Shown here piece by piece: positions 1 through 64,000 of a DNA stretch of 64,000 nt. The position numbers were made by a program, and so were the translations under genes. The stretch covers positions 33,356,001 through 33,420,000 of the forward strand of contig OZ336883.1 of the NCBI GenBank assembly GCA_965287045.1, in the 5' to 3' direction. This DNA comes from Carcharhinus amblyrhynchos. Taxonomy: Eukaryota. The notes under the pieces were generated by a model. It was given only the letters and a program-made list of their open reading frames with translations, was not told the DNA's origin and did no database searches. Every line of letters begins with the position of its first letter. Position 1 is the stretch's first letter.

Positions 1-656
1 GATAATTCCTCCGAGTCAGTTTCCTTGATGATGTCATTAGTACACACTTTTAAGCAAAGTATCTTGAACAATGAGCAGAAGCAGCGTGTGGCTTAGTGGA
101 ACGGCAGGGATTCTCCCTCAACCTGCTGGGCCTTTCTCTGGTTCCGAAAACTATCAGTGTTAATAATGCATGTAGAGTACATTCAAAATTCTCGCTGATC
201 TTCGAATATTAGAGGTTACAGCCCAGAAATTACAGCTGCTGATAAAAATAAATGGGTTAAAACCTCTATTAACACAGCAGACCAAGGAATACCACGTTGA
301 AACATGAAATACGAACACAGGTTTCTCCGCCAATATATACTTAATTCTTAAATTGATGGTTACAAAGCAGAGGAGGCGAATGGAAAGGTCACTCGGTCTT
401 CATAAATATTGGACTCCACAATAATTATCTGAAAAGACCAAAGACCACGAGGTCAGTTACATGAGTATTAGCTTCTGCCTCTGTGATCACGAGGGCCAGC
501 TAATGAATGCTAAAATAACTGTTTAAAAAACAAAGAACAGCCTCATGACTTTGATATGATGACTTCATCCTTTTCCCCAACCCCCCACCCCACCTCAGTA
601 TTGTTTGAAATGTATAACCAGAGGGGTTGGTGCAATCTGTTGTTCTGTGCACATTT

Positions 657-1110
657 GGGGTGGCACAGTGGTTAGCCTCACAGTGCCAGTTTTAAAGTTT
701 ATTTATTCATGTCACAAGTGGGCTTTCATTAACACTGCAATGAAACTACTGTGAAAATCCCCTAGTCGCCACACTCCAGCGCCTGTTTGGGTACACCGAG
801 GGAGAATTTAGCACGGCCAATGCACCTAACCAGCACGTCTTTCCGGACTGTGGGAAGAAACCGGAGCACCCGGAGGAAACCCACGCAGCACCTGGAGGAG
901 ACACGGGGGAGAACATGCAGACTCCACACAGACAGTCACCCGAGGCCAGAATTAAACCTGTGTCTCTGGCACTGTGAGGCAGTGCTAACCAGTGTGCCAC
1001 CGTGCTGTCCGGGACCTGGGATTGATTACTGGCTTTGATAAGGAGTCTGCATGTTCTTCCCGTGTCTCCCTCAGGTTTTCTGGTTCCTCCCACAGCCCGG
1101 AAAGCTGTGC
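657..1110 (+). mobile_element. Degenerate HE1-like V-SINE head split by a nested SINE (pieces 657-689 and 1011-1110)
   Basis: tggcacagtggttagcctcacagtgccag stops at 689 and resumes as gggacctgggattgatt...ctgcatgttcttcccgtgtct after the insert. Confidence 0.7.
690..1010 (-). mobile_element. V-SINE, tail-B subfamily (HE1-like head with Rex-like tail)
   Basis: Minus strand reads tRNA-like head, gtctgtgtggagtctgcatgttctcc core, then tail ggattttcacagtagtttcattgcagtgttaatg...ttgtgacatgaataaataaac. Confidence 0.9.
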
Positions 1111-1150
1111 ATCCACTGTCCGCTCCCACCCCTAGCTGTTGACACTTGGT

Positions 1151-1420
1151 AAAAAAGAATTTGCATTTATGTAGCATTATTCACAACTGCACTTCATGGC
1201 CACTGAAGTACCTTTTAAGTGTGGCGATGCAGGAAACATGGCCGTCCATTTGTGCGCAGCAAGCTCCCACAAACAGCAACATGAGCAGATTGACTTTATA
1301 ATGACCTGGAGTGAGGGATAAACATTAGCCGGGGATGACTCCCTTGTTTTTCTTCAAAATAGTGCCCGGGGGACCTTTCACGTCAACCTGAGAGCTTTAA
1401 CGTCTGATCTGAATGCTGAG
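1151..1420 (-). mobile_element. Deu-domain SINE (SacSINE1/AmnSINE-like), 3' part
   Basis: Minus strand has gcactattttgaagaa...tttatccctca...tgctgtttgtgggagcttgctgcgcacaaatgg...ataaatgcaaattc, matching the Deu domain and L2-type tail as remembered. Confidence 0.75.
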
Positions 1421-1711
1421 TTATAGTCCCATTATTTCCTATTTATTCTTCAGAGCACAATATATATGTTGTTCTGTTAAGAGTGGAACAAATAACGGTG
1501 TAAGGCAAAGCTATTTCCTTATTCTCCAAAGCCCTGGGTGAGACTTCAGCAAGTCAAAAATGAACCTTTGCTCTATTTTAACAAACGCTGATGAGCAACT
1601 AATTAAAAAGAAAGATTCAAGCTGCAGTATTAAAGGTATCAGTCCACATTGAACCTGGGACACAGGCTAACTAATAAATGAAACTCAGTGAATGACAAAT
1701 ACACAAAGGAT

Positions 1712-2163
1712 AAATTGCTCCTTAATTGTGGGTTTGACGGATTAGTCATGGTAAATGCATGGGGTTACAAAGTCCATTTTTTAGTGTCACAAGTAGGCTT
1801 ACATTAACACCGCAGTGAAGTTACTGTGAAAATCCCCTAGTCTCCATAGTCCGGCACCAATTCGGGTACGCTGAAGGAGAATTTAGCGTGGCCAATGCAT
1901 CTAATCAGCACGTCTTTCAGACTGTGGGAGGAAACCCATGCAAACGTGGGGAGAATGTGCAGATTCCGCACAGACAGCGACCCAAGCCGGAAATCGAACC
2001 CCTGTCCCCGACGCAGTGAGACAGCAGTGCTAACCACCACTCCGCCTTTACAGGGATAAGGCTTGAGAGTTGGCCTGGGCAAGATGCTCTGTCAAAGAGT
2101 CGATGCAGACTTGATAGGCCGAATGGCCTCTTCTGCACTGTAGGGATTATATGATCCTATGAT
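1712..2163 (+). mobile_element. HE1-like SINE 3' part (CR1-type tail), split by a nested SINE
   Basis: ggtaaatgcatggggttaca | cagggataagg...gcagacttgataggccgaatggcctcttctgcactgtagggattatatgat; ttaca duplicated at 1765-1769 and 2048-2052. Confidence 0.8.
1770..2047 (-). mobile_element. V-SINE, tail-B subfamily
   Basis: Same head, core and tail as 690-1010; flanked by a ttaca duplication. Confidence 0.9.
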
Positions 2164-2595
2164 ACAGAAAGGAAAAAGTCAATGTCTACCAGAATATTCT
2201 GAAGGGGGTGCTATCTTATCCCTGTCAGCAGTGAATTCTTAAACACACTTAACAAGATACAACAGCACCCCAGGGAACATGTGTAAATCAGCACATCTTG
2301 CATATATAAACAACAGGAAATGTCAATCGCAGCAAACATTCGTGATGTAGAATCTATCAACGTAGGCATTTTGAGAAAATCTGGCAGATGTATAAAAGGG
2401 GCAAAAACATATAATCATTAACATTTCCATTGGTATGACGTCTGGTAATATTTACTGACATAAATGAGGCAGACAGCGATTTCTAAAGACTTGTGCTTAT
2501 ATACTATATTGTCAGGGCTTCACAGATAATTAATTCATTTAAAATACAACATTCATTATGAAGGCCAACGCCACGCAAATACCATTCAGCAATCT

Positions 2596-2890
2596 GGGGA
2601 CCGACGGTGGTACAGAATAATGGTAATGATACTAGTCTAGAAATCCAGAGGAGCAGGCTAAGGTTCGGGAGCCAGGGTTCAAATCCCACCATGGCATCTG
2701 GATGGGATTGGAATTCGGGATTACGAAGCTAGTCTCAGCCATGGTGGACGTGTAAATTCTCCTATCCTTATCTGTTCGGCCCCATTGGTCGGCCTCTGGC
2801 AAGGTCAGTTCAAAGTCCATTAGGGATGAGTCACACTACTAGCCTTGCTAGTGATGCCCATATCCCCTGAAAGAATAAAGGAAAAAAACA
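2596..2890 (+). mobile_element. tRNA-derived SINE with CR1/L2-group tail (related to 24412-24765)
   Basis: B box gggttcaaatccc; tail gccttgctagtgatgcccatatcccctgaaagaataaag followed by an A-rich end. Confidence 0.65.
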
Positions 2891-3000
2891 AGGTGATTAA
2901 CCAATGAATCAATTTTTAGTGGCAATTTAGACAAAGGAAATTGGCAGGAGACTTCCTTCTTTTTTCCAATCATATCGTGAGACCTTTAATGTCTTTAATT

Positions 3001-3098
3001 AAGCACAGTAGGAAGTCTCACAATGCCAGGTTAAAGTCCAATGGCATTATTTGGAATCACGAGCTTTCGGAGCACTGCTCCTTCATCAGGTGAGTTTA
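3001..3098 (-). mobile_element. Penelope-like element terminal (pseudo-LTR) fragment
   Basis: cacagtaggaagtctcacaatgccaggttaaagtccaa is shared with 30508 and 50225; carries a hammerhead; flanked by aattaagca at 2997-3005 and 3099-3107. Confidence 0.7.
3057..3093 (-). ncRNA. Minimal type I hammerhead ribozyme
   Basis: Minus strand UCAC-CUGAUGA-A-GGAGC-AGU-GCUCC-GAAA-GC-UC-GUGA: intact core, perfect 5-bp stem II, 4-bp stem I, palindromic AGCU stem III. Confidence 0.8.
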
Positions 3099-3276
3099 AA
3101 TTAAGCAGAACAGGCAGACAGGAGCTGATTTTAAATCTCCTCTGATGGAGGTATCTAGAAAGATGACTACACCTTGAGGATTACATTGTAATGTCAGCCA
3201 AAATTATAAGGTTGTAACCTAATCACTTCTATGATCAATTTAATATAAAGCCAAGAGGGATTTACTGAAATTTTTT

Positions 3277-3570
3277 GTTATGTTTATTTATTAGTGTCAC
3301 AAGTGGGCTTAACTTAATATTGCAATGAAGTTGCAGTGAAAATCCCCTAGTTGCCATGCTGTGGCCCCTGTTCGGGTACACTGAGGGAGAATTTAGCATA
3401 GCCAATGCACCTAACTAGACTGTGGGAGGAAACCGGAGCGCCGGAGGAAACTCACCCAGACACAGGGACAATTGCAAACTCCACACTGACAGTCAGTCGA
3501 GGCCAGAATTGTACCCGGGTCCCTGGTGCTGTGAGGCAGCAGTGCTAACCACTGTGCCAACATGCCGTCC
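3277..3570 (-). mobile_element. V-SINE, tail-B subfamily
   Basis: Head, core and tail-B as in 690-1010. Confidence 0.9.
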
Positions 3571-3649
3571 TCGTAACCAGTGAAGGATAGCAAGACATTT
3601 CACGGACATATCTATTAACAAAATCAAGCACAGCCACACTCACAAGCTA

Positions 3650-3844
3650 AGGAGCAATTTACCATAGCCAATGCACCTAACTAGCATGACTTTCAGACTG
3701 TGGGAGGAAACTGGAGCACCTGGAGGCAATCCATGCAGACATAGGGAAAACGTACAAACTCCACACAGACAGTAACCCAAGTTGGGAATCATACCCGGAT
3801 CCCTGACACTGTGAGGTGGCAGTGCTAACCACTGTGCCACCGTG
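3650..3844 (-). mobile_element. HE1-like V-SINE, 3'-truncated
   Basis: Head and V core present; no tail. Confidence 0.85.
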
Positions 3845-4049
3845 AAGATACAAATGCCTAAATATTTATAGTGATCTGTATGGAATGAACCTAATTTTCT
3901 TCAGAGTTCAGTTCATCTGCCCAGAGTTAGCTTATTTTTAAAGCCAAGATTGAAAATCTAACCCCAGCTTTAACAGCAGGCTTATAAATCTGCCTCAATT
4001 CCCTGAAGACTTAGGTGTGTCCCAGCTACTAATTGGATTAAGGAAATTG

Positions 4050-4470
4050 GAGGATGAAGCCTATAATGGAAATGTTACTGGACTCGTAACCCATAGGCCT
4101 AGATTAATGCTCTGGAGACATGACTTTCAATTCCCACCACTGGAACTGGGGAATTTCAATTCAATTAACTAATAAATCTGGAATAAAATACTAATCTTAT
4201 TAAAAATGAGCATGAAAATATCTGATTCTTGTAAAATCCCATCCGGTTAATTTATGTTCTAAAGGAGAGGAAATCTGCTGTTCTGGTCTGGCCTACACAT
4301 GACTCAAGATCCACAGCAACGTGGTTCACTGATCTCTGAAATGGCCACTTGCTTATGTCAAACAGCGACAATGAAAAAACACTGCGGCTATTGCTTCAAT
4401 ACAAGATTTAATGGCTCAAGAAGGCAGATCATGACCATCTTCTCAAGGCCAGTGAGGAGTGGACAATAAG
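4050..4470 (+). mobile_element. tRNA-derived SINE with MetaSINE-like central domain
   Basis: ggaaatctgctgttctggtctggcctacacatgactcaagatccacagcaacgtgg, then LINE-type tail ctcaagaaggcagatcatgaccatcttctcaagg. Confidence 0.65.
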
Positions 4471-4735
4471 CATTTTTAAAATTTGTTTATAAGATGTGGA
4501 CATCGCTGATGAAGCCCATGTTTATTTTCCCTATTGTCCTTGAGAAGACGGCAGTGAGCTACCTACTTGAACCGCTGCAGTCCCTATGGGGTGGTTACAC
4601 CCAGAGTGCTGTTAGGAAGGGAGTTCCAGGATTTTGACCCAGCGACTGCAAAGAAACTGCAATATATTTCCAGGTCAGGATGGTGAACAACTTGGAGAGG
4701 AACTTCCAGGCGATGGTGTTCCCCTCCAAGTCACT
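4471..4735 (-). mobile_element. CR1/L2-group LINE 3' end (family of 13178-15486)
   Basis: Reverse complement matches 15240-15480 (accatcctgacctggaaatatattgc...ctgcagcggttcaag). Confidence 0.8.
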
Positions 4736-5281
4736 TTTTGGCCTTGCTCGCATGCCATGTACAAATAAAAATAACTTACCTGTACTCACAAGGTTTCAAG
4801 CATAGGTTGCACTGATTAATCATCATAAAGACTATTAGTAGGAGCAGATACACCAGTATTACACTGGTAGTGATTGGGTTTTATTAAAGAGTGCATGTTG
4901 TATTACTAAACCTCTACCATTTTTCCCCAGTAGTGGGTACAGTGCTATATTCCTGGAAAATTGATGTCCCATTCCAATAACTTGGCAGCAGAAATAACAT
5001 ATAGACCAGAACTCTACCACCTTGCTCGCTATGGAATCGGAGTGGGTGAATACCCAACAAGGGAAATCTCCATTGGCCTCAGGTGGAAATTTCCGGTCTG
5101 ATCTGAGTGAGGCCATAAAATTCCGCCCAGTTTTGTTCCATTCCGATATTTGCAGCCTGAGATTTCAGGCAGAATTTCCTGCCTCTTTTCGTGAATCTGG
5201 TAGAAGTATGACAGAATAGGAAAAAAAAATGGAAACGATTTCAGCATTTTGCTAATTATTCCGATTTGTTCCACGCTCTTT

Positions 5282-5416
5282 GGCCAGGATATTACCACCA
5301 TTCTCGGCGACAGGATTTTCCCATCCCGCTGCAGTGAGGGAAGATTTGGCTGGACTCCAAATTCTCTGACCTCGCTGCAGCAGGAGTGTGGCGTGAATAG
5401 CAGGTAAGATCATGTT
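5282..5416. mobile_element. Harbinger-like MITE
   Basis: Internal gctgcagtga...agatttggctg...ccaaattctc shared with 32587-32713 and 35280-35408; imperfect terminal inverted repeats. Confidence 0.55.
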
Positions 5417-5473
5417 ATTTAATGTCCTGAGCAAGCTTCATTGCCAAGTGGTTTCTAAGAGAGAATCTGCACA

Positions 5474-5722
5474 TGGTCACTGTCTGTGTGGAGTTTGCAT
5501 GTTCTCCCGGTGTCTGCATGGGTTTCCTCTGGGTGCTCAGGTTTCCTCCCACAGTCCAAAGATGTGTCAGTTAGGTTGATTGGCCATGCTAAATTGCCCG
5601 TACTGTCATGGAGATTAACAGAGTAAATGTGTGGGATAACGAAAATAGGGCCTGGATGGGATTGTGGTCGGTGCATACTTGATGGGCCGAATGGCCTCCT
5701 TCTGCGCTGTAGGGATTCTATC
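5474..5722 (+). mobile_element. HE1-like SINE, 5'-truncated, CR1-type tail
   Basis: V core plus tail gatgggccgaatggcctccttctgcgctgtagggattctat. Confidence 0.9.
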
Positions 5723-6832
5723 AATCCAGGAGAGATTGGGGGTTAAAGCCCAGATAGCCAATACAAGTTTAGCCTCCCAATATTATTAATGCTCCTCTGT
5801 AAAGTGAGAAGATTTCAACAATATAGGCTTCCAATTACATTTTCTTAAACCATAAAAATTAACAGTGCCTGTTAATGATGAAATACAGCCCATTACTGAC
5901 AAAGGAAAGCAGGGCAGAAATCAAAGCTTTTTATGGTGAACTTATTTGATGGGGTCTTTTGTTTCCAGTACTCATATTGCTGACCTTCCCTTTGGTCCGC
6001 TCCGCTGTTGACTATTTAATTATTTTCCAAATCATGAAATTTCCTCTCGCTTTGCTTCCTTCCATACAATTTCTCTAATGGGCTCAAATGCTAATTGCAG
6101 ACGGCCAGGGTTTTAAGGCAACTGTGAATCTAATCAGCATAATCAGTGGTCACATTTCTGGTTCTGCGATCACGTTCGGTTTGGTGCAGAAATCAAAACC
6201 CGGATAACCCAAAAATAAAACTGAGGCTGATAATCAAACAGGATAGGTAAGGAAAGTAGAATAAAAGAAGAAACACAGCAGGGTAGATCTGAAAGTGATT
6301 AGCATCTATGATGTAACCCTTCACTGGAACTCCCTTAGACTCACAGCACAAAAACTGGTCAGCCTATTTTTCTGCTTCCAGATATAAATTGGCTTGCTGT
6401 GCATTGCCAGCACTTTTTTGCTTCATTTTGAAATCCTGCCTTCCCACATTGTAATGTACACATGCCCTTTTTAAACTACAGAAGCAGATGGGAATATGCT
6501 GTTAACTGAATCTTCATGGTCATTTGCTTGTCTTTCATCATAGTGGTTAATGCTGTTATGCTACACTCATAATAAAATGCCGTGGCATTTGCAAAATGCA
6601 TTAGGGCTACAGGAACACACTCAATACCTGTATCGCTTGCAGATTTTAATCACCCAGAGTAGACACCCTGATTTATTTTGTGCAGCACGGTGATGAACAT
6701 TGCACCAAAGCTCTTAATGTTACACTGCTAAAGAATAACGTTATTCTTTAACTAACGTGCAAACACAGAAGAAAACTATCCATAGCATAAACTTCATTGT
6801 AACCGAATATCAACCATCATCTTAATTGACAA

Positions 6833-6870
6833 CATTGCCATCTAGTGGAAGTACATTGAATACTACAGCG
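6833..6870 (-). promoter_or_regulatory. Candidate CTCF binding site
   Basis: Minus strand gctgtagtattcaatgtacttCCACTAGATGGCAatg matches core CCASYAGRKGGCR, with an upstream TGYAGT-like module. Confidence 0.55.
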
Positions 6871-7598
6871 AGGCAATTATCTCCCAACTTATATCCTCTG
6901 AAAAAGAAATGGCTCAGGATACGACCAATTAAGATTTACTTGGCACAGAGCTATATAACTAAAATCAGGCTTTTTTGTTTCATATTCATTGCTTAATTTG
7001 TACCATCCTCTAATCTCTAACATCATTACAGGAACACTATTTTGCCCCAGTTCATTACGCCATTACACATTTTAAGCTTCATTAATTTACTTCTATCAGA
7101 AGTTTTCCCTGGTACCACTGGAAGCCTTAAGCTGAGATCTAGATGGTGTGAAATGCAAACTTTGACTTTCTGTTTTTTTTATGAAAATTAATCACTTCCC
7201 CCTTATTGATTCTGTAGCAGAAAATACACAGGCTGAAAGCTGTTTTCAGCTCGACTTCCTGGAGTCAAAATGGATCTTAATGAATTTTTCAATCAATTTT
7301 CTAATACAAACACGCAGTTTAACGACCTGGTTTTTGTCACTGCTCTGGGTGAATATGCTTGGCTCTGGGTTATAATGCTAATGGCACTTGGTATGTGGAA
7401 AAATCATTTCACAAGTTATGACTAATTTACAGGACGCATGTCAACCATCTCAAAATGCACCATGCTACAGTATTAAATGTACTGCCGGTGGTTAAACAAT
7501 GCATTGAACCAGTTTGTATTTGTACTGAGTGTTAGAACATAGTAACACATTATAACAAATGTACTTACTTCAGCCTTGACCAGACTAGAAACAATATA

Positions 7599-7907
7599 GA
7601 GAATCATGGAATCCCTAGTGCAGAAGGAGGCCTTTCGGCCCATCGAGTCTGCACCAACTCTTATTCAGGTTTACCTCATAACCGCACAGATTTACCTTGG
7701 TAATCCCCCTAATCTATATATCTTGGGACACTAAGGGGCAATTTTGCATGACCTATCAGTAGGAGGAAACAAGAGCACCCAGAAGAAACCCACACAGACA
7801 CGGAGAGGATGTGCAAACTCCACACAGGCAGTCACCCAGTCCCAGAATCGAACTTGTGTCACTGGCGCTGTGAGGCAGCAGTGCTAACCGCTGTGCCACT
7901 GTGCTGC
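7599..7907 (-). mobile_element. HE1-like SINE, CR1-type tail
   Basis: Full head, core with internal deletion, and tail. Confidence 0.9.
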
Positions 7908-8029
7908 TCAAATGCTTTCCACAAGTTGGGTACTCGATGCCTGCCCATTGCACATGCATCTCACTTCCCAAAGCACATTTGTGTAATTTCCTTACATTCC
8001 AATTCTCTTCCTGCACTTAGTGGTGCACT

Positions 8030-8268
8030 AAGACAAACTTTTATCTGTTTCCATATGGGTCACTAGTCTGTCACCAAAGGCTTACAGCTCGAGAGGCACC
8101 ACTCCATGTCAAGCCTGGCTGACCAGGAGTCTCTCTCACTCTTACCGCCAGCCAACTTGCTTGGCCGCATTATGAATGCACCTTCCTTGGCCATCAAGTC
8201 CTGAGGTGGGACTAGAATCCTGAGCTTCTGGTTCAGAGGCAGGGACGCTACCTCCTACAAGACCTCCT
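8030..8268 (-). mobile_element. Second tRNA-derived SINE family (copy 1)
   Basis: Minus head gaggtcttgtagg...gcgtccctgcctctgaaccagaagctcaggattctagtcccac; homologous to 11960-12181. Confidence 0.7.
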
Positions 8269-8614
8269 AAGTGCCTTAAAGTTATGGTTTTATTAGTAAC
8301 AAACATGTAGAAACAATCTCTCTAATGATTAATATGTGACTTTCAAGTTCTGAATCGACTTCTTGCTAGGAGTACCATGCTACCAAAACCTAATGCGGTT
8401 TTCAAGATTCTAAGGATCATGGTTTAGCTGAACCCTAAGAAGTTTCTTGACATAACCACTTATATTCCAGCTAAGCTGAGAAAGGGAAGATGAGCAGACA
8501 CTTTACCTCGGTCATGAAGAGAGTGATGAATATGTAAAAGAGTTGCACGGTGGGGTGACATGGACACAGGGAATCTGAGCAAATTCTGGTGAAATTGGAA
8601 ATGAAAAGAGGGAC

Positions 8615-8714
8615 ACTGGAATTTTCCATGCGGGGGTGCGGACCATGCAAAGGTCGTTGACTTTGGACGGGATTTTCTGGTTTTGGGACGAGTGCAGCCA
8701 GAAAATCCCACCCC
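8615..8714. mobile_element. Harbinger-like MITE
   Basis: ggaccatgcaaaggtcgttgac...gggattttctgg...gaaaatcccacccc, shared with 44069-44215 and 51733-51859. Confidence 0.6.
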
Positions 8715-8927
8715 GCCAGGAGTGTTACACAGCATTTTGAACCCGCCTGATAGGCCATGGCAATTTATCGAGCCCTGAACATTTCAATGCTCCCAGACTT
8801 TGTTCCTTCAATTGAATCAAAATAAGCATTTTATCTGAGGTTGCATATCTTCATCAAGTCTAATTTATTTTAGAAGCAAATATTTTCCCTTGCATATTTA
8901 AGAATTTTTTCTCACACTCAACACATG

Positions 8928-9222
8928 AGGCAGCACAGTTAGCACTGCTGCTTCACAGCGCCAGGGGTGTGGGTTCGATGCACGGGTCACTGTCTGTGTG
9001 GAGTTTGCACATTCTCCCCGTGTCTGCATGGGTTTCCTCCCAGTGCTCTGGTTTCCTCCCACAGTCCAAAGATGTGTGGGTTAGGTGGATTGGCCACGCT
9101 AAATTGTTCCTTACCATCAGGGGGACTGGCTTGGGTAAATGCATGGGATAAGGGCCTGGGTGGGACTGTGGTGGACACAGACTTGATGGGCCAAATGGCC
9201 CTCTTCTGCACTGTAGGATCCT
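8928..9222 (+). mobile_element. HE1-like SINE, CR1-type tail
   Basis: Head with gggttcgat B box, core and tail. Confidence 0.9.
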
Positions 9223-11129
9223 AAGAACAAGAAATGTGTACATTGATCGATGCCAAGGATACCACTGGAAATCACAAGGTAAAATGAAGTGGCTCCATAA
9301 TAGTTAAGCAGCATCCTGAGCATTTATCTGACACAGGCAGACAAATGCCACAGCTGCGGTGCCAATATAGCACTGAATTTCAAAGTCATTCTGATGCATA
9401 AACACGTTTAAACTTTAATAGCGTGATGATATTGACTGTAACGGTGTCCCTGCAGTGAAAGCATGAATTTCTTCGTAATAATACATAGCAGAGGAACCAC
9501 ACTGGGAGGGATGGGGGGGTGGTGTCCAAAGCTGATTGCAAGACACAAGCAGCCACTCTGTGTGTGTGTGTGTAAAATAAAAACAAGAAACTGTGTTGTT
9601 ATATCTGAAGGCTGAAATTCCTATCATATTGCATGCCAGCCTCAGCTGAGTTTCAGATTGGGCTTGTGGAATGGAAAGGAGGGAGGCAAAATGCAAATGG
9701 CAATTGTATCAATGAATATTTTAGAAATGTGAGTGACAAATCACAGGTGGTAATAAAAGAGCAAATTCCCTCTGCAACCAGGGGTTTTGTTAGAAATTAG
9801 ACTCAGCATTAGGTTTCACTGGCAGGACGCAACTGCAGCAGAGGGTAGCATTTGATTAAACAAAATGTGTAAGCTGCTATTTATATATATAAAAAAGGGG
9901 AGATTATTACATTCTTAAAGAGTTGAACTAATTCCTTCTGAAATCCTCCTGCGATGATAACATTTATTTAGAGCGTTGAACTTTTATCCTAGCGCACCGT
10001 GTGGATGTAAAATGACAGCAAAAGCTAATCCTTAACAATATTGTTCGTGCATTGCAATTATCTCCTCTGTGTCTTTTGTTGCACAGATCTGTCCAGCTGC
10101 TCTCTGAAGCTTACCATAGGGGTTAGTATTCAATTCCCAGGGTCTGTCATACATTTCTGATACTCTGAGACCTCAATTCATCTTCCTGTCATATTCCGCC
10201 ATCACCTAACCAGGCTATTTTACAATAAGGATTATCTTTAAAAAGCACAACAGAATAATCATCTTCCTTGTCATCTGAAAAATACAAATGCTTTACGGTT
10301 CAGTGAAAATTCCACCTGAATATCGGCGGTTATCCTTTTTGAACTGTTGTCTTGTTTCATCGAATATTTATGAATTGACTTTTGTGATGATAATGATCTT
10401 CCTAATTGTGTGTTTCGTATTGGTTTGCACCATACACAGGATGAAATGCTGGTTAAATGTCCCAATGAGGTGTCTAAATATTTGGGGTTACGCTCATCTT
10501 TGATGTGCATCCTATTTCCCCAGCTCATGTGCTAAAATTGCCTTAATGGTTTTATATTGCAGATATTAAAGAATGCATAACTGGAAGCATTATGGATAAA
10601 GCAAAAACTTAACCCTTTGAGGACACATAATGGTATTGCTGCACTGGATCATTTGAGTGTGTGAGATTTTTCAGTGCACTGTTACAAAGGTATGTCCAAG
10701 TCCAATTATCTTTCCACATTTTTGACTGTTTCCCTAGTGTTAGGATACCAGATCAGAAACCCCAGGGTATATTGTAAAGCCAGACTAGATCCCAACAATT
10801 TGCTATTTTGGCATTACTGTGAGGATACGATGTCTCACTCCACCCATGATTTTACTGGCACACTAGGGAGCTTTTAAAAAAACAACTTTTACTTAATAAT
10901 GTGGTTTAACCATAACAAATGAAGTAGCTTAACTTTTAAGAATTGACCAATACTTAAACATGACAATATATTAGTCTGAGCTGCTATCCTATTACTACGA
11001 GTTCCAATTCAAGCAATATGCCTCTTATAGAAATTATTAGTTAGCAAAACACAGATATACTTACTGTGACTTAAGCTATCAGGCTTGGCGTTTTCAGGAG
11101 AGGGAGAGAGAAAGAGACATAGAGGCGCT

Positions 11130-11254
11130 GGGTGTGATTTTCCAGCCATACACTCCAAGGTCAGAATATCCCACCTGAGGCCAATGAACCTTTGAATGGT
11201 CCGTGTCCCATCTGCTACGATTCCCATGGTGGGTGGGATGGGAAAATTGTGCCC
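11130..11254. mobile_element. Harbinger-like MITE
   Basis: TIRs gggtgtgattttcc / ggaaaattgtgccc. Confidence 0.6.
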
Positions 11255-11272
11255 TCTGTGTCTTCAGGCAGC

Positions 11273-11581
11273 CATAGAAACATAGAACATTACAGCACAG
11301 TACAGGCCCTTCGGCCCTCAAATGTTGTTCCGAGCTATGTCCAATCCCAAGATCAAGCTATCCCCTCCCTATAATTCTGGAGTGCTCCATGTGTCTATTC
11401 AATAACCGCTTGAAAGTTCCTAAAGTGTCCGACTCCACTATCACAGCAGGCAGTCTATTCCACACCCCAACCACTCGCTGAGTGAAAAATCTATCTCAGA
11501 CATCCCTCCTATATCTCCCACCATGAACCTTATAGTTATGCCCCCCAGTAACAGCTACATCTACCCAAGCGAATAGTCTCC
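11273..11581 (-). mobile_element. CR1 LINE 3' end
   Basis: Closely similar (reverse complement) to 62500-62806; ends in ttctatg repeats. Confidence 0.9.
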
Positions 11582-11959
11582 AGGAAGCAACTGCTTGTGT
11601 TTTAAAATGAAACTGAAACACTTTCTTTCCCTCATGCTTATGTCCTCACATTAAGCAAATATCCCTGTCAATCAACATAATCAAACCTCTGCTCTAAAAT
11701 CCTAGGGGTAACCCAAGTAAACACAAATGCATTCGCTCAGCTTAATCAAACATTCCATGACGAAAATGAATACTTACCATGTGCTTCCAGCTACTAATTT
11801 AAAGATTTTCCTAGACAAATCGGCACCATGCAAAACAGAGCTAAATTTAAAATATACCCTTTACAGGAAACATGATATAAATATATCTCTTAAAGGCACC
11901 ATTGCATCACACTGGCAGTTATTCCGGGAACAGGTTGATACTCTGTTACCAGAGGCTTA

Positions 11960-12181
11960 TAGCCTGAGGGGTGGCATTCCATAACAAGCATTCATGACCA
12001 GGAATCTCTTCTACTTCTACCACCAGCCGTTGGCATGTGGAAGGATTTGCAGGTTGACACTCAACCAGTTTGACCGCATTATGAATGAATTTTCTTTGGC
12101 CATAAATTCTTGGGGTGGGACATGAACCTGGTGCTTCTGGCTCAGAGGCAGGGACACTATCCATTGTGCCACAAGACCTTC
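11960..12181 (-). mobile_element. Second tRNA-derived SINE family (copy 2)
   Basis: Minus head aggtcttgtggcacaatggatagtgtccctgcctctgagccagaagcaccaggttcatgtccc with A and B boxes. Confidence 0.7.
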
Positions 12182-12283
12182 TACAAAGGTAGTTCTGTGT
12201 AACTCCCCAGTGATCTGTCTGATACTCAACCTTGCAAAGTCACTCTGTATCCATAAGTAGTTATGTTTATATGTATGTTTTCT

Positions 12284-12587
12284 AGTTTTAAGTTTATTTA
12301 TTAGTGTGACAAGTAGGCTTATATTAACAGTGCAGTGAAGTTACTGTGAAAATCCTCTGGTCACCACACTCTGGTGCCTGTTCGGGTACACTGAGGCAGA
12401 ATTTAGCATGGCCAATGCACCTAACCAGTACATCTTTCAGACTGTGAGAGGAAACCAGAGCACCCAGAGGAAACCCACACACAGGCACAGAGGGAACATG
12501 TAGAGACAGTGACCCAAGTCAGGAATCAAACCAGGGTCCCTGGCACTATGAGGCAGTGGTGCCAACCACTGTGCCACCAGGCCACCC
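12284..12587 (-). mobile_element. V-SINE, tail-B subfamily
   Basis: Head, core and tail-B. Confidence 0.9.
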
Positions 12588-13177
12588 TACTGGGAAGTCT
12601 ATTTAAAGTTTTTAAAAACTATGGCATTAAGGGAACATTTGTAAATTCAAGGAGCTGGATAGCAGATGCCTAAGATCCTTATTACATTGAAGAGTTTCAT
12701 GCTTGGGCAGAGTGGTATATTGGCATCATGTTGTTGTATATTCAGTTCAAGTTGGAGTACACCGTGAGAGAAACAATCTTCTCATCTTTGGATGATGTTA
12801 TGACTTTAAAACACATAGGCCTACATTTTCCTATGGGCTTGCATCAAGGTAATGGTGCCTCTACATAAAGGTGCCCTGAAATAGGTCAAACATTACAGCA
12901 ATTTATGGAAAAGGTTAACCTCTTCAAAAACAGAAAGAAAACTCTACCTTATTCAAATCATTCATGATTGTCGTTCTGATGCCAGTTTTCATGCTGTTGC
13001 CACTAAGAATTAAAAGAAAATGGTACCATGGTGTTCTGGCAGTGGTGAGGTGTTCAGCTCTGTCATCAGAATGAGAAAAGGGCCAAAATCAAATATCATT
13101 TCATGGCATTTTACCCTTCAGTTGGTAGTATGTTGATATAATAACAAAGAATGAAGCAGTTCCACGCTTCAGATTGA

Positions 13178-15486
13178 GCTGGCTGGGTCTAGCTGCTAGA
13201 CTGGGCTTGCAGCAGGTGGCGAGGGATCCAACAAGAGGGAAAACCACACTTGACCTCATCCTCACCAACCTGCCTGCCACAAATGCATTTGTCCACGAAA
13301 GTATCAGAAGGAGTGACCACTCCAAACCCCTTTTGGAGACATTTTCACGTTGAGTATACCCGCCATTGAGTTGTGTGGCACTACCACCATGCTTAATGGG
13401 ATAGATTTCGAACAGGTCTAGCTACTCAAGACTGAGCATCCATGAGGCACTGTGGGCAGAATGGTACCCAACCACAATCTGCAAACTCATGGCCCAGCAT
13501 ATCCACCACTCTACTATTACCACCAAGCCAGGGGATCAACTTTAGTTCAATGTAACGTGCTGGTGAGCATGCCAAGAGCCATACCACGCATACTTAACAA
13601 TGAGGTGCCAACCTAGTGAAGCAACAACTCAGGGTTACTTCCATGCCAAATAGCATAAGCACCAACTAATAGACAGAGCCAAGCAATTCCATAACTAATG
13701 AATCAAATCTAAGTCCTACAGTCCTGCCACATCTGATTGTGAATAATAGTGGGCAATTGAACATCTCACTGGAGGAGGAGGTTCCACAGATATCCCCATT
13801 TTCAATGATGGAGGAGCCCAGCACATCAGTGCAGATGATAGGGCCAAAGCATTTGCAATAATCTTCAACCAGAAGTGCCAAGTTAATGATCCATCTCGGC
13901 CTCCTCTGGCAGTCCCCAGCATCACAGATGCCAGGCTTGCAGCCAAGTCAATTCACTCCATACTCTATCAAGAAACAGTTGTAGGTACAGGATACAGCAA
14001 AGGCTATGGGCCCTGAAAATATTCCAGCAATAGTCCCAAAGACATGAGCTCCAGAACGTGTTATGCACCTAACCACAAGCTGTTCCAGCACAGCTACAAC
14101 ACTGGCATCTACCCAGCAATGTGGAAAATTGCACGGATATGTCCTGTACACAAGAAACAGCACAAATCCAACCTGATCAATTACTGTCCCATCAATTTAC
14201 TCTCAATCATCAGCAAATAATAGAAGGGGTCATCAACAGTACTAATCAAGTGACATTTACACAGCAATAACCTGCTCACGGATACTCAGTTTGGATTCCA
14301 CAAGAGTCACTCAGCCCCTGACCTCATTATAGCCTTGGTTCAAACATGGGCAAAAGAGCTGAATGCCAGAGGTGAGTTAAGAGTGATTGCCCTTGACATC
14401 AAAGCAGCATTTGGCCTAGTGCATCATCAAGGAGCCCTAGTGAAACTGGAGTCAGTAGAAACCGGAGGGGAGATCTCTGCTGATTGGAGTCATACCTGGC
14501 ACAATGGAAGATGTTTGTGGTTGTTGGAGTTCAAACATCTCAGCTCCAGAATATCTCTGCAGAGTTCCTCAGGGAAGTGTCATTGGCACAACCATCTTCA
14601 GCTGCTTTATCAATGAGCTTCCTTCCATCACAGAGACAGAAGTGAGGATGTTCACTGATAACTGCATAATGTTCAGCCCCATCAGTGACTCTCCAGATAC
14701 TGAAGCAATCCATGTCCGAATGCAGCAAGGCCTGGACAAGATTCAGGCTTCAGCTAACAAGTGGCAAGTAACATTTGTGCCATACAAGTGCCAGATAATG
14801 ACCATCTTCAACAAGAGAGGATCTAACCATTGTCCCTTGACATTACCATCGCTGAATTCCCCCACTCTCAGTGTCCTGGAGGTTACCATTGACCAGAAAC
14901 TTAACTGGATCAGTCATATAAATGCTGTGGCTACCAGAGCAGGTCAACGGCTAGGAATCCTGTGGAGGATAACTCACCTTCTGACTCCCCACAATCTACA
15001 AGACACAAATCAGAAGTGTGATAGAATACTCTCCATTTGCCAACTCCAATAACACTCAAGAAGCCTGACACTATCCAGGACAAAGTAGTCCGCTTGATTG
15101 CTACCCCATTCAATCCCTCCACCACTGACAAACGGTGACAGTGATGTGTACTATCTCAAGATGCACTGCAGGAACTCACCAAGGCTCCTTAGACAGCACC
15201 TTTCAAACCCAAGACCACTACCATCTAGAAGGACAATGCTTGGGAACACCACCACCTGCAAGTTCCCCACCTAGTCACACTATCCTGACTTGGAAACTTA
15301 TCACCGTTTCTTCACTGTCACTGGGTCAAAATACTGGAACTCCCTCCCTAACAGCACTGTGGATGTACCTACACCTCAGGGACTACAGCGGTTCAAGAAG
15401 GCAGCTCACCACCACCTTCTCAAGGGCAAACAGAGATGGGCAATAAATGCCAGCCTAGCCAGTGATGCCCACATCCCATAAATGAG
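13178..15486 (+). mobile_element. 5'-truncated CR1/L2-group non-LTR retrotransposon with decayed ORF2 (endonuclease C-terminus plus reverse transcriptase)
   Basis: Translates to PTRGKTTLDLILTN...SDH (APE end), RVIALDIKAAF, VPQGSVIGTTIFSCFINELP and MFTDN (degenerate FADD), and FKKAAHHHLLKG; many stops and frameshifts; 3' tail gcccacatcccataaatga. Confidence 0.9.
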
Positions 15487-15525
15487 TAGGAAGTTTTTTT
15501 GATCCAACTTGCTGGAAGAGAATTT

Positions 15526-15652
15526 GGGCAGAATTTTACCAGCATGTCTTTCTGAGGTTCGTACGATCCTGCCTAAAACCAATGGAGAATGGTGTTCTCC
15601 GAGCCTCGCCTGCCCTCAGAATCGGAGTGGGCATGCCAGTAAAATTCCTGCC
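15526..15652. mobile_element. Harbinger-like MITE
   Basis: About 21-bp imperfect TIRs gggcagaattttaccagcatg / catgccagtaaaattcctgcc; ttt on both flanks (3-bp TSD). Confidence 0.7.
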
Positions 15653-16081
15653 TTTATTGACCACAATTCAAAGCAATTTTTAATCTTTTTTTCACTTGCA
15701 ACTAATCTGGCTGGAAGAATAACAATGTGTTAATACCACACACCGATATTACTGTACAACTTGATCAACAAACTCAGGAGAGTAAGAGACACATTATGAT
15801 TCTCCAGAACTCACTGGTCAATTTATGCTGCACTATTGGTTCCTTGCTCAAATTGTCCCTTACTATTTATCACCCCATCATAAGAACTTCCTTGATTTGT
15901 ATATTGGTGCATGAATTAAACTACGATAGAAAGTTTGGGATCATAATTAAGGGAAGAATTGAAATGGTGCCATTTTGTTTCTGCATGTAGTAAATTGTTG
16001 TTAAAGATTTTAAGAATGTCAACTTCTATTTTTTCCTTATTTTCCTTTCTGTCTCTTTTCTGTCTCATAATTCAACCTAAG

Positions 16082-16326
16082 CTGGGTTCGATTCCCAGCT
16101 TAGATCATTGTCTGTGTGGAGTTTGGATGTTCTCCCATGTCTGTGTGGGTTTCCTCTAGGTGCTCCCGTTTCCTCACACAGTCTGAAAAACATGCTGGTT
16201 AGGTGCATTAGCCATGCTAAATTCTACCTGAACAAGTGCCGGAGTGTGGTGACTAGGGGATTTTCTGCAGTAACTTCATTGCTGTGTTAATGGAAGCTGA
16301 CTTGTGACAGTAATAAATAAATTTTA
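16082..16326 (+). mobile_element. V-SINE, tail-B subfamily, 5'-truncated
   Basis: B box, core and tail cagtaacttcattgctgtgttaatgg...cttgtgacagtaataaataaa. Confidence 0.9.
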
Positions 16327-16535
16327 AGCCATTCTGTCAAACTAATTTGGCTTCAGTGTTTAATATAAAACATGATTCTAAATTACAATTTATTGGAGTT
16401 ACACCTCCATTCACTGGAACCCTCCATCAACGCAAGCATTACTTCAACTGTTAGATTGATGCTGGATGTCTATGCTCACTGAAATGATTTTTATTTAAAA
16501 ACTAGCAGAATTTGGACCGGCACAATGGCAGGGGA

Positions 16536-16849
16536 TGGCACGGTGACACAGTGGTTGGCACTGTTGCCTCACAGCACCAGGGATCTGGGTTCAATTCCGG
16601 CCTCAGGTGACAGTCTGTGTAGAGTTTGCACATTCTCCCCGTGTCTGCATGGGTTTCCTCCAGGTGCTCTGGTTTCTTCCCGCAGTCCAAATATGTGCGG
16701 GTTAGATGGATTGACAATGATAAATTGACCCTTAGTGTCAGGGGGACTAACAGGGTAAATATGAGCCCTGGCTGGGATTATGATTGGTGCAGGCTCGATG
16801 GGCCAAATGGCCTCCTTCCACACTGTAAGGATTCTATAATTCTATAATT
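16536..16849 (+). mobile_element. HE1-like SINE, CR1-type tail
   Basis: Full length; ends gattctataattctata. Confidence 0.9.
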
Positions 16850-19379
16850 TTAAAACAAATTGACCACAGCAACTTCAGCACATGAGATGGCAAGAGTCAC
16901 GGTGCACATTGTCAGTCCGTCCCATTCAATTTATTCAGAGCACCCGCCAAGTTACTTTTAAAATTAAGCCCAAGTTCAAATTTAGCTGATCGGAGTGCTG
17001 AGTTTAAGTTTAGTCTTAAAAGTTTTGAACGATAGCATTAATGAATCACTTCCTGCCTATCTTTAGCTGTTGTATAAGCAGAGTACAGAAGTGATCTGGC
17101 ATAGGGTTAAATTAATGGAATAATTGAAATTCTTTTTATAATGACTCCAATATAGACATGAACTGTCGATGGCCAGTTTAACCATGCAGCAATGATTTTT
17201 TTTGGCAATATTGTACTTTCACCTCTCAAGAGGGCCTGTGACACAGTGAGAGATTTGTGTGTTTATTTATCTGTGTGTTTATTTATCTGTAAGACATCGA
17301 TAGCAATGCTCGAGATGTCAACTGCACTATAGAAATTGCTGTATTTATATGTTTTCACAGCTGAAGGACAAGGTAGTGCCAGCAGTCCCACAGACAAGAT
17401 AAGCTGCAACCCAAAGTGACAAAGGGCTCCTGAATCGATCATTATTTTTCCACTTCGCCTGACTAACTCGAAAATCACCAACTGTTCACTTCAAAGAAAA
17501 CACAGCTGCCAGTGACGCAAATACCATTAGGGAGAAAATGAATTATTTTTTTTAAAAAGATTATCATATTACAAAATCAGACTGCAGGTGCAAGTTGTTA
17601 ATTTTGCAACTCATGATTTAAGCCTGGGAGACGGGGCCTTGCTAGCACTTTACTCTGAATCGCATCATTGTTAGGCTACTATTAAACATGACAGTCTAGG
17701 ACTCGGTTAAATGGAAATTCGGTGCTACTGGTTTAGAACAAACATGAGAAAGTAGCCTGGATACAAAGGACTTGACATCAATTATTGAAGCCAATTCAGT
17801 ATTATGTGAAGGAAATGGAGAAAGTGGCAGTCAATAGGATCATGTTCTGTCTCTTTTCTATCCAATTCCTCCTGCTGATAGTGAAAATCCAGTCCATACA
17901 GAGGGGCAGCTTCACATTACATAACTTTAAATACTGATTTAATCTGCTTTGGGTGGGATAATGCATTGGTTATGGACTTAACACAGACATTCCACTTTGC
18001 TGTATATGAATTTTTTTTGATGACTCACTCTTCTATTCAGCAACTAAACATGTTAACGTGATCCCACGCAGCACAATTTAATTTGCCAATTTCTTTGCTA
18101 ATTTTGTGCCAGTTTTTAAAAGACTGAAGAACAAAAGCCACAGAAGAGCAAGCTACTGGCCAACTGACCTGAATCTATCAGATATTATTGGAACATACGC
18201 TACATGGTTTGTGCTGTCCCCTTGTTCATGCCCAAAGCACCAGGGAGAATGACTGCATAACTCCCTTTATGCCGAGCTGAATGGTTTCTTTAACTGCTTA
18301 ATTATGCTTTCCCGGGCGTCCGCAAAAAAAGGGACACCTGTGGCGTGCTTCTCAGGCCAGTTCTCAGATTTAACCGGGTCAATGGTGCATTTATCTGCAA
18401 TTGTCGCTTATTGTAAACAAGCTGGTGAAGAAATAAAATGAAATTAAACATAATATGAAGTAGCAACTTAATTGAAAAATACATGATGGACTCCCAATTA
18501 CCCAGCAATCAGATGGGCTTTCACAGATCCATTCTGCAGGACTGATTAATTCCACAGAAGGAGGCAAATTGCTGCCCGTTTAAACGGGCAAAGTGGTCCA
18601 ATTAATAGAAACGCAGTAAAAATCATTTTTTCCATTCAACTTAATAGATTTTCCAGACTTCCATTTTGCTTAAACAAATATTTACAGAGGCAATTATTTT
18701 CTCAGGTATTAGAATTGAGCGCTTAGAAAGTTCCAATTTATTTACCTCATGCATTACTTATGCACTAATCTCCTTGATATAAACGTCAGGCACCTTAAAG
18801 AAGCACTGGCTTAATAGAATTTTAATTTGATTATATGCAGGCTTCACTATCATGTCTGGTATAAAACCACACTTTAAATTTGCATGAAACTGCAACGAAG
18901 ATGACAAATTGACTAATTTGTATTTAATTGCATTTTAGTAAAAACAAAATTAGCTCTGGTGAAAGGAATAATTCTGCAGGACATAATGAAGAATGCAATT
19001 TATGCAAATATGCTCGCTGTATAAATTACATGTTTGTGCTATTCTAGCATAAGACTCAAGTACGCGAATATTATATAGTCAACCAGAAGGGTTGTGGCTC
19101 AGAGACTGGGATTTTCGATTACCCCTTGGGATGAGAACAGGAGCAGGCACACTTTGAAATGAGCTCCAGGATGGTGTGCCCCTGTCGCAATGCCTTCAGG
19201 TCACGCTGGCATTTTCAAAGCAAGGACAGGAGTGGGGAGTTGGAGACACACGCTTCCCATTAAGCTGCTTGAGGAGCTTGTCAAAGGGCTGGGGAGGGGG
19301 GGTGGTTTCAAAGCTTAAATCATCAAGCCCAAAATTCTGGTGCACATCTGGACCCAGCTCATGTTAAGTTGATTTTAAA

Positions 19380-19672
19380 TTGACCCCGGACATACTCTCT
19401 TCCACGTTCTTCCATCAGGAAAAAGGTATAAATGTCTGAGGACATGTACCAATTGACTCAAGAACAGCTTCTTCCCTGCTGCCAGCAGACGTTTGAATGG
19501 ACCTACCTTATATTAAGTTGATCTTTCTCTACACCCTAGTTATAACTGTAACATTACGTTCTGTACTCTCTTCCTTTCCTTCTCAATGTACGGTATGCTT
19601 TGTCTGTACAGCAAGAAACAATACTTTTCACTTATACTAGTATATATGACAATGATAAATCAAATCAAATCT
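19380..19672 (+). mobile_element. Rex1/Babar-type LINE 3' end
   Basis: Encodes PGHTLFHVLPSGKRYKCLRT...LKNSFFPAA; 3' end cttttcac...tgacaatgataaatcaaatcaaatc. Confidence 0.8.
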
Positions 19673-20016
19673 GAAACATCAGTGCACAGCAGCGATTGGG
19701 TTCAATAGCGGGGAACAAGTAACGTTTTTTATAATGATGGAGAAATTTTCCCACTGAGGCTTTCGGTTCCAGATTGAGTTCAGAACCCGATAGTTGGTCA
19801 TTTCATTGTGTTTGTTTGCAGTGAAGCTGTGAGCCCTCTGAGGTGCTGCCTCTCTCCTCCATGAGGAATTGTCAGGCCTTGTCATGGCTGCCATCTGCCT
19901 TTGCCTCTGGTGCTTTGGAGGCAGCTCCCTTCTGGTAATGATCAGTCCCACTAACAAGGCACAAAGCTTGCTGACAGCTAAATTAGAGCACCTACATTTG
20001 AACAAGTAATACAGAT

Positions 20017-21440
20017 CTTTTTCTAAAATATATTATTGGGATGTGGACATCACTGGCTCGGCCAGTATTTATAGCCCATTCTTAATTTCCTCTGAGAATG
20101 CGGTGATGAGCTGCCTTCTTGAACTGCTGCAGTCCATGTGGCGTAGGTACACCCACAGTGCTGTTAGGAAAGGAGCTCCAGGATTTTGATCCAGCGACAG
20201 TAAAGGAATGGTGATGTGTTTCCAAGTCAGGATGGTGAGTGGCTTGGAGGGGAACATCCAAATGATGGCATCCCCAAATGTATTCTGCCCTTGTCCTTTT
20301 AGATGGTAGCTGTTGTGGTGTCTTATGATCTTTTGCCACCATATATGTTGAGGGCCTCGTTGTGGACCTCAAGGAACCTGTCTCCACTCTATCTTTACCA
20401 AACAAGACATTGAGAAGGATGAGGTTCTGATTGAACACAATTACATGATGATTATTACCAGCAACAACTATTTGTAGCTTTTCAGAGGCCTTGTTCTAGC
20501 CTGGGTCATAACATTGGTTGATTACTTGACTATGTGCTTGACCTATGGTATAAACAAAGTCTTATTATTGTAGAGTCACAGGATGTAGTAAACATCTGCA
20601 GTCGGGATTACAGGCAATAATGAATACTTAACATGGAAACTGTACTTATATCCTCCAGCCTTACACATGGTGATGCAAAGGATGTCACTATGCAGCTTCT
20701 TAAAGGTACATGTCATCATCTACATTGGTACACAGACAATGTCACAATAGTAGTGGCCATGGGTTTGGAAGGTCTGTCTATGGAACATTCATGAGTTTCT
20801 GCAGAGCAACTTGTAAACGGTACACACGGCTGCCACTGTGCATCAATAGTGGAGGGTGTGAATGGTTGTGGATGGAATGCTAATCAAGTAGGCTGCTTTA
20901 GGCGTGTCAAGCTTCTTGAGTGTTGTTGAAGCTGCACTCATCCAGGCAAATAAAGAGTATTTCATCACACTCCTGACATGTTCCATGTGGATGGTGGACA
21001 GGCTTTGGGGAGTTAGGAGGTGAGTTACTCATCACAGAACGTCCCAACAACTGACTTGCTCATGTAGCCACATATGGCTGGTCCAATTCAATCTCTGGTC
21101 AATGGTAACCGCCCTGGATGTTGATAGCAGGTGACTCAGCGATGGTAATATCATTGAATGTCAAGGGATGAGAGTTAGATTCACCCTTGCTGGAGATGAT
21201 CGTTGCCTGACACATGTGCCATGAGTGTTACTTGCCACTTGTCAATCCAAGCCTGGATAATGTTCAGGTCTTGCTGCATTTGAATATGGGCTGCTTCAGT
21301 ATCTGAGGACATCATCAGCGAACATTCCTGCTTCTGACCTTATGATGGAGGGCAGGTCATTGATGAAGTAGCTGAAGATGGTTGGGCCTATGACACTATC
21401 CTGGAGAACACCTGCAGTGATTCCTGAAAATGAGATACAG
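20017..21440 (-). mobile_element. CR1/L2-group LINE 3' portion, interrupted at about 20315-20745
   Basis: GVLQDSVIGPTIFSYFINDLPSIIRSEAGMFADD (RT) at 21300-21420 and FKKAAHHRILRG near the 3' end; same family as 13178-15486. Confidence 0.9.
20569..20724. mobile_element. Candidate short solo LTR
   Basis: Perfect inverted termini TGTAGA...TCTACA, 156 bp; no clean TSD. Confidence 0.35.
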
Positions 21441-21758
21441 CAGAGCCAGAACACAACATTATCCAGGTTTCTGACCCCAGACTGAAAATCAAGCACAGAG
21501 TATCATGATAGTCCAATTATATTTTTTAGAATTTACAATTCTTATTCTGATTTTTAGATCCCTTCATTGCTTTGTCCCTCTTTGTAATCTCTTCCAGCTC
21601 TGTAATTCACTGAGACATCTCCAATCCTCCTAGACCCTTGAGCATCTCTAACGTAATTGCTCCACCTTATCCTCTCAAAACCTCTTAAGATCTCTTTCCT
21701 CTAAGGTGCTTCTTATAGCTGATCTTTTTGACCAAACCTTTTATTATCTGTCCCAATA

Positions 21759-22067
21759 AAGTTTTAACTTTATTTATTAGTGTCACAAGTAGGCTTACAT
21801 TAACATTGCAATGAAGTTACTGTGAAAATTCCTTAGTAGTTGCCACACTCCAGCACCTGTTCGGGCACACTGAGGGAGAATTTAGCGTGGTCAATTCACC
21901 TAACCAGAACATCTTTCAGACTGTGGGAAGAAACCGGAGCACCCGGAGAAAGCCACACAGACACGGGAAAATATGTAGGCTCCATGCAAACAGTCACCTA
22001 AGGCCAGAATCAAACCTGGGTCCCTTTCACTGTAAGACAGCAGTGCTAACCACTGTGCCACCGTGCC
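21759..22067 (-). mobile_element. V-SINE, tail-B subfamily
   Basis: Full head, core and tail-B. Confidence 0.9.
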
Positions 22068-22077
22068 ACTCAGATTT

Positions 22078-22252
22078 GGGGGAATTAGTGGGATAAATAT
22101 GTGGGGTTACGGTGATAGGGCAAGTCAGGGCAGTCGGGCGGAGTGGGTGGCAGTGGGCCTTTGTGGGATGCTCTGTTGGAGAGTCAGTGCAGACTCGATG
22201 GGCTGAAAGGCCACTTTCTGCACTGTAGGAATTCTGTGATTCTATTCTATGG
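22078..22252 (+). mobile_element. HE1-like SINE 3' part
   Basis: gcagactcgatgggctgaaaggccactttctgcactgtaggaattctgtgattctattctatg. Confidence 0.85.
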
Positions 22253-23919
22253 TTCACAAGCTGTTATATTGAGTGAACAATGCGCACCAATTCATTCCCA
22301 TCTGGAACGTCATGGGCAGTTCTGCTTACTGAATGTAAGGAAGGACACCAAGACATTTGGTCGTGGAGCCAGTGATGAAGGGTGGAGTCTTGACAATAGT
22401 TAACCACTAGCCATTGTGCCACCGTGCTGCCTAATATCACTTCATGTGGCTCAGAGTCAACTTTTGTTCGATGACACTACTATGAAGTGCTTTGGGACGT
22501 GTTCCTATGTTAATGTAATATAAATGAACGAATCCCAAGGGACCCACCAGCAAATTAGTGATGAACTGAGTTTCCTGATTGCCGAAAAGGCCCCGTTCCC
22601 ACACAAATGCTCCTCTGTGTGACCCAATATGCCTATAACTGTGATCAATGTCAGAAACAGCAGGTTTGAATGCCAAATGAAAACACTATATCAGTAAATG
22701 TGTGAAAAAATCTTTATTCAATTTGGTCGAACCTTATACTGGCCTTACCAGTAAGAAGCTGGAACTTTGCATTGAAACAGGTCAAGAATTAGATCCAGCA
22801 CATCACCATCATCTTATTCCACTTAACATGCTGTCTTCGGACCTGTGCAATGCAGCCTACAATGTCGTCAATGCAATCAAGCATGTTTTCAGCGTTTTAG
22901 TGTCACATTTCCTCACACCGGGCTGCAGCACCTTCACCTTCTCAGCCGGAATTTTACCAGCATGCCCGGTCTGGAAGTGTGGAGGTCGAGGCTTGCAGAA
23001 CGGCATTCTCCTTTGGCTTCGGGCAGGATCTTACGAGCCTCAGGCAGACAAGACACTAAAAAATCTGGCACTCCTCCCTCTCTCATAGCCAACACTTTTA
23101 ACTTTCTCACAGGTTTAACTGCACACACACGAAGATCTCAATGCCAACTGATGGCTTGCCCAGTGCCCCATGATTTTGCGCTGCTGTGTGCTGTAACTCT
23201 GCTCTGATTGGTCAGTACAGTCAGATAGCCTTCAACCAGGTCGGCCAATCCTGCAGAATTCTGGTTTTCTATGGGATTTGTTATTCTTCCGGCAGGAACA
23301 ATTGACGACTTCCACATAACCGGAATGTTGTGTGATCCGAATTGAACTCATCACAATTTCACTGTTGTTACTGTGTGTTGGAGCACAACCTAAATCCTTC
23401 CCTTTCACCACTCAGATCACTGAAGTTAAACTACATCAATGTTTTTACATCTTACAATATCTTCACTTTGTTGCTCTCATTGGGCCAGTAATCCAGAATG
23501 CACTCGGGACCCAAGTTTGAATTCTGCCATGGCAAATGATGAAATTTGAATTCAATAAAAGTCTGAATTAATAATCTAACGATGACCACAAAATCATTGT
23601 TGATTGTCATTAAAAACCCATCTGGTTCACTAACGTGAAAACATTGGAAAATTCAGGGCCATATCTTTGATCATGACCAGCAACCTCCTCCTGCCCAAAA
23701 TCCACACCCATCCACTGGCTAGCTGCTGCTTCCTGCCAGATTCTGGCTTACAGCTGACACCAGGCATGGATCTGAAATCCAAGTGTTACTCCAGCTGGGG
23801 TCTTGCATTGATGAGTTGACGAAGATGCGTTCCCTGTTGGAACCTGCCTTTTTGACTCTTACTGAGTGACTGGTTGCTTGTGCAGACATCTCTCCCGCCA
23901 TCTAGTTGTCATCTTCACC

Positions 23920-25010
23920 ACATTCAGTTAGTACCAGAAGTTTCCTTCCTTCTGCCCCCCCAACCGGCCCCTCCCCCAGCTCCCCACAGCCCCCGTGCAG
24001 GTCATGTCCTCTTCACCTCGCTGGTCCCACTCACTATCCATGCATCCTGATCGCCTGCCCTGACATGTGTCCTGCTTACACTCTCTCCATCTGTTTTCAT
24101 GCAGCAAATGTTGGCTCATAACAGATGGGAGGAGGCATGCCAGAGCCCAAAGTCCTCATGGACCTTGAAAAGAGAGCAATCCATCTGGCTGGGGGGGGGG
24201 GATGTCGACTGCCCCTGTGCTGATGGTAAAGTCCGCACAGATAAACCAAGTGAGGATCCAGCGCTGCATCGTCCATCAGATGGCAATGCTATGAGTCATG
24301 CCTCCTGTTTCTAAAGGCCCCTGCCATGCACTGATGAAATCTCCTTTCTATTGCAGGCACATCTGGGAAGCAGCCCAGGATGCCCATCAGTCAGATCCTT
24401 GACTCCAAACAAGGGGAAGCAATGGCCTAATGATATTATCACTCGACCATTAATCCAGAAACTCAGCTAATGTTCTGGGGACCCGGGTTCGAATCCCACA
24501 GGATGGTGGAATTTGAATTCAATAAAAATATCTGGAATTAAGAATCTACTGATCACCATGAAACCATCGTTCATTGTCAGAAAAACCCATCAGGTTCACT
24601 AATGTCCTTTAGGGAAGGAAATCTACCATCCTTACCTTGTCTGGCCTACATGTGACTCCAGAGCCACAGCAATGTGGTTGACTCTCAACTGGCCTCTGAG
24701 GGCAACTAGGAATGAGCAATAAATGCTAGTCAGTCAGCAACATCCCACTAATGAATGAAAAAAAACACTGAGAGCCATGCAGAACAGGAATTCACAGATC
24801 CAATATAGAAGGCTCTTCACACCTTCCACCAGCACAGAGATGCAGACCTCAGTGGGACCTCATTCTAGAGAAGCCTCAGGGTCATAATCCCACTCTCAGA
24901 GCCAGTTGGAGGCAGGGACATCCTAGTGAGTTGACTTTCAGAGGGTTGCTGGAGGCCAGGAATCTGCTGATGGTGACCCTCTGGAAGGTCATGCCTCCGT
25001 TTCTAGACCT
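23920..25010 (+). mobile_element. Decayed PIF/Harbinger transposon remnant with Myb/SANT-like gene exon, interrupted by a SINE
   Basis: After acceptor ttttcatgcag: QMLAHNR, then frameshifted GGGMPEPKVLMDLEKRAIHLAG, resembling the HN..TGGG motif of Harbinger Myb/SANT (NAIF1-like) proteins. Confidence 0.5.
24412..24765 (+). mobile_element. tRNA-derived SINE with MetaSINE-like domain and CR1/L2-group tail
   Basis: B box gggttcgaatccc; ggttcactaatgtcctttagggaaggaaatctaccatccttaccttgtctggcctacatgtgactccagagccacagcaatgtggttgactctc; tail aatgaatgaaaaaaaa. Confidence 0.8.
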
Positions 25011-25607
25011 TCAAAGGTATCTCTTCACAGTGACTGAACTCTTCAGTCCCACCTGGATGTTGTAGGGAATGTGGATGTCTCCCACAATGTATAAGGCCAG
25101 TGTCACTCGATCCAGTCAATGTCAATGTGTCGTCTCTGCGTCTTTGATGTGTAGCTGATACCCTATACCTTATGCCCCAGCCTCCGGTGGCACAGACACG
25201 CAAGGGTGTAGCTGATGAAGGGTGATGTTAGATCAGGAGAGGTGAAACATTACCCACTGTATCTCCATAACATGACCCTGGTTATTGAGAGCAAGTGAGC
25301 TGCTATTAACCTGATATTCACAGAAGCTTTGTGAGGATCTATATACGCTGTTCCTATGGCAAGTTGTCCTCATCCTCCTGCAATGGAATTACAGCTGCCA
25401 GATGTTGGGGAAAGGAATGAGGGAAGCATGGTCCTCATGTAGGCCCAGGCAGTGAAGCAGAAAGTTGGGGAAGTTGCTGGGTTGAAGCAGATTACAAAGC
25501 AAGAGAGGGGCCAAGGCCACAGAACATACACAAGACAGTAAGACTTTTCAGGCTGAGGTATTGGGGAACTGGATGTCTGGCCGCTCTTCAAATTTCCTTG
25601 ACCTATG

Positions 25608-25760
25608 ACTTTTGTGACTTTTAAGGGGTATCTGGACAAAAACATGAATAGGATGGGAATAGAGGGATATGGTCCCTGGAAGGGTAGGGGTTTCAGTTCA
25701 GTCGGTGCAGGTTTGGAGGTCCCAAGGGGCTTGTTCCTGTGTTATAATTTTCTTTTTTCA
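25608..25760 (+). mobile_element. CR1 LINE 3' end
   Basis: Matches 38180-38340 (atgaataggatgggaatagagggatatggtccctggaag). Confidence 0.85.
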
Positions 25761-25959
25761 ATCCACGATGATGCCTGCCCCTGGCCGGGCCTGAAAATCC
25801 CACCCACCGATAGGCAATGGAATCAGAACTTTCCCCCCTCATTTGCGGCTGGGATTTTCCGGTGCCGCTGAAAGTTTTGGCTGGAGTGCCAAATTTTCCA
25901 TTCTCACTGGCAATGGGTTTCACCATGGATGAGACGGGAGAATCCCGCCCACGGTCTTC

Positions 25960-26400
25960 GTGATGAAGAGGATGCAGGCTCAGAAGCTCAACGCAGGATT
26001 GATCAGGAAGCCGATATTGCAGTCTGGTCGCCCTGACTTCAAACCAGTGGCCAGAGTGCAGAGTTCGTGAGTGCTGAAGATAACTGACTTAATCCAGATT
26101 GAACTGAAAGAGATTGTGGCTGATCTGAGACTGCAATCTGAAAATTCATCTCAAAGATGCAACATACAGTAAAGGAAGAGGGGGATCGCCGAAGTTACTG
26201 GTGACAAGAGGAACCCATGCCTGGCAATGCTCTGGCTATCCAGGCTGTTGAGAGTACAATCAAATGGACACAACTGTTTGAACCAGAAAATGGAAGCAAT
26301 GTTTTGAAGGAGGACGGTGTTCTTGAAATTGTCAGAGACTGCGACAAAGTGGATGAGGAGAGTTCAAGCACCATATTCACTGAGAATATGTGATTCATAA
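25960..26400 (+). pseudogene. Decayed coding remnant, possibly a pogo/Tigger transposase C-terminus
   Basis: Fragments SAEFVSAEDN, IELKEIVADL and EEPMPGNALAIQAVESTIKW with stops and frameshifts; acidic composition; family assignment is from memory. Confidence 0.35.
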
Positions 26401-26464
26401 CACTGGGAGGACTGAAAAGTGATAGATGATTGCACATAACACCTTGGTAACTAAACACACACAA

Positions 26465-27047
26465 TACAGCGGCTGCAAACGCAGGTCAGAGGCTAGGCAT
26501 ACTGCAGAGAGTAACTCACCCCCTGTCTACCCAAAGCCTGTCCATCATTTAAAAGTCAGGAGTGTGATAGAGTAGTCCCCACTTGCCTGGATGGGTGCAG
26601 TCCAACAATACTCAAGAAGCTTGACACTATCCAGGACAAAGTGGATTGGCACCACATCCACAAACGTTCACTCCCTCTACCATGACGCTCATTAGCAGCA
26701 GTGTGTAATATCTGTATGATGCACTGCAGAAATTCACCAAAAATATTTAGACAGCACATTCCAAGCCCACTTCCATCTAAAAGGACAAGGGTAGCGGATG
26801 CAACTGAACACCATCACCTGCAAGTTCCCCTCCAAGCCACTCACCATCCCTACTTGGAAATATATCGCTGTTCCTTCGCAATCACTGGATCCCAGAATTC
26901 CCTCCCTAACAGCATTGTGGGTCAACCCACAGCACGGGGACTGCAGTGATTCAAGAAGGCAGCTCACCACCACCTCCTCAAGGGCAACCATGGATGGGCA
27001 ATAAATACTGGCCAGCCAGCAATGCCCATGCTGCACAAAAAAAATAA
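26465..27047 (+). mobile_element. CR1/L2-group LINE 3' end
   Basis: Colinear with 14920-15486. Confidence 0.9.
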
Positions 27048-27210
27048 AGAAACCTACAGTTCTGAGAATCTGAAATAAAAACAGAAAATCTGTAGAACTA
27101 AATCTATAGAGGAAAAACAGATCAGCGATCTGGGTGGAAGACCAATCATCAGCATTTAATAAAAACTCGTCATAGACTGAGGGAGAGAAAATACAAATTA
27201 AACATTTACA

Positions 27211-27418
27211 GCATAGAAACAAAATATTGCGGACGCTGGAATCTAAAACCAAGAAAGAAAATTCTGGAAAATCTCAGCAGATCTGGCAGCATCTGTAAGG
27301 AGGGAAAAGAGCTGATGTTTCGAGCCCAGATGATCCTTTGTCAAAGCTTTGTCAAAAAATCATCTGGACTTGAAGCATCAGCTCTTTTCTCTCCTTACAG
27401 ATGCTGTTAGACCTGCTG
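27211..27418. mobile_element. Palindromic Penelope-like element with inverted hammerhead-bearing arms
   Basis: Inverted repeat 27274-27419 centred on aaagcttt (27343-27350); aaacatttaca repeated at 27200-27210 and 27419-27429. Confidence 0.7.
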
Positions 27419-29744
27419 AAACATTTACAACAACAGTTCGAAAATCATTTAAACTTTTTAAGTCTTCACCTGGAATTTCTGTCAGACAAAAATAAAATGC
27501 ACTTCAGCTAATGTAAGAATTATAGAATGTAATAATTGCCATTAATGCGAGTCTATGGATGGACTTATTTTGTCAAAATGCACATCCCAGCTGTATGTGG
27601 TGCCGTTAGTAATGTTCTTAATAGATGCTTTGCGGTGAACTAAGCTGTAAACAAGAGTGGAATGGCTGCCAATGAAAGTAAAAGATTTTAAATCATTTTA
27701 ATGATTACAACGCCTAAAGACAAAAATGAAAGAAATTGTTCTAATCGAATTCTTGTACTCTCATCCTCATCTCAGCACCTACTAATCACTGCATTACAAT
27801 GATTAGAATGCTATCTGCAAGCTGCCAAGAACAGTTAAACAGGAAATTTAATGGGAGCAATAATGCTCGATACCCATAGCGGCAATTTTGCTTGCTGTGG
27901 CAATTACCTTTGAAGATGTGATATATTCATTATGACACTAAAAGGTTTTGAATGGCGTGCCAAAATATATGGCCGGAATTTTGCTTCCGAGGTGGGTGAC
28001 TAGAGCTGGAAACAATTTCGGACCTGGTAAACCCTCTTCTGTTTAAAGGGCCCTCTGAAGCCCAATTTTTGCTTCAGGGAAGTGGGGTCAAGTCTGTTGA
28101 CCCGAGAAGCAGATAAGAGACAGTCATGAGGGCTGATAACTGACAAGGTAAGCTGGTTAGAAGGACTACCTCATCTCTCTAGGACTCTGACCATGTTGTT
28201 TTCAGAGCTGTTAGACCCTCAAGCCCTCACACCTCCCACCCAACTCTAATCCCCCTCATTCCTCATACCACCACCTCAGCTACACATTCAATATCCACCA
28301 TGGACTAATCGCAGAACCCATGTGGAGATGCAAAAAATAAACTTCTACAAGTCTAATACAGATCTCATGAATACACAATTGATCAAGAAAAAATAATTAT
28401 TGAAACCTATTCATAGCTTTTAAATCCCCTCAAGTAGTTAATCTGTTATAAAAGCAAAAACATTTCTGTTCAGTAGCCTCATAAAAGACAGCTAATTCTC
28501 TAATAGCTTGTTTAAACTGTCGATAAAAAGTTAACCCAGTCACCACCTCCTGAGGTAAGTGCTTTTATAGCATTTGAAACTCAGCCAACCATCTTTATTG
28601 GAACTATGGAGCAGATAGTCATATTTTTTACCTAGCATACACTAGATGGCCTGTCAGGCAAAGTAGTCCATCAGACAGTGTGTTGTTTTAATGCTCACTA
28701 AGCGCTTAGGCCAGTTTTTCCCCCCGGTTTAAAGGGAAACTGGGTCAGTGCCAGATAGCAGTGTGAGGATACTGCCCAGGCATGCCCCATACCCGCGGGT
28801 GCTATACTAACCTGTATGCTCCCAGTGGGTTCCTGTGTCTGGTTCCCATTTTGGAAAACCTGTTGTAAATCTCACCAACATGACATCATATCAGTGAGGA
28901 TGGAGATACCAATGTGGAGGGAAGATATGGCAGAGAAGCCTGTTTATCAGATTCTGATTTATTTAAATTAGGTTACTAACCTTTCTGGGCAGGAACCCTA
29001 TTATGTCACCAACATCTCATTGGGTATCTTGCCAGTGATATTCTTGTTTTTCAATTCTCCCAAGATTTTGCACCTACGGCAAATGTGGATGCAAAACTGT
29101 GGCCTTAGGAGTGACCTTACCAGCTCATCCCGCCAGTCGATTGGCGAGGCAAGCCAATAAGTTCAGGCAAGAGGTGAAAAATCAGGCTTGTGATTCACCT
29201 CTCAAAATGTTACTAACAATGTTTTGCCAACAAAATCAGCTTCCAGATTTTGTGACTTCCGGACACTGTTGTCGGGGCTCACTTGCCCTTATCTCCTCGC
29301 TGGTCAAGGTCCACACCAACGAGGATCATGTATGACCTTGCGGTGGGAAAGAAGGACATTGGAGCGTCCCAGCTGGTTGAGGGCAGGGCTGAGAAGTACC
29401 CCTTGGGCAGTGCCAACCTGGAAGTGCCAGCCTGGCACCTTGACACTGCCTACCAGACACCAGGCAGTGCCAAAGGAATGGGGCCAAATGGGGAAGGGCC
29501 TGAGGGGGTAGGTCTATGACAGGTGGAAGCAGAGGAGGAGCTCTGAGGTGGAGAAGGGTATGGGGTGTTAGAAATGGGTTAACTGACCTTCTAATTAAGT
29601 CCTAATTTGTTGTCAATTATTCAATAGAAGTCACTGATATAGAAAGGGCCCACAGGTGGCATAGTTTGTTGAAGGGGAATTGTGTGTGCAGTTGGATCAA
29701 CCAGCTGAATACTTCTAGCATTTTCTAAGGTTACAATGGGATCC

Positions 29745-29942
29745 ATCTTCCCCTCCTCCCCCCCCTCCCCGGCCAAGAGAATGATCTGGCCTCACTCCCT
29801 TCCCGCCCCCCCCTCCCCGAGTACGATCTGGCCTCACTCCCTCTCCCCCGCCCAGGGAATGATCTGGCTTCACTCCCCTCCCCTCCCCAACCAGAGAATG
29901 ATCTGACTCGCTTCCCTTCCCCCATCCCACCACTGATCTGAG
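29745..29942. repeat. C-rich minisatellite, about 5 units of 35-45 bp
   Basis: Recurrent gatctggcctcactccc followed by C tracts; lies inside a GC-rich repeat ending near 30264. Confidence 0.8.
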
Positions 29943-30507
29943 TCAGAGAGCCATTGGAAGCTCTGAACTCACCTCTTCAGCAGCTGGAGTGTCCGATTCA
30001 GACTTTTATTCAGCATGTTCATTTAGGCGCGATTCTGTATTAGCGAACACAGTGGTAAAGGAGGAAATGCTGATAAAGTTGGACGGGCAGTTCATTAACT
30101 CAATTGAAATGTATGCAAACGCATTTAAATCACCGTTGTACCATTTCGGGTGCAAGTCGGATTGTGGCCATTCCCAGACCTTAGCACAGGCGCAGGCGCG
30201 GATCATGTTAATGGCTTCATCCCTGACTTTACCACTTTTTCAAAGCGCAATGGCAAAATAGGTCAATTAAATGCAGTAACCATGAATTTACATAATTTAT
30301 ACTATGATTTACAGAATTATTCCAGAAGAGTACTTTAAGAGACTGTTTGTGCTGAAGCAGATTGTTGAAGCAGTTGTCCCTCGCTGAGTCTCTGTCTCTT
30401 AAAAGTATTGTGCCTGGATTTGTAAAGTAACCACACTGAAAAGAGAAATGTATAGCAAACTAAAATCTCTTGGTAATAAAACATGGACATCTGCTCTGTA
30501 CAACTAT

Positions 30508-30836
30508 AGTAAGAAGTCTCACAACACCAGGTTAAAGTCCAACAGGTTTATTTGGTAGATTAAGCTTTTGGAGCGTTGCTCCTTCTTCAGGTGAGTGAGG
30601 AGTTCTGTTCACAAACAGGGCGAATAAAGACACAAAATCAATTTACAAGATAATGATTGGAATGTGAGTCTTTGCAGGTAATCAAGTCTTAAAGGTACAG
30701 ACAATGTGAGTGGAGAGAGGGTTACGCACAGATTAAAGAGATGTGTACTGTCTCCAGCCAGAACCATTAATGAGATTTTGCAAGTCGTGGGGCTTACAGA
30801 AAGTGTGACATGGACCCAAGACCCCGGGTGTACAAC
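30508..30836 (-). mobile_element. Penelope-like element terminal fragment with degenerate hammerhead
   Basis: Homologous to 50225-50430; minus strand cac-CUGAAGA-A-GGAGC-AAC-GCUCC-AAAA (G12 mutated) at about 30558-30594. Confidence 0.75.
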
Positions 30837-31495
30837 TACACCCAGGCAGACAAAATGACCGCAACATTCTATCAGTGCATTGAGCCCAGCCAAGGAACAG
30901 TTAACTGTACACTCCTGTGTTTAATCTTCATCATGGACTGTAAAAGATCCTTAAGCTTAACTTCTCATATGGCGATACTGCTGTATGTGTGTGGGCTCAG
31001 GACAACGTGTGTGATCTGTGAATGATTTTTTTTTAAGTTTGGGAAATAGTTTGATAAATTTATCTTATCTGACTAATTCTTTACAAACTGAAAGTATAAA
31101 CAGTGGATCTGCTGAAGTATTGGTAACACACATCCTCTTTAAATTCACAAGCTGTTACAGTCAGATATGAAGTGGGAAAATAGGGCAGTCATTTCACTCC
31201 TCCTAACATAACAACAAGCTATGTGCCTCCCATTCATGATATAGGCTCCAAAAGCAACACCAGTACAATGTTTGTACGGGCACGCCAAGTTGCTAATGTG
31301 GATTAAACACTCCTCATTTTTGACATTCTGTTCAGCCCAATCAGGTTGTGCAGGGCTATCAAAGGAGAAAGTTGCTCACATTAAAGTCAGTTGGCAATAT
31401 AAAACATCGTTTCACTGTAATTCTCAGGGCACATTGTGATGGAACAAAAATGCCACCTTATATCACCTTCAAACAAAACAACTCTCTCCAAAAAA

Positions 31496-32406
31496 AATCA
31501 TAAGGCCACTAGGAGTGACCAATACTGTACAGGAAGGAATTCAATGGATGAAGTTTGAGTGTAGACTTGTGTAGTGTGTGAAGCAAAAAGTCCTTTTATG
31601 CTGTGCTGTGAAATAGGTTTTTGTAAAATTGTCTGCTTTAAAGCTAGTTTTTTTTTCCATTTGTGGAGTTAAAAAGAGGTGCAGGTGCATACGGTACACA
31701 GACTGAAACATTGTAGTGCGAGGCCAAGCAGCAGTGTTGCCAAGACAATAGACTGTTTTTGAATTTTGCCCAATCAGTTTAAAGTAGGCATTTGAATAAC
31801 AGCAGCCTATCAGATTTGAATTTGATGTTTTGGTAACCTGAGAACAAATCCTATTATGGGAATGTTGGTATAAGAGATAGCTCTCAGCTTGAGCCAGGCA
31901 GTCAGCCACTGTCTCTGCCACATTCACAGCGTTAGAGAGAGAAAGAACAGACAGACAGACTGACAGTTAGCAACTGCTCTCTGACACAGCACATTTATGT
32001 CTTAAAAGAAAGTCTAATCTCAATAGTGAAGACAGCAAAGAAGAAAGAAGATAGAAGATTCGGAAGAAGACAAACCTCATTGAAATCTTGAGAGTGACTA
32101 AAAAATTCTTTTTTTTTGTTAATAAGTGGGAATTGTATTTATCTAAACAACATTCCATTTGAAGAGTGTTTTATTCAGTTGTTAATAGTTTAATTAATCT
32201 GTTCACTGTTAGTTAGATAAATAAAGTTTTACTTGTTGATTTTACAGAGAGAATCTCGGTAGTTATTTTGATTTAACCACTAAAAGTTGCTGGAGTGTCG
32301 ATATTATTCCTTCTCACAACTTTTATAAGATTATAAAACAAAGTAATCCTCTTTGAGTGGTTAGGTGTTAGCTCTCAGAGAGAGGATCAACCTTCCCTTT
32401 ATAATA
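31496..32406 (+). mobile_element. Candidate solo LTR
   Basis: CCAAT (31770), TATA-like ggtataag (31867), AG-rich segment and AATAAA (32220) in LTR order; termini degenerate. Confidence 0.4.
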
Positions 32407-32586
32407 GCTGTCTCTCCGCACTTTTAGGTGTCATTCACTATCATGCATCAAGGATATATTAGATGATAACAGCACAGATCTTGTCATCATTCCTGAGGAC
32501 ATAATTGGCCAGTTCCTAGAGGTGTTCCCAAAACATAACAAGTGTCTCTGCTCTGGAACACCACAAGGCAACCTAATGAAACCAGA

Positions 32587-32713
32587 GGTGGGATTCTTTG
32601 GCCATTCACGGTAGCGGGATTCTCTGGTCCCACTGCAGTGAATGAAGATTTGGCTGAGTGCCAAATTCTCCATCCTCGCTGACAGGGTGTGAATGGCTAG
32701 AGAATTCTGGCCA
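32587..32713. mobile_element. Harbinger-like MITE
   Basis: ggtgggattctttggccattcac ... gtgaatggctagagaattctggcc inverted ends. Confidence 0.65.
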
Positions 32714-33737
32714 AACCTTTTTTTTTACTCATTGTCCAACGGATGAAAAAAGCTTAGGATGCCAATGATTTGAGTGTTGTTCAACATGATTTTAGAAGCA
32801 AAAAGGAAAAGAAGCAAGGAACAATGTGTATTATGTTTGAGAAAAGATAGTAATGTGCAAATTATTAATTTTAATATAGTGTAAACATATATGCTTTTGG
32901 TACAAGAAGAGAAATGCCTGTTACAAAAATGTTCCAACAGAGAGGCATGTAAGGTCCATACACTGGAGCACTCCTTCTACCCATTTGGTAGCAGAGCTTG
33001 GTTATTGCTGAAAAAGGAAGTAATCATCAAAGCTTTTCATCTTGCACATATCAGGACAATTCACAAGAATAGCAAACTAAGGGAATTTAATGAAAATATG
33101 CTGTATTGCTGGTCTAAAATCCAGGGACATCCTTCCTAACAGTACAGTGGGAATACTTTAACCAAATGAGCTGCAGCAGTTTAAGGCCACAGTTCATCAT
33201 TCCCTTCTCAGTGGGGATGAGAGATGAATATTGAACTTGCCAGTGCTGCCTGCATCTGTTCCTGAACAAACCTTTTTACATGATAATTAAAAATGCTAAC
33301 CTGGTTCATGCCCTCGTTGGGTGTGAACCATATTCCGTCAGGACGTGGGGATGGTGAAAATCCCTGAGGGGGTTCTCCCCAGTGCTAATTATGCTATGAC
33401 CCCCCCTCCCCCATAATTCTTAGACTCAGCACAGTCCCAGAACTATCTGTTCCTTGAGCATGCAGGGCTGGGGAATCATCACCAGTATGTTGGAGCACCA
33501 ATACGTGACTACAATACTGACTTGAACTTCCATTTGGAGCCATGTATCTGCTCTCAGTTACACCGCTATGAGAAGGGAAATTTTGTGTCCCTCCTAACAG
33601 CCAGTTTGGAACACTGTAGGATGATACTCAGGCACAGGTCAACGGTGGAACAACACTCATCAGGACAAACAGAAGACTGCCAAATTTCAAACAATCAATA
33701 ATTTATAACCCTAGTGAAAAGGGTGTTGATTTTATCA

Positions 33738-34050
33738 AATTATAGAATCATATAGTGAAGAAGGAGTCCACTTGGCCCATTGAGACAGCGCTGACCACGA
33801 TCCCATCCTGACCCTATCCCCATAAACCCATTTACTTAACCTAGCTAGTCCCCCTGACACTAACAGCAATTTAGCATGGCCAATCCACCTGACCCGCACA
33901 TCTTTGGATTGTGGGAGGAAACCAGAGCACCCAGAGGCACACAGACACAGGAAGAATGTGAGAACTCCACACAGACATTGACCTGAGACGGAATTGAACC
34001 TTGGTCCCTGGAGCTGTGGGGCAGCAGTGCTAACCACTGTGCCACCATCC
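33738..34050 (-). mobile_element. HE1-like SINE, CR1-type tail
   Basis: Full head, core and tail. Confidence 0.9.
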
Positions 34051-34334
34051 CATCCTGGCATTTGTCGGCAAGTCAAGTCTGGTGAAGGAGTTGCCATGGA
34101 GAAAACAACAGAGAACTAGGGGCTTGTCAAGCTCCCTAGTAATTTAAAAAATACACAAGACTTGAATATATTCCTTTAGTTTGAGGAGAAATGGTCCATG
34201 GGCATAAATGTATGCTGCTCCTAGCAAGCATAAATGAGCCATGCTGTCATTGCTGGAAATTTGGCATTCTTGCACTGGCAACATGTCTCTCTTTTCAGCA
34301 ATATTCATCTGTTTTTGATGTAATATGCTTTGAG

Positions 34335-34629
34335 TAGTGTAATTGGCACTGCTGCCTCTTAGCGCCAGGGCCTCAGGTTCAATTCCAGGCTTGGGTGACT
34401 GTCTGTGCGGAGTCTGTATGTGTCTGTGTGGGTTTCCTCCGAGAGGTTTGGTTTCTTCCCCAGTTCAAAAGACATGCTGGTTAGGTGCATTGACCACGCT
34501 AAATTCTCCCTCAGTGTACCCGAACATGTGCCTGAGTGTGGCAACTGGGGGATTTTCACTGTAACTTCATTGCAGTGTTAATACAAGCCTACTCGTGACA
34601 CTAATAAATAAAGTTTAAATAAACTTTAA
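34335..34629 (+). mobile_element. V-SINE, tail-B subfamily
   Basis: Tail ggattttcactgtaacttcattgcagtgttaatacaagcctactcgtgacactaataaataaag. Confidence 0.9.
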
Positions 34630-35406
34630 TATATGTTTAGTGTATCATATTGTCATTCCACCAATCAAAAGTCATTCTTTAGCAGCATTTTTTGACAATT
34701 AATTTGGGAATCATTAGCTGCACGTTAGTTTGACATGAATTCATAATACAATGATTGTAAAAACATAAATCTAACAAAAACGTAACAATGAAACAGTGTT
34801 CACTATCAGTGCCGTTTAGTTAGTAATGCATTCTAATCGGTTTAATGATCTAGAAAGTGGCCCCGTAGCTTTTAGGCAAGTAATTTTTCTGCATTTTTGC
34901 CCATGTTCATTGAATGAGGGTTAGCTGCCATTAGTTCCTGCTGTGACAACTGCTGATTATGCCAGTTAAATAAGGTGTTCCAATTGTGTCAGATGTGCAC
35001 AATTTGCTACGTTCACAATCCTGCCCATTGGCTCAACACCCCGTCGATATAAACTCTTCCAGCTGAGGCTGAAATGCCAAATGTGCGGCAGCTAGTTATT
35101 CACTTTCTGACCTATATTAATCGGAACTTAACTAGAACATTTTATACCACATCATGATTTATTCTCTGTTTCGACAAAGAAAAGACAACAGATTCTTTCG
35201 GGTTTGCCTCTGCAATTTCGACTTTCACTGGGTGATTTTTCAGCAAACTAGAATTAGTTTCATGTTAAAAAAAAACCTTGACCAGAATGTTACCACCATT
35301 CACCCAGCAGGATTTTTACCATTCTGCTGCAGTGAACGGAGATTTGGTTGGGCGCCACATTTTCCAACCTCATTGCAGCTAGTTCATAGCATGAACAGCC
35401 GGTAAG

Positions 35407-35748
35407 ATAGAATCATAGAACCCTACAGTGCAGAAAGAGGCCCTTCGGCCCATTGAGTCTGCACTGACCACAATTCCGCCCAGGCCCTACCCCCTTAACC
35501 CTACATATTTTACCCACTAATCCCTCTAATCTACACATCTCAGGACGCTAAGGGGAAATTTTAGCATGGCCAATCAACCTAACCCGCACATCTCTGGACT
35601 GTGGGAGGAAATCAGAGCACCCGGAGGAAACCCACGCACACACGAGGAGAATGTGCAAACTCCACACAGACAGTGACCCGAGCCGGGAATCGAAGCCAGA
35701 TCCCTGGGGCTGTGAAGCAGCAGTGCTAACCACTTTGCTACCATGCCA
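35407..35748 (-). mobile_element. HE1-like SINE, CR1-type tail
   Basis: Full length, well preserved (CpGs retained). Confidence 0.92.
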
Positions 35749-35784
35749 CACAATCTTGCACTTTAGAGAAATCTTTCTAAGAAA

Positions 35785-35990
35785 TAAAACAAAGACTTGA
35801 ATTTATGCAGGAGCATTCAGATTATCAGAAAGTATTTTACAGTAGGTTCTCTAATCTGTATTCACTGTTGTAATGCGCAGCAACATGGCAGCCTATATGT
35901 GCACCACGTGGTCCCACAAACAACAATGCAGAAATAACCAGTTAATCTGTTTGAGTTGTACTGACGGGGGGTGAAATATTTTCCACGACA
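35785..35990 (-). mobile_element. Deu-domain SINE 3' part
   Basis: caacatggcagcctatatgtgcacc...tcccacaaacaacaatg; homologous to 1151-1330. Confidence 0.6.
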
Positions 35991-36124
35991 AGCAATCTGA
36001 TATCCTTATTTTAGATTTAGCAGTTATCCATGAATAATACTGTCAGGAAAATTTCCATTTGTACACAGAAAGGGAAACTGAGGAAGACATCCTCTGCTAA
36101 CTGATCCAAGCTGATCATTACAAT

Positions 36125-37136
36125 GGGGGTGATTCTCCCATCCTGTTGTGTCTGCCTCTGTAGTGCAGCGGGCCAGGAAACGCGAGTGGAAGCCATTTCA
36201 CCGGCTTCCTGCTGGGCACCATGGCCTCTGCCCATTGCCGGATTTTCAATGACATCAGTTCTGCACCAGAAATTTATTTAAATTAGCATCTCCATACTAC
36301 TTTAATATCATTAACAGGCCCAGGACTGAGGTCTCTGAGTCCGCTAGCCTCTCCCCCCAAGAACAGTAGCAATATCTCACTCCGGTGGGGTTTAGTATCG
36401 CTCCCCACTTGCAAGGTGCTGGCTGCCTGACCCTGCTGAAGTGAAGGAAGGGCAATCGAGGCCCCCCTGAAGGTCAGGCGCTGGGGGTGCCATCTGGGCA
36501 TTGCCACCTTGGCAGGGCCAGCCTGGACCCCCAGCTCTGCCCAAGGAACAGTTAAGTCCAGGAGGCATCTTGGCACTGCCCGCCAGGCATTGGGCAGTGC
36601 CAAGGGTTCAGGGCCTAATGGGGCAGGGCCTGCTGGGGGGAAATCATTGTGAGTGGGGAGGTCCCACTGTCACTCTGCATTTGGGCTGAGTGACAGATGG
36701 AGGAAGCCAGCAATTGGAGCTGGTTATCAAGCTGGGGAGGTGTCAGCCTGTTTGGGGTGGGGGGGCAGTCAGGCTGCAGGTGGGTATATTGGGAGATCAG
36801 GGCAGCAGGCATGGGGAGGGAACATCGAGGCAGGCTGGGGGTCGAGGCTGGGCCTGGGCATCTTTGGGGGGGCCAGCAATTGGGCTATGACAGGGTTTGA
36901 GGAACTGGCCAGTGATGGAGCTGCTCCAGTCGCAGTGTTGACAGGTCAGCGCACACGCAGTGGACCACTTAGCGCTATTCTGTTGGCCTCGGGAATGGGA
37001 ATAGCCTGGTCCGGTGATTTTTAGACTGATTCATGCTAAAACACTCTGCATTGCACAGAGTGTCGGAGATTCATTTTGAAACTTCCTGTGATAAAAACAG
37101 TGTGATTTACTCTGATTCTAATGTAAATTTGACACG
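36125..37136. mobile_element. GC-rich non-autonomous DNA transposon (Harbinger-like)
   Basis: Starts gggggtgattctccca and ends ggaagcatcactcc; internal gggcagtgcca motifs shared with 29400-29480. Confidence 0.5.
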
Positions 37137-37571
37137 TCTAATTTGTTTTGGAAGCATCACTCCTGATCAGTTCAGTAGGGAGAGTGAGGTTAACTGGGAA
37201 AAGGGAAACATTTGGTGGAATTTCCCATTCCGGAGACAAAGTACAGAGGTGGGCAGGAAAGCTGGTGTGCTTCCTGTGGGGCAGCGAGACGGATTAATCC
37301 ACCCAATTTCCCACTTTCCACTCATTAATTGTGCATCAGCTAGGAGCTCGTTGAATTTCCTGTTCGGGGCTCGCAGGAATTCATCTGTTTCACCATGACC
37401 TCATGGGGTTGAAAGTCCTGGCACCATGGTTATGTGGCACCCATGTAAACATTCACTCACTGCAGGTCAGATGGGTAGTAAAATGCTGCTTCACCCTGGC
37501 TCGCAAAAGGACAGAACCCTCTACAGTTCAGTGAGACCTTCTTGAGGATTCCTCTCCAGGCTGTTCATTAG

Positions 37572-38345
37572 TGTGAGGTAATGCATTTTGGAAGGTCCAA
37601 TACAGATAGAAAATATACGGTAAATGGCAGAACCCTTAAGAGTATTGATAGGGCAGAGGGACCTGCGTGTACAAGTTCACAAGTCACTGAAAGTGGCAAT
37701 GCAGGTGGAGAGGGTAGTCAGGAGGGCTTAGGGCATGCTTCCACTGAGTTTAAAAATTGGCATGTTGCAGCTTTATATGACCTTAGTTAGGCCGCACTTG
37801 GTATATTGTGTTCAATTCTGGTTGCCACATTACCAGAAGGATGTGGAGACTTTGGAGAGGGTACAGAAAAGATTTACCGGGATTTGCCTGGTATGGAGGG
37901 CACTAGCTATGAGGAGAGACTAGAGAAACTTAGTTTGTTCTCACTGGAATGACAGCGGTTGAGGGGCGACCTGATAGAAATCTACAAGATTATGAGGGGC
38001 ATGGACAGAGTGAAGAGTCAGAAGCTTTTTCCCAGGGTGGAAGAGTCAATTACTAGGGGGCACAGGTTTGGGTGTGAGGGGCAAGGTTTAAAAGAGATGT
38101 ATGAGGCGAGATTTTTTAAACAGAGAGTAGTGGGTGCCTGGAACTTGTTGCCGGGGGAGATAGCGGAAGTAGATATGGAGTGATTTTTAAGGGGAGTCTT
38201 GACAAATACATGAATAGGATGGGAATAGAGGGATATGGTCCCTGGAAGGATAGGGGGTTTTAGTTCAATTGGGCAGCATGGTCGGTACAGGCTTGGAGAG
38301 CCGAAGGGCCTGTTCCTGTGCTGTAATTTTCTTTGTTTTTTTTGG
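37572..38345 (+). mobile_element. CR1 LINE 3' portion
   Basis: [36 protein letters not shown] and RGDLIEIYKIMRGMDRV, typical CR1 ORF2 C-terminus. Confidence 0.92.
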
Positions 38346-38349
38346 TCTT

Positions 38350-39110
38350 TGTTTAAAGACAGCAGTTCTCTTTCCTCAGGATGGGAGCAGGAGGTCCTCC
38401 TACCTTTCCACGCTGGCCCGGGGCAAAGGTCGCCACTTTAAGCCCTTACTGGGCAGTGGGAGGGGTGCAGTGGAGTGTTCAGCAGACATAATAGGCATGC
38501 ATGCATTCTGTACTTTCATCCATAATGCTCACAGTCAATCCACCTGTCTTATTGCAGGACAAGAGCTCCCACAACAGATTGGAGAGGGCGATGACTGGAC
38601 TGGGGAATAATAAAGTTGAGCAAATGCTACAGAGCTAGCTGTTCCTGTCCAGAACAGACCAGCCTCCCCCAACAAGCCAGTGAGGGCCCAACCAGTATAC
38701 ATCAACAATACCCAGACAATGATAGTGGGTAAGCTATCATGTCATAGCCTGTCTTCCCAATCACTGATTATTTCTTCTCTCTATTCCAGTTGCCGGCAAG
38801 AAAAAGCAAAGGAAGAACTCCAGTAAGCACTTCAATCTCATCCCCCAGATCACCTCTGATGTGGAGGCAGAGGAACCATCGGATGAAGACTCCTTAATGG
38901 GTTCACCCGCACCCTCCTGCAGCGCAGATACATGCACCTCGGTGATGCTCATTCTACAATATGCTCGGGGTCACGATCTGGTGATCATTTCACAGACACT
39001 TGTCCACAACAGGCAGAGACAGCTGAGGTCTCTGACACTCGGAGGGCTGCTGAAGATCAAGTTGGGATCTGATGATGAGCCGCTGAAAGAAACTGGAAGA
39101 AAGCCTCTGT
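38350..39110 (+). mobile_element. Decayed Harbinger remnant with Myb/SANT-like exons
   Basis: ttattgcag|DKSSHNRLERAMTG; downstream segment similar to 24350-24960 (cacccgcaccctcctgcagcgcagatacatgcacctcggtg). Confidence 0.5.
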
Positions 39111-39589
39111 ATCGCGGAAGAGGGGCTGTAACGCCAGCTGCAGTTTGGAATATGTAAGCTCTGAAACGTCATCTGGTGCTGGAATGGGGCTTGCTGGAAT
39201 GATTGGAACCAAAAGGTGTAACTTACTTTGTAAAGGGAAATTCTACTGAGGGGCCACCTCTGGGGAGTGCAATCAGGGAATAGTAACTGTTTATATTCAA
39301 TCATAGCAAAAGCCCAAAGATGATGTTTGAATACTTGACTGTAATTCTCTAAAATGGGCTGTGCTAACCACAGACTGATTTTAATATATTAGTGGTTGAT
39401 CTCTTGTCATGTTATTTAGAGAGAGTCTGGACAAAATGCAATCTTCAGGTGACACAGAATTGTGGGATAATTTTACTGCGGTGTATAAGTCATACATTCT
39501 GTCCACATTTTTATACAATACTTTGATGTAATATTAATATTTATAATCCAATAGCAACATTTATGGTATTTTGGAAAGTAGTGTGGTCA

Positions 39590-39820
39590 GTGCACTGCAG
39601 TTTCTTGGTTATTTATAACTAATTTAAGCTTTCCAAGGCATGTCACGGAAGTATTATCAAGCAATGTAAGACATCAGACCACATAAGGCAATATTAGGGC
39701 AGATGGCCAAAAGCTTAGTCAAAAAGTTAAGTTTCAAAGAGCATCTTAGAGCAAGTAAGAGAGGGAGACAGTCAGAGAGGTTTGGGGAGGGAATTCCAGA
39801 ACTAAGGGCCTGTACAGTTG
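39590..39820 (-). mobile_element. L2 LINE 3' end
   Basis: ccacataaggcaatattagggcagatggccaaaagcttagtcaaaaag...ggggagggaattccaga; reverse complement of the 21560-22530 family. Confidence 0.7.
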
Positions 39821-40152
39821 AATCATAGAATCCATACAGTGCAGAAAGAGCTTGTTCAGCCCATCAAGTCCATACTGACTCTCTGAAAGAGAATCTCACC
39901 CATGCCCTATCCCTGTAACCCCACATACTTACCCGACTAATCCCCCTAACCCACACATCCTGGGACACTAAAGGGCAATTTAGCACGGCCAATCCATCCA
40001 ACCTGCACATCTTTGGACTGCGGGAGGAAAGTGGAGCACCCAAAGGAAACCCACGTAGACACAGAGAGAATGTGCAAACTCCACACAGGCAGTCACCCAA
40101 GGCTGGAATTGAACCCAGGCCCCTGGAGCTGTGAGGCAGCAGTGCTAGCCAC
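39821..40152 (-). mobile_element. HE1-like SINE, CR1-type tail
   Basis: Head, core and tail. Confidence 0.9.
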
Positions 40153-40159
40153 TGGAATG

Positions 40160-40625
40160 GAAACAAACATATGAATTAAGAGCAGGCGTAGGCCATTTGG
40201 CCCCTCAAGCCTAATCTGCCAACTGATAAGACCATGGCCTTAACACCACTTTCCTGTCTACCCAGGTCAATGGAGAATCTATTTAATTCAGTCTCTAAGA
40301 TATTCAGTGATTCTGCCTCCACTGCTCCCGAGGATAAAGAATTCCATAATATACAACCCTCTAAGACAAATAAATTCTCTTTGTCTCTGTCTTAAATGTA
40401 AGGCCCCTTATTTTCAGATCACTCCTTCTTCTATTTCTTATGAGGGGAAACATCCCCTCAGTGCCAAATCTGCCCTGTCATCTCAGGATCTTGTCTGTTT
40501 CAATGATGTCCCCTCTCATTCTTCTAAACTCCAATGCATACAGGCCCAGCCTTTCCAACCTTTCCTCCTGGGGTAACCCCTTCATCACTGGAATGAGTCA
40601 GGTGACTCTTCTCTAAACTTCTTCT
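40160..40625 (-). mobile_element. CR1 LINE 3' end, degraded
   Basis: ggcgtaggccatttggcccctcaagcct...ccctctcattcttctaaactccaatg. Confidence 0.75.
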
Positions 40626-40633
40626 CATGCTAT

Positions 40634-41964
40634 TGCTATGACGAGATGAGGAGAGATGAACTGGCTCCCCTTTAGTCAGTCAGTTGCAACAAAGACCTTT
40701 TAACATTTTATTTCCCTGCAGTTGACTTTTCCAATCCAAATGTATTACTTTTTAATCATTAATCATGTTTTATTGCACCAAACTCAGATGAAGTAAACTG
40801 GAGAGAAAAAATAATAAAGGCATGTTGACAGATACACGTAAATCTCAGAAGTAAGAAAAGTTGGAATCCAATCAAAAGTTAAAAGAATATACAAATAAGC
40901 CCTTGACTTGTCCTTGAGGTTTAGCTTGTTAAACACAGCAGCCAATTGAAGGTAGTTGGTTTACTTTAAAATCCTGGAGTTGAATTGAAGTTAAGTATCT
41001 GCATTTTTCTGGAGTCAATTTCAGATTCAGACAGAGAGGGAGGGAGAGAGAGATTTGTTACTGTTTCTTTCAGCTGCTTTTTCAGATGTATTCTATCTGT
41101 TTCTAGCTTGGCAAAACAAGTTCTTAAACCTCCTGTCTATATATTCCAAGAAGGTATTTCAGCCACTTTTTCAGATGTATTCTATCTGTTTCTAGCTTGG
41201 AAAAACAAGTTCTTAAACCTCCTGTCCATATATTCCAAGAGGGAATTTGATTACTGGGTTGGGGAGAGGAGGGAGAAGATTTTCTGGCCTCCCCACGGCA
41301 TGTTTGTCATGGTGGGAGGTGATGCACTATTTGCCGGCACTGGGATTTTCTGGTCTCGCCACTGTCAATGGGATTTCCCAATAACTGCACTATACACTAC
41401 TGGAAACTAACATTGGGCTTGCACCATCGGCAGGACCAAAAGATACCGTGAGCACGAATAGCTAGGAAATTCTGGCCCATATCTTGCAGTCAGTATTGTA
41501 GAGCACGTAATCACATTTCTGATCTTCCATCTCAGAAACTTTTGACACATTTCAAGATAATAGAAAACAGACAGGAAATGGAGTCATTTCATCATCCACA
41601 TGGGGTTTTGAATGTCTATTGGGTATCTGGTTGGTTAGCAGCTCCCATTGTCTTGACAAAATTCCAGTTGATTAATGCCAACTTTACATTTTGCATTTGC
41701 ATTCCTTTCAAGAATCCCTGTTTTAAGTGGGCTCACAATGCTCCCAAGTTGCGTAAGTCCATGCAACATGTCAGGGCAGGTCTGCAGTGCAATCCATGTA
41801 GGAACTTTTCAGAAAGGTAGTCAATTTACAACCAGGCATCAGGTGACTGGTAACAGCCATCTTTGGTCAATGCCATTTTTTAAAAATAAAAACAGGTCCA
41901 CTTGAAACAGTTCCATTTGTTTTTGGTTAGCTGGTAAAATTATAGGTAGATTTCACCCTTGACC
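40634..41964. mobile_element. Candidate solo LTR with internal duplication and nested MITE (about 41271-41478)
   Basis: Starts tgctatgacg, ends cccttgacc; layout resembles 10738-11911; no clear TSD. Confidence 0.35.
41068..41245. repeat. Tandem duplication, 2 x 89 bp
   Basis: tttcagc..ctttttcagatgtattctatctgtttctagcttgg.aaaacaagttcttaaacctcctgtc.atatattccaaga starts at 41068 and at 41157. Confidence 0.95.
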
Positions 41965-42849
41965 AGGAGCCAGCATTGGTCAGAGATGGGTAAACAGGAT
42001 TTGGTTTCAGATTCCCTCAGGTTTACAGAAGATAAAATGTAAGATACCAGCCAACAGTATATTGTAGTAGTCAAGTCTAGAGGTAACAAGGAGCATAAGG
42101 GTTTCAGCAGTAGATGAGCTGAGGCAGGCTTAATGGAGGTAGAAATAGGTGGTGTTAATAATGGCCTGGATACATGATTGGCACTCTGGTCCATACATCT
42201 TCGTCACTGCCCAACTACATTGTCCATTCCACCTTCTGACTAATGGATTTCCCACCCCACTAATTCAATCCAGCACCTAACTGTCTATAAATAATGCAAG
42301 GGAAGCTGCACTGGAATCTACAAGAGAAATTCAAAATGTCCAGAAAATAATTTATGACCATGTGCAATTCAGCATAAGTTGAGATTTGAAGTTAAGAATA
42401 ATTACATTAATTACTAGACCACAAGGTAAGAACACATCATGAATTAGGCATTTGATTTGGACTATCAAATATAAAGCTCAGGCTTTTTTCTCATCCACAA
42501 TTGGTTGATGGAAAATCTAATGCGTTATATACATAGAATTTTATAAAGGACCTGCCATTTATCTTCCACCTGAGACATTTGTTCTGAGGCTTTGTTGACT
42601 CATAATTTATCTTTTCTACAAGTGATGAACGCGTGCATTTCAGATTTGCCATCCAAAATGACTAATAATAAAGTTTTTATTAACTGTTTTAAGTGTGCTA
42701 GTTGGTACATCAGGAATATGTTAATTTTAATTGATATCCTCTTGCAGTTATAATGTCTGATCTATGTCGAAAATGACTTTAAATTTGTATAGTAATTGAA
42801 ACAGTTCATGGAAGATGATTATTATGTCTCATTATTCTTGAACATTTAA

Positions 42850-43100
42850 GACTGATTAACCACGTCAAGTCAAAGAATTCAAGGCTTTGGAGTTGTACTC
42901 GCAGCTCAGACGTACAAATTACACCAATCAGGGCAGCACAGTTGGGAAACATGAGCAATCAGGACATTAATCAAAGGCGAAGGAGACAAATTGACTTTTA
43001 CTCTGCTGTTTAAACAATTGCTAGTTCATATTGTCTCTGCAGAGCATTACATTCATTGGACATGGTACTAAGTGGCTATATATAGCATAAACAGGGCATT
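42850..43100. promoter_or_regulatory. Candidate enhancer (MEF2, forkhead and CCAAT motifs)
   Basis: Perfect MEF2 site CTATATATAG (43076-43085) abutting forkhead ATAAACA (43087-43093); ccaatca near 42925; repeat-free context. Confidence 0.35.
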
Positions 43101-43752
43101 CAGCAGTAGATATTCCCGTTGGCAATATGCGATGGATTCTATAAATGAGACTTTTTTATACATTCCCTTTGCTGTTCCTCTCCAGAAGGCATTAACCTTG
43201 TATCATTGAATATTTTGTTTTTTTTAATTAGTTGCTTCTTAACTAAAAGCATTAGTGAGTCATATTTCATTTTATTTCAATCAGCATAATCCTGGACATG
43301 TGCAGTTAATTGAGGTTCAGATGAGAGGTGTAAGTAAACATTTTCCATTCTCTTGTCTCTGCTCCTTTTCTTTTTAAACACATGCAGACAACTATGCAAA
43401 CTTGTAAAGAGGAATGACCCTGGATGGTCAAAATGCAGAGTTGATAGAAGCTGCTAAATAACAAAGGAACAAAAATAATACAGTGACCATTATACATCTA
43501 TGGAAATTCTGTTATCGTCATTATGGGTCTTAACTTGGGTTAACTTAATTTAACTTATAGTTTGGATTGACAGAGACTTTGGGAGGCAAGGCTATAGGCA
43601 AATTCTACCCTTTATTAAACACCCTTGTAACTATTTACCAGATAAGGCTTGGCAAGAGGTTCAGATAGAACCAACCCTCAATCAATTCTGTCTACATGTG
43701 ATCTTACATCAATGATGACATTGATGATCTGTTCAAAGTTTTAACATTAACC

Positions 43753-44060
43753 CACAGTGACACAATGGTTAGCACTGCTGCCTCACAGTGCCAGGGGCAC
43801 TGGTTCGATTCCTGACTTGGGTCCACTGTGTGGAATTTGCATTTTCACCCTTTGTCTGCATGGGTTTCTTCCAGGTGTTCTAGTTTCCTCCCACAGTCCA
43901 AAAGACATGCTAGTTAGGCACATTGGCCATGCTAAATTCTCCCTCAGTGTACCCAAACAGGCACCGGAGTGTGGCAACTAGGGGATTTTCACAGTAACTT
44001 CATTGCAGTGTTAATGTAAGCCTATATGTGGCTAATAAACAAACTTTAGTACTTTTACTT
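43753..44060 (+). mobile_element. V-SINE, tail-B subfamily
   Basis: Head, core and tail-B. Confidence 0.9.
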
Positions 44061-44068
44061 TACACTAT

Positions 44069-44215
44069 GGGTGGAATTCTCTGGCCGCGCTTGCTTCAAA
44101 ACCAGAAAATCCTGCCTGAGGTCAACAGACCTTTGCATGGTCCGACCCCTCTCCCTGTTAACCCCCGCTAGCTACAATTCCCGTGGCAGACAGGTTGGGA
44201 AAACTCCTCCCCCCC
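44069..44215. mobile_element. Harbinger-like MITE
   Basis: Reverse complement of the 51733-51859 family. Confidence 0.6.
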
Positions 44216-45651
44216 TTACATCTCCCCCAACTCTCTAACTCTGTTTGATACATTATCCTAGCAAAATTACATTGGAGGTACATTTGTCTGGGCAAAGCCT
44301 TCCAAGGGCTGATCTGAAAGCCTGAATTAACTTTAAGAAGTCAACCCCAATATAATGAAAGGACGGTGCGAATGGATGCAATTCAGGAACAATGAGACTG
44401 AAGTATAAAAATTGAAAGCTCAGAGGGGGGCTGGGGAGTGGTGTGGAGGAGAAAAACTGCTAGAAGTTCTGTTCATTTGGACCATTATTGAACTTGACTT
44501 TGATTCTTCAATAAAACCTAATGTCATCGTGAAACAGTTTGACTATTATCCATTTCCATGCTGATCAATATATTCGAGCATCTTTCAGAGTTTATTAATA
44601 ATAATACATTGATTACTCAGACCATGTTCAATGCACAGATCAAAAATAAGAGATTATTATTGTATTTAAATTAGGGAAAACAAGGAAATATTGTATAGCA
44701 GTACAATATTTCAGATTCAGTTACTGTTAGCTTGGTCACACACTACTTCCCCAAGAGCTTCAGGCATTCTATTTTTCTTTTTACTATCAAACAGAAAACT
44801 TGCCTTTTTTGCAGTGAGCTTGGCTTTGTCCTAAATACACCAGGGTCAAAATTTTTGGGATAGTGAGGTTTCTTTTCCCACCATCCAAAAGGTTGGCAGC
44901 CAACATATCCCCACCAATACTAGCACCCTTCAGCCATTTAAGCCTCCAATGAGCATCAGTAGACTGGAGATGAAACTTCCACCCCTCAGTCAGGAGGAAG
45001 TCCTGCCTCACAGGACTGTGGCTGGCAGCTGTATAGGACCAGCAGTGCCAGAATCACATTGGCAGGACTAGGACAGAAGTACTGTCCAGAGTCAAAGTAC
45101 CAGGAGTTCAGGACCAGGTAAATGTGGAGGTCTCATGGACGGGTCAGGAGGTGAGATCCAGGGGAATTGGCAAGGGTTGGGAGTCACCCAAGGCAGGAAT
45201 TCAGCCAGGGTCCCTGGCACTGTAACTAGTGGCACTGTGAGGCAGCAATGCTAAACACTGTGCCACCATGCTGCCCTGTAGCCCTTAAAAAATCATTTTC
45301 TCTTCCTCTCCCAATCTCTCTTTTCTTGTGTTCTACTTTCCTCTCCCTTGCTCTTCCCTGCTGCCCAAGCCTCCTCCATGAGGCTAAAGATCATGTAGGA
45401 AACAGTGTCGTGGCCTGTCTAAAAATGAGCCACGTTTCTTGGAATTATGTATAGTTTTACAAAGTTAATTAATTTAAGGAAACAACATTATACATTTACG
45501 TAAACAGTGAAAAGCACCAATGTGTGTGTGTGCAGAGAAAAGTACTAGTAGATTGCCAGTTAATAAGTCGAGTTTATTTTTAAGTTTGTAAGAAGTCACA
45601 CCAGGGTTAAAGAACTTGACACTTAAATAAACAGCTAACTGATCTCTGCAG

Positions 45652-45722
45652 TTTGTTCACACTAAAAAAAACCTACTCCAGAGCAGCTTTGATCAACCTG
45701 ACTGCAAGGAAGGAGGAATTCG
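45652..45722 (+). other. Candidate non-coding (5' UTR or first) exon
   Basis: Strong donor ttcg|GTAAGT at 45723; preceded by ctctgcag and by promoter-like motifs; 5' boundary uncertain. Confidence 0.4.
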
Positions 45723-46149
45723 GTAAGTTTCTTATTTTGAATTCATCTAGTGCAGGACGCTCTGAATTTATTATTTATATTCTGGAAGAAATGCTCTTGC
45801 TTTTCATTGCTACATTTTACACTTTAGTATTTTTTTAAATTCTAGTGTCATTCAGTTTCAATACACTCGTTGGATAGGAACCGGGTTGAGAATTTCATAA
45901 TTTGTACCAGGTGCACTTTTATATTTTATCATATTTTTTATAACCATTTGACCTAGAGTCCAAACAGTGACTTAAAGAAGACATTTAATACTTCTGATGC
46001 TGAAGTTAATTATACTTCATTTAAAATTTACTAACCATTTATAGTTAGTTTTTTTTGTGTGCCTAATTCACTCCTGGTAACCTCAGAAACTTTACTTGGA
46101 TTAACTGCTTTCAAATCAGAAGTTTCCCATCCTGAATTTAATTTAAATT

Positions 46150-46575
46150 TTTAATGATTCATTGGGCATGGGGCACCACTGGCTGGCCAGTATTCATCAC
46201 CCATCCCCAGTTGCCCTTGAGAAGGTGGTGATGAGCTGCCTTCTTGAGTAATTGATACAACTGAGTGGCTTGCTCGGCGATTTCAGAGGGCAGTTGAGAG
46301 TCAACCACATTGCTGTGGCTCTGGAATCACATGTAGGCCAGACCAGGTGAGGATAGTAGATTTCTTTTCCTATAGGACATTAGTGAACCAAATGGGTTTT
46401 TCTGACAATCGACAATGGTTTCATGGTCAACAGTAAATTCTTAATTCCAGATTTTTTAAACTGAATTCAAATTCCATCATCTGCCGTGGCGGGATTCAAA
46501 ACTGAGTTCCCAGAACATTAGCTCATTATCTCGATTAATAGTCTAGCAAGAATACCAGTAGGCCATCACCTCCTC
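46150..46575 (-). mobile_element. tRNA-derived SINE with MetaSINE-like domain
   Basis: Reverse complement of the 24412-24765 family, with a longer LINE-derived tail (aagaaggcagctcatcaccaccttctcaagggcaac). Confidence 0.85.
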
Positions 46576-46619
46576 TTTCCATTATACTAGTCTGACAAAG
46601 GATATACAATAAATGTGCA

Positions 46620-47190
46620 GGTACAACGCACAGAGTAAGGAAATGTTTAATTTATCAGTTCATCTCTCATGGCATTATGGCATTCCACAAGGGAGCCCAG
46701 ACACTGGGCTCACAGGGTAAGAAGGGTTAGAGAGCAACTGGACCAGAGCTGACCAAGGACAGTAATGATAGAGGATAAAAGAAGCTGCCGGGTAAAGCTG
46801 AAATGGTAGAGAAGGGATAAAAAGGGTTGGGTTAGAAACCTGGGCAAAAATGTGGAACAAAGTTAGAGGCCAGGAAGAGAAGATTAAACAGAGTTGGGTG
46901 TGGCTGAAGAGGAAGATACAGCACTGTAAGTGGTTAGAAGAGAGTTCGAGGTGGGAGAAGATGACAAGGAGAAGAAGTAGGACAGAATCAAAGGCTGATT
47001 GGTCATTGAAATGGAGCTAGAGCTCCAATGAAGTGACTAAATGACTGAAATCAGTAGGGAAGGAGAGACAGCTGAGGTAGTAGACTGAAAGGGAAAGGGA
47101 GGGAATGGGTGAGAAACGGCCAGTGAAAAACTAGGAAGAGGGGAGGCTGATAAGCAAAATGAAGAATCAAGTTTGGAAAAGTGTTCAGAA
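46620..47190 (-). mobile_element. Degraded L2-like LINE ORF2 fragment
   Basis: Purine-rich plus strand with gtaaagctgaaatggtagagaagggataaaaagggttgggttagaaacc resembling reverse-strand L2 (SNPTLFIPSLPF). Confidence 0.45.
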
Positions 47191-48345
47191 AATCAAACCA
47201 AAGTATAGCCCCATAAAATATAGTTAAAGAACAGAATCAGCAAAACTTTAAGCTGACTTAAGCAATGACAAGGTTTTTGTAAAATGTAGATCAAACAGAA
47301 CAAAGCCTGAGAGAGCAGACCCAGTGGGTATAGGCAGGGAACTACGCAGTATGAACAAATGAGAAGTGATCGGTTGTAGATATTAGCCAGAGGCAGCATT
47401 AGAGCAGGAAAATCTTTCTCTTGTCTCTGTCCCCATTTCTCTCTCTCTTTCGTATTCTGCCTGTCAACACAAAAATGTGTCATGAGTTTCTATTTTGTGT
47501 CTCACTCACATGTATTCAGTCTCTATTTTTTTTTGGAAGGAAACACTCCATATAAATTTTATTTCAGTAGAAGTTTAGCAAATTCTCATCCATATTTGGT
47601 GGAATATGACTGGCCAGAAAATCCTAGCAACTTCAGACGCCTTATCAGTAGATTTTCTCTGCGTTGCTCAGGAACAGTGGGGAGGAAGGATTTATTACAA
47701 CAATAATGCTTAGAGAAGGCTTTCTACTAGTTACATGACTTTTGGATTGATTCCAGTGTTCTCTTGCTTCCTGCATGCTCTGTAATGGAAACTACATTTT
47801 CAGATGGGCCTTTACTGAAATGTAATGCCCAATTTTAAACTCCTTAACAATCTTAAGTAGTTATAATAGCCACAGAAACCTGGGGGGTGCAATTCTAATT
47901 TTGTTTTAGTAGGCAAGTGGGAAACAAGCAATAGGCACCAAATAATCCTTCTTCAAATATGGAATTTTGGCTCCGATTAGATCATGAAGCAAGTCTGTAA
48001 TTTCAGCTGGAGACCTGTGCTGGTAAACCACAACGGCTTCCCCACCAGGCCAACTTGGCAGGCAGAAAGCTGATCCTTGGCCAGCAGTGGCTGAGTGGGA
48101 GGGAACAGGAGCGCTGCTCCTCCAATTTCCCCAAAGGAAAACTCGCAGCTTTCTTGCCCCAAGATTCCCTTCCCCTGCCCTGACAAGTGACACCTCTCCT
48201 CCAAAGAGTTAGTTAACTGCTGGGGACTGATGTTATCTGGCCTCAGTGAATGCACCCAAACATTTACCTGCCTGTTTGCCAGGTAGTTCTTTCTACTGGG
48301 TTCTTGATGAAGCATAAAACAGGACTGCATTTCATCAACTGCTTC

Positions 48346-48502
48346 AATCATAGAATCCCAACAGTGTAGAAGGAGGCCATTCGGCCCATCAAGTCTGCAC
48401 CAACCATTATCCCATCCAGGACATATCCCTGTACCCCTATGCATTTATCCCACCTAGCACCCTGACACTAAGGGGCAATTTAGCATGGCCAATCCACCTA
48501 AT
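48346..48502 (-). mobile_element. HE1-like SINE 3' fragment
   Basis: atcatagaatcccaacagtgtagaaggaggccattcggcccatc. Confidence 0.85.
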
Positions 48503-48794
48503 CAAAAAGTTGAGCATTTGTTTAATGCAGACTGTTTTGTGTGGCATTTAGGCGACGGGATATCTGCTCAGTTTCCTCCAGCTGTTTCAGATATTGTACG
48601 ATCAAACTGAATTCCAAGCAGCAAACACTGCATCATTATTTATTAAGCACAGTGCCCTTTCCTACCATTTTTACTTGAACCCTTACTGTTTATCTAAAGT
48701 GGCAACATGCCAATCTTTGGCATCTTTTTTTCCTACCAGCTGAGAACAGGACTTGGTGACGTCTTTGTTTGATGGTGGTTTGTAACAGCTACAG

Positions 48795-48895
48795 ATGAAG
48801 GAGAAAGTTGGAACTGCGGTGAAAAGTCTTTCACACAGGCCCAACGTTGCCAAAGGTTATCAGAAACTGACCAAACTCTGCATCATGAGCAACAG
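48795..48895 (+). CDS. Candidate first coding segment of an unidentified gene (exon 48740-48895)
   Basis: Acceptor tctttttttcctaccAG at 48739 and donor aacag|GTAAGG at 48896; in-frame TAA at 48783, then ATG 48795 open to the donor: MKEKVGTAVKSLSHRPNVAKGYQKLTKLCIMSN(R/S); second ATG at 48885 has better Kozak context. Confidence 0.4.
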
Positions 48896-49825
48896 GTAAG
48901 GCTGAAAGAACAGCATGAGCCTTCATGTTTTAAACTAGTGGAGTTTATTATTTGATTGCTACCGGAAAGGTGGAGATATCGTTCATTAAGATTCCATCAG
49001 GCCAATCTGATTCAGTTGTAACAATACAATTTGGTTTGGTTAAATTGCAGTTTCTGCTTTGATATGACTGTGTTTGAGCTTATGCAAAGAACCCAGCCTA
49101 ACTCAAGTTTGAGTTTGCACCAAGTACATATCCAGCAGAAAAAAAATGTCTCAGAGATCTTGTTCTGTTTGGGATTCTTGTAGTTGAGCTTCAAGTAGTA
49201 AGTTGTTAATCCTTGTCAACAACTATATAAGGATCTCAGTTTAATGTTGGTGAAGATCATTGCTTTTTGACTAATATTAACTGGAATTAATGAGTAGAGC
49301 TTTATTTGGGCATTTAATGTTCACAGTTCTGCTTTGCATGCATATAGAGCAGTGTGGAGCCAGCAGTGTAATTGCTGGCTAGCACAGTGTCAAACTGCTA
49401 GCTGCAATATAATGGCACCATTTATTTATTTCAAGAATGTTAGTTTTCCTATGTTCTCTTTCCTGGCCTCCTCTCTCTATCCTCCACAAACACCAGTTTA
49501 TGTATAAAATACAGCTCAAGCCCTCACCCATACAGTGCCCTTAACTGACATCAATTTCCGTTGGTTTTTCATGCTTGAGAATTGGCTTTAAAATCTTCAG
49601 CTTCACTCACTTTATTCCCTCGGACTTCCCGATCTTCTCAGCTTCTCCAGCCAGACATACCGACATACAGCATCCATTCCATTCGTACTAGATTACCAGC
49701 ACTATAATGAAATACCGTGGATGCTGTAAGTTTGAAATAAAAACAGAAAATGCTGGCAGGTCAGGCAGCATCTGTGGAGAGAGAAGCAGAGTTATTTCAC
49801 AGACTTTTCAGGTCGATGACTGTAT

Positions 49826-50191
49826 ATTTTGATTTGATTTATTGTCACATGTATTAGTATACAGTGAAAAGCATTGTTTCTTATGCGCTTTACAGACATG
49901 CATACCATTCATAGAGAAAGAAATGTAATGTTGCTGTCATAGCTAGGATGTAGAGAAAGATCAACTTAATGCAAGATAGGTCCATTCAAAAATCTGATGG
50001 CAGTAAGGAAGAAGTTATTCTTGAGTCGTTTGATACGTGACCTCAGACTTTTGTATCGCTTCCCGACAGAAGAAGGTGGAAGAGAGAATGTGCGGGATGC
50101 GTGGGGTTCTTAATTATGCTGGCTGCTTTGCCGAGGCAGTGGGAAGTGTAATCAGAGTCACTGGATGGGAGGCTGGTTTGTGTGATGGACA
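49826..50191 (-). mobile_element. Rex1/Babar-type LINE 3' end
   Basis: SITQTSLPSSDSDYTSHCLGKAASIIKNPTHPAHSLFHLLLSG; tail catgtgacaataaatcaaatc; same family as 19380-19672. Confidence 0.85.
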
Positions 50192-50430
50192 TGACGTGGA
50201 GATGCTGGTGTTGGACTGGGGTAAGCACAATAAGATGTCTCACAACACCAGGTTAAAGTCCAACAGGTTTATTTGGTAGCACAAGCCACAAGCTTTTGGA
50301 ATGCTGCTCCTTCATAAGGTGAGTGGGAGTTGTGTTCACAAACAGGACATATAAAGACACAAACTCAATTTAGAAGATAATGGTTGGAATGTGAGTCTTT
50401 ACAGGTAATCAAGACTTAAAGTATAGACAA
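50192..50430 (-). mobile_element. Penelope-like terminal fragment with degenerate hammerhead
   Basis: Homologous to 30508-30705; minus strand ucac-CUUAUGA-A-GGAGC-AGC-AUUCC-AAAA-GC-UU-gugg at about 50286-50322. Confidence 0.75.
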
Positions 50431-51700
50431 AGTCAATGGATGGGAGGCTGGTTTGTGTGATGGACACAGAGTCAATGGATGGGAGACTGGTTTATGTGAT
50501 GGACACAGAGTCAATGGATGGGAGGCTGGTTTGTGTGATGGACACAGAGTCAATGGATGGGAGGCTGGTTTGTGTGATGGACAGAGTCAATGGATGGGAG
50601 GCTGGTTTGTGTGATGGACACAGAGTCAGTGGATGGGAGGCTGGTTTGTGTGATGAACACAGAGTCAGTGGATGGGAGGCTGGTTTGTGTGATGGACACA
50701 GAGTCAATGGATGGGAGTCTGGTTTGTGTGATGGACACAGAGTCAGTGGATGGGAGGCTGGTTTGTGTGATGGACACAGAGTCAATGGATGGGAGTCTGG
50801 TTTGTGTGATGGACACAGAGTCAATGGATGGGAGGCTGGTTTGTGTGATGGACACAGAGTCAATGGATGGGAGACTGGTTTATGTGATGGACACAGAGTC
50901 AGTGGATGGGAGGCTGGTTTGTGTGATGGACACAGAGTCAGTGGATGGGAGGCTGGTTTATGTGATGGACACAGAGTCAGTGGATGGGAGGCTGGTTTGT
51001 GTGATGGACACAGAGTCAGTGGATGGGAGGCTGGTTTGTGTGATGGACACAGAGTCAGTGGATGGGAGGCTGGTTTGTGTGATGGACACAGAGTCAGTGG
51101 GTGGGAGGCTGGTTTGTGTGATGGACACAGAGTCAATGGATGGGAGGCTGGTTTGTGTGATGGACACAGAGTCAGTGGATGGGAGGCTGGTTTGTGTGAT
51201 GGACACAGAGTCAGTGGATGGGAGGCTGGTTTGTGTGATGGACACAGAGTCAGTGGATGGGAGGCTGGTTTGTGTGATGGACACAGAGTCAGTGGATGGG
51301 AGGCTGGTTTGTGTGATGGACACAGAGTCAGTGGATGGGAGGCTGGTTTGTGTGATGGACACAGAGTCAGTGGATGGGAGGCTGGTTTGTGTGATGGACA
51401 CAGAGTCAGTGGATGGGAGACTGGTTTGTGTGATGGACACAGAGTCAGTGGATGGGAGGCTGGTTTGTGTGATGGACACAGAGTCAGTGGATGGGAGGCT
51501 GGTTTGTGTGATGGACACAGAGTCAGTGGATGGGAGGCTGGTTTGTGTGATGGACACAGAGTCAGTGGATGGGAGGCTGGTTTGTGTGATGGACACAGAG
51601 TCAGTGGATGGGAGGCTGGTTTGTGTGATGGACACAGAGTCAGTGGATGGGAGGCTGGTTTGTGTGATGGACACAGAGTTAGTGAATGGGAGGCTGGTTT
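50431..51700. repeat. 39-bp minisatellite, about 32-33 copies
   Basis: Unit agtca(a/g)tggatgggaggctggtttgtgtgatggacacag; one unit near 50580 is 2 bp short. Confidence 0.98.
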
Positions 51701-51732
51701 GATACATCAGAATTCATCAAACCTGAAGCATT

Positions 51733-51859
51733 GGGAGGAATTTTCCTGTCCTGCCCGCTATGGAAATCATAGTGGGCGGGGCATGGACGATGCAAAGGTC
51801 TGTTGATCTCGGGCAGGATTTTCCAGTCTTGGAGCAAACTCAGCTGGAAAATCCTACCC
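51733..51859. mobile_element. Harbinger-like MITE
   Basis: TIRs gggaggaattttcc / ggaaaatcctaccc; exact 3-bp TSD att (51730-51732 and 51860-51862). Confidence 0.75.
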
Positions 51860-52071
51860 ATTAACTCTACTTCTCCCACCACAGACTCTGCCTAGCCTGC
51901 TTCATATTTCAGTTTTGATACAAGATTGCTCCTTACTCACCTCACCAGGGAAATCTGCCCTATCAGCTACTCTCCTCTGTCCTCTGGGACTTGTCTGCTT
52001 AGTCTCCATTCTTTGAGCATTGCTATTGAGATATAATTTGTTTGTTTCTTGAACTTGTTGAGGAACTTGCG

Positions 52072-52385
52072 TGGGCAGCACAGTGGTTAGCAGTGCTGCC
52101 TCACAGTATCAAAGACCCAGATTTGATTCCTAGCTTGAATATCTGTCAGTGTGGAGTCTGCATATTCTCCCCATGTCTGCATGGATTTCCTCCAGGTTCC
52201 CTCCCACAGCCTGAAAGATGTGCTGGTTCGATGCATTGGCTATGTTAAATTCTCCCTCACTGCACTCGAACATGCGCTGGAATGTGGCCACTAGGGGATT
52301 TTCACAGTAACTTCATTGCAGAGTTAATGTAAGCCGACTTATGACACTAATAAATAAACTTCAAAACTTTAAAACTTTAAACTTG
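52072..52385 (+). mobile_element. V-SINE, tail-B subfamily
   Basis: Head, core and tail-B ending in aaacttt repeats. Confidence 0.9.
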
Positions 52386-54179
52386 ATTAACAATAATCAG
52401 TTTATCAATGACGTCTAGCATTTTTTGGTTTTATTTAAATACGCAAACACTAAAGACTGACTAACGAAATTAAGTTGGACAACTTTCAGAATAAATAGGG
52501 TCATTGATTGAAATTGTTTGACTTCCACATGATATGATGAGCCTAGCTGAAAGTTAAATTGGCCAGAGCTTACTAAATATATTTATCACAGCTATAGTCA
52601 ATCAAGTAAAACAAGATTCCTTCATGTCTAAACGATTTCAGTGTATTGAATACTGAGTGACTTATACTGTTCTCCAGCGATGAAAGCTATTTGTATCATT
52701 AGGCCGTATATGTGTTCTCTTATCCCCCTGTTCCACTTACTTGAAACAAAGATACTTTTGAATTGTTCTACATTATCCAGAGCATAATTATGAAGCTGAT
52801 TTGATGATCACAAATGTTGTATTGCCAAGGTAGAAATGTCAGAGGATAAAACCATATAAAGTTGAAGAATGTCTTGGTAAATTGCAAATGTGATTGAACA
52901 ATGAGCCAAGAGAGTAAAAAGTTTCCCAGCTGTAGTTGTTTAGTGCTGAATTAGTCAGTCTCAAATCAGGCAGGTATTCAGGGTGTTATAACATCTCAAA
53001 GCACTGGGGGTTCTGTGCCCACTGGGCACCGCAGGAACTGGGGTGCATTATTGACCCCCTTCAATCACATTTTAATTTGATGTTTTAAGTTTCCTTTTGT
53101 TTTGGGTGGCTGTCCTCCTTTTGGGAGCTGCCCCTTTTCAATTGTCCTTGAGTTAGTTTGAGTTGGTTTATTTGGTTGGACAATAAAAGATGTCCCAAAG
53201 TACCTGGGGAGGGGAGAATTGCCGAAGTGATCAGGACAGAGAACCGATGTGCTGAACCCTGTTGAGAATGTGCATGTGTTTTGAACAGATTTGAACTGAC
53301 TGTGAAGTTAACAAGCTTGCTAATAATAATATTCACTATCCACAAAGAATTCGGATGTGATCCACATCAGTGTAGGCTAGCTGCAGCATGTAGCAATGTA
53401 CCCGCTACTGTCCTGCTACTTTCAAGATAGGAGGGGGAAACTGGAAGAGGAGTGTTGAATATGCCTCTATGGACTAAGGATGCATCAGGAATCACGAGGC
53501 AGGCTTAATAACTTGAGGACTGGGAGCTCTTTAGCAGAAGTCTGCACTAATTCACAGTCAGATTTAAGACTGACCAACCAGGTCCCACACTGGGAGGAGC
53601 TAATTGCCCAGGAGTCATCTGACCCATGCTCTTAAAGGGGCACTCCACACTCCAAGCCCCAACACACTCAATGTATAGATGTACATCACAGGGAAGACAG
53701 GAAAAGATACCAACTAAATGAAGAAAGGTGCAGAAAGTAACCCCAGGTTAAATTTATCTATTTTGTTGTTGTATTTGGTACATTCAGTATTGCCAGTAGT
53801 ATACTAAAAGGATGTTCTTATACAGTTTTGTAATGTACTGCATCTTATAGAATGCAGGCATAATTGGCCAGCGAAAGCCAACAAATGTCAAGTGTAGGAA
53901 AGAATGTGCTCAGTTTCTAAATAATTTATACAGCAGTGTCAGATTAAATCCTCCTGGCTTTAACATGTGGAAATGTTAGAGGAAATCAGGAGGTATATTT
54001 CAATGGAAGAGTAAAAGAATAACTGGATGTTGAAAGGGATTGTGTGCAAAATATTGACAAGGGAATATGAGTGAAGTATTCTTTTGTAGTGCATGTAACA
54101 CACTGCTTAAATGAGAGCTACAGGATTGGATATTATTTGACATTTACATAAAGTAGAAGTTCTTATTGCCAATTCCAAG

Positions 54180-54790
54180 AAGTCTCACTCCAAGGTTCGA
54201 GCACACAATCTAGGTTGCTACTTCAGCAGGACTGAAAAAGTGTTATGTTGTCAAGGATGCTGTTCTGTACAGATGTTAAACTGAGGCCATGGTGGCACAG
54301 TGGTTAGCACTGCTGCCTCACAGCGCCAGGGACCTGTGCTCAATTCCGACTGACTGTGTGGAGTTTGCACGTTTTCCCTGTGTCAGTGTGGATTTCCTAT
54401 GGGTGCTCCAGCTTTCTCCCAGTCAAAGGATGTAAGGGTTTAGGTGGATTGGCCATGCTAAGTTGACCCTTAATGTATCAAGATGTGTAGGTTAAGTGGA
54501 TTAGTCATGGTGAATGTGTGGAGTTATGGGGATAAGGTGGAGGAAAGGGCCTGGGTAACATATTCAGAATTGGTACAGACTTGATGGGCTGAATGGCCTC
54601 CTTCTGCACTGTAGAGATTCTATGATTTGTCAGTTCAGCTGAACAAAAAGATCCTATGGCATTATTTGAAGAAAGGCAGGGACTTAGGAAGTCTTAACGA
54701 ATAGTCATCCCTAAACAACATCAAAGGTGGGTAGAAAATGATAGCCTTGCTGTGTTCACCCTGCAGTTGAATAGCCTTTTGGCAGCCTGC
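54180..54790 (+). mobile_element. Deu-domain SINE split by an HE1 insertion
   Basis: gagcacacaatctaggttg...agatgttaaactgaggcc | ...aaaagatcctatggcattatttgaagaa. Confidence 0.6.
54288..54627 (+). mobile_element. HE1-like SINE, CR1-type tail
   Basis: Full head, core and tail. Confidence 0.9.
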
Positions 54791-54935
54791 ATGAATAATA
54801 ATCACATTGACAATGGTTACAGATAGGAGAGAGACAGTCAGACTGGATTTAATTCCTCTCACTCCCTGCCCAAAAGCAGATATTTTAAATTCTTTTCTAT
54901 GTATGAGTGGCTTGTTTTCACACAAACCCTCAGTT

Positions 54936-55860
54936 TGTGAGATCCAATTTACTAATAATCCACAGCAAACTCACAGTAAGATTAACTCAGAAGGTTACTT
55001 ATTTCACATTCAAGAACTGGGACCATTCTACAAACATGCATGGACTCACAGACCGACAGATTCACAAAGGCACACATACATGCAGACGCGTACACAGACA
55101 TAGAGCTTTCAAACGATGGATAATAACAATACAAGGTTCACAGAAATGAATGTTAATTCATGTGAGGGTGTTTCCTTTATGGCTAACTTCAGTTCCAAAA
55201 AATTTTGGTTAGAGTAGACTACATAAAATCATTAAAATTGTTCGGCTAGGCAACTGGAATCCTTTCCGATTGACATTAAAACAACAGTTTGAGGATTTCT
55301 CCACTCTCAAAGGCATATAGAGATTTCAAAATAGTCACTCGAATCATGCGATCTTTTATTTCTCCTACGGTGACTTCAATAGGGATATTTATCCAGTGTC
55401 TGAAACTGGTTTTGATTTCTGGACTGATAATGATCCAATCTTTAGCTGTTGAAAGCCTAACCATCCACATTGAGGGTCTGTTGTTGGAAAGCCATTGTCT
55501 AGACTTATCTTCTGAATCCATTAAAAGCGTTAGCTTATTAGATACAAATGACTTCCCTTGGTTCCCTTTTGAATTGGACCTGGATAGTCCAATGTGTCTA
55601 TTGGCAGCTCTGCAAGCATAATGAGGTTCAATTTCTGAATCTCTTGGTTATGTGATTGAAAGGGGTCTGTCCAATGAGGTGTGAGATTCTACAGGCTGCA
55701 AAAAATAATTACTTTGTTCCTGTAATCCCTCTTGGTGCCTCTTAGAACAAGGGCCCAGCCCTGTGGTCAGGTGACCTGTAGCAGCTTTTGTTTTCAGCAA
55801 AAAAATTATTTTTTTCTTTAAATAGCAATGGAATAAAGTTCTGGATTTCTTTTCATGGCT
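54936..55860. mobile_element. Possible solo LTR
   Basis: Starts tgtgagatcc; composition resembles the other LTR candidates; 3' end and TSD unclear. Confidence 0.3.
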
Positions 55861-55967
55861 TGGGAACCCAGTAGAAGGGACAGATTGAGGCTTGGAACTA
55901 TACTCAGGCAAAAATTATTACCTTCAGAAGGGGAAAAAATATAGCAGACAAACAAATCAATACATGT

Positions 55968-56297
55968 ACATAGAATCATAGAAACCCTACAGTGCAGAAA
56001 GAGGCCATTTGGCCCATTGAGTCTGCACTGACCACAATCCCACCCAGGCCCTACCCACATATCCCTACATATTTACCCCCTAATCCCTCAAATGTACGCA
56101 TCTCAGAACACTATGGGGCAATCTTAGCATAGCCAATCAACCTAACCCACACATTTTTGGACTGTAGAAGAAAAGTAGATTCCCCTGGAGGAAACCCACG
56201 CAGACACGAGGAGAATGTGCAAACTCCACACGTTCTCAAGACTCAAGCCAGGAATTGAACCCAGGTCCCTGGAGCTATGAAACAGCAGTGCTAACCA
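55968..56297 (-). mobile_element. HE1-like SINE, CR1-type tail
   Basis: Head, core and tail. Confidence 0.9.
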
Positions 56298-56440
56298 GTA
56301 CCTTTTAATTGTTGAGTTAAACATTGAATCATGCAATACGTAAGGAGGAAATTCAGCAGCTCATTGTGCCTGTGCTAACTATCTGGCAGCATCTGTGAAG
56401 AAGAAAACAGGTTTTGACCTTTCATCAGAACTGATTGTCT

Positions 56441-56752
56441 GCATAGAAACCAGAAGCAAGAGTAGGCCACTCAGCTCTTCGAACCTGCTCCACCATTCAT
56501 CATCTTAATCATGGCTGATCACCAAATTCGATACCCTGATGCCTCCCCTTTCCTCCGATGATCTCTTTAGCCCCAAAATCTCTATCTAATTTCTTCTTGA
56601 AATTTGACAACACTTTGGCCTCAGCTACACTTAGTGGGAGTGAATTCCACAGATTCACCCTCTCTGGGTGACGAAACTTCCCCTCACCTGTTCTAAAAGG
56701 TTTGCCCTTTATCCTCAAACTATGACCCCTTGTCCTGGACTCCCCCACCATT
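56441..56752 (-). mobile_element. CR1 LINE 3' end
   Basis: VGESRTRGHSLRIKGKPFRT...RVNLWNSLP. Confidence 0.9.
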
Positions 56753-57184
56753 CTTCAGTCCCTCTCACCTGGTCATTGTTTATAGAGTAGCAAATATGTC
56801 ATTATGAAGTGGGCATCCAACACCCATTGAAAGTTACTATTGAAACCGCTTCCATCAATCTTTCCAGCAGTGTATTCAAGAGCTAAACATCATTAACATG
56901 GAAACTCCAGGCCAACTTTACCAGATTCGTGCTGGCCAGAGGGAGACGGAGGCCCATAAAATTATCTGGGTGGTCTCCCTGCTGCCCTTCTTCCAGGTCG
57001 CAATTTTACTTGGGTCAACTTGATTCTGTATGGTCTTCTGGACTCAACATTGAATTGAAAAACTTTAGATCATAACTTCTGCATTCTACTTGTTCTATGT
57101 GTTTATTTGTTTTGGTTGTTTAGTCTCTTCATGTTGCATTCAGATGGTAACTATGGCCTACATCTGGACACAATGTTTGTCTCT

Positions 57185-57421
57185 TTACTCCATTAATGTT
57201 CCCCTTGACTCCTTCAAGCATGAATTATTTTGTTATTTAATCTCTCCTACCCTCTACCCTATCGTAGAACTTCCCTTTTACTTTTCTTCAGAGTTCTGAA
57301 GAAGGGCCATATGGACTGGAAACATTCTCTCTGCACAGATGCTTCCAGACCCGCTGAGGTTTTCCAGCATTTTCTGTTTTTGTTTCAGATTTTCAGCATC
57401 GGCTGTATTTTGCTTTTATTA
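57185..57421 (+). mobile_element. Penelope-like terminal fragment with degenerate hammerhead
   Basis: gagtt-CTGAAGA-agggccatatggactg-GAAA-catt (57296-57322), then acagatgcttccagacccgctgag...tttccagcattttctg as in the 27361-27419 arm. Confidence 0.65.
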
Positions 57422-58365
57422 ACTCTTATTCCGATAGCATCCCAACGCTACTTCTCAACTTCCACAGGCTACCAAACCCCTATAATATTTAAGAAACATT
57501 AAAATTTGAGAAACTAGTTATTTCATCAACTGACTCAAAATCATCATTGTTATTTGAAAAAGTCTCTGATAAGCCATTGTGGCCAGAAATCTCTGGTCTG
57601 CCAATGAGACCGCAAAATCCCAACTACAGGCGTGGTCAGAGAATTCCGGCCCTCACTCTTCTGTGCTCTAGCAAAAATAATCCCACTTATGTTCATAAAA
57701 ATGCCAAAAAAAATCAGTTCTATAGTCAATATAAATTGAAGGCCAGTGTGATGGACCACATCAGATTTTTGAAAGAACTTTCATCTGACCATTGCATAGC
57801 ACTGAGGTTGAGGGTCATTTTTGTGTCCTGCTGCCAGTGCTGAGTGTGAAGTGGAATCTGAGCACAGTGTTGTATATTGGGCATTGTTACACTGATCAAT
57901 ATACTGCACTGACACTAAACATCAACGTACCCTGACGACGAAGACAAGGTATTAGAATCGTAAATCAGGAAGGACACTCTCAATCAATGGTCTGAAATTC
58001 TCTGGCCATTCATGCTGGTGAAATCTCTGGTCTGGCAGATCCTGCCACCAGCAAACATGTACCACCTCCCGCTGCCAAGATAAACACTGAGGGGAGGCCA
58101 GAGAGTCTCGTTAGCTGTTTGAAAGAGCAGTCAGGTTTAAACCCCACACCCTCGCTCTTTGTCCATAACCCTTGTAAATTTTTCATCCTAAAGTATCTCT
58201 GAACCTGCGTTTGAAATGATGTGTGCTAATGATTTAGATTCCGAGAATGCTTACAGCCCAAGAGGAGGCCATTTGTTGCGCCACCTTTTCAGCTACGGCA
58301 TTCTGACAATCATTTCCTTTCTGGATCCTTTGCAAGCGATTTTGGAACTATGACCTCTTGTTAAC

Positions 58366-58497
58366 GTAGAAGATAGGAGCAGGAGGAGGCCATTTGGCCC
58401 TTCGAGCCTGCTCCACAATTCATTATCATCATGGCTGATCATCCAATTCAATAGCCTAATCCTGCTTTTTTCCCATAACCTTTGATCCCATTCGCCC
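58366..58497 (-). mobile_element. CR1 LINE 3' tail
   Basis: aggagcaggaggaggccatttggcccttcgagcctgctcc...atcatggctgatc. Confidence 0.8.
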
Positions 58498-58824
58498 GGT
58501 TATTGACCCATTAATGAGAACATCAGTTCCAACCAAGCCTCTCATCCTCCAAAGGCCTCAGTTAGATCACCTCTAGAGCTTCTCCTTATTGAAAGGCAGT
58601 CTGAACATTTCCACCTTTTCCTGAGACTTGAATTTCTTCTTCTCTGCTAACATCCCGCTAAACCTGGTTTGTACCATTTCTGACACCTGGACATATTTCC
58701 CACAGTAATTGACCCAGAATTGTTCACAACCCCCAGCTAAGACTTAGCCAGTAATTTATAAAATTATAGCATGAGCCCTTTGTTTTCTATATTTATAAAC
58801 TCAAATAACCCACGTGTTTTATTC

Positions 58825-58960
58825 TAGTTCTAATATAAGGGCATCAACCTGAAATGTTAACTCTGGTTCTCTCTCCTCCGATGCTGCCTGACCTACTGAG
58901 TATTTTCCGCATTTTCTGTTTTTATTTCCGATTGCTAACGTCCACAGGATTTTGATTTTA
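58825..58960 (+). mobile_element. Degraded Penelope-like terminal fragment
   Basis: catcaacctgaaatgttaactct...gatgctgcctgacctactgagtatttt; hammerhead core decayed. Confidence 0.55.
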
Positions 58961-59025
58961 ACTACCTTATCAATTTGCCCTGCCATCTTTTAAGATTTCA
59001 ATATATTACCTCAAGATCCCCCTGT

Positions 59026-59313
59026 TGGCACAGTGCTTAGCACTGCTGCCTCACAGCTCCAGGTTTGATTCCAGTCTTGGGTGACCGTGTGAGTGTGGCG
59101 TTTGCACATTCTCCTTGTATCTGTGTGGATTTCCCCTGGACGCTCCGGTTTCCTCCCACAGATTAGGTGGATTGGTCATGCTAAATTATCCGTTGGTGTC
59201 AGGGGGATCAGCAGAGTTAATACGTGGGATTACAGGGATAGGGCCAATAGCATTATTGTCAGTGCAGGCTTGATGGACTGAATGGCCTCCTTCTGCACTC
59301 TTTGGATTCTATG
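59026..59313 (+). mobile_element. HE1-like SINE, CR1-type tail
   Basis: Head, core and tail. Confidence 0.88.
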
Positions 59314-60011
59314 TTCGTATACATTTGTCAAAATCACAATATGAATAATGTACCATCACTTCTTATTAGTCTCCCAAAAGCTATTACTTCCAATTTCTCA
59401 GCATTGAACTTCATCTGTCCTGTCTCTGACTTTTTCACCCTCCTTAAGTCGACACTTATCAACATCACTCGACTACTTTGCCAAATTTTGCTAAACAATA
59501 TATGAAACAATATGAAATAATTTGCACCTATCGCTCAGTAAACCAGTCATAATCTTGCTTTCTATAGCAAGAAAGATAAAAAATCTCCAGAAGAACATCA
59601 ACAAAATTTTGAAAGCAGATCCATGTGTCCCTACACCAATTTATTTGATTTCTGTTCGGGTACTCAAGCTTTTTGAGTTGCTGGATGCTATTTTTATAGG
59701 GGTCATGACCTTTGTTAGAAGAGTATCTGGAAATAGCTTCACATCATAATGCATGTTTGCCTTGTTCTTGAGTAAGTTCTGGCTGCTGCTGTTCACTGAT
59801 AAAGGTGAACTTTCTCAGCATCTTTTTAATACAGATATTCACTTCTTTCTTTAAATAGCTACACTTTTTTAAAAAGCAATCACTAAAGATATACAAGCAT
59901 GTTAAACAATTCTACAGGAAGCATTGTTGTTTGTGCATGTAGCCTATGTGAGGAGATTCTGAAACTGAGCGCACCTTCAACCAATACAAAAGAGGTATGG
60001 GTCAGGTTCAG

Positions 60012-60665
60012 TCGGCAGTTGGAAGGCAAATGCAATGTTAGCATTCATGTCAAAAGGGCTAGAATACAAGAGCAGGGATGTACTTGAGGCTGTATGAGGC
60101 TCTGGTCAGACTCCATTTGAAGTATTGAGTAGTTTTGAGCCCCATATCTAAGGAAGGATATGCTGGCCTTGGAAAGGATCCAGAGGAGGTTCACAAGAAT
60201 GATCCTTGGAATGAAGAGCTTATCAGACGAGCAACAGTTGAGGACTCTGGGTCTGTACTCGTTGGAGTTTAGACGGATGAGGGGGATCTTATTGAAACTT
60301 AGAGGACATGCGAGGCCTGAATAGAGTGGACATGGGGAGGATGTTTCCACTAGTAGGGAAAACTAGAACAAGAGGGCACAACCTCAGACTAAAGGCATGA
60401 TCCTTTAAAAGAGAAATGAGGAGGAAGTTCTTCAGCCAGAGAGTGGTGAATCTGTGGAACCCTTTGCCGCAGAGGGCTGTGGAGGTCAGGTCATTGAGTG
60501 TCTAAGACAGAGATAGATAGGCTCTTGATTACTAAGAGGGTCAGGGGTTATGGGGAAAAAGCAGGAGAATGGGGATGATACAAATATCAGCCATGATTGA
60601 ATGGCAGAGCAGACTCAATGGGCCGAGTGGCCTAATTCTGCTCCCATGTCTAATGGTCTTATGGG
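60012..60665 (+). mobile_element. CR1 LINE 3' portion
   Basis: gcaaatgcaatgttagcattc...ccagaggaggttcacaagaatgat...cagagagtggtgaatctgtggaa...ggcctaattctgctcccatgtctaatggtcttatgg. Confidence 0.92.
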
Positions 60666-60710
60666 TCAAAGTCATTCTTTAAATTTTGTGAAAGAGAATA
60701 ACCTATATAC

Positions 60711-61030
60711 AATCATAGAATCTCTACAGTGCAGAAGGAGGCCATTCAGCCCATCGAGTCTGCACTGACCATAATCCCACCCAGGCCTTATTCTCGTAAC
60801 CCCACATATTTACTCTGCTTTTCCCCTGACACTATGGGGCAATCAACAGTGGCCAATCAACTTAATTCACACATCATTGGACGGTGGGAGGAAACTTGAG
60901 CATGAGGAGGAAACCCACGCAGACACGGGGAGAACCTGCAAATTCCACATAGACAGTGACCCAAACAGGGAATCGAGCCCAGGTCCCTGGTGCTGTGAGG
61001 CAACAGTGCTAACCACAATGCCACCATGCC
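60711..61030 (-). mobile_element. HE1-like SINE, CR1-type tail
   Basis: Full head, core and tail. Confidence 0.9.
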
Positions 61031-61789
61031 ACACAATTACAGATCAGTTTTAGTTATGAAATGTGTTTGCTTTTGCTGACCATTTTGAAACTGCTTCTCA
61101 GGAATAAACTTATTCCACAGATAGAAAGTTATTAGGGCTGAACATGCTGTTCTTGTGATTTAAATAATTTAACACATGTTCTGTAAAGATAAACCAACCG
61201 TTATCATGGAGAGATCAGATATTCTTCCTCTGTTGAACAGGAAACATTAGGCTTAGTATTTATTTATTGATAATGTTTTTGTTGGTTAGCCTGTACCAAT
61301 TGGATGTGAAACTTTTTTTCAAATGAAATATAGCCAATTTTCAGTGATGGTAATATCAGCACCATCTCATTCACATGTGGGGAAAATTTAATTTGTTTAT
61401 TTGATGAGAATAATTCCAGCAAAACAGGGATCATTGTAAGGCCTTTGTGCCACTTACACATTCCTTCATCAAAATAATTCTCAACGCCAAGCAGCATGAA
61501 GTTACCAGCATGTACATAACCATTACTGACATTCTTAAACTTGCCAGTGTAAGGAATAATCCTGCATTCCCAGCAAGGAAGCCATCCTGAATTAGGGAAT
61601 GGGTGACAGCATCGCAGCCACAATTCTCTGCCTGACCTTTCTATTGTCATGGCCACTCCCTAGCCTGTGGGAACACAAATTATCTTTACATTCCCCCTAA
61701 TGTGCCCAGTAACAAATTATGCAACGGTTTCACAAAATATGTGGGCCAGGATTATTCCAAAATAAACTAAGTGCGCAACAGACGAGGAA

Positions 61790-64000
61790 ATGGCCAACAA
61801 GGGAAATCAAGGATAGTGTTAAAGTCAAAGAGGAGGCATAGAAAATGGCCAGAAAAAGCAGCAAGCCTGAGGATTGGGAGAAATTAAAAATCCAGCAAGG
61901 GAGGACAAAGGATTTAATTCAGAAGGGGAAAATAGAGTATAAGAGTAGGCTTGCAGAAAACATAAAAACTGACTGCAAAAGCTTCTATTAGATACATAAA
62001 GAGAAAAAGATTGGTGAAGACAAATGTAGGTCCCTTATAGTTAGAATCAGGTGAATTTGTAATGGGCAACAATGAGCCCAGCTGAACAAATACTTTTGGA
62101 TCTGTTGTCACCAAGGAAGACACAAAAAACCTCCCAGAAATACTAAGGGCAAAGTGTCTAGCATAAAGGAGGAACTAGTAGAAACCTTTAGTCAAGAAAT
62201 TGTACCTGGGGAAATTACTGGGATTAAAATCTGTTAAGTTCCCAGGGCCTGATGTTCTGCATCCCAGTGTACTCAAGGAAGTGGCCCTAGAAATAATGGA
62301 TGTATTGGTGATCATTTTCCAAAATTCTATAGACTCTGGGAAACTCATTAAAACTCATGGTATTGGGGGTAATTTTTTCACACGGATGGTAGGTCTTATG
62401 AGGAAAGGTTGAGGGAGCTGGGGCTTTTTTCTCTTTAGAGCAGAGGAGGATGAGAGGCGATTTGATAGAGGTTTATAAGATGATGATGGGGATAGATAAG
62501 AATGGACATGCAGAGACTATATCCTCAGGTGGATGTTACTAGGGGGCAAAACTATAAGGTTCATGGTGGGAGATATAGGAAAGATGTCCAAGGTAGATTC
62601 TTTACTCTGAGTGGTTGGAGTGTGGAATACAGTCCCTGCTGTGATAGTGGAGTCGGACACTTTAGGAACTTTCAAGTGATTATTGGATAGGCACATGGAG
62701 CACGCCAGAATGATAGGGAGTGGTATAGCCTGATCTTGAGTTTGGACATAGTTTGGCACAACATTGAGGACCAAAGGGCCTGTACTGTGCTGTACTGTTC
62801 TATGTTTGGATGAGTTCCAGTGGATTGGAGGGGAGCTAATGTGACACCACCCCCCCCCCAACCTTTTTAAAAAAGGAGTGGGAGAGAAAACCAGGAATTA
62901 TAGACTGGTTAGCCTGACATTGGTGGTGGGGAAAATGCTGGAGTCAATTATTAATTGCAATAACCGAGCATTTGGAAAGTGGTGGCAGAAACAGTCCAAG
63001 TCAGCATGGATTCACTAAAGGGAAATCATGCTTGACAAACCTGGAATCTTTGAGGATGTGACCAGTAGAGTGGACAAGGGTGAACCTGTGGACATTGTAT
63101 ATCTGGGCCTTAAAGGCTTTTGACAAGGTCCCATACAAGAGATTAGTGAGCAAAATTAAAACTCATGGCACTGGGGGTAATGTATTGACACAGATGTTTG
63201 GCAGACAGGAAGCAGAGAGTGGGAATAAATGAGTCCTTTCAGAGTGGCAGGCAGTGACTAGTGGGGTACCACAGAGTTCAGTGCTGAGACTCCATTAATG
63301 ATGTGGATGAATGATTTGAGTGCAGTATCTCCAAATTTGCAGACAATGCTAAGCTGCTGGTGGTATGTGCTGTGAGGAGGATGCTAAGAGGTTGCAGGAT
63401 GACTTGGACAGGCTTGCTAAGTGGGCAAATATTTGGTAAATGCAATATAATGTGGATTAAATGTGAGGTTATGCAGTTTGGTGGCAAAAACAGGAAGGAA
63501 AATTATTATTTGAATGAAGGCCATTAGAGGAAAGTGCAACATGATCTGGGTGTCATGGTGGAACAGTTGCTGAAGGTTGGTATGCAGATACAGCAGGCTG
63601 AGGAAAGCTAATGGCATGCTAGCCTTCAAAGCAAGAGGATTTAAGTATAGGAGTAAAGATGTCTTGCTGCAGTTATACAGGGCCCTGATGAGGACACATC
63701 TTGAGTATTGTGTGTAGTTTTGGTCTTCTAGTCTAAAGAAGGACATTCTTCTTATTAAGTGAGTCCAGCGAAGGTTCACCAAACTGAGTCCTGGAATGGC
63801 AGGACTGATATATGAAGAGCAACTGAATCAACTGGGCTTGTACTCACTGGAATTTAGAAGATTGAGAGAAGAACTAATAGAAACATGTATAAAATCCTGA
63901 TGGGACTAGACAGGTTGGATGCAGGAAAAATGCCCCCATACTAGGGAAGTCCAGAATTAGCAGTCTTGGCCTAAGAATAAAGTGTAAGCTATTCAGGACT
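61790..64000 (+). mobile_element. CR1 (HER1-like) LINE ORF2, decayed, running off the window; interrupted at 62341-62806
   Basis: KFPGPDVLHPSVLKEVALEI, NYRLVSLT, SQHGFTKGKSCLTNL, KAFDKVP, SKFADNAKL and LYRALMRTHLEYCV motifs with stops and frameshifts. Confidence 0.93.
62388..62806 (+). mobile_element. CR1 3' end of a different family nested in the CR1 above
   Basis: Ends gggcctgtactgtgctgtactgttctatgtt; same family as 11273-11581. Confidence 0.9.

Follow-up and report, generated by a model that had tools for sequence, protein, structure and literature searches.

The hammerhead motif and the insert that carries it

The window (the whole stretch of DNA that was analysed, 64,000 nt) carries on its minus strand a short insert with a minimal hammerhead motif and two longer copies of the same repeat family. 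These features, with the basis of each assignment or the losses observed in parentheses, are:

2997..3005, plus strand: left copy of a 9-bp direct repeat, at the element's 3' end; likely a TSD overlapping tail letters (position; family repeat statistics)
3006..3056, minus strand: conserved stretch that follows the hammerhead on the 5' UTR side of the pLTR and runs to the short, tail-less end of the family (family alignment)
3057..3093, minus strand: minimal type I hammerhead with a complete core and a predicted cut between 3061 and 3060 (descriptor and family covariation)
3090..3095, minus strand: ACTCAC, of which 3095 is the A where many family copies begin, the putative transcription start (+1) (family ends)
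3096..3098, minus strand: filler of 3 nt that separates the repeat from the first family base, with no G directly before +1 (comparison with solo copies L267 and L279)
3099..3107, plus strand: right copy of the 9-bp direct repeat, at the element's 5' end (position)
30508..30827, minus strand: longer 5'-truncated family copy, 3' UTR plus hammerhead (G12 and the 3' strand of stem I lost)
50192..50440, minus strand: longer 5'-truncated family copy (G5 and G12 lost)

Read from 3093 to 3057 on the minus strand, the motif is UCAC CUGAUGA A GGAGC AGU GCUCC GAAA GC UC GUGA, with C3 at 3089, G12 at 3068 and H17 at 3061. Stem I has 4 bp and stem II 5 bp, one additional A follows A9, and an AGCU palindrome replaces stem III. 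The core is complete (C3 U4 G5 A6 N7 G8 A9, G12 A13 A14, A15.1-U16.1 and H17), and two further min-HHR traits are present, type I closure by a short stem I and G10.1-C11.1 in stem II. An earlier sequence-only reading had reported a minus-strand hammerhead with full core, paired stems I and II, an extra A and AGCU, and this is borne out by the sequence and by a type I descriptor, whose single match in the window is 3057-3093, against a background of 0.04 loose and 0.01 palindromic hits per shuffle in 100 dinucleotide shuffles. The check with Rfam hammerhead models that the same reading had suggested failed to identify the motif, as no hammerhead family matched either in the whole window (E up to 5) or at 2990-3120 (E up to 10). 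Taken alone, the 37-mer has a weak folding z-score (-1.43), and the case for a hammerhead therefore lies in the core pattern, not in stability. The motif at 3057-3093 is a real one, of a known kind, at an ordinary locus.

The 9-mer AATTAAGCA occurs on the plus strand of the window solely at 2997 and 3099, with 93 bp between the copies. The insert had been described as a 100-bp sequence amounting to little more than the ribozyme, but about 50 of its 93 bp are a conserved downstream segment of the element, which differs from the family majority at 6 positions over 38 nt. Here AATAAA has become AATAAT by a clustered change that creates a small quasi-palindrome; at 3018-3048 this change lets the AATAAA region form a 7-bp inverted repeat with sequence downstream of it, the outcome expected of a template-switch mutation.

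The flanking repeat noticed in the sequence-only reading is present at 2997 and 3099, but it is weaker evidence than nine independent letters because the left copy, 2997-3005, agrees with the tail of the element itself at 2 to 6 of its 9 letters (among 37 tail-bearing copies, TG is found in 36 and TGCTTA in 3). Direct repeats of 8-15 bp, most often 10, flank 27 of 78 tail-picked family insertions (12 of 90 loci having been dropped as duplicates, and long copies not being followed to their true end), versus 1 of 78 in a shifted control. Inverted two-arm insertions, 37 of the 78 in this tail-picked sample, account for 24 of these 27, and single-arm insertions have a repeat of 8 or more in just 3 of 41 cases. 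Among solo copies that begin at ACTCAC, repeats of 9-13 bp flank 5 of 19 that could be scored (three more were unscorable) versus 0 of 19 controls; two of these five, L267 and L279, carry a 3-nt filler like that of the window insert. Judged by position and by these family statistics, the 9-bp repeat is likely a TSD, fitting the 8-15 bp TSDs of the family.

No empty site was seen in contigs from 8 of 24 sequencing runs, none of which skips across the insert among the alignments listed. The insert is bridged in three other organisms: across the right junction in organism A, across both in B and across the left one in F. For C, D and E the right-junction overlaps (30, 30 and 23 letters) fall below the 31-letter rule and are uncounted; G provides no flank cover. 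The flank in organism F has accumulated 7 substitutions and 2 indels in about 110 nt, and its contig has a further 12 differing letters and 6 gap letters outside that flank and may be a mixed contig. Pfam searches of 232 open frames (96 in the window and 136 from 80 kb of neighbours) identified no host gene, the only matches being 3 weak hits below cut-off. A weak LIM-domain hit (L201:5666-5851, E 0.0075, below cut-off), possibly an exon, lies about 25 kb to the right of the window. In RNA sequencing runs, 0.06-0.08 of the query words were present.

The Penelope-like family and the state of its copies

An exact 35-nt form of the motif occurs 599 times in the 2.92-Gb genome and a looser 34-nt form 1,715 times; a sequence of 38 nt from the downstream segment has 14,636 exact matches, and the reversed controls have 0. 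A first look with the 93-bp insert gave 2579 candidates genome-wide. Eleven family copies lie in the 144 kb around the finding, from which the size of the family is estimated, by extrapolation, at 200,000 fragments.

To judge from the sequences of its relatives, the hammerhead at 3057-3093 derives from the pLTR of a very abundant Penelope-like element with RT, Cys linker and GIY-YIG. Upstream tracking through longer copies leads to a GIY-YIG-type frame and then to RT. The decayed copy L076 has RVT_1 (E 9.8e-10) and GIY-YIG (E 8.2e-5) by Pfam on one strand, in two frames; L076, L077, L078 and L059 have C-X4-C-X2-C before GIY-YIG, in the linker that joins RT to EN; and L078 and L079 have two direct pLTRs, with a hammerhead in each, around an RT frame. 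The nearest relative of the insert that is tied to a coding remnant (L041, 90% over 83 nt of the insert) lies behind a GIY-YIG-type frame. Thus the Penelope-like origin proposed earlier is supported by recovery of parent elements with RT and GIY-YIG and same-strand hammerheads in their pLTRs. The pLTR repeat ends at the ATG of the ORF, and what follows the hammerhead is therefore the 5' UTR of the element; the hammerhead lies about 90 nt (short end) to 130 nt before this ATG. A CX2-5CxxC linker is the mark of the Neptune and Nematis clades (PMC8557442), of which we infer Neptune because Neptune and Poseidon are the vertebrate clades (bioRxiv 10.64898/2026.07.22.740005). A younger subfamily (L075-L078, L080, L081 and L084) has long open RT and EN frames and inverted arms that are 95-99.6% identical.

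Among 139 copies, chosen blind to the state of the hammerhead but retaining the hammerhead region, the core is intact in 69 and the motif is intact in every respect scored in 45, so that an intact copy such as that in the window is ordinary. G12 has become A in 31 of the 139; it sits in a CpG, which would explain the loss of G12 from both longer copies in the window. That loss had been noted in the sequence-only reading for 30558-30594 and 50286-50322 and is correct for both, but the further losses of the 3' strand of stem I in the former and of G5 in the latter had been overlooked. A 39-bp minisatellite (50427-51701, 32.7 copies, 97% matches) begins where the copy at 50192-50440 has its 5' end, and a further unit lies on the opposite side of this copy, near 50156. 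Elsewhere in the window a 104-bp fold-back (27295-27398) has a weak mir-3202 score (44.8 bits versus a gathering threshold of 90), but was rejected as a microRNA: by eye, its two arms resemble hammerhead-bearing ends of another repeat family, decayed and placed back to back.

The extra base after A9 is A in 136 of the 139 copies, and H17 is U, A or C in 138 and G in one. Between subfamilies, N7 and H17 vary freely and stem II changes on both sides. In 64 of the 139 copies that are of equal length, 20 cells changed on both sides versus 7.9 in shuffles (0 of 500 as high), with far lower values in slid controls, relatedness among the copies inflating these counts. Individual copies decay: among 44 copies selected on RT, EN or position, changes affect 20 of 440 non-CpG positions in the core and 114 of 1672 in the tail, and G12 (CpG) is changed in 11 of 44. 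The rates for C and G are 11% and 10% in the core versus 11% and 9% in the tail, and A/T positions are changed in 6 of 308 cases in the core versus 48 of 1012 in the tail, a figure that includes subfamily differences. The core thus decays about like its flank. Since the fold has been kept between subfamilies by compensatory changes while individual copies decay, selection acted on the active element, and after insertion there is no clear sign of it.

Against the family majority, the window copy has 1 difference in 33 hammerhead positions and 6 in 38 tail positions; only 4 of the 44 copies have as few hammerhead differences. These figures, like the lower rate of change at A/T positions in the core than in the tail, count against an intactness due to chance. 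This contrast between hammerhead and tail, together with the full core and an insertion old enough to be common to organisms A, B and F with a diverged flank in F, is what would be expected if the window copy had been kept intact because it cleaves a host transcript of the minus strand, with AGCU pairing it in trans to a second copy of the family. Such a host role is extremely unlikely: a single clustered event accounts for 4 of the 6 tail differences, the 45 sampled copies mentioned above are equally intact, the additional differences in the F contig may reflect a mixture, and the 232 open frames yielded no host gene. Nor is there an intact partner on the same strand in the 144 kb, where the other minus-strand copies are broken and the other fully intact copies are all on the opposite strand, the nearest about 10 kb away. 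About 10 kb to the left (L195:2859-2922) there is a back-to-back pair of a younger subfamily, with a different stem II and a fully intact plus arm.

The energetics of pairing also speak against a host role. The energy model disallows the AGCU stem III in a monomer, the AGCU duplex contributes just -2.5 kcal/mol, and the double-hammerhead dimer (-19.7 kcal/mol) compares poorly with two monomers (-21.4 kcal/mol) and with a stem-swapped dimer that lacks stem III (-33.0 kcal/mol), so that the active dimer is predicted not to be the favoured fold in trans. The window copy also lacks the promoter region, beginning downstream of the TATA-like box. Published min-HHRs show no activity as monomers and low activity as dimers even in tandem constructs (PMC4209133), and the activity of the anole element's hammerhead needed the element's protein (PMC11167929). 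Cleavage by the window copy may be possible in a test tube, but is unlikely to be of importance in situ. The suggestion that this copy is special or likely to act is not supported, given its 599 exact twins, the broken minus-strand copies nearby, the energetically unfavoured dimer and the low published activity.

Ends of family copies and the putative transcription start

Ends were mapped for 90 of the 14,636 tail matches, the first ones on contig C1, which represent 89 distinct contexts, or 82 after removal of 7 segmental duplicates. The 3' ends fall into two classes of equal size: 41 copies are tail-less and end near CTTAC, as does the window copy, and 41 have a 35-40 nt tail that runs to the ATG. 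By analogy, these classes would correspond to the two RT start sites described in PMC11167929. At L113, L152, L194 and similar two-arm loci, only one of the arms has the tail, the other reaching no further than the short end, as though the two strands of the cut had been primed from separate RT start sites.

The 5' ends, measured from C3, lie at least 30 nt upstream in 25 of the 82 copies, at -29 to -10 in 9, at -9 to -3 in 21, inside the motif in 17, at the cut site in 2 and beyond the cut site in 8. The 21 ends piled up in 7 nt depart from an even spread (p 7e-8), and are distributed over several bases of -9 to -3 rather than at one. A hotspot of 5' ends at the cleavage site was considered and rejected as the main class (2 of 82 versus 6.6 expected from an even spread), although a few percent of ends could arise there. 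There may be a second, smaller hotspot at the TATA-like box, where a few arms (at L139, L152, L154 and L175) end 35-40 nt before C3.

The ends bear on whether the short inserts form a non-autonomous mini-element of their own, similar to a SINE or a retrozyme, in which a unit of 90-130 nt copies itself. Shared ends, high copy number and TSDs would suit such an element, and animal retrozymes have been described as PLE-derived (bioRxiv 10.64898/2026.07.22.740005), but the 5' ends are graded from inside the hammerhead up to the RT, the stubs are without the TATA region, and they carry each subfamily's own stem II and downstream letters instead of forming one lineage. The preprint moreover defines retrozymes as tandem, and the window copy is single. 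A self-copying mini-element is accordingly judged very unlikely, and the short inserts are treated below as stubs of the Penelope-like element.

Among 96 long copies, TATAW is found 28-32 nt before the A of ACTCAC in 58, and BBCABW, the Inr consensus, is matched at +1 in 79. This arrangement of TATA-like box and Inr-like hexamer at the usual spacing from the A recurs in four subfamilies, and a putative TATA box and Inr-like sequence have also been noted in the Adineta pLTR (PMC3846280). From these signals and the pile-up of ends we infer that the A of ACTCAC is the transcription start of the element. The base that precedes ACTCAC plus the following 15 nt is C, the family base, in 5696 genomic matches, G in 942, T in 345 and A in 260; at the one control position compared, which lies upstream, G is found 44 times and A 71 times (Fisher p 2e-18 against 942 G : 260 A). 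None of the first 30 G loci continues upstream, 19 of them being inverted junctions and 11 solo copies with no second arm near the junction, versus 4 of the first 30 A loci that do continue. An extra G marks the cap in full-length L1 insertions (PMC11702581), and the G excess here, as read from the genomic copies, looks like cap copying from uncleaved RNA. The window copy starts at the same A (3095) but has A, not G, before +1. In the literature searched, outside which most subscription papers fall, no report of cap-G ends for Penelope-like elements was found at the level of titles and abstracts.

The pile-up might instead owe nothing to transcription initiation: the RT might stall after stem I, or the quasi-palindrome around the start of the core might let two cDNA ends anneal, with microhomology as the source of the G. 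Six of the 21 piled-up ends are at -4, the edge of stem I; 3 of the 30 G loci could take their G from the inverted arm, the 19 inverted junctions being the class in which this could occur; TG is in excess (21 of 30 G loci by eye, p 0.004 against an estimated 0.44); and self-priming has been proposed for inverted junctions (PMC3846280). The 11 solo G loci are not accounted for in this way, nor are the promoter-like signals at their usual spacing in four subfamilies or the control position without a G excess, and we regard stalling or annealing as a possible but doubtful source of the pile-up compared with a fixed transcription start.

Origin of the insert and comparison with known systems

The 93-bp insert is very probably a promoter-less Penelope-like stub whose hammerhead is intact likely by chance and which has no role at this site. 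It may have arisen as follows. The element's endonuclease would nick an AT-rich site, and the RT would initiate inside the element RNA, at the short (tail-less) start site close to its 5' end, copy the uncleaved hammerhead over about 90 nt and stop on reaching the capped 5' end; the cDNA end would then be joined with 3 filler bases, giving the 9-bp duplication. Cleavage in the live element would be slow and would involve a dimer or assistance from protein, the hammerhead serving weakly or late; most inserted copies would originate from uncut RNA, the stubs being an aborted product.

For the family as a whole, the reading favoured here, with confidence slightly better than even, is that stubs are strong-stop cDNAs. 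The RT would start just before the ORF at the 5' end of the RNA and copy the uncut hammerhead to the m7G cap, the source of the extra G, after which the cDNA would be joined to the target, meet a second cDNA to give an inverted pair, or jump to the 3' pLTR to give a long copy. The start would then be pinned to a single base that precedes the ribozyme core by 6 nt and follows the TATA box by 30 nt, and the hammerhead would be mostly uncut in the templates. On the opposing side, 25 of 82 copies run far upstream and must come from the 3' pLTR.

The locus itself matters little, and the family statistics matter more. How the pLTR is rebuilt in Penelope-like elements, and what purpose the hammerhead serves, are posed as open questions by PMC2377424 and PMC8557442. 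A start at one fixed base, marked by an extra G, makes a precise prediction for the 5' ends of the element and for the PMC11167929 in vitro system, and suggests that this element of non-LTR type makes a first jump that is LTR-like.

The window motif resembles the min-HHRs described in the pLTRs of metazoan PLEs, including Xena, Poseidon and Neptune of fish (Cervera and De la Pena 2014, PMC4209133), in its type I topology, 4-bp stem I, unpaired nucleotide between A9 and 10.1, G10.1-C11.1, and palindromic 15.2-16.2 without loop 3; those motifs too are mostly single, in truncated copies, and form many subfamilies with compensatory changes. Its stem II of 5 bp is unlike that of the Schistosoma families in the same paper (7-8 bp). 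With animal (non-LTR) retrozymes (bioRxiv 10.64898/2026.07.22.740005) the insert shares a type I hammerhead, derivation from PLEs and non-coding character, but retrozymes are described as two or more tandem units with complete motifs, and the window insert is one unit, with no tandem array here.

The parent element, with RT, CX2-5CxxC linker and C-terminal GIY-YIG, is like the Neptune and Nematis EN+ PLEs (Craig et al. 2021, PMC8557442), for which 5' truncation, partial tandems, an inverted 5' copy and an optional tail of 30-40 bp are likewise described. Pen2a/Pen2 of Adineta vaga (PMC3846280) are similar in their inverted pLTR, tail, TSDs of 8-10 bp and putative TATA box with Inr-like sequence, the account given there favouring self-priming on an antisense template. 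A different arrangement is described for PAc, the Poseidon element of Anolis carolinensis (Frangieh et al. 2024, PMC11167929): its ORF starts inside the hammerhead and its RT starts inside the ORF, whereas here the ATG follows the tail end. The likeness to PAc lies in a hammerhead near the start of the ORF, in internal initiation at two RT start sites that bound the tail, in cutting of AT-rich targets, and in insertion from unprocessed RNA, which was the main template of PAc in vitro.
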